A stretch of 64,000 bases of DNA from Oikopleura dioica. Its lineage: Eukaryota; Animalia; Chordata. The first letter of the stretch is position 1. Each line of letters opens with the position of its first letter. This document shows, in pieces, positions 1-64,000 of this stretch. The notes below the pieces were generated by a model, which saw only the letters and a list, made by a program, of their open reading frames with translations, did not search any database and was not told where the DNA came from. The stretch is taken from assembly GCA_907165135.1 (NCBI GenBank), contig OU015566.1:4464001-4528000 (forward strand), read 5' to 3'. The position numbers and the translations under genes are program-made.

Positions 1-3000
1 TCCACGGTGCTCGCGCGCGACATGAGCCATGAACTGGTCGTGCTGGCGATTGAGGCGGCCCTAGAAACGATAGATTTAGGTAGAATAAGTTGAGAGTGTT
101 TAAAACGAAATTCAGAGTCCCGAGGCTGATTCGAGCTTCACCGAAGGCGGACGCAACGGTAGAAACTCAAGCCACGAAGCCGCAGACAACGCTGTTCTAC
201 TAAATTGGATAAACTCACCACTCCGACGTGCGACAAGATCCGCGGAGCACTTCCGGTAGGGGCACCATGCGTACTGCGCAGCCGGTAGTTGGTCTCCTCC
301 ATGACCCATGAGCCAAGATAAAGCTCACCCAATCCTGGAAGCATCACGGGAATACGGCCTGAAAAGAGAGTTTAAGGAACAAGTAAATAATGTAGTAATA
401 AAACTTACAAGGGGGAGTGTACGGGTTTCGGCGGCCGGGATTTCGTACGCGCATCTCTAGGGCGTTGGGCGTGACGTTGAGTCCAACGTTCCACTCGTCG
501 TCGACACGTTCTTGGCGGTCACGCTCGTAATCGCGCAAAACGCGGAAGTCGACCTGTAAGGAAATTTAGTTCTAGTTCGCTTTATTTTAAATTCTTTCAA
601 TTTAGCTTTTGAAATTCGAATGAATCCTAGACTAATCTACCTTACTTACGTAAAACTGTTGAATCGACTGGAGCCCAGTCGTGAAGAGCGAGAGGGGAGG
701 GCATTTCAGGAGAAGATACTTCACCTGAAGTGCGTTGAAAAACGCAAATTCCAAAGGATTGCCCATCATCATCTTGTAGCGCGAAGTGGCTAGGCTGAGC
801 GCACGGGAAACCAAAGTCGCGAAGGCCAATTCACCAACGTTGTCTTTGGGCCGGAAGAAAACTAAAATTCAAATTTAGTATGAGAAAGTCACCGGAGAAA
901 ACGCCAGCCCGCGACAACGATTTAGAAGTGGACATGATGGTGTGGTCCACGTTGGAAAGCGAAGAAAGTTTCTGGACTATGCTCGAGATCGCCGGCGAGT
1001 TCGACCTGATCAGGGCTGCCAAAGTGGAAAACTTGAAGAGCCCGATTTTCAAGAAGCCAGCCACGTTCCCGTTAGAAGGCTTTTCTGACTCGGCTGAGAT
1101 GTTGTTTTTGAGCTAGCAGAATTCTACTGGCCCAAGCTCGAAAACGTGGATACCGGCGGATACGTCCGAACCCAAGAAGATCTAACGGTGTGCCAAGAAA
1201 TCTGCTCGCTCACGGGGCCGCTAATGAACATTAAAACGCCGGGCGAATTTCCGATCGCTTCGATCAGCCCCGAACTCTGTGGGTCCGAATCGAAACGCCC
1301 GAGCCTGACGACATTAAACGACTGGCAAAATGGATCAGCAGCATCTGGGATCAGATCGAAAAGGCCGAAAGACGAGAGCTAGCTGCTTTGGTTCGCCTCA
1401 AAGAAAGCGGCGAAGCAGGTAAAACTTATTAAATTAAAAGCCGATTGATGATTTAATTTTCGGTTATTCTTTTCTCGTGATTAAAAAAGAAATTATAGCT
1501 TTAAATCAATTAAAGTAGACAGAATAACTTACGTCCAAGATCGCGACGCCGCCGATTTGGCTCGGGATGGCCTGGATATTCCGGACTATCTTCGAATTCG
1601 CCCTCAAGTCCGACGGAACGCACCAGCTTCCACAACAGGAATCGAGTTCGCTTGGAACGGCGATTCACGCCATCTGGGGAACCAGTAGCTACGGCGGGAC
1701 CGTCGACCATGTTTTCTCCAGTGCCGTCAATCGATCGCTGATGCTAGAAATATAAAATTAAATTTGGAACCGTTTATTTGGATTTAAGCTCAAATTGTGC
1801 CCGAAATTGTTTTTCTTTCTGATTTCTATTAATGAACAATTTTGCGTTTTAAAAGCCAAACTAACCTGGAACCATTTATAAGAAATGATCACGGCGAGCA
1901 GGAACGGATCGGAGACAAAGTGACAGTCCAGAAAGCCGTACTCGTCGTGAAGGTCGCCGACGCACTGATGACCTGGGACGTTGTCAAGCCACTCAACAAT
2001 TCTGGCGAGCGGGACCCTGTGGGCGAACAAGATCTTGACGAACTGGGTGACGACCCCAGCATGGCGAGAGTTGGCCACATAGTACTCTTCGTCAGGATGA
2101 TCTCCTTCGTCGTCTGGGAAGCGGCGGAAACCCCGGATTTGCCCTTCAAGATCGTTCCAAAGAGCAGCCAACGAGTAGTCGGTATCGTAAAGCGGATACT
2201 CACACTCGAGTCGACCTTCGTGATCGTTGCGCCAGCCGAATTCGCGCGGACCATCGATTCCACCGTGATGGGTCTGAAATATTTAAGACAGGTAAAACCA
2301 AACCAAAAGAATAAAAACTTACCGAATAGTAGTAGCGAATCCAAAAGGAGCCGTCCCAGTTGGGCGTAAAGGCATCGTAGCCAATTTCGTCGTTGCGGAC
2401 AACCTTGGACTTAACTAGCAACTCGCGGTCGAGGAGGGTGTTCTCCAAAGTCGCTTCCAAGTTGCCGAACTTGTCGTAACTGGCGTTGTACTCAAGACAG
2501 TTGCGCCTAACAAGCTGGGTGATGCGAGGATCTTCTTCGACGTGCGCCAGAGCAGCACGGACGGTAGCTTTCCACTCGTCGAGCTTGAAGTTGGCAGCGT
2601 CGTGGTCCAGGCTAAAAGGATTAATTTAACCGAGAAAGTTTAAATCATTCCGAAATTATTTTACATAAATTTCAAAGTTAAAATGATAGTTCGCAAGCTC
2701 CGAAAATTAACAAAATTAATTAACCTCGATTAAAATTTGGAAAGGTTTAGAAGGGACCAGCTCGTAACGATGGATTCGGATGACGAATTTCTTAACAACG
2801 ACTCGAACCAGGAGACTAATAACAATCCTGATCAGAACATGGTTGGAGCTGTGGCTCCAAGCATCCCGAACCCATCGAACCAAGTGCCCCCTGTGATGCA
2901 AGCCGTAATCAACGGCGTGTCTATGCTCGGACAAGCCCAAAATGTTAACCCTTTCACGGCTCAATTCCAGCAAGGACCTTCAAACCGCCAAGAAAACCAC

Positions 3001-3460
3001 GGGAATGGACCCCGAAAGGTTCAACTCGTTTCGTCAGACGACGAAGATGAAGGCCCCGAACCTGAGAACTCGGAAACGATCGACGCAGCAGAAGTTGCGA
3101 ACTCGAACTATCGAGCCGCAGTTAGCGCAGTCCGGGAAAGGGAAGAACAAGCTGAATTTCAGTCCGAACTGAGCAACGGTTGCAATCCGACTCGTTTTTG
3201 GCTATCTTTTCGCAGCTCGACACGATTAGAACTCAAATGCGACGTGACGTTGCTGCTGCCAAATTCGTCCGATCAGTCCAGAGTGTCGCGAAATCTTTGG
3301 AGCTAATCTCAAATTCGATTGCAAGCGAACAAGACCCGGTAAGAGATTTAAATTACCTGTCGACCAAGCGCTGGTAATAGTCGAGTTGTTGCCGGATTTT
3401 GTAGTTGGCTGGGAAGGGCGGACCATCATCCTCGGGAAGCTCGTGAGCAGCCAAATTCAT
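1..3460 (-). CDS. Orphan multi-exon protein (gene M, >500 aa, runs off the left edge); interleaved with plus-strand exons
   Basis: Coding exons 3460-3357, 2611-2323, 2273-1866, 1743-1533, 861-650, 553-409, 358-219, 60-<1 are joined by GT-AG introns whose phases (2,0,0,1,0,1,0) all preserve one frame: MNLAAHELPEDDGPPFPANYKIRQQLDYYQRLVDSLDHD...FWIRYYYSTHHGG...KWFQHQRSIDG...RDLGLFFRPKDN...QQFYVDFRVLRD...TPPCRIPVMLPG...SHVGVGRLNRQHDQF. No family recognised. Confidence 0.8.
116..203 (+). CDS. Probable terminal exon of a plus-strand gene starting outside the window, nested in intron 61-218 of gene M
   Basis: Acceptor gaaattcAG at 114-115, open frame VPRLIRASPKADATVETQATKPQTTLFY*, stop at 201-203. 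Confidence 0.4.
880..1432 (+). CDS. Orphan coding exon/gene P1 nested in intron 862-1532 of gene M (two apparent 1-nt deletions)
   Basis: Acceptor aaatttAG 877-878 then ATG 880. Three successive open frames join by -1 shifts near 1105-1109 (T5) and 1233-1250 into MRKSPEKTP...EMLF/ELAEFYWPKLEN...TPGEF/SDRFDQPRTLWVRIETPEPDDIKRLAKWISSIWDQIEKAERRELAALVRLKESGEAGKTY*. A donor GT at 1419 is an alternative end. Confidence 0.55.
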
Positions 3461-4764
3461 TTCTAGAACATTTTTGTTTAGTATCGACCTGGAAGCCTCT
3501 GCTTTATCCGGGAATTGGCTCTGGCAATGGCTAGCAACGAGCTAATTAGCATTATGCTGGAAGTCCCGCAAGGCGCTTGCTGCGAACGATGGCGAGTCGA
3601 AGTCAGCTGGACCAGAAACTGCGTAGTACAGTCAGCTAGTCCCATCCGCATGTCCCTGACTTTCACTCACCGCGCCTTCCGAGACTGTAGCGAATTCATG
3701 GAAAAGCGCTACAAGAATTACTCTATCGAGGACATGGTCGAACATTTCAAAGGCGAAATCGAGACCGTTTTCAAAGAATTGGGTGGACGAGGCTTCAAAG
3801 TTCCCCAAATTGACGAAGACTTACTGCTTGATGCTCGAGTTGGCCCGCTTTTGCGAGAACTCGTGGCTCCGATAAGGTCAATCCGACAGCTAGTAAGTAA
3901 AACAAGGAGCTGTTAATCCGTCTAGATTAGTAAATTCTATAAGATGCCCGTTAAAGCCAACTTAATTCCCTAATCGAGTCCCATCAAAAATTCAAAATTA
4001 ATTAAATTTACCTGTGTTCGCCAGTCGTTGAAACAGAACTGACGTTTATTCGAAAACAAGGACGAAAACAGGTGACGTTCTAGAAATTCAGGAATTTAAT
4101 TTTCTCTTTTGCTTCTCTAGTCGAAAAATAAAATTTTGCACGAAGAGAGAAAGGAAATAGCGCTATTATAGATCGAGAGAAAGCTAGGATTTCGAGACAA
4201 GAAGCGCGTAATTAGAGCGCGGCCAATCACAGAGAGCCAATCAACGAGCGCATTTTGAGTCATCAACAAAGCCATCAGAATTTATTTAAACAAGAAAAAG
4301 AGATAAAAATAAAAGAAACTGTGAAACAAATTACGAAAGAAATGTAAGAAAGAACCATCTATGAAGTTAATTTAGACGCAAACTAAAATTTAAAACGACA
4401 AATTAAACTATAGCGAATTCTCAAAAATCTTAATTCCCGATTTTAGATCAAGGAGCAGAAGTCGAAGCTTGACAGGCTCAAGACTAAGTCTTTGGATGAT
4501 TTGGTGAAAATGGTCGAAGCTGACTGCCTAGCGGGCCGCTTGAAGAGTTTGCTCGGCTTGCCAGAGGTCCGAAACTCACACGTGGTCGTCGTATCTCCAA
4601 CAAACAGGCTAGTGGTTTACGACTTGTCCGAATCGCCAGCGAAAGAACTCCCGAAGCTACCAGCTTGGGCGCAAGGAACTATGGTAACCAACCATAAGAA
4701 GTTCTTCAACAATAAACGCAAGAACGGCCAAGCAAGTGGCAGCTACAAGAAGTTTAAAAAATAG
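2770..4764 (+). CDS. Orphan three-exon gene P2 interleaved with gene M
   Basis: Exons 2751-3338, 3482-3892 and 4447-4764, phase-0 GT-AG introns 3339-3481 and 3893-4446; junctions EQDP/YRPG and IRQL/IKEQK are in frame. N/Q/P-rich acidic N-terminus. One -1 frame change between about 3156 and 3200. Confidence 0.7.
4012..4081 (-). other. Probable non-coding 5' exon of gene M inside intron 2 of P2
   Basis: Minus-strand donor cag/GTAAATT at 4011 and acceptor ttctAG near 4082; the next acceptor (3463-3464) lies 2 nt before the gene M ATG. Confidence 0.5.
4200..4255. promoter_or_regulatory. Candidate promoter with two CCAAT boxes
   Basis: ggCCAATcac at 4223 and gCCAATcaa at 4237 among GCGC motifs, just upstream of the gene M leader exon. 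Confidence 0.4.
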
Positions 4765-5282
4765 AAGGTATGAAAGATTTTGGGAAATTAATACAATGGA
4801 ATCAGCTTAAAATTGTCAAGCCAATTAAGCAACTTAGTAAAGCTAAAGAGGGGGGACGAGATTCCATCCTGGTAAAAGGAAGACTTGTCTTCCATGATTC
4901 CATTAGTCAACACGGTCGCGAGCGACCGGGCGGTAGGGCCGCAGGGCCAGCGCAAGGCTGACACCTAGACGCGAAAACATCCCGCGCTGCGTTTCGACAA
5001 GTTCAGTCGTCGAAATCGGACAACGCGGTAAGTCACTTCTCGAGAGATTACGAGAGAACGTGAGTTTAGAAGTTAGGACCCGGGCCCACGTACATTTAGA
5101 ACGTTACGTGCGAAACGCAACGTTAGAACTAACATTTAGAATTTAGATTTCCGCCCGACTCGACTTGCAGCAGAAGACAACAACGAAGAGAATTCCACTG
5201 TTCATTCTGCCCCGAGAATATAAATAAACCTAACTTAAATCGAATTAGTCCCACGTTTCTTGATATAAATTGACTTATAATA

Positions 5283-5379
5283 ACTGGGCTCTCCCTTTCT
5301 GTTACGAGTTATTTTGAAAATATTTTTCGAAGCTTTCCTTCAAAATCAAATATCTCGAAAAAGGAGGACAGGGCCCAGT
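5283..5379. mobile_element. Short MITE-like element
   Basis: Imperfect terminal inverted repeats actgggctctcc ... ggacagggcccagt. Confidence 0.3.
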
Positions 5380-5733
5380 ATTTTTGTAAGCCCAACAGAA
5401 AGGTCTTTTCGAGAGCTTTCGAATGAACCTACTCTTGTACCGTACGACGACCGGCTGGTGATGATGATTTTTACGTCCGAGGCCTAATAATTTTGTTCAT
5501 TATTTTAAGCTTTGCAATAAATTAAACTCAAACATTTCGTAAAATTTTTTTGGTTATTTTTTATTTGTTCCGAGTCGAACTCGAAAACACGCATCAACAA
5601 ATTGCTTGCTTACGACTTTCTTCTTGCTTCAATCATCAATTATTCCAAGTACCGTTACTACGGTAAACTGAGGTGTGCTGTTTACCCGGCTCTATTTTTA
5701 TCTGCCGGCAAAGTAGCAAGCCCTTCATTCGCC

Positions 5734-7784
5734 ATGAAACTTGGGAGTACATTTTTCGCTTTTCAATCTTTTTCGAGCGCTGACCCACTTGGTGCTAGAG
5801 GCGGAATATCTTGCCATGATTTGAGCGAGTATGAAGGAGACCCGTTCATGGTCAATTATTGCAAGGAGATTTTGGCGGAAGCGCATTGCTCGTTTAAATC
5901 CTCGGAATGCCCAGTTGACGATTGCCTCTTTGGGCACAAAAGGGACTCCACTGGCTGCGTCATCGACTCATGCATTTGCGACACGGAGCCGCAAGGAAAG
6001 GTGCATTTTGGAGACATCATGGTCGACGGCTTCGTGCAAAACATGATGACACCGCCTGATGACACTCCTCGTGATCCAAATGTCATGAGAGCCGCGGACA
6101 TATCCGTTCCGAGATGGACCGATTATCGGGAAGGTGGGTTTGTGTACATCCCGTACAGAATTTCCAGGCTCAATCCCTTGGGGCAAAGAGCGGCTCTTGC
6201 AGGAATGAAAATACTCGAAGACGGGAGCTGCCTCCGTTTCAGAGAACGAAGCGATGAGAGGGACTTTATGGACTTTTTTATCGGCGACGGATGCTATTCT
6301 TGGATCGGAAAACTCGGTAAAATCTTCATTAAATCCAATTATTGATGAGTTAAGGTGGTGCGCAGGAGATCTCGCTTGGTGTAGGCTGCCATTATGCTTC
6401 CACAGCTGCTCATGAGATCATGCATGCCTTGGGCTTTCATCACGAGCAAATGCGCCCCGACCGCGACTCATATGTCCAGTACATAGAAGATAACGTCGAA
6501 CCAGAAATGCGCCACAACTTCAAAACAATCCACCCTTCGAAGTGGAATTCATATGGGCAGCCCTATGATGTCAACTCAGTAATGCAATACAGTGGCTACT
6601 CCTTCACTCGAAACTGGAAGCCAACTCTTCTCGACAGGAGTACTGGAAAGCCGACAAAACGGAATACGAAATTGACCGAGTCGGATTTTTTCCAGATAAA
6701 CGCGCTTTACGGCTGCGAGGAAACCTCAACTCCGACTCCAACGACGAAATCAACAACGACGACGGCGACAACGGCGACGAAAGAATGTCGTGACTTCGAT
6801 ATTGCTGAGAACATCGAGCACAGGGGTATCTTCAACCTTATTGAAAAACTTTCTCACGAATGATATTTTTAAAGGGAATGACATCACTTCCTTCCAAGTT
6901 TCGCCTGGCGAAGCAGGTCAAAGGGAATGTGAGCAAAGTTGTCGCTCAAACCCCGACTGCGGTGGTTTCACTCTTTACGGTGAAAACAGAAATCCATCCG
7001 ATTCGTATCGCTGTTTTTTGAAATCCTCTATGAGCTACAGTATGTTACTCACCTCTGGACGCATTTCCGGGTATAGAAATAAGAACTGCCCGTCTTCAAC
7101 CACTACTCCAACAACGAAATCAACGACGAGGCCGACAACGACCACAAAAGAATGCCGTGACTTTGAGATCGAGGAAAATGTCGAGTACTTAGGTGTCTAC
7201 AAAATATATCGAAAGAAAGTTTCAATATTTTCTGAAAACTTTGAATTAAATAAAATTAAGGGAATGACGTCGCTTCCTTCCAAGTTTCGCCCGGTGAAAC
7301 TGGCCAAAGAGAATGCGAGGAAAGCTGTCGCTCCTCACCTGGCTGCGCTGGTTATACCTTTTACGAATGGCATGTGTTTCAACCCAACCACTGCTTCTTG
7401 AAAACCAACACGAATGTGAAAAGAACAAATATCGCTGATCGCATTTCCGGAAGAAAAACTGGAGACTGCGGAGCGTCAACGAGCACTCCAACCATCTGTG
7501 CCGACCTGAGCGGCTACGAAAGCCAGTGCGCAAGTTGGAAATCGTATGGATTCTGTACCTCCTACAGTCGAACTTCCATGGAGCATTATTGCGCCAAGAC
7601 TTGTGGCTTTTGCGCATCTAACGGCGAATCGGTAAGAACCTACAGTGCGAAATATGTTCTGTAATCGTTTGTTCAGTGCACCGATGAGTACACATACTGC
7701 GCATCATTGGCGGCTGATGGCGAGTGCTCTAGAAACTCTGCTTTCATGCTTAAGTCATGCAAAAAATCCTGTGGCAAATGCTAG
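5734..7784 (+). CDS. Secreted astacin-family zinc metalloprotease with 2 PAN/apple-like and 2 ShKT domains
   Basis: Signal-like N-terminus MKLGSTFFAF; HEIMHALGFHHEQMRPDRD zinc motif; SVMQY Met-turn; Thr-rich linkers; two C-x3-C...C...C PAN-like repeats; two C-terminal ShK modules. Introns 6317-6354, 6826-6874, 7193-7260 and 7632-7676 keep frame. Confidence 0.95.
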
Positions 7785-7935
7785 ACGAGCTTTTTCCTGA
7801 ATCCTGATTAGTCGAAATTATTTTTCCCCGCTGCTAAAAATTTTTTCCTCCTTTTTTCAGGTGGGCGTCTTTAGCTCAATAAAATGATTTGATTGTTTCT
7901 TTTTATTTATTAATTATATTTATTACTATTCATTT

Positions 7936-10900
7936 TTATGAATTTCTGAACATTCTTTTCGCGATTTTCTGCTCTCCTCGGTAGATGATCGCTTCTTCGG
8001 TCCTCCAGTTTTTGAACGAGAATTTTCCATCTTTGAACAATGCCTGAAATCGTTGCTTGAATCTTCTAGAGCTCTGTTTTCTTACCTTGATTAGCATGAC
8101 AGGAATCCAAATCAAGCAAAGAATATGAAGAATGGCGATAACTGCTGATCCGGCAGCGCTGTACTCTTGCTTCAAATAATCACTGTCTGGGTTCGTTGCA
8201 TTTTCGAGCTTCCAGTCCCCTGAAAACATAGATGACTCATCAAGATTTTCGATTTCTCAAACCTGTTGTCTTGTCCCAAACTTTGTAGGCCGGCGGGTTT
8301 TGGAAAATATCAACCATGAAGAAGATCAAAACGAAAAGAATCAATCCAGGAGAGAGGACAGTCCAGCATGTTTTCAAAAAGAGTCTGCAAATTCTGACAA
8401 CAAGTCCAGGTTGTTCTCCATCTTCTCCGTAAATCATCCAGTCAATTTCAGAGAGCCATTTCTCAGCGCCATAAATCTTAATTATTTTGTGAGAAAATTT
8501 CACAAAAAATAAGGGTAAAATTCGCGTGGGCGGCTTTTTTGCCTTCTGATTGGCTCAAAATATGGGGACATATTTTCTGGCTCAAAATGTTGGGACATAT
8601 TTTGAGCCAATCAGAAGCCGAAAAGATCGCCTACGCGAATCTCACCCAAATTTTTTCACGAAAAATCATCTAAAATCTGTGATTTCTTACCCATGCAACG
8701 ACTACAAATTGCAAAACGCCAATAATCAGCAAATTGATCGAAGCCGAATAATCATTGAAAATATCCAACCAGTAGTTACCAGCATTCGTCGCGAAAATCA
8801 ACCCAATGGCAAATGCAAAACATGACATTACCAGCACCAGCGCTAGAATTTCCCTGACGTTTGATTTTTTTCAAATGCTACTGACCTTGTTTCGGAATTT
8901 TTCGCCATTTACTACTGGCTTGAAGACCGTCGTAAACTGGAGTTATGACGCCCTCAAATGTTCCGACCATGGATCCGAGGCCGAGTAAAATAACCATAAA
9001 GAAGAAAATCATCGAAAGAATGAACGAGCCGGGAAGGTCAACGACAGCTTCAGCGACGGCGATGAAGATGAGACCGGTTCCAGAAGGAGTATCTTCTTGA
9101 AGAATCTAGAAAAAATCGTCGACAAAGAAAAAAGCAGTCGAAAAACCTTTGAAAAATCGCATTTTGATTGCCGCTGGAAAACATCAACAGGATCGCAGTT
9201 TTCGCTCTCACACTTGTTAAGGACAAAGTCATAGATTTCATCATAAGTTTTATCGCCGTAAAAGTCCTCGGCTTCGTCGAAGAAATTGAGAGAGTTGTCG
9301 ATCGTTGTACTCTTTTTCATCATTTTTAAATTCGATCGAAATTTGGCTTATTCTTACCTTGCAGTTTTCAAATGCTGTCCAAGCTCGATTTCCAAGAAGC
9401 GAGAAAATGACACAACTTGCAAACAACGAAGTTCCACTGAAAGAAAAGATTCACCCTATTTTTCTTCTTCGAGATCACCTGTTGACAGAAGCGACGATCG
9501 TAGCATCACGAAGGAGATTCTGTTTGATTGGGTTGTAGCTTGAAAACGCGACGATTCCACCAAAACAGACGGACAAGGAGAAAAAGATTTGACTCGATGC
9601 ATCGATCCACACTCTCGCATCCTAAAATTGGTCAGAAATGAAAATTTCACGAATGTCACGATTTGCTGGAAATGTCACGAAAAAGATACATGTTCTCGTG
9701 ACGTTCGTGACATTCGTGACATTCGTGACATTCGTTGGTCAGTACTGAAAATTTCACGAATGTCACGAATGTCACGATTTACTGGAAATGTCACGAAAAG
9801 TGAACATGTTTTCGTGACATTCGTCAGATTAGTGCCATTCGTGACATTTTCAGCACCGTCGCTTAAATTCTTCAAGTAAATTATGAGTCGAAAGTGTACC
9901 TTGAGCGCTTCCCAGTCGGCTTGAAACAACTCCGCGATTCCTTCTGGTCCGCCAGCAGTGCTTAACCCGATCCCCAAAAAGATCAACAAAACCACATAAG
10001 GCGTGATCGCGATGAAATACAAAAACGCTCCTCCCGCTTCAGCTCCATTCATGGAAATCATAAAAACAATGACCCAGCCGAGCAAGAGCACCAAAACCAT
10101 ATCGCTATTCAACCCTCCATCGGGACGTAATCAGCCGTGACGTTGAGCGTGTCTCTGTACCAGTAGTAAACTTGTGTTCCAGCAAGAGTGCATTCTTCAA
10201 CGGGCCAGGGAATATTCGACCAGGTCTGATCCCAGGGCGCGCGGGGGACAGCATCGGCGATGGCAGAGGCGGCAGCGGTGACGCAGACTCCGAGGCCGCT
10301 GTCTTTTCCGCCGTCGCAGGAAACAGTGGTGTTGACGACGGGGCATGCTTTCCAGGGCAGCGGGTTCTATTTTTTTTATTAGACAAATTTTTCTGGAACC
10401 GACAAAAATTTCGACTAATTTTCCGTGGAAATTTCCAACCAATCAGAAGCCTGGCTTTGGCGAACCGGCCAATCAGCGGCCAAGTACCCGCCCACGCAAA
10501 ATTTGTCGATTTTTTGTCGGTTCCTGACGCCTCCACATTTTTCTTTCCAAAAAGATCGCTCATCGGATTTACCTGAAACGAACTCAAGAAGTAATAAAAC
10601 GCCCAAGCCACGATGACATTATAATACAGCGCCACGAATGCCGAAACCGCCACCATAGCCAGTCCAACTCCGAGAAATCCCGGATGAAATTTCGTGTACG
10701 CCCCACTAGCTCCACATCGCAATCGCTGACCAAGCGACAGTTCCAGCACCAAAATCGGGAAGCCGATGATAAAGAGCGAGATAAAGTAGGGAATGAGAAA
10801 AGTCCCCCGCCATTCGTTTGCGCCAAATACGGAAATCGCCAAATGTTGCCAAGTCCAACGGCAAAGGCGATATTTGCGCACATGAACTGGAACTGATTCG

Positions 10901-10942
10901 GCCATTCCTTACGGCCGCCTTTGACGTTTGTCACGTCATTTA
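7936..10942 (-). CDS. SLC6 sodium:neurotransmitter/amino-acid symporter (SLC6A15-20-like); start codon unresolved
   Basis: Motifs [86 protein letters not shown]. Two frameshifts in homopolymers (10804-10808, 10122-10124). Confidence 0.93.
8520..8670. mobile_element. MITE family B (ccaatcag) variant in SLC6 intron
   Basis: ctgattggctcaaaa / ttttgagccaatcagaagcc inverted core, similar to 10388-10535. Confidence 0.5.
9640..9860. repeat. Palindromic short-unit (gtcacgaa/ttcgtgac) element in SLC6 intron
   Basis: Runs of tgtcacgaa and ttcgtgaca 9-mers in alternating orientation. Confidence 0.7.
10388..10535. mobile_element. MITE family B in SLC6 intron
   Basis: TIR tctggaaccgacaaaaatttcgac ... 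gtcgattttttgtcggttcc; two internal ccaatcag motifs. Confidence 0.75.
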
Positions 10943-11129
10943 CTAAAGGAAGGAGTTAGGAAGAAAAATCAAGGACAGGAGTCAAATCGCGGTGTTCAGG
11001 AGTGGGCGAGTACTACTGGTAGTGGTTACTGATAGACAATGTTTGCGCCCGACAAAAGCAAATAATAAAGGACACGGAAATTCCTGTGAAAACGAAAGAA
11101 CCCCGCAAGGCACAAGTCAAAACCCCACA

Positions 11130-11310
11130 AATCGATCCCCAAATTTGGGGTCCAAAAAATTTTTGGGCCGAAAGAAGGGATGGTATCTTGAATCAACGAA
11201 AAAATTTCGACCAACTTTGGGTGGGTAGCTACTCGGCTGCTGATTGACCAGTTTGTCGAATCCAGGCTTCTGATTGGTCGAAATTTTTTTTACGGTTCTA
11301 GAAACCTCCC
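11130..11310. mobile_element. MITE family B, diverged copy
   Basis: gctgattgaccagtttgtcgaatccaggcttctgattgg core matches other copies. Confidence 0.6.
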
Positions 11311-12078
11311 CCAAAAGAAGCCCTAAATATTGCTAACGAAAATCGCTGTCCAAGCCCCAAGTTGATCTCAGATCCGTTTTTATTCCTTTACAAATATTCT
11401 CAAGCCGTTTGGAATTAGACAGCTTGTAAAAACTAACAGTGAAATTCTATGACCGCCGAAATGCCAGGGTCAAAGTTTTCTTTTACCGAGTCCAAATCAA
11501 CCAAAAAAAGCTCTCTTTTTTCTTACCAAGGTTCGAGGCAAAAGCCATCTTAGAAGCGCTAGGTCACGTGACTGGAACCCACTTCTCTCTCTCTTTTTGG
11601 AATGTGAAAAATCTGCTTTTGGCTCCGACTTCCGGAGCGTAAATATTAAAATGAGGAGCGAGAGCAAACGTACCTCGCTACTTTTTGATCAAATAGACTT
11701 TTTCACGGAAAGTTTTGTGATGCAATTTCTTTAGTTCCGGCCAAAAAAGGGGGCCAAGGTGATTCTTTTTTTCCAGGAATTCATTCTAGATTAGTTTCTT
11801 ATAAGAAAACTAATTTTAAGGGAACCCCGTCAATTTTTTCAAAAACCGAACATTAATTTTTTGAATTTTTCAAATTTTCGCTTCCTTTTTAACCCTTAAA
11901 CACCCTTAAAACAGCCGTAAATTTTGAGGTAAAAACTTAAGGGTATACCAAAGTTAGTATTTTGTTGCCCTAGACCCTTATCTGAGCTACATTTTGATAC
12001 CAATATTAGATGGAAAGTTAAGGGGCAAGGGGGCGAAATCGCTGCTTGAAAAATCGAGGTCGGCGTTGAGATCCTTAA

Positions 12079-12450
12079 TAAATCAGGTAGATAAACGCGA
12101 CTCTGAGAAAGTGACCTTGAAATGAGCAGGTTTTCGTAAATTCATAACAACTCAAGGGTATTCTTTTCTCCTACTATTTGTGACTTACTGTAGCTGTTCT
12201 TTAGTTTGAAAATGATCTAACAAAGATCGAAACATGTCACAATAAAATCCAAAGAGAAACATTCAATCTTGGTCAACTTATACGATATAAATTTCAGTTA
12301 AAATTTTTTGTCGAATTGTCCGGAATTGTGCGTTATTTAATTTTTTCCGTTTTCCCTAAATGTCCGGAATTGTGCGTTCCGGAATTGTGCGTTACGACTG
12401 TAAATCAGGTAGATAAACGCGACTCTGAGAAAGTGACCTTGAAATGAGCA
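12079..12450. repeat. 50-bp direct repeat pair flanking about 270 bp containing ccggaattgtgcgtt x3
   Basis: taaatcaggtagataaacgcgactctgagaaagtgaccttgaaatgagca at about 12079 and 12401. Confidence 0.75.
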
Positions 12451-13160
12451 TGTGATAAAACTAACGGTTTAGGCAATTAAATCTTCATAATGCTGAGTTA
12501 TGTCTTTTTTTCTCTCAAGAGTCCAACAATGTCGTATAACGGAAGGCGTTATTTTACGTCGCAGAAGATAAATTATCTGGAATTTTTTGACTTGAAGTGA
12601 GAAAAAATAGCAAACTTGTGAAAAATGCCGCGGATGATGATGACAAATTTGATAACTTAGGGCTCTAAAATCAGATAATTGGAAAATAATTACAAAAAAA
12701 AACTGACAAGAGGGAAAATCATGGTCCCACACTGTTTTTCAAAAAAGAGAAATTTATGAAAACTGTCCATATTATAGGAAATTGGGCTTGAATTTGATTC
12801 ATGATTTATTTTATTCATTGTCAGTTTTTCGAATGATGATTGAATAAATACCGGTTATGACAAGCTATAATCACCAGAGTAGAAGGAAAAGAGGCAGATT
12901 TATTTTCCGGTGTGATCTTTTTCAATCACTTGCTTAGTCCAACTGACTTTCGGAAATTATGGCTTCCAGATAAGAAGTTTAAAAGAGGAGAGATATCAGA
13001 TTTTTTGAGATGCGAGGAGTTCAAATTCTTATATATTCGGGTTCACAAAAAGATAAAATAGAGTTCAAAGGGACATTGGCAATGACTCATTGCTTGATTA
13101 TTTTTTATTTTCTTTCGTTTAAATGTTAAAAATATAGGTAGGTACCCGCTGAAAAAAATA

Positions 13161-13491
13161 TAGAGATTGTCGAGCCCTAGATTAGCGCAAAATGCGATGC
13201 GCGCAAGAAAAAAAGACACCCCTGATGAAATGCTCGAAGCATTCAGACGAACTCCTAAACCCAGACGAATCGATGGTAGACCCTTTATTCCGATCCTTTT
13301 TCATCTTTTTCAGATTCTTGGGTCGACGAGTCAATTATCAATCTTTTGAGCCCGGGTTTTGAAGAAGAAGTTTTCACGAAAGCGTCGAAAGAATCGAAAG
13401 AATCGGAGAAAGAAAGAAGTACAGTCGTTACTGTTTGGAAGTGCTACCCTTTTAGCTGCTTTTCTTGCAAGCAAATTCGAACTGTCATGTA
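13161..13491 (+). CDS. 3' exons of an unassigned orphan gene
   Basis: Two exons joined in phase 1 (..KPRRID/DSWVDESIINLLSPGFEEEVF...CKQIRTVM*); upstream exons not resolved. Confidence 0.35.
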
Positions 13492-15549
13492 AAAAAAAGT
13501 GTTCAAACGAGACTGTAGTTTATTCGTAATTTCGGATTGATGATTTAAAAAATCATAAAGAATGATTGAGAGAAAAATCGAAAAGCGCCTCGGCTTCTCG
13601 TTCATCCTCGTCACCAAATTGGAGTCGATGGAGAGACGGGTGCTTCGAGTTGAAATCTGAAAAAAAAAGATGAAAAATTTTTTATGAAAATCGAAAATTA
13701 GCGATTTACCTTTGAGGCGCGCCATATTGGAATTAAATTTGCTCAAATCAAAGCCAAAAACAGCCGCGAAAAGGGCGAAAAGCTCAAATTTCTGAAATAG
13801 AAATCGGTTTTCGAAGTTTTTTTAAATTGAAACTTACCATTCTATTGGTATTTTATATCTCAAAAATTGTATTTTGACGGAGATGTGGTGCCCATCTTGC
13901 TTAAATAGGGCGAATTCGAGCGGTGGCAGTCCAGATGATCGGGATCGGAGCCGTGGATGGATGATCCATTTGCGCGGAATTAATTAAATCGCCCCCTTTT
14001 AGTAATGAATGGACCTTGAACCGTCCAGCATTTTCTTTTTAATTGATTACCGTACTTCAAACCAATTTATATGGCATCTTTTCCGATCGCTTCTATCGAT
14101 TTCAAGCTCAAATTTTTGAAAAATTCATGGCTCAATAGTCTAACTCAATTCCAAACAGAAGAAAATGAATAAATCCCATAATGGGCCATTATTAATGGCT
14201 GGCACATTTATATGAAGCGATTATATCAAACTGTTTATTCAATCTGAACATTAGGCAGTTGGAAGCATCCTTGATGGTCAGAATGGTTAATCAAAAATAA
14301 AGAAGACGACTCGGAGTGAATATCGTAAGGCGTTTTTTGCTATTTTAATAATGTTTTTTAATCTTGCATGATTTAACCATATGATGAACTCAATATTTAA
14401 GGATACGCTAAAAAGTCGACTAAGTTTTTCAATCTTAATGACCTTTTGTGTCCAATTTATCGCTTAATGAACCCATTATCTTTATTAATGCCGCTTATAT
14501 CATATTAGCAGCTGACACTGATTGAAAAATCTTCACCCTATATCATGTATTGTATGTTTCTCTTCCTTGATATCAGCAAAGATCGTCGACCGCGGCAATT
14601 TCGATTGGCTTTTCAGGCTTTTTTTCTTATCTCTCTTGATAAGAAAATTCAAACCCTCTGGAAACAATCAAAGTCGTTGGCGATGAAATTTTTGAGACAA
14701 AAATCATTGGCGGGAACGATTCGAGGAGCCAAGTTCCAGTTCTTTTTCAAGCAAGTGCTGAATTTTGTGCCGAGAAAAAAAAATTCAGCGGAAAATTTTT
14801 TTTCGTCTCGAAAATATTGTAACTGAAGCCGCGGTGGAAACATGAACAAGCATCGAGAGAGGCGGCAATTACGGTTGATGTGTTAATTCGATGTTCTCAG
14901 GAACAACATAGATTTTTGGCGGGCGAGCTTTTTTCGCCACGTCCGAACATTAAAAATCGACATTTTGAAATTCGAGACATGAGTTCTTTTTCCTGCAACG
15001 AGCGAAAACAATGTTTTCTTTCCGGGGGAATATTTTCACGTTTTTTTTTTCAAAAACGAGTTTATTTTTTGTTTTCAGTTTTCAGGTTTTGAGACAAAAA
15101 ATGAAATAAATAAAAAGCCCGCAAAACAGCGGCTTTTTTAAAAAAAAAGCCTGACTCAGGTTTTCTGCAAGCCTTTGTAACAAAGATTTTTCACGATTTT
15201 CTTAACGGAGATGTTTGCAGAAGATTTGATAAAAATCTTCTTTGAGACAAAAATTTAAAAACCATAAAATTTTTGTAAAAATTAAATCACCATGTTTTTC
15301 AACCAGTCCAGAATCGATAATCATTTTCAGAGTCAATACATACAAGGGACCACGCCACCGGTGTTAACCCCTGCAGAGACAGCTGCTGGCAGGGGTGGAT
15401 AATTTGAAATCAAATCATTATTCCATTTCCTCGATGAATCAGTCTGAAATTTTCAGGACTGATTCTAATATATAAAAGATGATAACATGCGAAATATAAA
15501 GCCGATTTATCAAGCCAAATCTCGGTGTGAGTTCTGAGTAAACATACCT

Positions 15550-15960
15550 TTCAAAATGTAATCAAGGGTGCATTGAGCCTGAGATTTGGATCAAGCTCAG
15601 CCGCGGATAAGCCACAAAAATGAAGATAAAGAGGATTCAAAAATATTTTTCGCTTAAACTTTTGAAGATGGTGAAGAGTCTTCACTGAAGACTCTCGCTG
15701 GATCTCTTGCAAAGTATCTGCAATTTGCTCGGATATTTTGAATACAATTAAGATAGTACGAATCCGTGTTACCCCGATTAAGCTAAGAATGATTTCACAG
15801 AGCGAGATCTACCGAACACGTGAAACAATGTGTGCGGTCTGCCTGTTATCTTCCGCGCTGTTACTGGTCGGCGGAGATATGTTCTTATCCTGCTTATTTT
15901 CGGCAGGGGGCAACATTTCTTCGCGTCAATTTTCGGGCGAGACGCGTTGATGATAAATTT
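15550..15960 (-). CDS. Candidate exons of an unassigned gene
   Basis: Two open frames joined by a 30-nt GT-AG intron (..HIVSRVR/LIGVTRIRTIL...LRLNAPLITF*). Confidence 0.25.
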
Positions 15961-16029
15961 TCATAACTCTCTTTTTTCATAAATTTCTAGAAAGAGTGAC
16001 ATCATCCTCCATTAAAATTCCCAACCTGT

Positions 16030-16240
16030 GTAGAATGCCTGACTTAAGGTTCGAAAGGCATAAAATGAAAAGCCGCGTAGCGGCTTTTTTAAAAACGAAG
16101 CCGCGAAGCGGCTTTGACAGATTGATTTTCTTATTTCTTGAAAGAATCTGGCGAAGCCGCTTTGCGGCTTCGATTTTAAAAAAGCCGCTACGCGGCTTTT
16201 CATTTTAGATCGCTTAGACCCTGACTCAGGTTTTTTACGA
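16030..16240. mobile_element. MITE family A (cctgagtcagg / cctgactcagg TIRs, internal aagccgc..gcggctt palindromes)
   Basis: Same family at about 15110-15180, 17812-17910, 26622-26760, 28625-28952, 29745-30130, 32555-32912, 37972-38080, 40402-40515, 42167-42390, 42846-42935, 43424-43625, 43905-44010, 45138-45250, 45948-46062, 46685-46850, 59672-59705 and 63940-64000. Confidence 0.85.
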
Positions 16241-16694
16241 AAGTTGCCAAACTTATTGAAATTCTAAATTTCTCCAGGAAAAAACCTAAGAGGGAAAAAA
16301 GCTTTTAGAAAAGGCGCGATAAAAAGCAGGACCTGTAGAAGCGCAAAGCTAAAGATGTAAGAGATGTGAGTCGATCCCGCCGCCGCCTCGTGTTTTTTCT
16401 TGAGCGACCGCGAAAATACTTCATCAAGGCTTGAAAGCTTATCAAGGTTTACGTCCGGATGTCGACAATCCGGGAGCTCGAATCTTCACGGCGAATCTCA
16501 CCTCCTTACAATGCTCAGACCTTATCTCCGTCTTTCAACCGAGAATGAACTGAACAATAAAAAAAATCGCCATTCTTGTATAATTTTTCCAGCTGAAATG
16601 AACCTGGTAGCTTCTAGAGGAATTAATTTTGACTCCTGCTCTTGAATTTTGTCAAATATTAATGTCGAACTGCTTCATTTTGAGGAATTTTTGA

Positions 16695-16935
16695 CCGAGA
16701 AAAATCGATATTTTTGCCAAAATTAGGGCAAATTCGTCAATTTTCGGCAAAAAGTCCTATTTTCAAATGCGATTTTGGGGGTGAAGGAGTTGAGAAAGAC
16801 CCCCAAAAAATGGTGTCTCAAATTCGTTTTTTTGACCCGTAGAATTAATTTCAGGGGTCAAAATTTAAAAATTCCGAAATTTGATTTTTTGAAAAAAGCT
16901 GCTTGGGGGTCCTTCAAAATTAACAAAGTTGAACT
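16695..16935 (+). repeat. Interspersed repeat family E
   Basis: Reverse-complement similarity to 56035-56120 plus 56954-57085 (tgcgattttgggggtgaa, ttttgacccgtagaat). Confidence 0.6.
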
Positions 16936-17090
16936 TTGATATTCAAGTTGGAAGCAATTTTTGCATTTCTCGACATTTTGTCGAGTACCAGGAGCATTAT
17001 TATTAATTCAGTAAGTTCTCAGCCGTAAGACCGATGGCTGACAAAAATGTCTTCTCAGATCAAAAATCTTGAAGCTTATCAAACAACAAA

Positions 17091-17410
17091 ATGCTTTTTC
17101 TTCCCTTTTTTATGCTGTTTTCTTTTTCAGTAGCGGTTAGGGTTCGGGCAAATCATCGTGATTTGAGCAGTGAGAGAAAGCTCGTGATCGCTCATAGAAT
17201 GTATCACGACTGTGAAGAAGGTTCGCTTCATAGCCATTCCGTTTTGATGACTAAAAGCCATTTTTAGCGGAGCTGCGAAGACTGGAAGTAATCACTCCTC
17301 AAGACCTGGACATCATCGAAGAAATGTGCTTGGAAGTACCAAATCGATTCCTGATCAAAATGGACGAAGCTCATCACCCAGATCGGTCAACTGATCTGGT
17401 CTTTCTCTGA
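17091..17410 (+). CDS. Small secreted orphan protein, RDLS-family copy 1
   Basis: MLFLPFFMLFSFSVAVRVRANHRDLSSERKLVIAHRMYHDCEE/AELRRLEVITPQDLDIIEEMCLEVPNRFLIKMDEAHHPDRSTDLVFL*; phase-1 intron 17221-17267. Confidence 0.75.
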
Positions 17411-18494
17411 ACACAAAATTGAGTGTTTTGACAGAATAAATGAGGTGAAACAATATGGAAGTAAAGTCGATTAGCCTTCTCTGTATTCATAATTAATGAA
17501 AGTACCAAATTCAATCTAACCAGAAGATCCTTGCAAACTGTTCTTGGAAAATGCGTTTTACTTTTTTCCTTATTTTTATGAAAATTGCTCCCATTGAGAT
17601 AGAAGGAATACCAATAGATCGAAAGCTGGAAATTGCGCATGGACTGTACTTTCGATGCGAAGATGGTAAATTATCGAAAAATCCCTAAAAAAATTTTTTA
17701 ATCAGAAATTGGCAAAAAATGATTTAAGCCGCAGTAGCAAGAATAGCGAATCTAACGCCTGATGACTTCAATCACATAACGACTCATTGCCTGGAACTCC
17801 CCAGAAATCGGCTCGAAAACCTGCGTCGAAAACCTGAGTCAGGGTCCTGTCATTCTCTAAAAGACCTATTCGGACCCTGACTCAGGTTTTCTACGCAGGT
17901 TTTTGAGCCGACCTCTAGAAGATTCGTCTTCGCAATCGACAATAAAAATTTCGATCTTGGGCCGAAATATCTTAAATAAACCAAAAATCAGAGTTCCTCG
18001 AATTCTACCCCCTTGATCCTTTTGAACTCTTAACTTGAGCTCCGTCTTATAAGAAATCCAACCCGACTTTATCAATTTTGAATTCTAAAAAGCCGTTTTC
18101 CAATCAACACGAATCGTAAGTCGATCTGGGGAATGACTCGGCGGGATGATAATTCCCGAGAAGGGACACCATAATTGCGGCGTGTTGGCACCACTCTTGA
18201 TCACTTGGGAATTTTTCATAAGCCCATTCTTCGTGTTTTTCTCACTGATCGTCTCACGTGGTCGCCCGGGCGTCTCTGAGGAAACCTGCCCATTTTCGCT
18301 CGCCACCAAAACAACGAAAAACCCTTTTACTGAATTCTTTTAGGCTTTTTAATCGGGCGAATAAAAATGAGCAAGAACAAATTATAAACGTGACATAAAA
18401 TTGGGAAAATGCAGTTTCTTTTCGCAATTATTGAATAAGAATTTACTCGTGGAAGTTTTACTGTTAGATTTACAGTTTGAAGTTTCTTCAAAAT

Positions 18495-19021
18495 TTAATT
18501 CTGTCGGTAAACACCCATTGTCGAGGCTTGAGCGTGCTTGAAATTTAATTGAGAACAAAAAATGGTTGAACTGAAATTTTAAGAAGAAAAAGGGACCCTT
18601 GTTCATCATCAAAATTCCTCCTTTGGACCCCTTGTTCATCCTTGGGCCACGTAGCCTTACCCCGTAAAAGACCGGCATCGTGACCGAAGTTGAACAAGGG
18701 GGTCCATGCAAAAATGAAGAGGATGAACAAAGGGCACCCCGATTTTACCTGATGATCATCGGAAAAATCATCATCAATGCAATTGATAAATTGGACTGGA
18801 ATTTCCAGACATCTCTCCGTTACCATGTCCAACGCCTCTCGAGTTATCTCTTCCAATGAATTGATCGCGTCTTTAAATTTATCACCTGTGCCATGAAAGC
18901 CAGTACCTTGCTCGCAATGAAGATACATCTCATTCGCGATTTCTACTCTTTCCGAGCTCAAATCCCTCGCTTCCACGAAAAGAACGAGAAAGAAAAAATT
19001 GAACATCATCTTTTTGAACAT
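18495..19021 (-). CDS. Small secreted orphan protein, RDLS-family copy 2
   Basis: MFKKMMFNFFFLVLFVEARDLSSERVEIANEMYLHCEQ/DAINSLEEITREALDMVTERCLEIPVQFINCIDDDFSDDHQ/HAQASTMGVYRQN*; same phase-1 intron position as copy 1. Confidence 0.75.
18585..18740. repeat. Interspersed repeat family D (gatgaacaaaggg) in intron of copy 2
   Basis: Related to 31245-31445. Confidence 0.55.
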
Positions 19022-20154
19022 TTTTTAGGAGAAAAACTGACGAGAAAATTCGATTTTGTCAATTATAAATTGACAATTTAAACATTTTTGAACAGAAAAT
19101 TAATTTATTTATTCGGGATTAAAAGGTGACAAAAATCAATAAATAAAAGGGACAAAAAAAGGTCATCTGAAAAATAAAAAGGGGCAAAAAGTGGACAAGT
19201 TTGCCGAAAAGATTGGTCAAATTTTTCTCCAACTAGATTATTTTTGTCAGGAACAACCCGAAAACGTGGATAAAAATTGTTGTCAATATTATTTACTTGA
19301 GTTTTAGCCTTGAGAAGATATATTATAAAGAACACATGTGGGAATCAACGAGTTTAATACTGTTAGGTTTACAGTAGGGTCGGCCAAAAAAAAATCGACC
19401 TCGTGTTTCAATTACGAATTATACATCATTAGAAAGAGGAAAACGAGACGATTCGAATGGTACTAACCATTTGTCTGTGCGAGTTGGGGAAATTTTTTTG
19501 AATTTTTTGAAAATCGCGATTTTTGTCACTAAAAACGTGAATCTTGGACGTTTCTAAATATCAAATTTTTGGCTACGCCAAATATCAAGCCTTGATTGGC
19601 AAGTGATTGCCGACTTCGGTCAAGTTTGGCCACTTATTGCCGGAGGACCTTCAAGAGGACCCCTTACTGGAAGAAAAACTACTGGAGGACCAATAATAGA
19701 AAAAAATATATAGCTTTTGAGGGCCACATACTGCCAATGTTGACCAATTTCGGTCACTTTCTGCCGGAGGACCTCCCGGAGGACCCCCTTACTAGAAGAC
19801 CAACTGCTTGAAGACCAATATTCAAAAAAATATATAAAAAGCCTTGCTTGGCCTCAAACTGCCATATTTGACCACTTTCGGTCACTATCTGCCGTAAACC
19901 TTCCGAAAGAACCCGGGTGAAAGACCAACTCCTGGAGGATTTGCGGCGTCTCTTAAGCCCGTCTCTTAAATTCAGTCAGGACTGTACCCACTGTCAGTGG
20001 GTTGCGCAGATAGTGCACCCCTAAAGAGCGGGTAAAGGGTGCACAAGTCACGCAATCACTTTGAGCAAGTCTAGAAATAAACAATAGAAAAAGTGCGGGC
20101 GAAGAGTGCACCAACGCCTCAATCTCGAATCATCAAATCTCGAAGCGGAGCTCG

Positions 20155-21390
20155 GCCCCCCCCTCTTGAATTCAGTTAAGTAAGGCGCAAAAACGACCCG
20201 ACGGGGAGGCAAGCCCCTTCTCTTTAATTAAGTCAGGTAAGGGGCAAAGCCGACCCGAAGGGCAGGAAAGCCCCGTCTCCTGAATTCAGTCAGGTAAGGA
20301 GCCGAGCCAACCCGAAGGGGAGGCTAGCCTCGTCTCTTGAATTCAGTTAGGTAGGGGGCCAAGCCGACCCGAAGGGGAGGCTAGCCTCGTTTCTTGAATT
20401 CAGTCATGAAAGGGGCCAAGCCGACCAGGAGGGGAGCCCAGTCCCGTTTCTTGGATTCAGTTAGGTACAGGGCCAAGCCGACTCGAAGGGGAAGCGAGCT
20501 CAGTTTCTTGAATTCAGTTAGGTAAGGGGCAAAGCCGACCCGGAGGGGAGGCCAGTCCCGTTTCTTGGATTCAGTTAGGTACGGGGCCAAGCCGACTCGA
20601 AGGGGAAGCGAGCTCAGTTTCTTGAATTCAGTTAGGTAAGGGGCAAAGCCGACCCGGAGGGGAGGCCAGTCCCGTTTCTTGGATTCAGTTAGGTACGGGG
20701 CCAAGCCGACTCGAAGGGGAGGCGAGCCGCATTTCTTAGATTCAGTTAGGTAAGAGGACAAGCCGACCGGAAGGGGAGGCCAGCCTTGTCTCTTAAATTC
20801 AGTCATGAAAGAGGCCAAGCCGACCCGGAGCGAAGGCAAGTCCCGTTCCTTGGATTCAGTTAGGTACGGGGCCAAGCCGACTCGAAGGGGAGGCGAACCC
20901 CGTTTCTTGGATTCAGTTAGGTACGGGGCCAAGCCGACCCGAAAGGGAGGCGAGCTTCATTTCTTGAATTCAGTCATGTAAGGACCAAAGCCGACCCGGA
21001 GGGGAGACAAGCCCCGTTTCTTGGATTCAGTTAGGTACGGGTCGGCTTGGTCCCTTACCTGACTGAATTTAAGAGACGGGGCTGGCCTCCCCTTCGAGTC
21101 GGCTTGCCGCTTACCTGACTGAATACAAGAGACGGGGCTGGCCTCCCCTTCGGGTCGGCTTTGCCCTTTACCTGACCGAATTCAAGAGACGAGGCTGGCC
21201 TCCCCTTTGAGTCGGCTAGGTCCCTTACCTGACTGAATTCAAGAGATGAGGCTTTCCTCCCCTTTGAGTCGCCTTGGTCCCTTACCTGACTGAATTTAAG
21301 AGACGGGGCTGGCCTCCCCTTCGAGTCGGCTTCGCCGCTTACCTGACTGAATACAAGAGACGGGGCTGGCGTCCCCTTCGGGTCGCCTTA
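20155..21390. repeat. About 60-bp minisatellite with an orientation switch at about 21040
   Basis: Unit like gaattcagttaggtacggggccaagccgacccgaaggggaggcgagccccgtttctt; about 15 forward then about 6 inverted units. Confidence 0.95.
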
Positions 21391-21544
21391 AAATCGTGCC
21401 TAAGCAAGCTCGCCAAGGTTCCTTAAGACAGTAAAGTCTAACGAAAAAGTCTTTTAGAAAAAAAATGAGTGAACATGAGTCAGCAGGAGCAAATGAGAGA
21501 AAAGTAGTGGCGATTCTCGGTTGTATTCATGTGCTCCGAGTGAG

Positions 21545-22330
21545 ATTCATAAGAGGACTTCTGATTCTTTGAGGATTATTCAAAAAGACATTTTGTGCAT
21601 CTTGAACCCTGTGTATGACTGTATGCAATTTTGAAAATCATTTAGTAAGCCTTTCTAATACAGACACTGACTTACAGATGATAGGTATCAGTTTGAGGAC
21701 TTCTGATACTTTGAGGATTATTCAAAAAGACATTTTGTGCATCTTGAACCCTGTTAATGACTGTATGCGATTTCAGAAGTCATCGACTAAGCCTTTTAAT
21801 ACAGACACTGACTTACAGACAACAGGTATCAGTGGGAAGAATTCTGATACCTTGAGGATTATTCAAATAGACATTTTGGGCATCTTTAGCCCTGTTTATG
21901 ACTGTATACGATTTTCGAAGTCCTTGACTAGGCCTCTCTATTACAGACACTGACTAACAGATGATAGGTATCAGTTAGAGGACATCTGATACTTTGAGGA
22001 TTATCCAAAAAGACATTTTAGGCATCTTTAGCCCTTTTAATGACTGTATGCAATTTCGGAAGTCATTGACTAAGCCTTTCTAATACAGACACTGACTAAC
22101 AGATGACAGGTATCAGTTAGAGGACTTCTGATACTTTGAAGATTATCCAAAAGACATTTTGGGCATCTTTAGCCCTGTTAATGAATGTATGCAATTTTCG
22201 GAGTCATTGACTAAGCGGTTCTAATACAGACATTACCTTACAGATCATAGGTATCAGTAGCAGGACTTCTGATGATGTCAGCATAATTCAAAAAGACATT
22301 TTGTGTAATTTGAACGACTAGAAACTACAT
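21545..22330 (+). repeat. About 142-bp tandem repeat (about 5.5 units)
   Basis: gaggacttctgat motif recurs at 21553, 21695, 21836, 21978, 22120 and 22261. Confidence 0.92.
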
Positions 22331-23067
22331 TTAAAGTGCTTAAGGTCATTCAAGACCTCTTAATGATACAGATGGAGACCAACAGATCCTCTGTTATTAG
22401 AGTCTCATGAATATCACTGATGATATCCACACAATACTTAGTTAATAATTTCTTATCAACGTTCAAACATATAGATAAGAATTTGAACCTTTTTGTCCTC
22501 TTAAAAGACTTTTTCTTCAATTTTAAGGCTTCGTAAAAATCCAGTAGTTTTATTTAAAAATTATTTAAAAAATTCCCCAATCCATATAGATATTCTGTAA
22601 GAGCAAAGTTATTCCTAAGTGTTTAATCTAACTTATGAGCAGAAATTTGGAATTGAAACATGTCTCTTTATTGATTTATGAATGAATGAATACCTGGGTT
22701 ATCCATATAAAAGGGTAATTGGCACAAAACACCCTTCCATAAAAATGGTACATGAGTTTTCTATCTCTTTTCTGTTTACTACCTGTACACTTTGAACCCT
22801 GCTCTATTATATTCTGTCATCAAATATATGATTTACCTTATATATATAGCGAATTTATTTTTTAAAGCAAGTATGTCAAATTCAAGTCCCAATTTTTGGA
22901 AAAAATGCCCTTGAGTGAGACCTGAGCATCGGATCTCGGCAATTTTTGGTTTATAAAGGTTTTGAGCACCGCGAGTCCACTGAAACTGGTTTCGAAAGGA
23001 TTGGAGATCAAAAATTTTTTTGGCCGACCCTAGTTTACAGTTTGCAAGATTTCTTTCAAAGGTCAGT

Positions 23068-23428
23068 TTACAAAACTGTTTTTCGAAAAACACCCATCGT
23101 CCACGCTTGAGCGTGCTAAAATGTATCAACTTAATATTTATTAGCAAAGGCGCTAAAAACCTGATGATGATTTGAAGAACTTTCATCAATAACAGCCATG
23201 AATCTTACTGGAATTTCGAGGCAAGCCTCGGTGATGATATCGAGCGCGTCTGGTGTTATAACTTCTAGCGCATTTATCGCAGCTAAAAATTTGGTTGCAG
23301 AAATTTTTATTTAAATGGATCAATTACCTCGCTCGCAGTGGAGGTACATTTCATTCGCGATTTCAATTTTTCTGTCAGGGCTCAAATCTCTCGCTTTTAT
23401 TGAAAGAATGAAAAAATAGCAAAAGCAT
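23068..23428 (-). CDS. Small secreted orphan protein, RDLS-family copy 3 (1-nt deletion in T-run of signal peptide)
   Basis: ..IKARDLSPDRKIEIANEMYLHCER/AAINALEVITPDALDIITEACLEIPVRFMAVIDESSSNHHQ/HAQAWTMGVFRKTVL*; same exon structure as copy 2. Confidence 0.7.
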
Positions 23429-24214
23429 CTTTTTTTACAGAAAAAAGGAGAATGGAGATGCACATGAGAATGCAGCAGATTTAAAGTGGCAAAAATAAAT
23501 AAATAAAATCAGTCAGAGAAAGCAGTTCAACTTAGAAATCAACCAGAAAAAGACCGATCACGTGGCAATCCTCTTCGACTCGAAAAATGACCAATGACTC
23601 GAAAAGAGCGTGAACAAAAATTCCGATAGCCATTTTTTGGTCGTTTATGGGCAGCACTTAGCACTAATCGGCGGTTGACCAAAAGTACCTTCCAAATTAT
23701 TTTCGCGTCAGCAAATTGATAAATTGATCATAAAACGCCCTAATTGGATGAATCAAAATTTTGGCTTGTATGTTTTTCCCGAGCCAAGAAACAAGCCAAA
23801 AGATGGATCTATTGGGTTCCTGCGAATTTTCGAACCGCTAAAAGGGTGAAACCGCAAGAATCATTTCGACAACTAGAGAGGACTGCTTCCAGTTCAAACG
23901 AGCTCGGCGAGTAATTACTGACTCCCTTGATGACTTCTCACTCTGTTATTTAAACACATTCACATTTTCGCAGCCTCTTTCCCGCGAATTGACATCGTGA
24001 TCGAAATTATTCTAAAAATATTTTTGTCGAAATAGGTAACAAATAATTTATGACTGTTAGAAAAAATAATCTTTGAAAAACAGTATCTTTGACATTGATT
24101 TTCCACTTGATGGCGGTTTTTATTTGAATAAACACTTTTCTTCTGAGTTTATTTGTCGAAAAAATTGAAATAAATATAGAAGGGACCCGGTCAACATTGA
24201 TTTTTGACGACCAA

Positions 24215-25490
24215 ATGAGGTTTTCTCTTCTTTTCGGTTTATGCGTCTCAATAAAAATAGAAAAAGAAGACGCAACTAGTTTTCTTAGATCCAGAAGAGC
24301 AAATGATGGAAAATACGAGGAGTGGAAAAGTGGTGATTTTGAAATAGAATGCATGCAAGAAAACTGTGATTCGAGCGAGTTTCATGAAGCTTTTGATGAT
24401 TTCTCTTTATCAGAACCTCTCCTAGTATGGAATTTCAGCATGATAGAATTAAAAAATGTTTTAGTCCAAATATATAATCTGCCAAAATCATGCAGCAAAC
24501 ATCAAAAATTCAACTCTAAGCACCGTTATCAAGCGAAAATGCTATGAAAACGAAGATTTTCCGACTTGCATTGATGAAAGATACTTTAACAATTCAAAGG
24601 CTCTTATTGACGAACTCAATGCTCTCAAGATCAAGTTCAGCCAGTTGGATACAGAAAAAGACCCTTGCGACGGAAAAAATAACTGCCGGACTTTTCTGAA
24701 AAACAATCCAAAAAAGCCAAGATTGAACCAAAATCTCGGATATATTTATTCATCGCGAAATTTCGAGGTGAGTTACTATCTTAAATTTTCATCTCTTAAA
24801 TCAGTCATTGTTTAGCTTTCATTTGACTTACAATGCAATCACGCATCAACAACGGATTTCGACAGGATTATAGTCATTCGCCATGAAAGAAACTCAAAAT
24901 TCTCTCATTTTCCTCCTTTTCTTTCAGTTCTCAGTCCAATCTCCTCAAACAAGAATCGCGAAAGCTATGTAGCAAGAAACACCATCCATTTTCCGTTTCA
25001 TTCGTCAGATGAATTTGCGCATGAAGGCTACAATGCAACTGTTTTTTGCACCGATGAAAAATGGATTAACATCAAAATCAAGCAATTTCAAAAGACGATT
25101 AACAGAGAATCACATCTTTCTGGAATGTTCAAAAAGCAGGTAAAAAGGGAGGTGTCTGAAACCGACAAAAAATTTTGACAAATTTTACATGGAAATTTTT
25201 GACCAATCAGAAGCCTGGATTCGGCAAACCGGCCAATCAGCAGCCGAGAAGCAGCCCACGCAAATTTGTCGAAATTTTTTTTGTCGGTTCCACACATCAT
25301 TTTTGAACATGGAAAACAGTACTGTCGCTCACAGCCGACGATATTCCCTACCTAACGACGGCAATCCAGACTTGGGGACTTATTGATGATTCTCAGATGC
25401 AACTTTTTCTCGGGGACAAAGAAGGCCAACCCGGAATTTCTTATGATGTGAAAAATTTATATTACATTACATCATTAACAGCTATTGATT
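24215..25490 (+). CDS. Secreted Gla-domain (vitamin K-dependent type) protein with a CUB-like segment; 3' end uncertain
   Basis: Signal MRFSLLFGLCVS, propeptide IKIEKEDATSFLRSRR, Gla domain ANDGKYEEWKSGDFEIECMQENCDSSEFHEAFDD; intron 24425-24464 gives EPLL/SKYIIC; downstream FHSSDEFAHEGYNATVFC resembles a CUB C-terminus. Confidence 0.75.
25150..25292. mobile_element. MITE family B inside the Gla gene
   Basis: gtgtctgaaaccgacaaaaaattttgac ... gtcgaaattttttttgtcggttccacac. Confidence 0.75.
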
Positions 25491-27354
25491 GATCTCAAAA
25501 ATTAAAATTTCAGAAGCAAAAATATAATTTTATAAAAATATCTGATTCTATCTTTTTATTAAAGTAAGAAACTTGTCATCTTGTATCTTGACAGTTTATT
25601 TTCGATTCTAGTCACGTGTTTGCTAAGCGTTTCCTCCGCGGCTCTTTTCGCCAGTGAGAGCGTTATAATGAATTTTTGGGAGAAGGAAGGGTGTAGTTTG
25701 CGGATGTTCTACATTCGATCGATATTTGCGACAACACGAGCTTATCCCACCGTCAATTGCAGCTTTTCATCCCAAGCACGTGGCAATAATGACTGTTTTA
25801 CCCTTAGTGTGCGGCAAACGTGAGCACCCCAAAACTGGGCACGAAAAGATTTTGACCTTTCTTTCTGAAAAATTGCTCCTAAAATTGAGTCAAAACCGCG
25901 ACTTAGGAGCTGATTCGAAGGTGCGAGAAAGGCTGGCACGAGCTTGAAAGAAATTTTTCACTCCTGTAAAACCGCGAAGAGGGAAATTCACTCGCGCGAT
26001 TTCACGACGGTGGTTAAAAAGATGCAACACCAGCGTTTTATAGCGAACTTAGGAGGATGAGGTCACAAGAATTATTTTTCAAATTTTAAATTAACAAAAT
26101 TTATGAACTTTTCGCTTTTTTAATGGAAAATGCCATTTTTGATTACTATAAAAATTTTTTTATGTTTTTAATTCGTAAAAATTAATAATTATATTTTCTA
26201 AAATCTTCATGAAAATTCCAAATTTAAAAGAAAAAAATAATAAATTTAAAATAAAATATTTTTTGTTTAAAAATGTCGTCAGAAAGAAAAAAAATATATT
26301 TTCTCATTTTTTTCTAAAAGAAAATAAGGGTGTCGACATTGTAAAATATCTCAAATGATAAAAATACGAGAGCCGGAAAATTAAAAAATGAAAGGAACAT
26401 CTCTAAAAATTCGAAAAGGATGGAAATGTCAACAACAGTGAGCGCACTTGATCCGATCAATTTAAGAGTCCTCCAGTTGAGTATTTTTAGCGCCGAAATA
26501 CGTCTACCATTTTTTATTTCAATTGCTTTCGTTCTAAATGAAAAGAACACTTGTGTCTTTTCCTCAAATAATTTTCTACATGAAATTTAGTATATGGACG
26601 CCCTTATTTCTAAGTAAAAGCGGGGATCAGGGCTCAGAAACCTGTGTTGAAAACCTGAGTCAGAGTCTGAAAAATCAAAATATTTCTTATTGATATCCGA
26701 ATTTTGGGTTTTGAAGGACCCTGACTCAGGTTTTTCACACAGGTTTTTGTACCGAGGTCGGGAAAAAGACATTTTATGTTGAAAAAATAAGGGTATGTCA
26801 TGTAAAAATGATTCACACTTATTTGATCCCTCTTTTCCGAGTCATTTTTCGATGATAATTCTTCCGCTCTCTAGCGCTCCCTGAGCGCTGCGCGAGCGCG
26901 ATGGCGCGCGTTTTCCTTTCCGCTCCTGATCCAGCGCTAGAATCTTTAATTTTAGCGACTTCCTCTTTGTGAACCTCTTCTTTCATAACGAATTAGATCA
27001 ACATTTTTTTATACAATTTTACTGAAAACCTGGTAAAAAGAGTGCAGAAAAGAATCAGAAGAAATTATAAGAAACGTCTACTTCAATCAATATGAAGATT
27101 TTCTCGAGCGCAATGATCTCAGGATCGGGTTAAATAAAATATCATTTCCTAAGAAATTTCCGAAGAAATGGTTTTTACGACAGATTGTTATTGACAAATT
27201 TTTCCAGTTTAATTCATTATAAAAACCATATTCAAAAGCGTTTTATGAAGAATTATTGTTTTTATGAGAAAAATTTTTAGCGATGAATTTTTTAAATAAG
27301 ACAAATAGAAGAGCTTTTAATTGAAGAAACTGTGAAGAAAAAAATTTTTTCTTT

Positions 27355-27965
27355 CAGAATTTTGTTTTTCCAAAAGATCCGAAATTTTTCGAGCAAAAAT
27401 TATCCCGAAAAAGTCACATTTGCCCAGTCTGGTTTTCTCGACGGGCAAGTCCTTCTCGATCAAGCTGCATTTTTCCTGCAACCAGAAGCGCTCAACAGAT
27501 TCTACCACTTTTACTACTATCAGGTAACCCTACCTCTCCTTCCCGTCAAAATTGCTAAATACACTCTTTTTCCCGCTAGAACAAAAACTGCTGATTTGTC
27601 CCTTCTGTCGCCTCATTTTCCGATAAGCGCAATTTTCGCGCAAAGATTCGATAATTTTCTTGAATATCTCGTAATGCTCGTAATTCCCTTAATTATTGGA
27701 CTCATTACCAGCCTTCAGAAGCTGATTCTTCGGTCAGATCCAGACGTGTCTTTTTGCTTCTATCTTTTTAATTTCGATGATTTTGAATTTCGGAAATCCC
27801 GAAGTTGGAAAAAATCAACCGCGAAATTTGGCTCTAATTTTAAAATTTTCTGATCGAATTTTTGATCATTTTTTTACTACTGAAATTCGAAAAGTCAGCA
27901 GAAACCATTTTACGGGTGAGCTGTACTTGTATGTTCCGACTGCGGCAATTACAGAGAGCCCTTGA
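27355..27965 (+). CDS. Candidate exons, possibly the 5' part of the PLA2-like gene
   Basis: Open frame VTFAQSGFLDGQVLLDQAAFFLQPEALNRFYHFYYYQ ending at a GT donor; linkage not resolved. Confidence 0.25.
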
Positions 27966-28624
27966 TTCCTGATGATCACCTTATTTGAATATTTTTAATT
28001 TTAATTTAGAGTCCGCTTCGAGTATTGCTCAATTTCAAATAACGTTTTACGATTTTTTCTCGAAAAATATCAGACAATCAAAATCCTTTATTCGGCGATT
28101 CAGCCAATCAGCTATCGGCTTTTCCTGAAGGACATGGATTCACTAAGGAAATGCTTGTCGCTGATTGGCTGGATGGCCGAATCAAGGCTTTTGATTGGCT
28201 GAAATTTTCGTCCACGATTTTGTTGCTTAGTAATTGCGTTCACAGGTTACTTTTTTCTTTTTATTATTTTATGAAATAAGCATTTGGTTGTTTATTTATT
28301 CTCATGTCTAGTCGGAACGTCAAAATATGAAATTATGGTGTCTGAACGTCACGTTTTCAGGGATGAACTCGGAAAAGAGCCCGACTGCGGCGCCTTTGAA
28401 ATTGACACCTTGTGGTGCTGACTGCACCAAGCCCCTGTTTCACGCAAATTATACATTCCCAATCTTACATCTCATTTCCGCCACAATCCAAAACTACCAC
28501 CAGCCAAATCCAGCCAAACATCATTTTCGACAGTTTCTGATTTTTTCTGGCGTTGATTATTTTTCTTTATCGACAAATTTTCGACATTTTTTCGACACAA
28601 GGAAATATCAAAAATTAAATTTCA

Positions 28625-28952
28625 TCGAAACCTGTGTGAAAACCTGAGTAAGGGTCTGAAGAAGTCCAATCAAAAGCCGCGTAGCGGCTTTCAAATGAAG
28701 CCGCGAAGCGGCTTTTCCAGAATATTCACCTTGATTGGAATTGCAATTTTGAAGCCGCTTCGCGGCTTTCTTTTCAAAAGCCGCTCTGCGGCTTTTCATT
28801 TTCCTTTTCGAGACCCTGACTCAGGTTTATTACTTTGCAAAATTATCATTCCAATAAATTCGCGGCTTCTATTTAAAAGCCGCCCCGCGGCTTTGCCCCG
28901 GAGATATTTCAGACCCTGACTCAGGTTTTCTACACAGGTTGCCGAGCCCAGG
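28625..28952. mobile_element. MITE family A, long copy
   Basis: aaacctgtgtgaaaacctgagtaagggtc ... gaccctgactcaggttttctacacaggttgccgagcccag with internal palindromes. Confidence 0.85.
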
Positions 28953-29333
28953 TCTTGCTCAAATTTAATTACAGTCTTCCACGAGTCGATAATCCCCGGA
29001 CGTCGTTAATGATCGTTTCGTATTTCCAAAACTTGGACTCTTCATTTTAGCGCTCAATGAAGTCATTTTTCAAATTGCGAAAGAGGCGCGTTTTAGAAAC
29101 AGTACATCGCTCAAGAAAGGATCGAGATTGACATAAACAGAAACCGGATTCTGGCGTGTTTTGCGGCTTGAGCATTTTCTCTCTTCGTTTTTGATCGTTG
29201 CGTCATCGAATAAAATGCTGACGTGAAAGAACGCTCATTTCACGGAGAATGACTCGTAGCTGCTTGAATTCTTGAGACGAATAGCTGAAATATTCGAATA
29301 AGAAATAAGTGAAAATCTCATTTTCTATTTTAG

Positions 29334-31562
29334 ATACAAGAAAATGATCGCTACGGATGCCACTGCCAGCTCAAAGACCTGGTTTCGCAAGACTACATCG
29401 ACTATCAGGAAAAGGTTTCAAAAGAAAATTTTTTGAAGAAAAAAATTCGCGAAAATTTCGCCGGTAACGTAAGAGGTCGCCCCAAAATGTCGATAATCAC
29501 GGCGCGGGGTCATGTAATGATCCAACACTGTTTCCTTGGCAAAATCATTAGCCAAACGCTAGTTTTTCCTTCCAGAAACGGACATTCATTGAAACCGAAT
29601 TTGAGGAAGGGGAAGAGCATTTTCAGTACCACGGAAGACCCAAGGATTCGCTGGACAAGGGATGCCATGATCACAGGGAATGCTTGAAGTTAGTATCAAA
29701 ATAATGAATTTGATCAGTTTTTGACTCAAATTCAGCTCGGAAACCTTTGCAGGAAATCTGAGTAAGGGTCGAAAATATCTCAAATGAAAAGCCGCGCAGC
29801 GGCTTTTTCAAAAACAAAGCCGCGAAGCGGATTCGACAGACTTTTGAAATTCAATTAAAAGATGATTTTGCGAAGCCGCTTTGCGGCTTCGTCCTTAAAA
29901 AGCCGCAAAATCATCTTATAATTGAATTTCAAAAGTCTGTCGAAGCCGCTTTGCGGCTTTGTTTTGAAAAGCCGCTTCGCGGCTTTTTATTTGAGATATT
30001 TCAGACCCTGACTCTAATTCAAAAATTCCAGCGAAGCCGCTTCGCGGCTTAAAATTTAAAAAGCCGCTGCGCGGCTTTTCATTTGATTGATTTTTGACCC
30101 TGAGTCAGGTTTTCTTCTCACTCGTTGCCGAGCTTTTTTTTCATTTTGACTAATTTTTATCTTTCAAGGTGCGCTCAACGAAACCTTGGCTGCGCCGCGG
30201 ACGGTATCAGCGAGCACTTCCTCTCTTACGCGATCAGCTCGATCGGTTACTGCGCCGATGACCTGAACACGTGCGAGCGCGCCTATTGCGAGTGCGCGCG
30301 TCAGTTCCTCGAGGACATTCACGATAAGGGAGTATTTGAGTACGACCCGAGCAAGTTCTCCAAGCGCGAGGGCAATTTTAGTCCAAATGAAGAGACTTGT
30401 TCGAGGGCGGAAACGGGGAATTCAGGAAGTAGTAGTTTTAGCTTGGAAAATTCTGTTTTAGCAAGGAGGAATGAGAGATTTAATCAAAGGTAAGCTTTAA
30501 CCCATCGAAGCGCGTTGGCCAAAATTTTGGTCAAAAAATAAAAATTTTCTTTTCGATTGAGAAACTGTTATCTTACTTAAGGCCCCCGTTAATTTGTATT
30601 AACTTTTTCAAACAGTTATTTCGGGGTGATACCCTTAAGATTTTCGAAATATTTTTTGCTCATTGAGCAGCCTTATATTTAACCAAGGGCAACAAAAGAA
30701 AAAGACACTTGTCCACTTCTTAAGGGTATCGCTACAGTAGGTCAAAGTTTCAGATGTCGATATTTATGGGATAACCTTAAATCACAAAAATTATAACAAA
30801 TCATTAAGGGTGTTTCTTTCCTATTCCACTAAAAAAGAAAACCTGGAAAAATTGTCATAAGAAAGGGAGACCCTTAAATAGAATGATCCCCAATTTATTT
30901 CGCCAAAAATAAATCTCTGACACATCAATTTTAGAAGAACATCTTGCTGCTCCCGATCCGGTCGCTTTTCGATAGGTCCCTGGCGGTTATACAACACGGA
31001 TAAACTAAAGGTAAAAATAAACTCTTAGCGCATTGAAATAAACGCTTGTTCAAATCACCACAATCGCCAGCTAAAATTATTTTCGAATGAGAGATCTTGC
31101 GTGTGAACAAAGTGCTGAGCTGGCATTTTTAAGGAGACACAGCTGCTAGAAACTCCTTGTTTTTCTCTGGATTTTGTTTTTTCTAGACTTTTTTCATAAA
31201 AACATTTTTCTACAAAAATCGCTTGGAAATATTTTAAAAGAAGGCCACGTGGCCTAAGGATGAACAAGGGGCCACCTGCAAAAATTTTAAGGATGAACAA
31301 AGTCTTTGCTTTTTTATGCTTATCTTCTATAAAAAATTGTTTTTCAAAAAGAAAGTTCGCTTTGAAAATTTTCGAAAAAAAGGCTACGTAGCCTAAGGAT
31401 GAACAAAGGGCCACATGCAAGAATTTCAACGACGAACAAAGCCTCAATTTTTTTAACCAATCTTTCATTTCTGTTCTTTCAAGGATCTTTTCTCGCAAAT
31501 CTTCTTCCTGAAAAATGTTGTTCTAGTGCTGCGCAGATGGACAAGCAAGGCCGGATTGCTAA
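29334..31562 (+). CDS. Secreted phospholipase A2-like domain protein (His retained, Asp49 replaced by Arg); 5' end unresolved
   Basis: Exons give YGCHC / GRPKDSLDKGCHDHRECL / KCAQRNLGC...CERAYCECARQFLED / RTSCCSRSGRFSIGPWRLYNTDKLK / CCADGQARPDC*, with compatible phases. Confidence 0.75.
29745..30130. mobile_element. MITE family A, long copy in PLA2-like intron
   Basis: TIRs and repeated aagccgc/gcggctt palindromes. Confidence 0.85.
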
Positions 31563-31829
31563 CACTTAGATCCAATTCGCTTCAAGATCGATTTCAACGG
31601 TCATCACTCAGATCCCGAGATGGGAAGAAAAACTGCAACCTTGTAAATTTTGTAACAAAGATGAAAAACAGCAAACATGAACAGAAACAAACTTCTTCAC
31701 GAAAAAACAGTCCTTACTAATTGAATCAAAATTCTGCAATTTGAAATTAATAAATTATTTCTATATTCTTATCTTTCTTTTTAAATTTTTATGAAGACTT
31801 TTGTTTTCTTTTGACGAATTTAAAAACAT

Positions 31830-32531
31830 GTCTGGTCCGGATTTGCGGATTTTGGCACTGGTACTGAAAGATTCTCGTGCCTCGGGGAAGGACTTCAAGC
31901 ATTTCGTCCCAATCCAATTCTACTAGAACTAAAGAGCGCTTATCATTTTATCAAAAAAGGAAGAAAAAAGATGAAAGAGGGTTTTTGCCAAGGCCAGAGT
32001 TTCAGAGCTCCGCTGGGAGGGAGCATTTTATGCTCGCCGGTCAAATCTAACTCAGGAAAGAGATTAAAAAAATAATCAAAAAATTTTTTTTTTTTTGAAA
32101 TAAAAATTCAAATTAAAAATCTCAAAGTCATTCCCCGCGGAAAGCCGAATTCAAAAGTCGAGCCTGGTCAAAAATGCAAGATCATTTGCGAAGCCGCTTA
32201 TCCGATTCCCGAGTCGACTTCTTGCGCCGTTACTGGATGGACGGTAAAAAGTGAGACAGTACGATGCGACGCGACGAAGGGAGGATTGAGCCCGGCTGGA
32301 CAAATGGGAGTTGTTGGCGCGTTTTTGATCGTCGTTTGTTTGGTGACCGCGATTTACCAGTACAAAAAGAGCAAGCCGCAAGTTCGGCCCCAGCCGATCA
32401 GAGAATCATATGAGCAGAGAAGTCAACAACTACAGTATCACCAGCAGTTACAGTATCAACAGAATCAGAGTAATTATCAGTCTGTGCAGCCACAACTTCA
32501 CCAAAATACTGCGTTCTATGTTCAACAATAA
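31830..32531 (+). CDS. Single-pass membrane protein with a sushi/CCP-like Cys module and Gln-rich tail; start unresolved
   Basis: CKIICEAAYPIPESTSCAVTGWTVKSETVRC followed by TM GVVGAFLIVVCLVTAIY and a Q-rich C-terminus; probable GA-AG intron 32056-32127. Confidence 0.6.
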
Positions 32532-32554
32532 AATTTAAAAAAAAATGAAACAGG

Positions 32555-32912
32555 CTCGAAAACCTGTTTTAAAACCTGAGTCAGGGCTCTGAGCGACATT
32601 TTTGGGTCGAAAAAAACTCTCTCAGGATCCAGACTCAGGTTTTAACACAGGTTTTTCGGCCTGAAATTAAAGCTCTTCTTCTATAATGAAACCTGTCTTA
32701 AAACCTGAGTCAGGATTCAGGACGAGCTTTTCGGGTCAAAAAAGCTCTCTCAGAACCCTGACTCAGGTTTAAGCACAGGTTTTTGAGCAAAAATCGAAGC
32801 TCTTCAAAAATAAGAAAACCTTTGTTAAAACCTGAGTCAGGGTTCTGAACGACTTTTTCGGGTCAAAAATGCCCTCTCAGGACCCTGACTCAGCTTCTAG
32901 CACAGCTTTTGA
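32555..32912. mobile_element. Three tandem short family A MITEs
   Basis: Three aaacctgagtcagg ... cctgactcagg pairs in series. Confidence 0.85.
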
Positions 32913-32980
32913 GCCGAAAATTGAATCTTTTCGAAGTTGAAATCAACAAAGAGAACCATTTTTATTCAACCTCTATTTTT

Positions 32981-33360
32981 TCAGACCATTCTAGAGAGCT
33001 TGGATCGTTTGACAGAACTGTAGTTGTACAGTTGCTTTTTGTTCTCTTGAATATTCGTTTCTTTCAAATCGATATTTTTCGTCGTTGTTTGCGCCAAGAA
33101 TCGTCTTCGCTTTTGCTTCATCTTTCTAAGAACAAAAACTTTCAGCTCTCGAAACTCAAAATTCGACAAATTAAAAAACCGTGAGTAAATCCAAAAGTCA
33201 GGGTTCCGCCAAAAGTCCCCAGGGCCACTACAGTCGCGCAAATTAACGGTCTCAGTCGATAGTCGTCCAAGCCGATTCCAAAGATGTATCTCTTCGGCGC
33301 TAGAATTTCAGAGCAGAGGATGGACGGATATTCTTCGGGAAAATAATACGGGCGGTTCAT
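32981..33360 (-). CDS. Small membrane protein candidate
   Basis: MNRPYYFPEEY...LICATVVALGTFGGTLTFGF hydrophobic segment, then a basic KMKQKRRRF exon; the junction needs a non-canonical donor. Confidence 0.35.
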
Positions 33361-34661
33361 TTTTTTCTTTTTCGACTAAAAAGTTGAGTCCACGTGGTTG
33401 CGCTTGAAAGTAGATGAGAGAGGGCTGAATTATTCAGTTAACCTGCTTGTCACGGGAAAATGCGGGAGTGGAAGAAAAGAAGAATGAAAATTATAAATAA
33501 AATTATTCATAAATCTATCGTTTACCGACTCTTAGAATCCATTTCCGGGACAAAAATTTTAAAACTCCGAAATTTCGAAAAACTGACGGGGGGTCCTTTA
33601 AAGGAACCCCTTATATAAAAATAATTTAGTACATATTTTAATAAAAATAATTTTTCTAATTTGATTTTTGACAAAATTTGAGCACTTTTTTCTTAAAATC
33701 AAAAATAAAGCGAAATTCTTCCTTGATTTCAAAAAGCGGAAAATTCTATGAAAAACTTGAGCTTCGCTTGGTTTATTTTAAAATGGCGAAAAACGCAAAG
33801 CTCATAAACTTATCGCTGCGAGCTCTTGTTCAGTTGCCCTAAATTTTGAAATTTACACGAAAAACTAGACTTTGCGTAGAGTTCTTCGCGCCTTATCGCT
33901 ATGCAATTATCATGTTTAAACATGCTCGGATGAGTTGATGCTAAAACTCAAATTTGATGCAAATTTTCAAATCAGCTTTTGTCTGCTAGACAAAACTAGA
34001 ATAGCCAATAAAAGCGTTCGAAATCCAGTCAAAAACGAGTCAAAAATCAGGTTTTCTACACGGGTTTCCGAGTTTACTATGAGAAAATACAGTAATTTAG
34101 CAAAATTACAGTTCAATTACAACACTGAAAGCATTTGAACTCGCCGTGCCTTTTTGTGGTGTGGTCTGTTCGCGGCTCGTTGGAAATTGATCGCGAGTCT
34201 CAGAGACGGGAGCTTTTTGATGAGCGAAGCGATTTCAAAAATGATGCAAGAACTCAAATCGAGAGGGCGAGTCTCTGAGACGTTGGAATTGGCCCTTGAA
34301 AAACCCAAAAATTTTTTGACTCGAAAAAGCCAACCCTTTTGAAATTTTAATTTTCGCCTTGGTTTTTTGACGAAATCGGAGTGCCAACAAATCCAGACCA
34401 GGATTAAAAATTCTAGCTCTTTCCATGCCCCTAAAATCGGTGTAAACAAATGATTGTGTTTGCAAATAGCAGCCTTTGGAAATTGTTTTGAAATGTATAT
34501 TGTGGTGAACTTTCAAAATGCCGCCAAATGCCCACTCAGCCAAAAACAATGCGGATTTCTAAAGTTTAAATTTTCAACTTTTAGGCTTTGAATTTTAAGG
34601 TTAGGGATAAAATTGGGATACGTTATTTTTCGTTGGTTTAATTGGTTTCTCATTTTGGCAC

Positions 34662-36926
34662 CAGAGTTGCAAATTTTGCTATATTTTTGATGAGCTAAGC
34701 TGTGCTGCCCTGAGTAAAAATTTCTCTGAGCTGAGCTTGCCTATCTCGGAGGTGACTGAGCTGAGCTGGTTGAGCTGAGCTGAGCTGATTTTACTGCGCT
34801 TATAGTAGTAAAATTGTGTAAAAATCATTAGCTGAGCTAAGCTAAGCTTAGCTAAGCGATCATTTTCTGAGCTGAGCTTAGCCGAGAAGAACAGATCATG
34901 TTCGAAAACAGAGTTGCAAATTTGCTGAGCTGAGTGAGCTGAGCTGGCTGAGTGAGCTGACCAGTCGCTCAGCTCAGCTCAGCTCACTGATTTTCGAAAA
35001 TGAATTTATCTGCTCAGCTCAGCTCAGCTCAGACAATAATCACTCAGCTCAGCTCAATGATTTTAACACAATTTCACAGTGAAATTTTCACTACTAAAAA
35101 ACAGTAAAAAAGCTCAAATCAGCTCACTCAGCTCGGCTCAGCTCTAATTAGGGTCTGCTCAGCTCAGCTAAACTACCTTAAAAAAAAGGTCTGCTAAGCT
35201 CGGGATTGATGACTAAGTTCGTGGGGACTAGGTTCGTGGGACTAGGTTCGTAGGTGGTTATGCCAAAGTATGCAAGATGGGGTATGGTTTCCTTTCTATA
35301 AGGAACAATGTGGTGCGACTAGGTTCGTGGGACTAGGTTCGTAGGGGTGCTAGGTTCGTGGGTTTTGAAATTAGAGATTTTTCTATAAGTATTATAAGTA
35401 TTATAAAAATTATAAATTTTTTATAAGGAACAATTGAGTGCGACTAGGTTCGTGGGACTAGGTTCGTGGGTTTTGAAATTTTTTTATAAGGAACAATTGA
35501 GTGCGACTAGGTTCGTGGGACTAGGTTCGTGGGTTTTGAAATTTTTTTATAAGGAACAATTAAGTGCGACTAGGTTCGTGGGACTAGGTTCGTGAGTTTT
35601 GAATTTTTTTATAAGGAACAATTGAGTGCGACTAGGTTCGTGGGACTAGGTTCGTGGGTTTTGTAATTTTTTATAAGGAAAAGGAGGGTGCGACTAGGTT
35701 CGTGAGACTAGGTTCGTGGGTTTTGAAATTTTTTATAAGGAAAAGGGGGATGCGACTAGGTTCGTGGGACTAGGTTCGTGAAGACTAGGTTCGTGAAGAC
35801 TAGGTTCGTTGGACTAGGTTCGTTGGACTAGGTTCGTGAAAATTAGGTTCGTGAAGACTAGGTTCGTGAGACTAGGTTCGTGGGACTAGGTTCGTGGGTC
35901 TAGGTTCGTGGGTTGTAAAATTGGGTAAAGTTGAATGGTAAAAATGACTTTCCCACCCCCCACCCCCAAATAAGCCGCTAGGCTCTTTAACTGAATTTCT
36001 ATGTAAGCGCTGAATAACAATGGTTGCCTTAGAATAGAAACCCACGAACCTAGTCCCACGAACCTAGTCGCAACCCATTTTTCCTTATAAAAAAATTTTA
36101 AAAGCCACGAACCTAGTCCCACGAACCTTGTCGCACCTCCCTTTTCCTTATAAAAAATTTCAAAACCCACGAACCTAGTCTCACGAACCTAGTCGCACCC
36201 CACTTTTCCTTATAAAAAATTTCAAAACCCACGAACCTAGTCCCACGAACCTAGTCGCACCCTCCTTTTCCTTATAAAAAAATTTCAAAACCCACGAACC
36301 TAGTCCCACGAACCTAGTCGCACATAATTTCTCCTTATAGAATAAAATAATAACCAATTAAAAAACCACGAACCTAGTCCCACGAACCTAGTCGCACATA
36401 TTTTTTCCTTATAGAATAAAAATTCTAACCAATCAAAAACCCCGAACCTATATTTAGATAGCAATATTATATTATATGATCATATAATTACAATACATAT
36501 ATATAAATATATATAAATAAATATATACATATAAATAGCACTTAATCATTATAAATAAAAATATACATATAAAATCAAAAACTCACGAACCTAGTCCCAC
36601 GAACCACGTTTTCCAGCCAGCCACCCACGAACCTAGTCTCACGAACCTAGTCCCCACGAACTTAGTCATCCCACACCTAAGCTCAGCTCAATGACCTCTG
36701 AAAATAGCCAGCTCAGCTCAGCTCAGCGAAAATAAAGCCAAATTTGCAACTCTGTTGAAAATTTATTACAAAAATAATTGAGCTGAGCTGAGCTGAGTTA
36801 AACTTGTCTGAGCTGAGCTGAGCAGATCAGATCATTCTGAAAAATGACTGAGCTGAGCTGAGCTAAGCGACTTCTCAGCTCGCTCGTCTAGCTCATCTCA
36901 CTCAGCTCAGCAAATTCGCAACTGAG
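34662..36926. mobile_element. Cluster of hAT-like GCTCA-rich MITEs (family C), including a copy 34909-36754 interrupted by a foldback
   Basis: TIR CAGAGTTGCAAATT at 34662, 34909 and (inverted) 36741-36754; (GCTCA)n/(TGAGC)n runs match the intact copy 39590-40029. Confidence 0.85.
35202..36676. mobile_element. 1.47-kb foldback element with long modular inverted arms
   Basis: Arrays of gactaggttcgtgg (35210-35915) and inverted ccacgaacctagtc (36040-36670); 8-bp TSD CTAAGCTC at 35194-35201 and 36677-36684. Confidence 0.9.
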
Positions 36927-36931
36927 CTTTT

Positions 36932-37574
36932 GATAATTTCAAAAAATTTTTGCGCGTCCGGAAATTGTAAAAAATCTGAAAGTGCAGTTTTCTTCAGCTC
37001 GTTGAGACGAGTCGAATGATGGGTCAAACTCTTGATAAATCCAAGGATTGACCGGTTAACCGACTGGTTACCGGAAAATACATTTCCGGTCGCCGTTTTT
37101 GTTCTAGAAATGCTAGAATGACGATTGAACCAGGAAACTGATCCTCATGGGTAGTTTTACTGTGGGCGTAAAGATATCGGTCAAATATGTAGCGCAACCT
37201 TGATAAATGATTAAAATTCTATATTTTGTATGTATTTTGTTGTTGCTGCACGTTCCTAATTTTCGGTCCCATTTTCATGCGAAAATCGAATTTTGGTGAT
37301 AAGCATGTTATGGTTTGAGATATGATTTTCATTTCTTCGCCCACATAAGAGCTAACTTTAAGGATCAGTTTCCTGGTTCAATCGTCATTCTAGCATTTCT
37401 AGAACAAAAACGGCGACCGGAAATGTATTTTCCGGTAACCAGCCGGTTAACCGGTCAATCCTTGGATTTATCAAGAGCTTGACCCACCATTCGACTCGTC
37501 TCAACGAGCTGAAGAAAACTGCACTTTCAGATTTTTACGATTTCCGGACGCGCAAAAATTTTTTTGAAATTATC
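36932..37574. mobile_element. MITE with about 215-bp near-perfect terminal inverted repeats
   Basis: gataatttcaaaaaatttttgcgcgtccgg...gaaactgatcct (36932-37145) is mirrored at 37361-37574. Confidence 0.9.
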
Positions 37575-39589
37575 TTTGATTGGCACTTGAATGTTGCAAG
37601 CATGGAATAATTCTTGTTGTTATTCTTACTCGAATTAAAAGGGGCTCGTTTTCAATAATTTCCCCCAGACAAAGTACCCTTATTATCACTATAAACAAGC
37701 ATTTGCAATGGTAACCTCTCTGTCCGAGTCCATTCGAAAAAGTTTCCGCTAAAGTTAACTTCGTTAACAAGGACTGACCTAGAAAAATGAAAATACGAGA
37801 AAATTTTTCGCTTGAAAAAGATGATTTTTAACAAGAATGTGTGATCATCTTTCCAAAGATAGTAAAATTTTAATTTTGTGGACATCATATTTTTATGACT
37901 TCCACTTTCGCACTGTATCTTTCAACTGCGAAATTTTGCACGAGAAATTTTGCTTTGCTGAAAATTTTCGGCTCGAGAACCTGAGTCAGGATTTGAAATT
38001 TCTGAGGAGAAAGCAGCTTGGCGACTTTTGATTTAGTATTTTCAAATCCTGACTCAGGTTTATAACTGAGGTTTTCGAGCGGAGAAAAAGCCTTTCGACT
38101 CGAAATTGCAATTCTTTAATTTCATTTTCGACTCGAAAGTACTTTTTCTCAGTTTCTAGAAAATATAATTGGCAGAATGGTGAATCTAGAAAGACGATTT
38201 TCAACAACATTTTTTCATTTTCAACATTCATTCAATTTCTTATTTTCGACTCGAAATTTGAGAAAATTTTCCAATTTTCGCTCTTTTTCTTGACAAAGAG
38301 GATAACTGCTAATCCGCTGTTGTCGAAAACAATATTTTCGAGTCGAAAAGTTGATTTTTCTAGATGAATCGTTGCGTCAACTGGTGGTACGTGCTTTGAG
38401 TCGTGGAAGCGTGCTCTTTGGCGCTTCTCTTTGGGCTGTTTGGTGGCCGAGCTGCCGAGTCGCCCCACTACTCTCCCTCTCTTCGAGAAATAAAAAACTA
38501 TCTCACAATCTCAAAAATAAATGTCAAACGGCCCATTCCGAAGAGATTTAATTTTTTCATTTTCGTAAAATAGAAGAAAAAAGGGCCAATTAAAAAAACA
38601 GAGATAAGAAGACCAGAACCGCTGACAAGAAAATCGAGGAAATAGAAATAAAAAGGTAAAACATAAGATAAATATTTTTATAAGACAATTTTTTCTGAAT
38701 TTTTTGGCTTTCAAGGTCATTTTTAATTCTATTGCGTAAAATTAGGTCACGAGGCGTCGTAAAAATCGAATTTTTATCTTTCAGCCGTAACTTTCTGACA
38801 CCCTTAATTTAACTGACAAAATAATTGGTAATTTACCAAAAAATATAATTTCAAATGGAAAATTTTTGCAAAAACAAATTCTTAGAAAATGAATTTTCCA
38901 TTTTTAGAAAATTAACCTATTGATACCCTTATTTGAATTCGTCAAAACGAAGGTTAAACTTCAATTTTTCTTTCTCATCTCAACTTTTTCTTTCAATAAT
39001 TTCAGGTGTAATTTACTGTAGCTACTGTCTTTTCTTATCAGACAACATGATGGCACAATAATTCGATTTCAAAATGCCTGTGGCCCAGGGCTCTCCCATT
39101 TTTCCAACAAACATAAGCCTCATTTTTATTTAGTCAACAATGTTGATTACATAACATTTCCGGAGGGTTGATAGTTTTAGACAGAAATGGTTCCTTCCTT
39201 GTCCAGAAATGCATCAACATTCTCGTTTATCGAATTTTCGCCTTTGATTTTTGAATCCTTTTCTTATGAAAATAGCGTCGTGGGTACCCTTATGAATAAA
39301 CAAGCCCCTAATTAGTGGAACTTATGTTGAGCCTTTTTCGAGTAAAAAAAGGAACCAATGCTTGACTAAATTATCGATTTCTCCCACCCATCCTTCTGAG
39401 AAAAAGAGGTGGTAGTATACTAAGGGGAGTCACGTGGTTGGCGGCGCATAAAAGAATGAATGGACCCGCTTCTTAAAAATGCGCCACAAGGTCACGTTCG
39501 TGAACAGCGCCTCCCGGAATTTCGCTCCAGCTCGTTTTTACCTGTTTCTAAATAATCTTGAAAACCGCGCAAATGAAAGATATTATATG

Positions 39590-40029
39590 CAGAGTTGCAA
39601 AATTGCTGAGCTGAGTGAGCTGAGCTGGCTTAGTGAGCTGAGCGGCTGCTCAGCTCAGCTCAGCTCAGTGATTTTGGAAAATGATCTCATCTGCTCAGCT
39701 CAGGTCAGCTCAGACAATTTTCATTCAGCTCAGCTCAGCTCAGCTCAATGATTTGAATACAATTTTACTACCAAAAAACGGTAAAAAACAGCTCAGCTCA
39801 GCTCAATCAGCTCAGCTCTAATTAGGGTCCGCTCAGCTCAGCTCAACTCAACTGTCTTAAAGAAAAGGTCTGCTCAGCTCAGCTCCGCTCAATGACCTCT
39901 GAAAAGGCCAGCTCAGCTCAGCTCAGCTCAGTAACCTCCGAAATAGGCCAGCTCAGCTCAGCTCAGCTCAGAGAAATTTTTACTCAGGTCAGCTCAGCTC
40001 AGAAAAATTAATCAAAATTTGCAACTCTG
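39590..40029. mobile_element. Intact hAT-like MITE family C (440 bp)
   Basis: TIR CAGAGTTGCAAA...TTTGCAACTCTG; 8-bp TSD ATTATATG at 39582-39589 and 40030-40037. Confidence 0.92.
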
Positions 40030-42166
40030 ATTATATGACTCATATATATAAAGATAGACTATGCAATTTGGGGCAAACAAGCCCGAATCATGTTCCGACC
40101 TTTATCAATAACTACTCATGCTTGGCCCGCATGTGACTAGCCCGCATTTTTTTTTGCAAAAAAATGACCCCAGATCGGGTTTATCAAAGAACTTGCAGCA
40201 GCAGGCCACAGTCTCATAGACCAAATAAAGTCCCAAAGGAGACTCATTTCGTTGGACTCTTTCTGTCTCGTTCAAATAAGGGTGTAGCCGACTGGCGTGT
40301 TTTAGTTGGAATGCGGAAAGCTGACCCAGTTAACTTGGAAACATGAGTTCACTTCGCTGAGTTCGCCCTTGAGCCCAAGCAAATACGGTTCAGCAAGACA
40401 TCTGGGCTCGGCAACCAGTGTTCAAAACCTGAGTCAGGTCCTGTGCTAAAATAAAGAGCCGCTTATTTGAGATCTAACGAACCTGACTCAGGCTTTGAGC
40501 ACTGGTTGCCGAGGCAAAACTGTGTTCCTATTTTAAAGGATTAAATATTCCTTAAGGTGGTTCGTTAATAAGGTGATCCCCTTAAGAAACATTGCGAATT
40601 TCGAAATAGTGAGAAATTCCGGAGTTATAATTTGATAGTAGTGTATTGACAACTTTAGTCCTCAAGGAATTCATTTTTGTTTTATATCAAATAGTTACAT
40701 CTTGTACAAGAATTAACGACCATCATTAAAAAGTCAAGATGGCACCATTCTTCCGCAGCCACCTTCGAACACGGGAAAATAAACAGATCAGCTGAGCTTA
40801 ACACGCTGACTTAGCACTTTGTTCGTTTCGTTTTGAGCCCCTGCTTTGACCCTTCCTTTCCAAATTTTATAGGACTTGGAACAGTTGCCAGTCCTCGTGC
40901 AAATAATTGTGTAAATATGACTTTTTCAAACAAGAATAAAATTGTGCGTGCTTGACCCGTGACTCGCCACAAAGGTCAACATTGCGCAACTTTGGCTGTT
41001 CAAATTTACGAGCTATTTTAAAATTCTTTTCATCGAAAAAGTAGAAATGGGGATCCCCTTATTTCAAAGAAGCAGCTGTCTTACTTCGCAGGTCCTTAAT
41101 TTAAGAGTTTATTTTAAAACAAATCTTCCAAAGGCTTTTTTCGATCGAACCCATCTGACTTAAAACAAAGTACCAAAAATATTTAGCGAAAAACTTTAGT
41201 AGAAAATGGGATGAAAAAGTCTCTTTCTGTTGTTTCTTGTTTGATGATGCATTCTTGTTTGATGAAAAACTCAAGAATTGCAAGCTAAACTTTTAGTCAT
41301 TGTTTCTCTTTTTGATGTCTGTCCATTTTTTTCTAGTGACCGCGAAAAATGGAAACGAACAACGAATTCAAAAGCTGTCAGAGTCTCAAAGATCCCGCAC
41401 AGGTAAAAACATCAACGATCTTTGGGGGTGGTTGAAATTTCCCAGGCCTTGGAATTGGCCTACTTTTTTAACTAGGAAAATACATGAATTTGAAAACGGA
41501 CTGAAAAATGGTGAAAAATTAAGGTTCTTTTGAGGGTCATGAACCCTAAAATAGCGCGAACATGAGGCTTTGACCCTTAAGGGTGTCACAATGAAAATAA
41601 TCTGTTGTTGATCTCCATGACGATACAAAGATTTAACAAATAATCAACTCGTTCTGTTACAGTGATTAATACCAAGGCAACTTGGTATTACAGGTGTATT
41701 ACGTAATCGCGGCGGAACAATGTACCCCCTCACCTTTTCCGCCCCACCCCCTTAGCTCCTTGGCTCCTGGAGAAAGTGAAATGGAGAAAGAAACAAGTAA
41801 TCTGCTTGGTACATTTCTCGAATTACCAAAATAATGCGAAACATTGGAATCATTCAGCAAAAACGCGACTGAAACATGTTTGGGCATTATTTCTTCCTTC
41901 GTGCGAGGAATGTTTGGCCTCCGGGGCCAACTAAGGGACGCACGTGAGCTTCCATGCTTGGTGGACCATCATGAGGGCTAGTGGACTTGAACTTTAGCGC
42001 ACGATTGATAAAAAGAAATACAGATCTGATGATCATCTGATGGTGCGAAAAAAGATACTGGGAGCGGTTTACTTAGAACAAACCCAATTAGGGGTCAAGT
42101 CCTAATTGATAAATTACCAAATATTTTCAGAAACTTTGTTCTTTCTTTTCTGGCCCTAAGGACCTG

Positions 42167-42390
42167 AGCTCGACAAACTGTGTAGAAAACCTGAGTCAGG
42201 TTCTGAAAAGCAAAAATGAAAAGCCGCGCAGCGGCTTTTAAAAACGAAGCCGCGTCGCAATTCAATCACTTTTATCTATTTTCAAACATTGGCGAAGCCG
42301 CTTTGCGGCTTCGTTTCTAAAAGCCGCTGCGCGGCTTTTCATTTTGCTTTTCAGAACCTGACTCAGGGTTTGTACACCCTGAGCCCAGCC
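42167..42390. mobile_element. MITE family A
   Basis: TIRs plus internal palindromes. Confidence 0.85.
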
Positions 42391-43079
42391 ACGAACCCCT
42401 TAACCCCTATTTGTTTATGCATTTAATTCCATTCTTTGAAGATCAACCCGACGTCACTTCAAAACCACCTCCATCTGGAGAGCTCCCACCAGGCGCATGT
42501 GTACTGGGTCAATCGCCAGTGTCAAAAAACCGACGATGGAAGAATTCTAGCGTTCGGCGTTGTCTACGATTTCATCAACGATGCCATGGAAGGTGTTAAG
42601 GAACGGGTTTTTGAATCGAGTTCAGCCAGGTTTTTTGCTCGGAGATAGCGATTGCAAGTGCGTGTCCTTAATTCAAAACTGTCTGCTCGCCAAATTTGGG
42701 GTGATAAGAATTAAAACGAAGGTTCGAACGATTATTTTATGTCGAGCAGACGGTTTTTATCAATTTTTATCAGAACAACCCGCTTGAAATTTTCAATGAC
42801 CAGAATTAACCGTTCTTTTTCAGAATCCCACTTCTGCGCTTCTCTAAAACCTGTGTTGAAAACCTGAGTCAGGGTTCAAAAATGCTTTTTCAAAGCTCTT
42901 TCAAATCCTGACTCAGGTTTTCAACACAAGTTACCGCTCCCAGTTCCCCAATATTGAGGTCTTTTTACTATCAGATTTTCTCAACCGCGGTTAACCGCAA
43001 AGTCACACCGCGGTTCTTTGCGGTTTGAGGCGGTTATTAATTTTTTTTCTGGCAATATTGTCAATATCATTTGCTTTTC

Positions 43080-46000
43080 ATGAGAGTTTTCGACAATGGT
43101 TTTCAACGAATAACATCATCAATATTTTTCGACCAATCAAAAACCCGAAAAAAGGAAAAACGGCAAGTCACCGTGGACTGGGCGCGATGTGTTTGTGAAA
43201 CGAGCAATTGCGATCCGACGGTTTTCCCGCACGCCGTGAAACTATTTGACCGAGTGCTTCAAACGACACCGTGCAAATACTCGCACTTACAGGTACGTCA
43301 ACAACGATTAAAATTGTTTATCGGTAATCCCACGGAAGTCAGATTCGCTCGCACGAGTTTTTCTACGCTGACAGATGTTTGTCTCTTTCTGCACGAGTAT
43401 TTACAGAGTCAGCTTCGTGCGGACCTGGGCGCGGCAACCTGTGTAGAAAACCTGAGTCAGGGTCTGAAAATCTTAAAATTGAAAGCCGCGTAGCGGCTTT
43501 TTGAAACAAAGCCGCAAAAATTGACTAGAAAATTATTTTGCGGCTTCATTTCTAAAAAGCCGCTACGCGGCTTTCAATTTTAAAGTATTTAGAGCCTGAC
43601 TCAGGTTTTCAACACAGGTTGCCGTTAAAAACAAGTTTAACTTGAGGTCAAATCTTGCTTGAAATAGAATATCTTCGCGGCATTATATAAAATCGGCTGA
43701 CGCTAATTCTCTCTGAGAGAGCGTATAAAAATATCTTTTCCGGAAATATTTCGACTTAGTCAATCTGGCTCAGCTTTCACACCGTCGAGAAAAACCGTTA
43801 TTTTTATCGTTCGGAAGCATTTTAGTGCTTTTATAAAGGCGAAAACTGGGTGGCACGAATTATTGATGAAGTTGTTCTTTTTTTCATCCCAACTTCATTT
43901 TCTCAGGGCTCAAAAATCTGTGTAAAAAAACTGAGTCAGGGTCAGCTGAGTTTGCGTTAAAAACCGACTTTTCCAGATCCTGACTCAGGTTTTCTACACA
44001 GGTTTTTGGGCCAAATTAAGGGTGTTTCTCTTTGAATTCATATTCCAGCTTTCATTAATTTCTTCCTACAGTAGTTTAATTTCCATTCTAGAGCATTATC
44101 GCCGCTTGCATGCTGATCGCCTCAAAATTTCGCGAAACTGTCCCCCTTGGCATCAGAAGACTAGTCGCTTTGACAAAATATTCCGTCGACGAGCGAATGA
44201 TCAAGGTAAAAAAACTTAAGGATCACCCTCAATAACTCGAAAATTTTAGGATGTCGAGATGGTGGTTTTATTGAAGCTGCATTTCGACGTTTCGGAAGTG
44301 ACGTATCCAGATTTTTACCCGTTTATTATCGACATTCTTCATGCAAGCAACGTAAGTTGAAAAGGGTGCAATTATCGTGGTCAACCGCGGTCAAAAAAAA
44401 ACGAAAGCATGAATTATTTCTTTACTGACTTCATTTTCATTTTTTCAGATCGGCGAAAAACTCCCCCTTCCGTCAAGCCGATACATGCAAGATGAACTCC
44501 TTCCCTGCGTGAGCAAAATCGCCGCCCTCGCCCTTTCCCAAGGTAAACTACCTCGTAGCACAAAAGAATGAATTCCGCAGCATTTTTTCGACCATCAATA
44601 CTAAAGCTATTTGAATCTATTCATCGCGCGGTCACGTGACTTGAAGAATCTGCGAAAATTAGTGTCTCCGAAATTATTTCCTTTTTATTTTATTTGATTT
44701 GACATTTCCGCGGTTTTACGATAATCAACGATCTTAGACTTAATACTCTTCAAAGTCAACAACAACTTACTAGGCCGATCGGAATTTCTTGTATTCAAAA
44801 ATCAATCAAAGAAGTCGTTAATGCCGTTTTTTCGGGCGCTACTCCCGTACTTATTCGGACGATTATATAAGCGCGATTTAATGATCCAAATTGATTATAT
44901 AATTTTTCATGAAAAACGAACCGGAAGCTACCTGTCCAAAAAAAGTGGGACTCGCTTCAACTCAAAGGACCAAAAATAATAGCAGCAGGAAATGATTCGA
45001 AGAAGGAAAATGGCAATAATGGACGTCTATTTTTTCGATTATCACTTGATAATCGATGAACAAAACTGTTGAAAAGGAAATACTGTGCGTCTTTTGCGCG
45101 TCTCTATCTTTTGATAATGATGATTTCGTGTCTTCTCGGCTCGAAAACCTGTGGAAAAACCTGAGTCAGGGTTCGAAAATTGCCAGTTCGATCTTACACC
45201 GAAGGCCTTTTCTGACCCTGACTCAGGTTTTCGACACAGGTTGCCGAGCCAAAACGGGTTTGAAGACGTTTTCTATTATGAGACTGATGCCCTTAATTTT
45301 CCTTCAACAGCCCCCTAAAGCCTGTTTTAAGTCAAGCCGCTAAATCATCAATAATCATCTTTCAAATGTAATTATGCCTTCCGCCTTAAAACTGACATCA
45401 TCAGTTTCCGGAAAGCCTAAAACGACGACTTCAATTCATCTTTCTTTTCAGATTCCGAAATGGTTTCTCATAAACCCAGCATCATGGCCGTCTGTTCCCT
45501 TGGCGTCTTTCTTTGCAAAATGCGATTTCTAACGACCCCGGTTCAGTTTTTCCAAGCGCTGTGTCCATTTATCACGGTAAGAATGATTTTGAAGGAAAAT
45601 TCTGAGCTGTAAAAAGTGCTTATCAAAGTAGAAAAAAGTAACTGGCGCCTCAAGAAGGGTCGTATCCGCCCTCGAGCGATTTATTAATCGGTACTCGTGG
45701 TGCACTCGAAGCACGCGGGCCGGATACTTCCCACCATTGTTTACACTTTGTTCTTTCAACTCGAGTTTGATTTACGGTTTGAAATTATTTGAATCTCCAG
45801 CTTTGTTCTTTCTGAATTCAACAGCCGAGAATCGCCGGAAATTTATTTTGAAGCGTCTTTTGTTCAAAAAAGAATTTCAAAAATTCCTGACTGTAGTTAT
45901 GAATGTTCCCATGACTCATGCGTCATGAGAAAGACAGTCATACTTTGGCTCGAGATTCTGTGTAAAACCTGAGTCAGGGTCCTGATAGAGCTTGAAGCCG

Positions 46001-47188
46001 GGGCTTTCCATTGGAGCTCTTTTCGGACCCTGACTCAGGTTTTTACACAGGTTGTCGAGCCAAAATATGACTCATCTTTTCATGTGAACGTTCATTCCTA
46101 CAGTCATGAATTTTTGAGATTCCTTTTTGAACAAAAATCGCTTCAAAATAATTTTTAGTGATTGTCAGTTGCTACAAAGCCTGGAGTCATGAAGTTTCTT
46201 CCTGAAAAATTCAGCTTTGCGGTTGAAAATGGGATTATCATTTCGATTTCTTGGATAAATATCGTCAATCCCCGCGACTCCGGCTTTGTCCAAATATCCC
46301 AAGTTCAAGCCCCCTTTTTCTTGTCTCAAAGACAGTGAAATTGATTACGTAACAGCCAACTAGCCCGCCCAGCGCACCAGCTCGGCCCCGTCCCAACTTT
46401 AGCCGCCTTCAACCGCAATATTTTCTTAATAGAGGCCGTTCGACATTTTTCCCAAAAGTCAAAGCGATCCATCACGCGGCCACAGCGCGGAAGTGGAATC
46501 GAATTGAAATGAATAAAATTTTGATGGAGAGACTTTTTTATTCCGCAATTGCATGATAATTGCGCTGCTTTGATCTTGTTGTAAATTGGCTCTCGGTTCA
46601 AAGTCTACAAGACTTTTTCCAGATTTTTAGCGAAGAAAACTTGATGACCTTTTTTCATCAATAACGACTTGGGTTCAGCATTGCCGGCTCGGCAACCCTT
46701 GTAGAAAACCTGAGTCAGGGTCTGAGAGAGTCAAAATGAAAAGCCGCGTAGCGGCTTTTTAAATAACGAAGCCGCAACGCGGCTTCGCCAAAATTGAATG
46801 ATTTAATGGTTCGTTAGATCCTGAGTCAGGTTTTCTACACAGGTTTTCGACCCAAAATACAAATGCAAAAAATTTGAAAACGACCATCATTTATTCCTCC
46901 TTTTAGACCGTGCGGGAATCCGCCGAGCTCCGAAAATGCTGGGACACTTGCATGTTGGTCTGGCAAAACTACGCCCGAGTACCAAGTTCCGTCTCTCCCA
47001 CCTTCGCCTCCCGACCGGTCAACAACAACAACAACTATCTCCCCAGCCAGCAGGCGCCCAATCGTCTCCCCTCGGTCAGCCAGATCCAGCGATTGAAAGG
47101 AGCAAACGTCGACCCGATGGCAAACGAAATGGTGGTCGACCATGGCGATCCGGACCGCGACTCGGGCCACTACAGTAATCTGGACTAA
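43080..47188 (+). CDS. D-type cyclin (5' exon(s) unresolved)
   Basis: Cyclin box KRQVTVDWARCVCETSNCDPTVFPHAVKLFDRVLQTTPCKYSHLQ / SIIAACMLIASKFRETVPL / DVEMVVLLKLHFDV / ...HKPSIMAVCSLG; last exon 46898-47188. The VFP-A---DR-L and ASK--E-VPL pattern fits cyclin D. Confidence 0.85.
43424..43625. mobile_element. MITE family A in cyclin intron
   Basis: ctgggcgcggcaacctgtgtagaaaacctgagtcagg ... cctgactcaggttttcaacacaggttgccg. Confidence 0.85.
45835..46195. mobile_element. Extended inverted repeat with a family A core in cyclin intron
   Basis: aaatttattttgaagcg...ttttgttcaaaaaag is mirrored by ctttttgaacaaaaatcgcttcaaaataattt around the A core 45948-46062. Confidence 0.7.
46685..46850. mobile_element. 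MITE family A
   Basis: TIRs plus palindromes. Confidence 0.8.
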
Positions 47189-48637
47189 AACGGCTTTTTA
47201 TGTTCTTAGAATTTTACAATTTTTTCGACTGATAATCATTTGTTTCCCTTTTTTCAATCCCGCTTTTTTCAACTTTTTCAATAATTTTAACCTATCTCAT
47301 TTTTTTCAATTCTCTTAATATTTCAGCCCAATTCTTTTGGGAAGTGTTTTATTAAACCGGTGCCCGTTTTCAATAGTTTCTATTCAAGAATTTCGGGAAA
47401 ATGATCTTTTCGAAAGAATCACTTGTTAACCCATTGTTATTCATTGACCAATTATTTGGCAAACGCTCTTTTTGACTCAGAATAATGCATCAGGGGATTT
47501 TTACTCAAATAAAAGGGTCCCTAGTCTCATTTTTAATCGTTTTACCAATAAATTGGTCAACAGACGACAATGGGTTAAGGTAATTTTTTCTCGAAATTCA
47601 ATCATTCATTATTTTTCACCAAATGCCCTTTCAATTTTTTTCCTCCTTGATCCCCATTTTCGGTGCTAAATCCCCAGAAAATGCCCCTTGTTTTTCAAAT
47701 TTCATCAATCATGAATCATGAATCCCCGCGCATAAAACCCATCATTCGACAAAAATCACCGAAAACCAAAAAAAAAATCCTGACTGAAAAAGACCTTTGA
47801 ACCTTTTTAACTCAAACTCAACAAAAAAATAACTCATTATTCGATGCCTTTCTATTTTAATGGTCCTATAACTCAAACAACTGAACTCTTCCTGAATCTC
47901 ATATTTGCAAAAAAAAAATCCTGAAAATCCTGGCTACTATCTGTCCCTATCTTCCTGAAACAATTTTAACCCATCCAAGTGCCTCGATGACCCGCCTGGC
48001 TGACTAAGCTTCAGATCTCACTTTTAATCTTATTTATTATTCTTTTCATTTATGTATCTCTATCATTTTTTTCTTTTATCACTTTCTTTTTATCACTGTA
48101 TTTTTCCCCGCAGTTTTGTCTGTATATTTGACCTCGTTTCTCCATTTTTCCCGTTTTGGGTTAAATTTTTCGACCGTGCTGGGCATTTTTCGGCCCTCAT
48201 GCAAAAATAGGTTAACCCATCATGTTTGTTTTTAACTGTTTTTGTCTTCAACAACCATTTCACGGGTAAATTTATTCAAATCTTCTCTCTCAAAATTCAA
48301 ATTATGGTGCTGGAAAATTTTCCCCAAGTTTCCACCTGAACCCATTTTAACCCATTCTCGGGTTTTTTAACCTGTCAAAAAAGAAGCCTGTCCAACAGTT
48401 CAAATTCTATTCAAATTATGTATTTTCTAGCGCAATTTCAACTGAAAAACTTTTTTTCATTATTCAAATTTTCATAATTCTAGAATCTTTTTATTTATTC
48501 TATCTTTCTATTTCCAGCCTGTTCATACTGTAATTATTACTGTATTCGTTTTTTTTTCTTTCCGAATTTTAACTGGTGTTATATAATAAATGTTTCAAAA
48601 AAAAATTTTTCTCTTCCTTGATTTCATTTTTTCAAAT

Positions 48638-50128
48638 TTACAAGCCTTTATTGAAATGAACAGTTTTAATGCCTTTTTCGCGCAGATCAGCGGCGAGTTC
48701 GGGCTCAAGGTTTTCGATCGAGGTTGAAATTCGCTGCGGCCAGATTGCGCAGCAAGCAGGAGTAGCGACCACCAGGGAGAGGCCGATGAGAAGGACGGTT
48801 AGCGGATTTGCCAGAGCTGGATTTCGAGCGAGAAGACGACCAGGTTTCTGAACAAATCAGGGTTCTAAATCGACTAGTCGAGTTTCGACTAAAGTCGAAG
48901 TCGAGTCGAGTCTTAGTCGAAAAGACTAGCTCGACTCGACTAGACTGGTTGTGGAAATAAGTCGACTCGACTCGACTTGACCTTATGAGTCAACTAGATT
49001 GTCGACTAGTCGAAAAAGTCGGGAGCATTATTGAGAAGAAAGTCGAAAAATCTAGTCGAAAAAGTCGAAAATCTAGTCGAAAAAGTCAAAAAAATTCACT
49101 TTTTGCTTTCGACTTTTCGACTTCTCTTTAGACTTTCGACTAAATTTCGACTTTTCGACTAATTTTCGACTTTTTCGACTATTGAAGATTGGGAAAGCCT
49201 CAATCTCCTACGGCACCTGTAATTGGGTGACAACAACAGGAGGAACCACCATCGTCGGAGTCGCCATCAAAATTCTCGAAAGAACGACTTTCGCGATACT
49301 TTCTTTTCCCAAACTCGGGCTGTAGCCAACCACATTTCCATCATCATCTTCCAGCGGCATTCCTCTTCCAAAGCACTCATTTCTTCGCATGTAAGGAAGG
49401 TTGATTCCATTTGCCACAGCGACTGCTCCGAAGGGGACGAGTCGGGCGATAATTGGGGGAAATCGAGAAGCGGCTTTGTTCAAACTAGAAAAATCAAGGA
49501 AAAGAAGTCTTTTTGAATTTACCCAAAAGCAGCTGCACAAGCTGATCCAGCAGCAACGAGAAAGTCTTGAGGGACGAAAACGGGTCTTGGTGAGTTACAG
49601 TAGTTAACCGTCGAGTTGAAGCTCTAGAAAGGGGATGAGAAAGAGAGATCAAGGAAGAAAACGAACCTGATTAATGAATTGACCTGTGATCGCCTGAATC
49701 GGAGTTCTGTAGAAAATGATCATTCCCGAGGCGATTATACAGTTTCCCGGAGCTAGAAATACAATCCAATATCATCGAAAAGCTCGGGATCTACCTTGAA
49801 AGCTCATTCGACCAGGGAGAAAAGTCAGCTCTCCAGTAGACGGATGATACGCCGACTCGTAAATGTACTTGGCATCCCAAACTTGAGCCTTTGTCACTCC
49901 TTCTGGAACTACTCCCTTGTTGATTTTTACTCGCTCGATGAGTTCTTTCGCTGCGACATGATCTCTGACGATGTTAATTGGATTTACTGAGCGGTAGAAA
50001 TGAGCAGCGCGGCCGGAAAATGTGTCTAAATGGATTTTAGAAAGCTTCTTTTTCAAAAATTTTTCAATAATTTTTTTCATACCTTGATCATAAAGAGATT
50101 TTGATAAGTCAACTGTTTCTTCTCCCAT
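48638..50128 (-). CDS. SFXN: Sideroflexin (mitochondrial tricarboxylate/serine carrier family)
   Basis: YDQ/DTFSGRAAHF, WDAKYIYESAYHPSTGE, GRMSFQ, QFINQSFNSTVNYCN, RLVPFGAVAVANGINLPYMRRNE, SRILMATP, TPACCAIWPQ, C-terminal VHFNKGL*. Confidence 0.95.
48865..49190. repeat. TCGA/CTAG-rich palindromic repeat element in SFXN intron
   Basis: Dense gtcgactagtcga, agtcgaaaa and ttttcgact units. Confidence 0.8.
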
Positions 50129-50237
50129 TCGACTCTTCTCTATTTTCTTTTATTTTTTGCTCGAAATTCTAGATAGTTTTCGTTGAACTTGTTTTGTAAG
50201 GAATTGGATTCTCTTCAGATGGCCCTAAACAGAGCGA

Positions 50238-51212
50238 TTATCGATTGGGCACACGCCTCCCTGAACTCGTGTGAGGCACATCGCCCGCAGCATCACACCC
50301 TTGCACTTGATACTGGATCAAACTGTATGATTCTCTATATTTCGGATTAATAAGATTAGGTTAATGTCTCTTTTCTCATAAAAAATTTTTTTCAAGCATT
50401 TCGAGTCAAAAAAAAGTGGAAAAAAATAAAGTCGTACCTTTTTTTAATTTATCTGACCAGCAGAACCCAGCCTCCTTTACTGGTTCTAGTGCCTGACGAA
50501 ACTGCCTCGGGCTAAGTAGAACGCATGATCATCAATTTCTCTGTTTTCTGTTCTAGAAACTCTCTGTTTCCAGGAAACTAAGCTTTCTTTTTTGAGATTT
50601 TCATGCGTCATTGTATTTTCTTCTGTCGAGCTCTTTTCTTGAGCTTGCGTAATTATGCAAATAAATTTGATCGGTTCGAAAGAGAAATTTTTGAGCGAAT
50701 CATCTGTTTTTATTTTGAACTGCGCAAGAACAGGCTATATTTTTCATTCACTAGAATCGCATGTTTCTCATTGCCTTCTCAATTTCAATCGTGTATCTAA
50801 ATTTTTCTTCCCCGGAAAAGCTCGTAAAGGAAAGTTTCTTACCGTAGTGCCTCCTTGTACTGGGAATTTCGCTCCATCTTTGGATGCTCCTTGCCTTTTT
50901 CGATCATGTTTTCGACGACATGTGAGTTGAGAAATGTTTTCCAGACTTCTGAGTTCTCCAGGTGACTTTCTTAGTTCAAGTTTTAGAATCTCTTTTGTCC
51001 GAAAAAATCAGCCAAACCTGCAATTTCCTTCCACAACTCATGAGAATCAATCACATCCTTCCAGAGCCAGCAAACTTTCTCTAACTGCACCAAAAAAAAA
51101 TTTTTGAAAAAGCACTCATTCTCTTCACCTGATTTCCTTTTGCTGGGTCGATTTCAAAAGCGTTTCTGATGATATTCACCAGAATTTCAGGCGGCAGTTC
51201 GTTTATGTTCAT
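50238..51212 (-). CDS. F-box domain protein (3' exons approximate)
   Basis: MNINELPPEILVNIIRNAF / LEKVCWLWKDVIDSHELW matches the F-box consensus. Confidence 0.75.
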
Positions 51213-51231
51213 CTCAAGAAAAAATCAGTAT

Positions 51232-51806
51232 TTATCGCCTACTAGAGCCGGCTTGGGTCATAAAATCGTCAAATTCTGAGCGAGTTAATTTTAAACTTTC
51301 GATTTCAAAAGAATCAAAAATGAAATTTTTTTTAGAAAAAAAAATTTTTTGGAAATCGAAAATTTCTCTTACCTCCTGAGCAATCTGCTGGAGAACAATT
51401 GGAAGTGCCATTCTTCTGAGTTTTCCTTCTGACTTCTTCTTTCTAAAATAAACTGTCCGGGGGCTAAGCAGCCATCTCAGAATGAGCTCTCTGACGGCTT
51501 TAGTCTCCTGACTTTCTGACGGGGGCTCCAGTTGGCACGCTGCCAGAGCACCGCCGACGCAACTCGAAATTTATTGAAGCAATCAAGTAGTATTTCTTAT
51601 TCTGAGTCATTTACTTCCCTCAGAAATTGGCAAAAGCAACGGTCATTTTTGGGGGTTTAAGTTGAAGCTGGTTTAATTTTTCGTTTTTCTATTAGAGGTG
51701 ATTAAAAATTGAAATTTGAAGAATAGACTCACTGATTTTTGAATCTGAAATTATTGAACAAGTCTTCAAACACATCCTTCAAGTTTTCAAACTTGAGCGA
51801 GCTCAT
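51232..51806 (-). CDS. Small protein, possibly COMM-domain-like
   Basis: MSSLKFENLKDVFEDL... / ...KAVRELILRW...KLRRMALPIVLQQIAQE / LKLTRSEFDDFMTQAGSSRR*; weak resemblance to a COMM domain C-terminus; middle junction not fully resolved. Confidence 0.4.
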
Positions 51807-52413
51807 TTTACTCAAGAAAAATCTATTTCGAAGGGGTTTTTGAACAAACTTTGATTTTGAAAAGGTAAGGACGTGGCTCCAAACTAACGAGAAGGCCAGA
51901 TAATATTATCTGTACAGAAATGTCAGTACGGAGAAAATAAATAAAAAAACAACGTCTCATTGCCATTCTATTTCTATTCGTGAAATAAACTTTTTCAAGA
52001 TACCGATGATTTTTGATGATTGCCCCGAAAACTAAAGCCCGAAAAAGCGACACCAAGCGTGCATTATTCTCTTCCTTCTCTGCCTGGAGGACCCCTCCTA
52101 CTGAAAGAATTTCAAATTGAAAGAAGAATAATCTCTTCCGGGGAATTCTTATAGATATTATTTCATTAAATTATAATATTATATTATTATTTCATTTATT
52201 AAGCAGAAGCTTTTCGCCATTTCGGCTTCTTCAGTGCTTTTTTTATGCAACGACAGAGTTCTGTAAATAAAGCAAGTAGAGCGAGTATGAATTTAACGTT
52301 ATTGAAAGTATGGCAACTGGAATATTGGATTTTGTCATGGTAACACTGCAAAGCAGAAAAATATACTCATAGGCAAAAGAGAATTGTCTTATCTGGATTA
52401 GTCAGAAATAGTT

Positions 52414-54727
52414 TTAAGAAGGATTCTTTCGGATGAGGTACAGAAATAAGCAGAAATGGAAGAGCGAGAAAATTTCTAAATACAAAAGAATTCGGTTTGC
52501 TTTGACGAAGCTGTTTGCGTTGGCGTATGAGAAGAGCCAGTCGGTTGCCTGAGCAGAAATAATCGTGAAGATCTAGAAAATGTTATGTAACGTTAAGATA
52601 AGAAATGACTTCTTGCCTGGGTCGTTCCGTAAAGCTTTCCAAAGTGCTCGTTCGGGAATGAAAGGCCGATGACAGTAGCATTAATGCCGTAAGTAAAGGA
52701 TTTGTGAAGAACAGATAAGAAGAAAGAGGCGTACTGTAAAGTTGTGTTTGCGATGAGTGTCAGAGCGGTAAAAGAAATTCCGAAAATCGTTGTCAAAAAG
52801 ACTCCAGTGGCGAGAGCTTTATTTTTGTCGCCAGTTTTGGCGAGAGCTGAAAAAATAGAATGAAAATCGACGGAAAGAGCTTTAGAACTGACTTGAATCA
52901 ACAACCATGCCGGTCAAAAAAGCATATCCAGCACCACCGAATTGAAAAATAGCAAAGTTCGTCATCATCGTTCCGGTAATCGATCCTGCTTCTTCCTGGG
53001 TACAGTTTTGATCGAGTTGAACAAGCTCTTGCGTTCCAGGAGCGATGGCGCCGAGATAAAAATACACTCGCGTCTGGGGTGCGAAACGGGGCAGGGAGTA
53101 TCGGTGCCCCGTCCCATTTTGCCCCCGTGTTACGGGACAGAACGGGGCAAAGTATGCTGGTGCCCCGTCCCGTCCCGGTCCCGAAACGGGGCAAAAGGGG
53201 GCACGGGACGGGGCAGTTGTCCCGTTGCCCCGGTCCCGTTTCGCACCCCAGACTCGCGTCACTTGAATGATGAAAAACAACATCGTTGAAATAAAGAGCG
53301 GGGAGAGAGCAACTTCAGAGCTGAAAAATGCTGGGACTTCCTTCTCATTTTCCTCAGCTCCGTTCTTTTTCTCTTCGGAGTGGGGGTTCTTTTCTACGCC
53401 ATCCAGTTCTACGTTGTTCTTGTTTTCGTCAGTTCCAGATTCAGGCGTTGAGCAGAGCGATTTGTAAGCAGGGACAGTTTTATAATCGGCACGAAGGGGC
53501 TTCAAGAGTGGTTCAAATAAGGCTCTTTCGTGAAATGAAAAATTTTAAATTAAAAAAAATATATTAATTTTATTATTATTGTTATTATTATTATTATTTA
53601 TTTTTTAAATTGAAATTTTAAGATATTATATTTTTGATTATTTTTCAAAGTAATCATTTTGAACCATAAATAAGGAATAGCGTCGATTGGAAGCAAGAAG
53701 AAGGTTCTAAAAATGATAAGAGCGGAGAGAGCAGCATAAATCGCCCATGTCATGGAATATCCGATCGCGTTGTAGATTGCCAGGAAGAGCAGCGCGGAGC
53801 AAGAGCTGGAATCTATTGTACCATTGAAAACGCAGAGAACTCGGCCACGAGCAGCTTCGTAGTAGTTTGCCACTTGAAATTGAGTGACGAGCAGAAAGAT
53901 ACCCGCACAGCTGATTGATGTCCAGCCGTATTTTAAATAACTTTAAAGAAGAAATAAAATCAGCCTCCAATAAATTTATAAAATTCCTACTCATCAGTTT
54001 CGCCGGGAGTTGCAATAGCGACCATCACCGACCCAGCAAGGAAAAGAACAAGCCCGACAAGTCGAGTTTTCATCGATCCAAAGCTGTCCATCAGAAAGCC
54101 AGCAAGAAATGCTGCAACGGCGAAGAACGTCATTGCTAGAATTCAGAATTGTTCATTTGACAAAATTTTCTCGTAGCGGAGAAAGCGGAGAAAGCATACC
54201 TTGAAATTTAACGGAGCGGACCAAAAAATTTTTCCCCGTAGCGGAGCGGAGCGGAGCTGACTAATTTTTTTGTTCTCTGTAGCTAAGCGTAGCGTAGCTG
54301 ACTAATTTTTGGAATCTCTGTAGCGTAGCGGAGCGGAGCTGACCAAAAATTTTTTTCCCGTAGCGGAGCGGAGCGGAGCTGGGGGGAATTTTAGCGAAGA
54401 TAGCTAAGCTAAGCTGAAGTAGCTGAATTCTAGTAGAATTCGCTTGATTCATTCCCGATTCAATTCGATTCACTTACCAAGAGTAAAAATAGCGGTAAAT
54501 GCGGCGTCCTGAATCTCTTGCGCGCTTTTCTCATCTTCTTTGGCTTGTTCTTCTGGCGCTTCTGTGATGGCGACGGAAATGTTCCCAGTCTCTGTTGAAG
54601 AGTCTGTCCAGTAGAAACCTTCTTCTTTATAGATCTTGATCAAGTTTGGCCAGCCGAAAATTGTGCCACAACAGAGGAAAATCTCTAACACTGTGAGCAG
54701 CGTTTGCCCATGGTGGAAGAGCTGCAT
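52414..54727 (-). CDS. SLC43-like MFS transporter (LAT3/LAT4/ENBT1 family)
   Basis: LEIFLCCGTIFGWPNLIKIYKEEGFY, GFLMDSFG, FNGTIDSSS, TRVYFYLG, LSFPNEHFGKLYG; about 12 hydrophobic segments; ends RKNPS*. Confidence 0.85.
53074..53251. mobile_element. 178-bp hAT-like MITE inserted in SLC43-like coding sequence
   Basis: TIR CTGGGGTGCGAAACGGG / CCCGTTTCGCACCCCAG; 8-bp TSD ACTCGCGT at 53066-53073 and 53252-53259. Confidence 0.92.
54165..54420. repeat. (GCGGA)/(GCGTA) pentamer-rich element in SLC43-like intron 1
   Basis: Repeated agcggagcggagc and agcgtagc units. Confidence 0.75.
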
Positions 54728-56120
54728 TTTTAATTTCAACTGAAAAAGGTATGTTTTAGTATCTGAAAGAAAGAAAAACATCTTAAAGTGTTTCTATTCA
54801 TTTGATGTTGCCATGATTATTTATCATTAACAACGTTATAAATATATACTCGTTTTTCAAATTCGTAAAAAATTTGTCCAAGTGAAGCTCTGTCTATGTA
54901 ATGAAGTTCTTGTTCAAAAGAAACCTACCCTGCGCTCGGGGCGGGTCATGCGCTTGAACATAATGTTGCAATTTGCAAAAACTAGGTCAAACGGATTACC
55001 ACCTTCGAAAAAATTGAGGGCATAAGTCACCGTGGTCGGTAAAACCGAGGTGTATTGAGAAGTTAATCCTTTCTTTAGTTCCTTTTTTGATTTTCCGGAA
55101 ATTCAGAAGCTTTACCGTTAGTAACTAATGAACCCAAAGTAGAGGTTAAGTATGGACAGTGGTTTTCCGAAATAAGAGGCTTTTTTGGATGACAGGGGCT
55201 GACGAAAAGTCCTCTTATTTCGGGGCCTCGTATTTCAAAAAATCACTGTAAATGCAAAGTATAACTGAGTCGGATAAGAGGGTTGAAGCGTATTACGCTC
55301 CCAAGTCGAGCCCTTTTCATGATAGTAGAAAGTGAAATAGAGATTATCTCTTTTAATTTCAAATAAAGAGTGGTCGAAAAAGTGATTTGACATCAAAATA
55401 TCCACCCCTGCCCTGACCATAATCACACGACTTTACATTATGAACAATAATTTATGGCCCTCGTTTGGACCTTGATGACTCATGAAAAATTCTCAACATC
55501 GTTATTCCAAGAAAACGATGGGAAGCCTTTTCTGTCCCTTCCAGTGACAGATATTGAGCAGTTTTCAATATTTCACGATTCTGGATCAATTTAACCCAGG
55601 CGCCCTGTTAATCCTATTCCGATATCTATATGCAGTGATTCAAAATGCGTCTGAAGCCATGTCGAATTAAAATGTCGGTAGAAATATGTTGATAGAAAAC
55701 AAAGTCTCAAAAATAATCAAGAGAGGCACAACAAAGTTCAATTTGCTTATTTAGACAAGAATTCGATTAAAATGTCGGTTTTGAAAACCTTTTTGTAAAA
55801 CAAGTCAGGAACAAATCTGAGAAGACAAAAGGGTTCCATTATCTCCCGAAAAAACAGCGAGAGAATACTGGTCATCAAAGATTTATAAAGCAGAGAAAGA
55901 AGGGAGAAGGGAATCAAAGAAGAACAGAGAAACTACTGTGAAAGAGGTCAAATTCCATTTTTCATAAAGCTTCGAATTGAACCCCGAGATAATTTACTGC
56001 GAAATTTAAGGAGCCCCCGTAAGCTTTTTTGACAAGATAAAATTTCCGAATTTGAACATTCTGACCCCGGAAATACATTCTACGGGTCAAAAAAAAAAAC
56101 GATTTGAGGCTGATTTTTTG

Positions 56121-56953
56121 GAGTGGTCGTCATTTGCCCAAGTCGTCATCTGCCCAAGTCGTCATCTGCCCAAGATCGTCATCTGCCCAACTTGGGCAAA
56201 TGACGACCTGGGTGAATGACGATGTAATTGAATTCAAAATGAAGCAAGATGAAAGTCTAACTGACAACTTGCAAAAAAAGTACTCGCAGGAAGTTGGCGT
56301 TTTATCAGTTCAAATTCGACAGTTTTGTTGAGAAAACAACCTCATCTTCTATAATCTCAGATTATTAATCTGGGGCTTTAGCACCGTATCGAAAAGCAAG
56401 GAGTAATGAGTTTTGGCCAACGCGTATCCCACTTTGCTGACTCTTAGCGCCGGAAAATGGTGCTAATGTCGGTTTTGTGTTTAGTCTGAACTTTGGATGA
56501 AATTTTGTTTGAATTGAATGAATGTTGAAGTGGAACCGAGGGTACTCGGACCGAGTAACTCGGCAGCCTAGTCTCGGCTCACATTTGAACTTGAGTAATA
56601 ACTTTTGAAAAGCTAGAAAAAAGTTATGAATCTCCTCCGGAAGCTAGCTCTAAGTTTGGACCATACTGTATGGTACAGTATTCAGGAGACTTTTTAAGAA
56701 GGACTTTCTCTCAGTCTTTTTCTGATCGAGGTCTAATCGAGTAAGTCTTTGCTATTAAAATATATCGACCGGACTTCCGGACTTTGACAGTGATGAGTCC
56801 GTTCCCGTGAAACATACAAAAGCTTTTTTCAAATTAAAATTCAATTACACATCGTCTTTCACCCAAGATCGTCATTTGCCCAAGTTGGGCAGATGACGAC
56901 CTGGGCAGATGACGACTTGGGCAGATGACGACTTGGGCAGATGACGACCACTC
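56121..56953. mobile_element. MULE/foldback-like element inserted in a family E repeat
   Basis: TIRs of about 115 bp built of 16-bp gtcgtcatctgcccaa units; 9-bp TSD GATTTTTTG at 56112-56120 and 56954-56962. Confidence 0.88.
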
Positions 56954-57637
56954 GATTTTTTGGGGGTCGAATTCGACTCGTTCACCCCCAAAATCGCATT
57001 TTAAAATTGGCTTTTTCGCCGAAAATTGACGAGTCAGCCGTAATTTGGCAAAAAAAAATGATTTTTTTTTTGGTCATAAATTCCTCTTATCAAGTTTTTG
57101 AATCAAGGTTAACCTAAGGATGCATTATGAACCAAAAATATGGTGTTTTTAAAAATTTTCTTTTTTCGATGGAAAAAGCTGACGGGGGGGGGGTCCTAAA
57201 AATCATGATATAATTTATTTGATTTTCAAAATAACTTAATAAAAGAGGGAAGGAGTTCGGGTGACGAATGACCAAGCTAATAATTGCAATATTCCATGTC
57301 CTTCGTTAGCCCAGTTCATTCTCATTTTCATCAATCAAATTGAGTGGTTATATTAGAGCCAGCTTGGCCGCCGATCGCCACTTTCCAAAGTCAAAAAAAT
57401 GAGCGACGAAGAAAAGTTTTCACAAATAGCCTGCGATTGTCGCCTCGCTTATGGCTTTGTTTCGAATTTATCATTTTTTAACAAGATTCATCAATATGAT
57501 ATTAACAAAAACGTTTTTAACGAAGCAGAAAACAGTGAGTTGAATCAAGGAAACGCAACAGGTAAGGTCCAAATTGGCAAGATCCGATTCTAGAGAAGTT
57601 TCTAGAGGATGCGTGGCTCCTGGAAGCGCTAGAAAAA

Positions 57638-59518
57638 ATGAAGAATACGACGACATTGGAGCCAGCGGAAAATGTCTTGTTCAGCAAAACCATCGCGGTC
57701 TTCATCAAAATCCTTATGGCAGTCGGCATTCCCGCCAACTTATTTCTTCTCATTGTAACGGTACATGTCTATTTCTCCCCGATTGTAATAGGGTTAATTA
57801 CAGGCAATGTCAAAACGTCGAAAGAACAATCTTCAACGATCGTCATCAATTTTATTCTCAATATTAGCTGGTGTCGATATTCTGCTGTTTTTAATAAGCA
57901 TCATCAAGGTATCCTTCCTTAAGAAAATTATCATGATTCATGTGGATCGTGAGGCGTCTGCCATCCAGTTTTTGACTTTAAATCCTTCCAATTTAGCTAA
58001 AAGCAGACGCGAGGTACGATTATGATTTCGTCGAATCGCATTTTCTTCGACAGCTTTTTTGCCGGTCCTATGCAGGTTCAGGTTCACCTACTCTTCTATG
58101 TCTTCAAATAAGGTCGTCAAAGCGTTAACTCCTGGAGAAAAAAATGACGAGAATAATCAAATAAAACTCTAAGTCGCATAACGCTAAGCAGATTAAACAA
58201 GTCACGAACCATAAAAAAAAAGGGATTAAAGTCGTCTGCATGCTGTTTTCCGTGATGTTGCTTTGCGCAACTGCGCTTTTCCGCTTCTTTCACATTGCTT
58301 ACCCCGCGCACACTCATCGTCCCTACGGCTTGAAAATCGCTGCTGTGGTTTTAGCCTTGGCCGTGTCAGGTATTAATCTATTCTCGTTTTTTTTTCCGGG
58401 TTTCATCGATTTCTTCCAGCTTCGATCCCGATCTTCATGTATCAACAAGTAATCCTCATCGGCCCAGAAGAGAGTCCATCCTGCCATTGGGGCTGGCGAC
58501 TGCCCCCTCGCGAGCTTTGCAAACAAGCGGAAATCGGGATTCCAGAGTTCAACTATCGAAACTGCTCGAATCAAAAAGCGCTGTGCCACGATTTGCCGAG
58601 ACACAAATCAGAATTTATTTATTGGATCGTGATTGTCGTCGTCTTCATTTTGACCCCAATCGGGGCGAGTATCATGGCTTACTGTGGTTTGATCAGAAGA
58701 TTGCACAGTAAGTTTTATTAGAAAATATCATCTTTAAAATTCTAGTGAGCCAAAGAGCAACTGGAAAAAGGGAAAAGAATACGACGTTCTCATCCGAAAT
58801 ATTCAATTGTTTTCGACAACTCTTGGTCTTGCTTGGTTCCCCGTTGTTTTCTGGCGCGTCATACGGTACTTTCAATTCCGGTAGTAGGGGGTTATCATTC
58901 AAGCTGCCCCTAACCCTAACCCTTCCCTAGGAGCTACGCCTCCGTGAGCCCCCCCCCTTGGGCCTAAGCTAGGGGGCTTCGCCCCCCGGACCCCCCCCCC
59001 CGTTAAGAGTTTCAAGACCCTAACCCTAACCACTAGTCCAGATTCTAGAGATATTGGATGGCTCGAATCATAGGCTCGAATGATAGCCCCTCTCTACGTC
59101 AACTCCTCTTGGGATTTGTTGCTGACCGTTTTCATTTCAGGCTGATTCCAGGATTCAGTGACGGGAGAGGCCTCAATCCTGTTTTCTGCGAGTTCGTCAG
59201 CCAAACTGCCGGATTGACGCCCTTAATCAGGTTCAAAACCTTCATTCTTTCCCTCCTTTTCATCAATTTTTCAGCGGAGTTGTCAACCCTTTTCTCTACT
59301 CCTTCTTCGGCAACGTCTTCATTCAAGATCTAGAAAAGATCAAATTCACCCTTTTCCGAAAAATCCCTTCACTAGGAACGATTTTAACTTTTCGACATTT
59401 GATTGATTTCGTTTCATCGAGGATAAATCGTAAAAGAGCCTCTTTTGAAGACTCTCACAAAAAATTATGGTGCTGCTTCGAACTCAAGCGTCGAGTCTCA
59501 AATCAATGTTGCCGGTAA
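57638..59518 (+). CDS. Class A (rhodopsin-like) GPCR, peptide/chemoattractant-receptor-like
   Basis: TM1 GIPAN, TM2 LAGVD, TM3 end ALFRFFHIAYP, ECL2 Cys (PSCHWGW), TM5 FILTP...AY, TM6 LAWFP, TM7 VVNPFLYSFFGNVF. TM2-TM3 splicing not resolved. Confidence 0.85.
58905..59035. repeat. Short element with telomere-like (CCCTAA)n ends in GPCR intron
   Basis: ccctaaccctaaccc at about 58908 and accctaaccctaacc at about 59017, flanking C/G runs. Confidence 0.6.
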
Positions 59519-59734
59519 GCTCGTTTTTCTTCCTTGATTTCGTCCATTTCGTTCTTTTCTAGAGACGGATACGGTTCTTACAGCCTGCAATTCCTCGATG
59601 TTGATTCTCGACTCGCCAAAACTCAACTCATCCAACAATCCATAAATTCCTCGCCAGACTGGAGCCTGTCGCGAAAACCTGTGTAGAAAACCTGAGTCAG
59701 GGTTCTTTGACCACCTTGTGTCAGATTTTAGGGG

Positions 59735-59885
59735 TGGTGTCTGGAACCGACAAATAAATTTCGACAAATTTTACGTGGGCGGCTTCTCCGCTGCTGATTG
59801 GCTGGTTTGCCGAATCCAGGTTTCTGATTGGTTGAAAATTTCCACGAAAAATTTGTCGAAATTTTTTGTCGGTTCCAGACAGCTC
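59735..59885. mobile_element. MITE family B, most complete copy
   Basis: ggtgtctggaaccgacaaataaatttcgac ... gtcgaaattttttgtcggttccagacagctcc. Confidence 0.8.
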
Positions 59886-60120
59886 CTCAAATTTTAACGC
59901 AGTTTTTCTGAATAAGTTTCATTAAATTAAGCTTTTTTATTATTCTGTTTTTTTTAATTTATTTATTTATTAAAAATTTTAAAAGAGAAAAACATTGAAT
60001 TTTTTCAATGAAATAAATATTCTTCTATGATTTTTTTTCTAACAATAATTTCCGAATATATCAAAATTGATGCTGTTTGGAGAATGAATGAATGGACAGG
60101 AAGAAAAAGAGGGTTTGAAC

Positions 60121-60764
60121 TCAGAGGAGCTTGATGAAGGGAGTTTTCTGGGTGCTGGAAATGATCACTGGTCGTTTTGCGCTGAAGGAATACTTTTTGA
60201 AGCGGTAGGGGTTGACGACTTCTTGGGAGAACTTGGAGCGGGATTTCTTTGTTCGGCGGTCGCAAATGAGGGTTTTTGAGTTTTGAGTCGTTTTCTGAAG
60301 ATTTTGTTTTATAGTCTTATTCATCTGGGTTTGTCAGAAATGACCTATGATTAGCGCGAGTACTTACCCTACAAGACATTGGAATTACTCGCGAGCTTCT
60401 TTGGAGGTTTATTGTTTGCGTCTTAGTGGACAATTGTTCTGGCGCCACGGTTGATCTGGCTCTGTAAAATTTACCGCCCGGCGTGATCAGCACATTAACA
60501 CGGAAGAGCAGTTCCGACTCGGCGGCGACGTCAGGCTTTTTGTTCTCGATACGGTAATATGCTGGTGCCGCTCTTGAAAGAATGGTCAATTGGAGGCCCG
60601 GAAAAAACATTTTGGTACCTTGGAGCGACGCGATATCTACTTCGGTATCCTCTTCTGCTGATGTTTCGGAGATTTTTCTGTGTGTTTAAAAATTTAGCTC
60701 TGAAAGCGGCGGAATAGGCATCTGATATTGTTGCTAGTAGACCAAGAAACAGCAAGAATCGCAT
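60121..60764 (-). CDS. Secreted, highly basic orphan protein
   Basis: Signal MRFLLFLGLLATISDA; three exons in frame (..RVAPR/AAPAYY..PMSCR/MNKTIK..FIKLL*); many mono- and dibasic sites. Confidence 0.6.
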
Positions 60765-63700
60765 TTTTTTTCTGAAAAAAATTTTGAATAATAACTATTA
60801 TTCTTAAAAAATGATAAATAATTTTAAAATTTTATATCGAATTAATTATTAAATATATTTAATTATTTGTTAAATGATATTATTAATAAGGTAATAAAAT
60901 AATTTATAAGTATTTATTTTAATAATAAAACTAGAAATATTATTAATTTAAAAATTATCAATTTACTTATTTACCATTTAAAATGAAACTAAATTTTTGA
61001 TTAAATTAATTTTTTATAGAAAAATGAAAATAAAATTCGAAAAAAAAATAGATCAAAGGCGAAGAAATGATTATGTCTCCAAAAGTACAACAAACGGCGG
61101 CGACAATAAAGCGCGTCTCATTAAAATCGTTTAAATTGACATAAAAGGTTCTTATTGTGATTATTTATAAGGGCAAGTAGAGACACTCTGATTTATGAGC
61201 GCTTTTCTATCAGGGTAACATTTGTAATTTCGATCTGACAAGCTCTTATTTGAGATTATTAAGGGGGTCTCTTTTGATAAGCCGAAGAGGAGATCCTCTC
61301 AAGTGTGATTGATTAAGGGGGTCTCAAGCCAATCTTTCTTTCAGCGGGTTTTTTTTTTGTGATCACGTGACTGTAGAATGAAGAAAGCAATTTTTCAAGA
61401 AAGTGTCGAAAATTTGACATGTCAGATGCCGTCTCAGAGACAAATGAGCTCTGTTTCCTGGGAAAATTAGTTCCGCGCCGTTCAAACAATACTGTAATTA
61501 AGGGGCCTAATTGATAACAACCTGCGGTTTCACAGTGGCTTTCTCTCTCTCTCAGAGCTGTACAGATTTGAACCTGAACATACAAGTGGGTTAAATTCGT
61601 CTAAAAAGGCCTCTTTCTTTAAAGAAAAATTTGACCTTGAATGACCTTTTTCAGAGTTTTCAAATTCTCAGTTTTTGAACTGAAACGTCACGAATTTGAA
61701 GTAGGCTTGAATTGACTAAAAAAGCCCCGAGTTAACTTAATTTTCAATGAGGCCGGATTCCGAAATTTCCGAAAATTTGGAATTTTCAAAACAAAAATTC
61801 GGATCCGATTAAGCCCAACCCTTATCCTGTATTCAAGTGTTTAGTGGAAGAAAAGCTCAGAAAAGGTCAGTTTCGAAATAGGAGCGATCATAACACCTTG
61901 TAAGTATTCATTAGCAAACAATGAAGACGCAACTTATGTTTCGAGTCAAACCGAGCTTATAGCGTCATTCACTTTTCTATGCAAAAAAAAGCATGAAAAA
62001 GGTTGATTTCGGGAATTAAATTTTGCTTCAAGGAGCTTTTTAAGACTTATTCTCAAAATTTTTGATGAATAAGAGGGGGAAGGGGCTGAGAAAAAAAATA
62101 ATTATTATAATGAATAATTATTTTTTGTCATTATTTATGTTCTTTTTGATTTTAAGACAAAGGTTCGCCATAATGACAAACTTTCAAATATAGGTATCTT
62201 TCGGGAAAAACAGGTATTATGGTCTCTTCTTTTTACCTCGAAATCACCAAAGAATCTTCTTCAAGAAAGCCTTCCTCTTCGAAAGTTCTCTTTTAAGTCC
62301 TCTTCTTCTTTGATTTTTATCAGCGTCAAGTGTTTTCCGCTCAGCAGAATTCTTCAGCGCGATAGAATTAATGAGCGCTTTAACTTTTCTGAGCGCCGCG
62401 AGCGCCCTCGTCAGATAAATTCTTGACCTCGAAATTTAACGAAACAAAGTACGTTTTAAAATATTTCAACAAAAAAAGTATTTTTTTTTCAACTAACTAT
62501 TATTTTTTTATTAGTAATTTAATTGGAAAATAATTTCATAAAAATAATATAATTAATTCAAAAATGAATAAAATATTTTATGAAAAAATTTTAAAATTTA
62601 AATAGTAATTTTAAAATAATAATATTAATATTAAAATTAATATATATTAATATATATTAATATTAAATATTAAAATAATAATTTTCTCAAATATTTATTG
62701 TTTGAAATAACTTAAAAATTCTTAATTATCGGTAAAAAGGTCAGATTTATAGTCAAATTCCGGTTCCAGCGGAAATAGCGCATTTAAAAATCTCCGGAAG
62801 AAGACGTGTTTTATTTTTGTTCCCATAAAAAGAGAAAGAGAGATAAATTCACAAACTCATGATTTCAGGATTTCTCAGCCAAAAAGAAGGATTCGCATGT
62901 GGCATTTTTCGACTAAACTTGAAAAGAGCGATGACAGGAAGATTCTATCTTTTGGGGTTAATTATGAGAGGGATACCCTTAATTTCGGAGTGTATTTTAG
63001 AGGAATTATGTTTGAAATTGAATTATAAGTTCGTTTTCTTTTCAAGAAGAAAGAAAGAAAATCAGCTGCCAGATTGCGCTTTGGGGGTGGCTTCTCGTTT
63101 CAACTAAAAATAAAACTGTGTTGATACGTGCGGCGGGTCGAAAGCTGAAAATAAGCACAGAATGACGATAATCCTGTCAGCGTCTACTCAATCCTCGTGT
63201 TTTTGTGGATCATCCTATTTTTAAAGAACTTGCGGTTGGGTCAAAACTCTTCAAGTTTTTACCATTTTTTCTAAGATTAAAACCCTTGTCATTATTTTGA
63301 AGATCAAGATTTTCAGTCACGTGGTCAGACTGATCATTTTATTAGATTTTCTCCGAGTAGAAAAAAATACTGAAGAATCCGCGCTTCTTTAATTCTAGTC
63401 TTAAATTAAAGTATGGATTGCTTAATCAAGAAGAATTCTTATGGTTTGGAGTTCTTGGTTGGTATTCTAGAGCCTAGGACAAGGCAAGATTTTTAAATAA
63501 AAATCGTTGTGTGAAAAACTAGCTGGCTGACTGATAAAGCTAAAACTTGACCTGTTTCGTTTTGTCAGAATCGAATTAATGGCGATGAATTGATTCGAAT
63601 GCGCTTGGTGATTGCACTTGCCCGGTAGCGCGAGTATCGATTATGGGAAAAGACAAGAGTGGCCCGCCTCCGACACCTTCTTGCCGCGATCGACAGTCTT

Positions 63701-64000
63701 GATCAATTCAAAAACTATCGCCTGGTGAATATTCTTTTTTATATCCTTTTTATATAAACCCGTCAACTTCTGTTTATATCATATTAACCTTTTTTCGTCG
63801 TCAATCGTCTGAAAAGAGAAAAACTACCAACATCAAAAACAAAAAAAAACTAACTGGTAATTAAATTATTTATTATTAAATTTTATTGTATTCTATATTT
63901 TTTTTCTAGAGAGGAGTTCATACTACGAGTCAAAGCTATGCTTGGCAACCTGAGTAGAAATCCTGAGTCACGGTCTGAAAGATAAAAAATGAAAAGCCAC

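Follow-up and report, generated by a model that had tools for sequence, protein, structure and literature searches.

The window that we analysed comprises 64,000 nucleotides of Oikopleura dioica DNA (contig OU015566.1), and its first 4764 positions are occupied by two sets of orphan genes that lie on opposite strands and are threaded through each other's introns, in a weave that, on the sequence evidence, is real and old. The minus strand carries gene M, whose eight coding exons join in frame via seven GT..AG introns, as an earlier sequence-only reading had proposed. The joined exons comprise 523 codons with no stops (frame check in local scripts), and the frame is open at the left edge of the window. 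The probability that a frame is retained by chance over seven such junctions is ~(1/3)^7 = 5e-4. The GC content of the M exons is 50–67%, that of the long introns 45–46%, and that of the four short introns (49, 122, 96, and 50 nt), which proved to be empty as had been claimed, 26–28%.

The first coding exon of M (3357–3462, minus strand, as are all M exons; ATG at 3460) encodes a YY.R(L/I) motif which, together with the phase-2 donor, is kept in two metagenome contigs, L004 (474–639) and L005 (1737–1799). Exon 2 (2323–2611) has a weak match to L002, L005, and L006, where the downstream donor has the same position. Exon 3 (1866–2273) encodes a conserved helical core with homologues (P0001–P0003) at 33–38% identity, and both of its flanking introns are conserved. 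Exon 4 (1533–1743) is 45–48% identical to its counterparts in L003 and L004, with phase 1 kept, and exon 5 (650–861) is 38% identical to L004 (E 3e-12), with the same length of 212 nt. Exon 6 (409–553) is in frame and agrees with the L004 exon in phase and size, without a significant protein match, while exon 7 (219–358) shows 42% identity to L004 over 24 amino acids, with phase 0 kept. The exon at 1–60, which is cut by the window edge, is probably the last, given that its L004 counterpart is 162 nt long and includes a stop, ~50 codons in. Upstream of the coding exons, a candidate leader exon and promoter occupy 4012–4240, where the predicted leader donor (4011) is accompanied by a TATA-like element at ~4165–4170 and two CCAAT boxes at ~4223–4240. 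A CCAAT box is also present in the second P2 intron of L005.

Comparison with distant relatives, which keep the alternating exons, shows M to be a spliced antisense gene, and P1 and P2 to be spliced sense genes, as far as sequence can tell. The P1 exon (879–1418, plus strand) lies within the M intron at 862–1532. It had been read as one coding exon running to 1432. Instead, this region consists of three stop-free stretches in three frames (880–1113, 1098–~1250, and ~1277–1418), matching parts of the L004 P1 protein at 49, 36, and 38% identity, so that the frame is broken near 1100–1113 and again at ~1245–1277. At the second break, L004 carries a 40-nt intron that the window copy lacks. L004 conserves both the acceptor at 878 and a splice donor at 1419, and it is most likely at the latter that the exon ends, rather than at the stop at 1432.

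The first exon of P2 (2751–3338, plus strand; ATG at 2770) lies within the M intron at 2612–3356 and had been taken for a single open frame. It contains one break, near 3195, and matches unbroken ORFs of L004 and L005, both of which read through ~3195 and keep the phase-0 donor. Exon 2 (3482–3892, plus strand), which separates the candidate M promoter from M exon 1, is 50% identical to L004 (E 2e-36) and 32% identical to L005. Exon 3 (4447–4764, plus strand), which encodes a Lys/Arg-rich tail and the stop, is 44% identical to L005, and 8–9 of the last 25 residues are K or R in the window copy and in L005 alike. The P2 protein has an acidic N-terminus, a helical middle, and a basic tail, with no membrane segment. 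Of the expectation that each long M intron contains a plus-strand coding exon, the part concerning P1 and P2 exons 1 and 2 stands, since these match relatives. The part concerning 116–203 was not confirmed: this GC-rich insert in the last M intron (P0, plus strand, putative coding only) has a good acceptor at 115 but no good donor, and there was no protein match in the corresponding L004 intron, which is likewise GC-rich (0.44).

The plus-strand frames are therefore broken at three places, and relatives are unbroken at two of these (the first P1 break and the P2 break), for which reason programmed frameshifting and RNA editing were rejected. Small hidden introns were also rejected, as there is no AT-rich stretch with a fitting GT..AG at the breaks. 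The broken P1 and P2 frames would be explained either by decay of this copy or by errors in the long-read assembly, with about even chances.

The claim that the two strands share no coding overlap and leave little spare DNA was upheld, in that 74% of positions 1–4764 are coding and four of the gaps between opposite-strand exons measure just 15–21 nt. The P2 introns (3339–3481 and 3893–4446) had been said to hold parts of M. Both are GT..AG and phase 0; intron 1 contains M exon 1, and intron 2 contains the candidate M leader and promoter. The putative leader donor has no clear counterpart in L005. Three of the junctions are two-way splice sites. A back-to-back double acceptor of 17 nt (862–878) separates M exon 5 from P1, and the TTTAG of each strand forms CTAAA, a branch-site-like word, at −17 on the opposite strand. 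This is also the only stretch over which the window matches L004 at the DNA level (87% over 31 nt). A second double acceptor, of 19 nt, lies between M exon 1 and P2 exon 2 (3463–3481), and a back-to-back double donor of 18 nt lies between P2 exon 1 and M exon 1 (3339–3356).

In L004 and L005, M and the plus-strand genes are likewise on opposite strands and in the same order, at 30–50% amino-acid identity for both strands. All six comparable M intron phases are identical to those of L004, the P2 intron phases match too, and M exon 1 lies within P2 intron 1 in 3/3 lineages, L004 and L005 included. The sequence-only reading had named a lack of codon-level conservation in homologues as its own refutation. 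Such conservation was found on both strands. Between near-identical copies of the L005 family, the ratio of synonymous to replacement changes is 12:2 in P2 exon 3 and 19:6 in M exon 3; this excess of synonymous changes (p 3e-5 and 3e-6) shows that both strands are under purifying selection. The weave is fixed in part only, since in the L005/L006 lineage the C-terminus of M differs and P1 is absent.

Database searches and structure predictions were run exon by exon, and exons were joined solely for the reading-frame check. Neither Pfam, PHROGs, PDB sequences, and Atlas features, nor viral contigs, bacterial genomes, and a first metagenome scan, gave an informative match for the exons searched, and an exact look-up of ten window ORFs returned no match. 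A query with M exon 3 returned no annotated O. dioica protein. The AlphaFold models were weak (pLDDT 41 for P2 exon 2 and 58 for M exon 3), and fold searches with M exon 3 gave background only (best Z 5.1). The description of the proteins as orphans thus held, with no Pfam, PHROG, or fold match. The highest 19-residue hydropathy in any exon is 1.46, and the transmembrane feature of the Tor env type is absent; P1 and P2 were rejected as Env because they have no membrane segment. A bacterial promoter scan was disregarded, as the host is an animal.

To the right of P2 lies a candidate polypurine tract of 12 purines (4845–4856, plus strand), which is conserved in L005, where the 11-mer at 4851–4861 is identical. 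It sits directly before an LTR-like non-coding module of ~400 nt (4857–5262, plus strand; tentative boundaries), containing an intron-like GT..AG (5028–5146) and an AATAAA (5223–5228). The alignment of the module to L005 scores 159.5, compared with 39.7 +/- 7.0 for shuffles. In the window, the module is succeeded by host-like DNA and by a host gene. In L005, it is followed by TGGTGAC, which resembles a primer site, and then by a new ORF, an arrangement that would be expected where an assembly joins a 3′ LTR to gag. Copies that are 98% identical to L005 end exactly past the purine tract and then continue into differing DNA; the copies differ from one another in patches, as do members of a multicopy family that recombine. 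The L005 downstream ORF had no Pfam or PDB match, and its only named Atlas neighbour was a weak one, Phage_int_SAM_1, a tyrosine-recombinase N-terminal domain (rank 10, score 0.91, 99/256 features). No gag or pol (protease, RT, RNase H, or integrase) was found either within the window or among the loci compared, no second copy of the module within the window, no hammerhead or other match in Rfam, and no long terminal inverted repeats in the available DNA. In both copies the module opens with CGAGA and its apparent last bases are TCTTG, with no TG...CA. Some Gypsy families lack TG..CA ends; given their absence here, we do not claim membership of Ty3/Gypsy.

Based on the conserved purine tract and the LTR-like module with its AATAAA, followed by host genes, we consider it likely that the block forms the 3′-terminal accessory cassette of an LTR retroelement. 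The relatives support the earlier view of two interwoven orphan units, but these probably form a mobile LTR-type cassette and not a pair of host genes, and this changes the reason why the weave exists. Retroelements replicate via RNA, and their sense-strand introns are normally lost. In the explanation that we favour, which as a whole seems to us somewhat more plausible than not, the cassette of a Gypsy/Tor-like element would have pol on one side, beyond the left edge of the window, and the 3′ LTR (~4857–5262) on the other, with the plus strand as the sense strand of the element, and the weave would lock the sense introns. From what is understood of retroelement biology, the element would be copied from full-length sense RNA, in which the M introns are antisense; the spliceosome could not remove them, and they would therefore persist through each round. 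P1 and P2 would be made from spliced subgenomic RNAs. Any genome copied from one of these RNAs would be missing M exon 1, M exons 2–4, or the M promoter, and the sense introns would thus be locked in place because they hold the first exon and promoter of M. Pressure on genome length may have packed the exons until opposite-strand splice sites shared 17–19 nt. Like Cer1 CERV or Rev, P2 may be an RNA-binding regulator of the nucleus that shields unspliced genomic RNA or carries it out, and M may act as a soluble regulator or may counteract silencing by the host, although these roles are a guess that we would not expect to prove right. It is possible, if rather doubtful, that the block represents a larvacean family of complex retroelements whose accessory region is such an interlock, in which only unspliced genomes give complete progeny and P2 acts as a Rev-like exporter.

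If the favoured explanation is true, at least two sense introns have survived long divergence, every one of them with either an exon or the promoter of an antisense gene inside it, and the element would offer a clean test of intron survival through reverse transcription and show how regulation in the style of complex retroviruses arises outside vertebrate retroviruses. M, P1, and P2 are in addition three new protein families, and the two-way splice sites of 17–19 nt are a minimal natural model for splice-site geometry. Since culture and injection of Oikopleura are feasible (PMC4402516), expression and localisation are open to experiment.

The lock itself could be dispensed with if an antisense M came first in an LTR element and sense genes filled its introns as the sole free space, in which case conservation would reflect both sets of proteins and not the geometry. 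The lineage without P1, which has also gained an extra M intron, and the varying spacing of most opposite-strand sites among relatives fit this version, but the position of M exon 1 within P2 intron 1 in three lineages and the DNA-level conservation of a double acceptor speak against it, and we regard it as rather unlikely. An element of another kind appears improbable, whether a Penelope-like element, an endogenous DNA virus, or a tyrosine-recombinase retroelement of the DIRS/Ngaro type, in which split repeats take the place of LTRs; in that case packing alone, or the logic of RNA copying given above, would account for the weave. The missing TG..CA ends, the weak Phage_int_SAM_1 resemblance of the L005 ORF, and the intron inside the terminal module, for which Penelope pseudo-LTRs provide a parallel, would suit such an element. 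A module immediately preceded by the purine tract and immediately followed by TGG would not, and neither would the lack of a match in Rfam, of long terminal inverted repeats, and of any match in viral contigs, PHROGs, or BFVD.

We think it quite improbable that M, P1, and P2 are ordinary orphan host genes of larvaceans, interleaved by genome compaction, with the right-hand module serving as promoter and spliced leader of the neighbouring gene. Such genes would have canonical introns of host type, as these do, the GT..AG of the module could be a leader intron, and no pol occurs in the data examined. However, near-identical copies differ in their flanks from the purine tract onward, the module precedes an ORF in L005 and unrelated host DNA in the window, the P frames are broken in the window copy, and annotated O. 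dioica proteomes did not return the M protein.

Among known systems, the retroelement cassette that we propose is closest in host group to the Tor LTR retroelements of O. dioica, which likewise have an extra gene, env, placed after pol and ahead of the 3′ LTR; its expression relies on splicing from the LTR or on an internal promoter (PMC4402516). The extra gene of Tor is a single sense gene for a transmembrane Env, whereas M, P1, and P2 have no membrane segment, and the Tor paper applies "antisense" to probes only, and so describes no antisense gene (PMC4402516). Plant Retand, Grande, and RIRE2 elements resemble the block in that a conserved, possibly regulatory antisense coding region follows pol and precedes the 3′ LTR, but this consists of TRP28-type ORFs for which introns are not mentioned, whereas M is interrupted by seven introns and interlaces with sense genes that are themselves spliced (PMC11963269). 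No Pfam match to TRP28 (PF04195) was found among the M exons scanned. Our literature search found no report of Gypsy elements with spliced genes that are antisense or interleaved, which does not in itself prove novelty. CERV, a novel protein made from a spliced mRNA of the C. elegans LTR element Cer1, and retroviral Rev/Rex solve the export of intron-containing genomic RNA, a problem that would also face the proposed element (PMC10309623). The comparison of P2 with these proteins is a functional analogy only; P2 itself has a conserved basic tail.

The antisense HBZ gene of HTLV-1 begins within the 3′ LTR and contains a single intron, whereas M has a candidate internal promoter, eight coding exons, and no overlap with sense coding sequence. 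The 3′ pX region of HTLV-1 is nonetheless similar to the block in combining spliced sense regulatory genes with an antisense protein gene (PMC8622228). Nested or overlapping host gene pairs may also lie on opposite strands with exons inside introns, but they are usually wholly embedded or overlap at their ends, whereas here the exons alternate repeatedly across those 15–21 nt gaps, probably in a mobile element (PMC2335118).

GC-rich and AT-rich blocks take turns along positions 1-4764 of the window, where the minus-strand orphan gene M alternates with the plus-strand orphan genes P1 and P2. The sequence-only reading had M spliced in frame from eight coding exons, and joining 3357-3462, 2323-2611, 1866-2273, 1533-1743, 650-861, 409-553, 219-358, and 1-60 through seven GT..AG introns indeed yielded 523 stop-free codons. 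All four short M introns are empty, as described, and AT-rich; the long ones are GC-rich because plus-strand exons sit inside them. Reciprocally, the P2 introns at 3339-3481 and 3893-4446 (plus strand, canonical splice sites) hold M exon 1 and a candidate M promoter and leader, respectively. The proposed tight packing without coding overlap was also borne out: coding sequence makes up 74% of 1-4764, none of it is shared between strands, and four gaps between opposite-strand exons measure 15-21 nt. Some of the plus-strand exons need revision. Rather than forming one coding exon, 879-1432 is split into three stop-free stretches, each in a different frame; the P2 exon at 2751-3338 is interrupted by one frame break; and for 116-203 (candidate P0), we found no support as coding sequence.

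Database searches and folds were run per exon for the genes of both strands. A search with M exon 3 returned three distant proteins (33-38% identity), and from there, via protein clusters, we reached longer metagenome contigs. Since their intron sizes and splice signals are like those of the window, these contigs are likely of larvacean origin. Exon-by-exon tblastn placed the whole weave in one of them, L004, in the same order: M exons 3, 4, 5, and 7 share a strand, and the opposite strand carries P2 exons 1 and 2 together with the three P1 pieces. All six comparable M intron phases are identical (2, 0, 1, 0, 1, 0), M exon 5 is of equal length, and P2 intron 1 is again in phase 0 with M exon 1 inside. 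M exon 2 is mostly missing from L004 together with its donor (1486-1500), compared with the 99% identical L001:1-240, which would reflect either a deletion copy or misassembly. In L005, from a more distant lineage, P2 exons 1-3 are still woven with M exons 1-3, P1 is absent, and the M C-terminus is unrelated (L005:3483-4087); an extra 45-nt intron lies within M exon 3 (L005:3079-3123). Among near-identical L005-family copies, synonymous codon changes exceed replacements by 12 to 2 in P2 exon 3 (p 3e-5) and by 19 to 6 in M exon 3 (p 3e-6), tested against a neutral share of 0.3. The codon-level conservation in homologues to which the sequence-only reading had looked is therefore present on both strands, and the conserved order and phases together with the synonymous excess show that M and P are real protein genes; the woven layout is far older than the copy in the window. 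Differences between L005 and L006, L009, and L011 are patchy (none across 100 codons, followed by stretches in which 10-20% of codons differ), which suggests recombination between copies or assembly chimeras.

Where acceptors lie back to back, packing is extreme. TTTAG on one strand reads CTAAA on the other, and a YTAA word stands 13-21 bases before the AG in most introns here, so at 862-878 each acceptor supplies the other strand with a branch-site-like word; this is the sole stretch conserved at the DNA level between the window and L004. L004 also keeps the donor at 1419, in position and phase. If this donor were spliced to the acceptor at 2750, P1 would stop three bases short of the P2 start codon, and the plus strand would form a single unit with a large intron containing M exons 2-4.

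Three frame breaks fall in P and none in M, a skew that is not significant (roughly 0.17 for random breaks over 1939 P and 1569 M coding bases). At the P2 break the frame is continuous in both L004 and L005; at the first P1 break it is continuous in L004, which has a 40-nt intron at the second. Recoding signals were thereby ruled out, and the breaks are best read as lesions or sequence errors. Repeats may retain errors in Illumina-polished Nanopore assemblies. Homopolymer runs occur at both breaks that can be closely placed, and the probable source assembly was built from Nanopore reads polished with Illumina reads (PMC8008620).

Just downstream of the P2 stop codon, the window shares with L005 a purine run of 12 bases (4845-4856) and an identical 11-mer (4851-4861), followed by a non-coding module of ~400 nt (about 4857-5262; alignment score 159.5 vs. 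39.7 +/- 7.0 for shuffles) with an intron-like GT..AG and an AATAAA. Donor and acceptor of that GT..AG (5028-5146, plus strand; L005 about 531-640, minus strand) are conserved. An LTR element ends 3′ in a polypurine tract and an LTR with a poly(A) signal, to which an assembly that joins the repeats adds a primer site and gag. The right flank has this look, and we consider it probable that the block belongs to an LTR retroelement, claiming membership of neither Tor nor Gypsy. Against this reading, the module lacks the TG..CA ends we looked for, no pol was seen in the window or the relatives' loci, and the ORF without family match that follows the module and TGGTGAC in L005 weakly resembles tyrosine-recombinase N-termini. 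Past the module, the window enters host DNA with an astacin-type protease gene. Six records (L007, L009, L010, L012, L013, and L015, with L010 the same contig as L007) are 98% identical to L005, diverge exactly past the purine run, and all enter one other flank; this widely sampled copy is apparently a remnant without an LTR, located at a single host site. Exit points past the tract (L007:955-965, L009:1317-1327, L015:755-765) lead into A/T-rich flank. Broken minus-strand frames at L006:2261-2631 gave no Pfam match; they include a YNL.PR-like stretch that, we presume, recalls a Gypsy integrase tail.

We demonstrated the geometry, its conservation, and coding constraint on both strands; the weave is a real, conserved, and unusual architecture. 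LTR elements copy unspliced sense RNA and express extra genes via spliced or internally started RNAs (PMC4402516; PMC10309623). In a 5′ LTR, the donor of the intron-like GT..AG in the module could be spliced to the acceptors of P1 and P2. M introns, antisense to genomic RNA, would not be removable by splicing; P introns would be, yet each carries part of M. Progeny copied from spliced RNAs would therefore lose M, which would hold the sense introns in place. The woven proteins remain orphans, as first judged: exon-by-exon searches found no family, fold, or membrane segment for M, P1, or P2. The acidic N-terminus, helical middle, and conserved basic tail of P2 prompt our best guess, a doubtful one, of a Rev/CERV-like protein that protects or exports unspliced RNA.

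Nested genes are a common feature of host genomes (PMC2335118). Plant Retand elements carry antisense ORFs in the interval from pol to the 3′ LTR (PMC11963269), the position proposed for M, and deltaretroviruses combine antisense genes with spliced sense regulators (PMC8622228). In the literature we covered, which is incomplete, we found no report of a retroelement in which an antisense gene of several exons alternates, one exon at a time, with spliced sense genes; the weave would add a new form of accessory-gene cassette in LTR elements.

Elsewhere in the window, the astacin-type zinc metalloprotease gene (5734-7790, plus strand), which marks the return to host DNA, has HEXXH at ~6413-6440, Thr-rich linkers, and Cys-rich C-terminal modules. 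An intron-split minus-strand gene at 7936-10905 resembles SLC6 (sodium-dependent neurotransmitter) transporters, and a 183-codon minus-strand frame with ~26-residue repeats (20381-20932) is probably a tandem DNA repeat.
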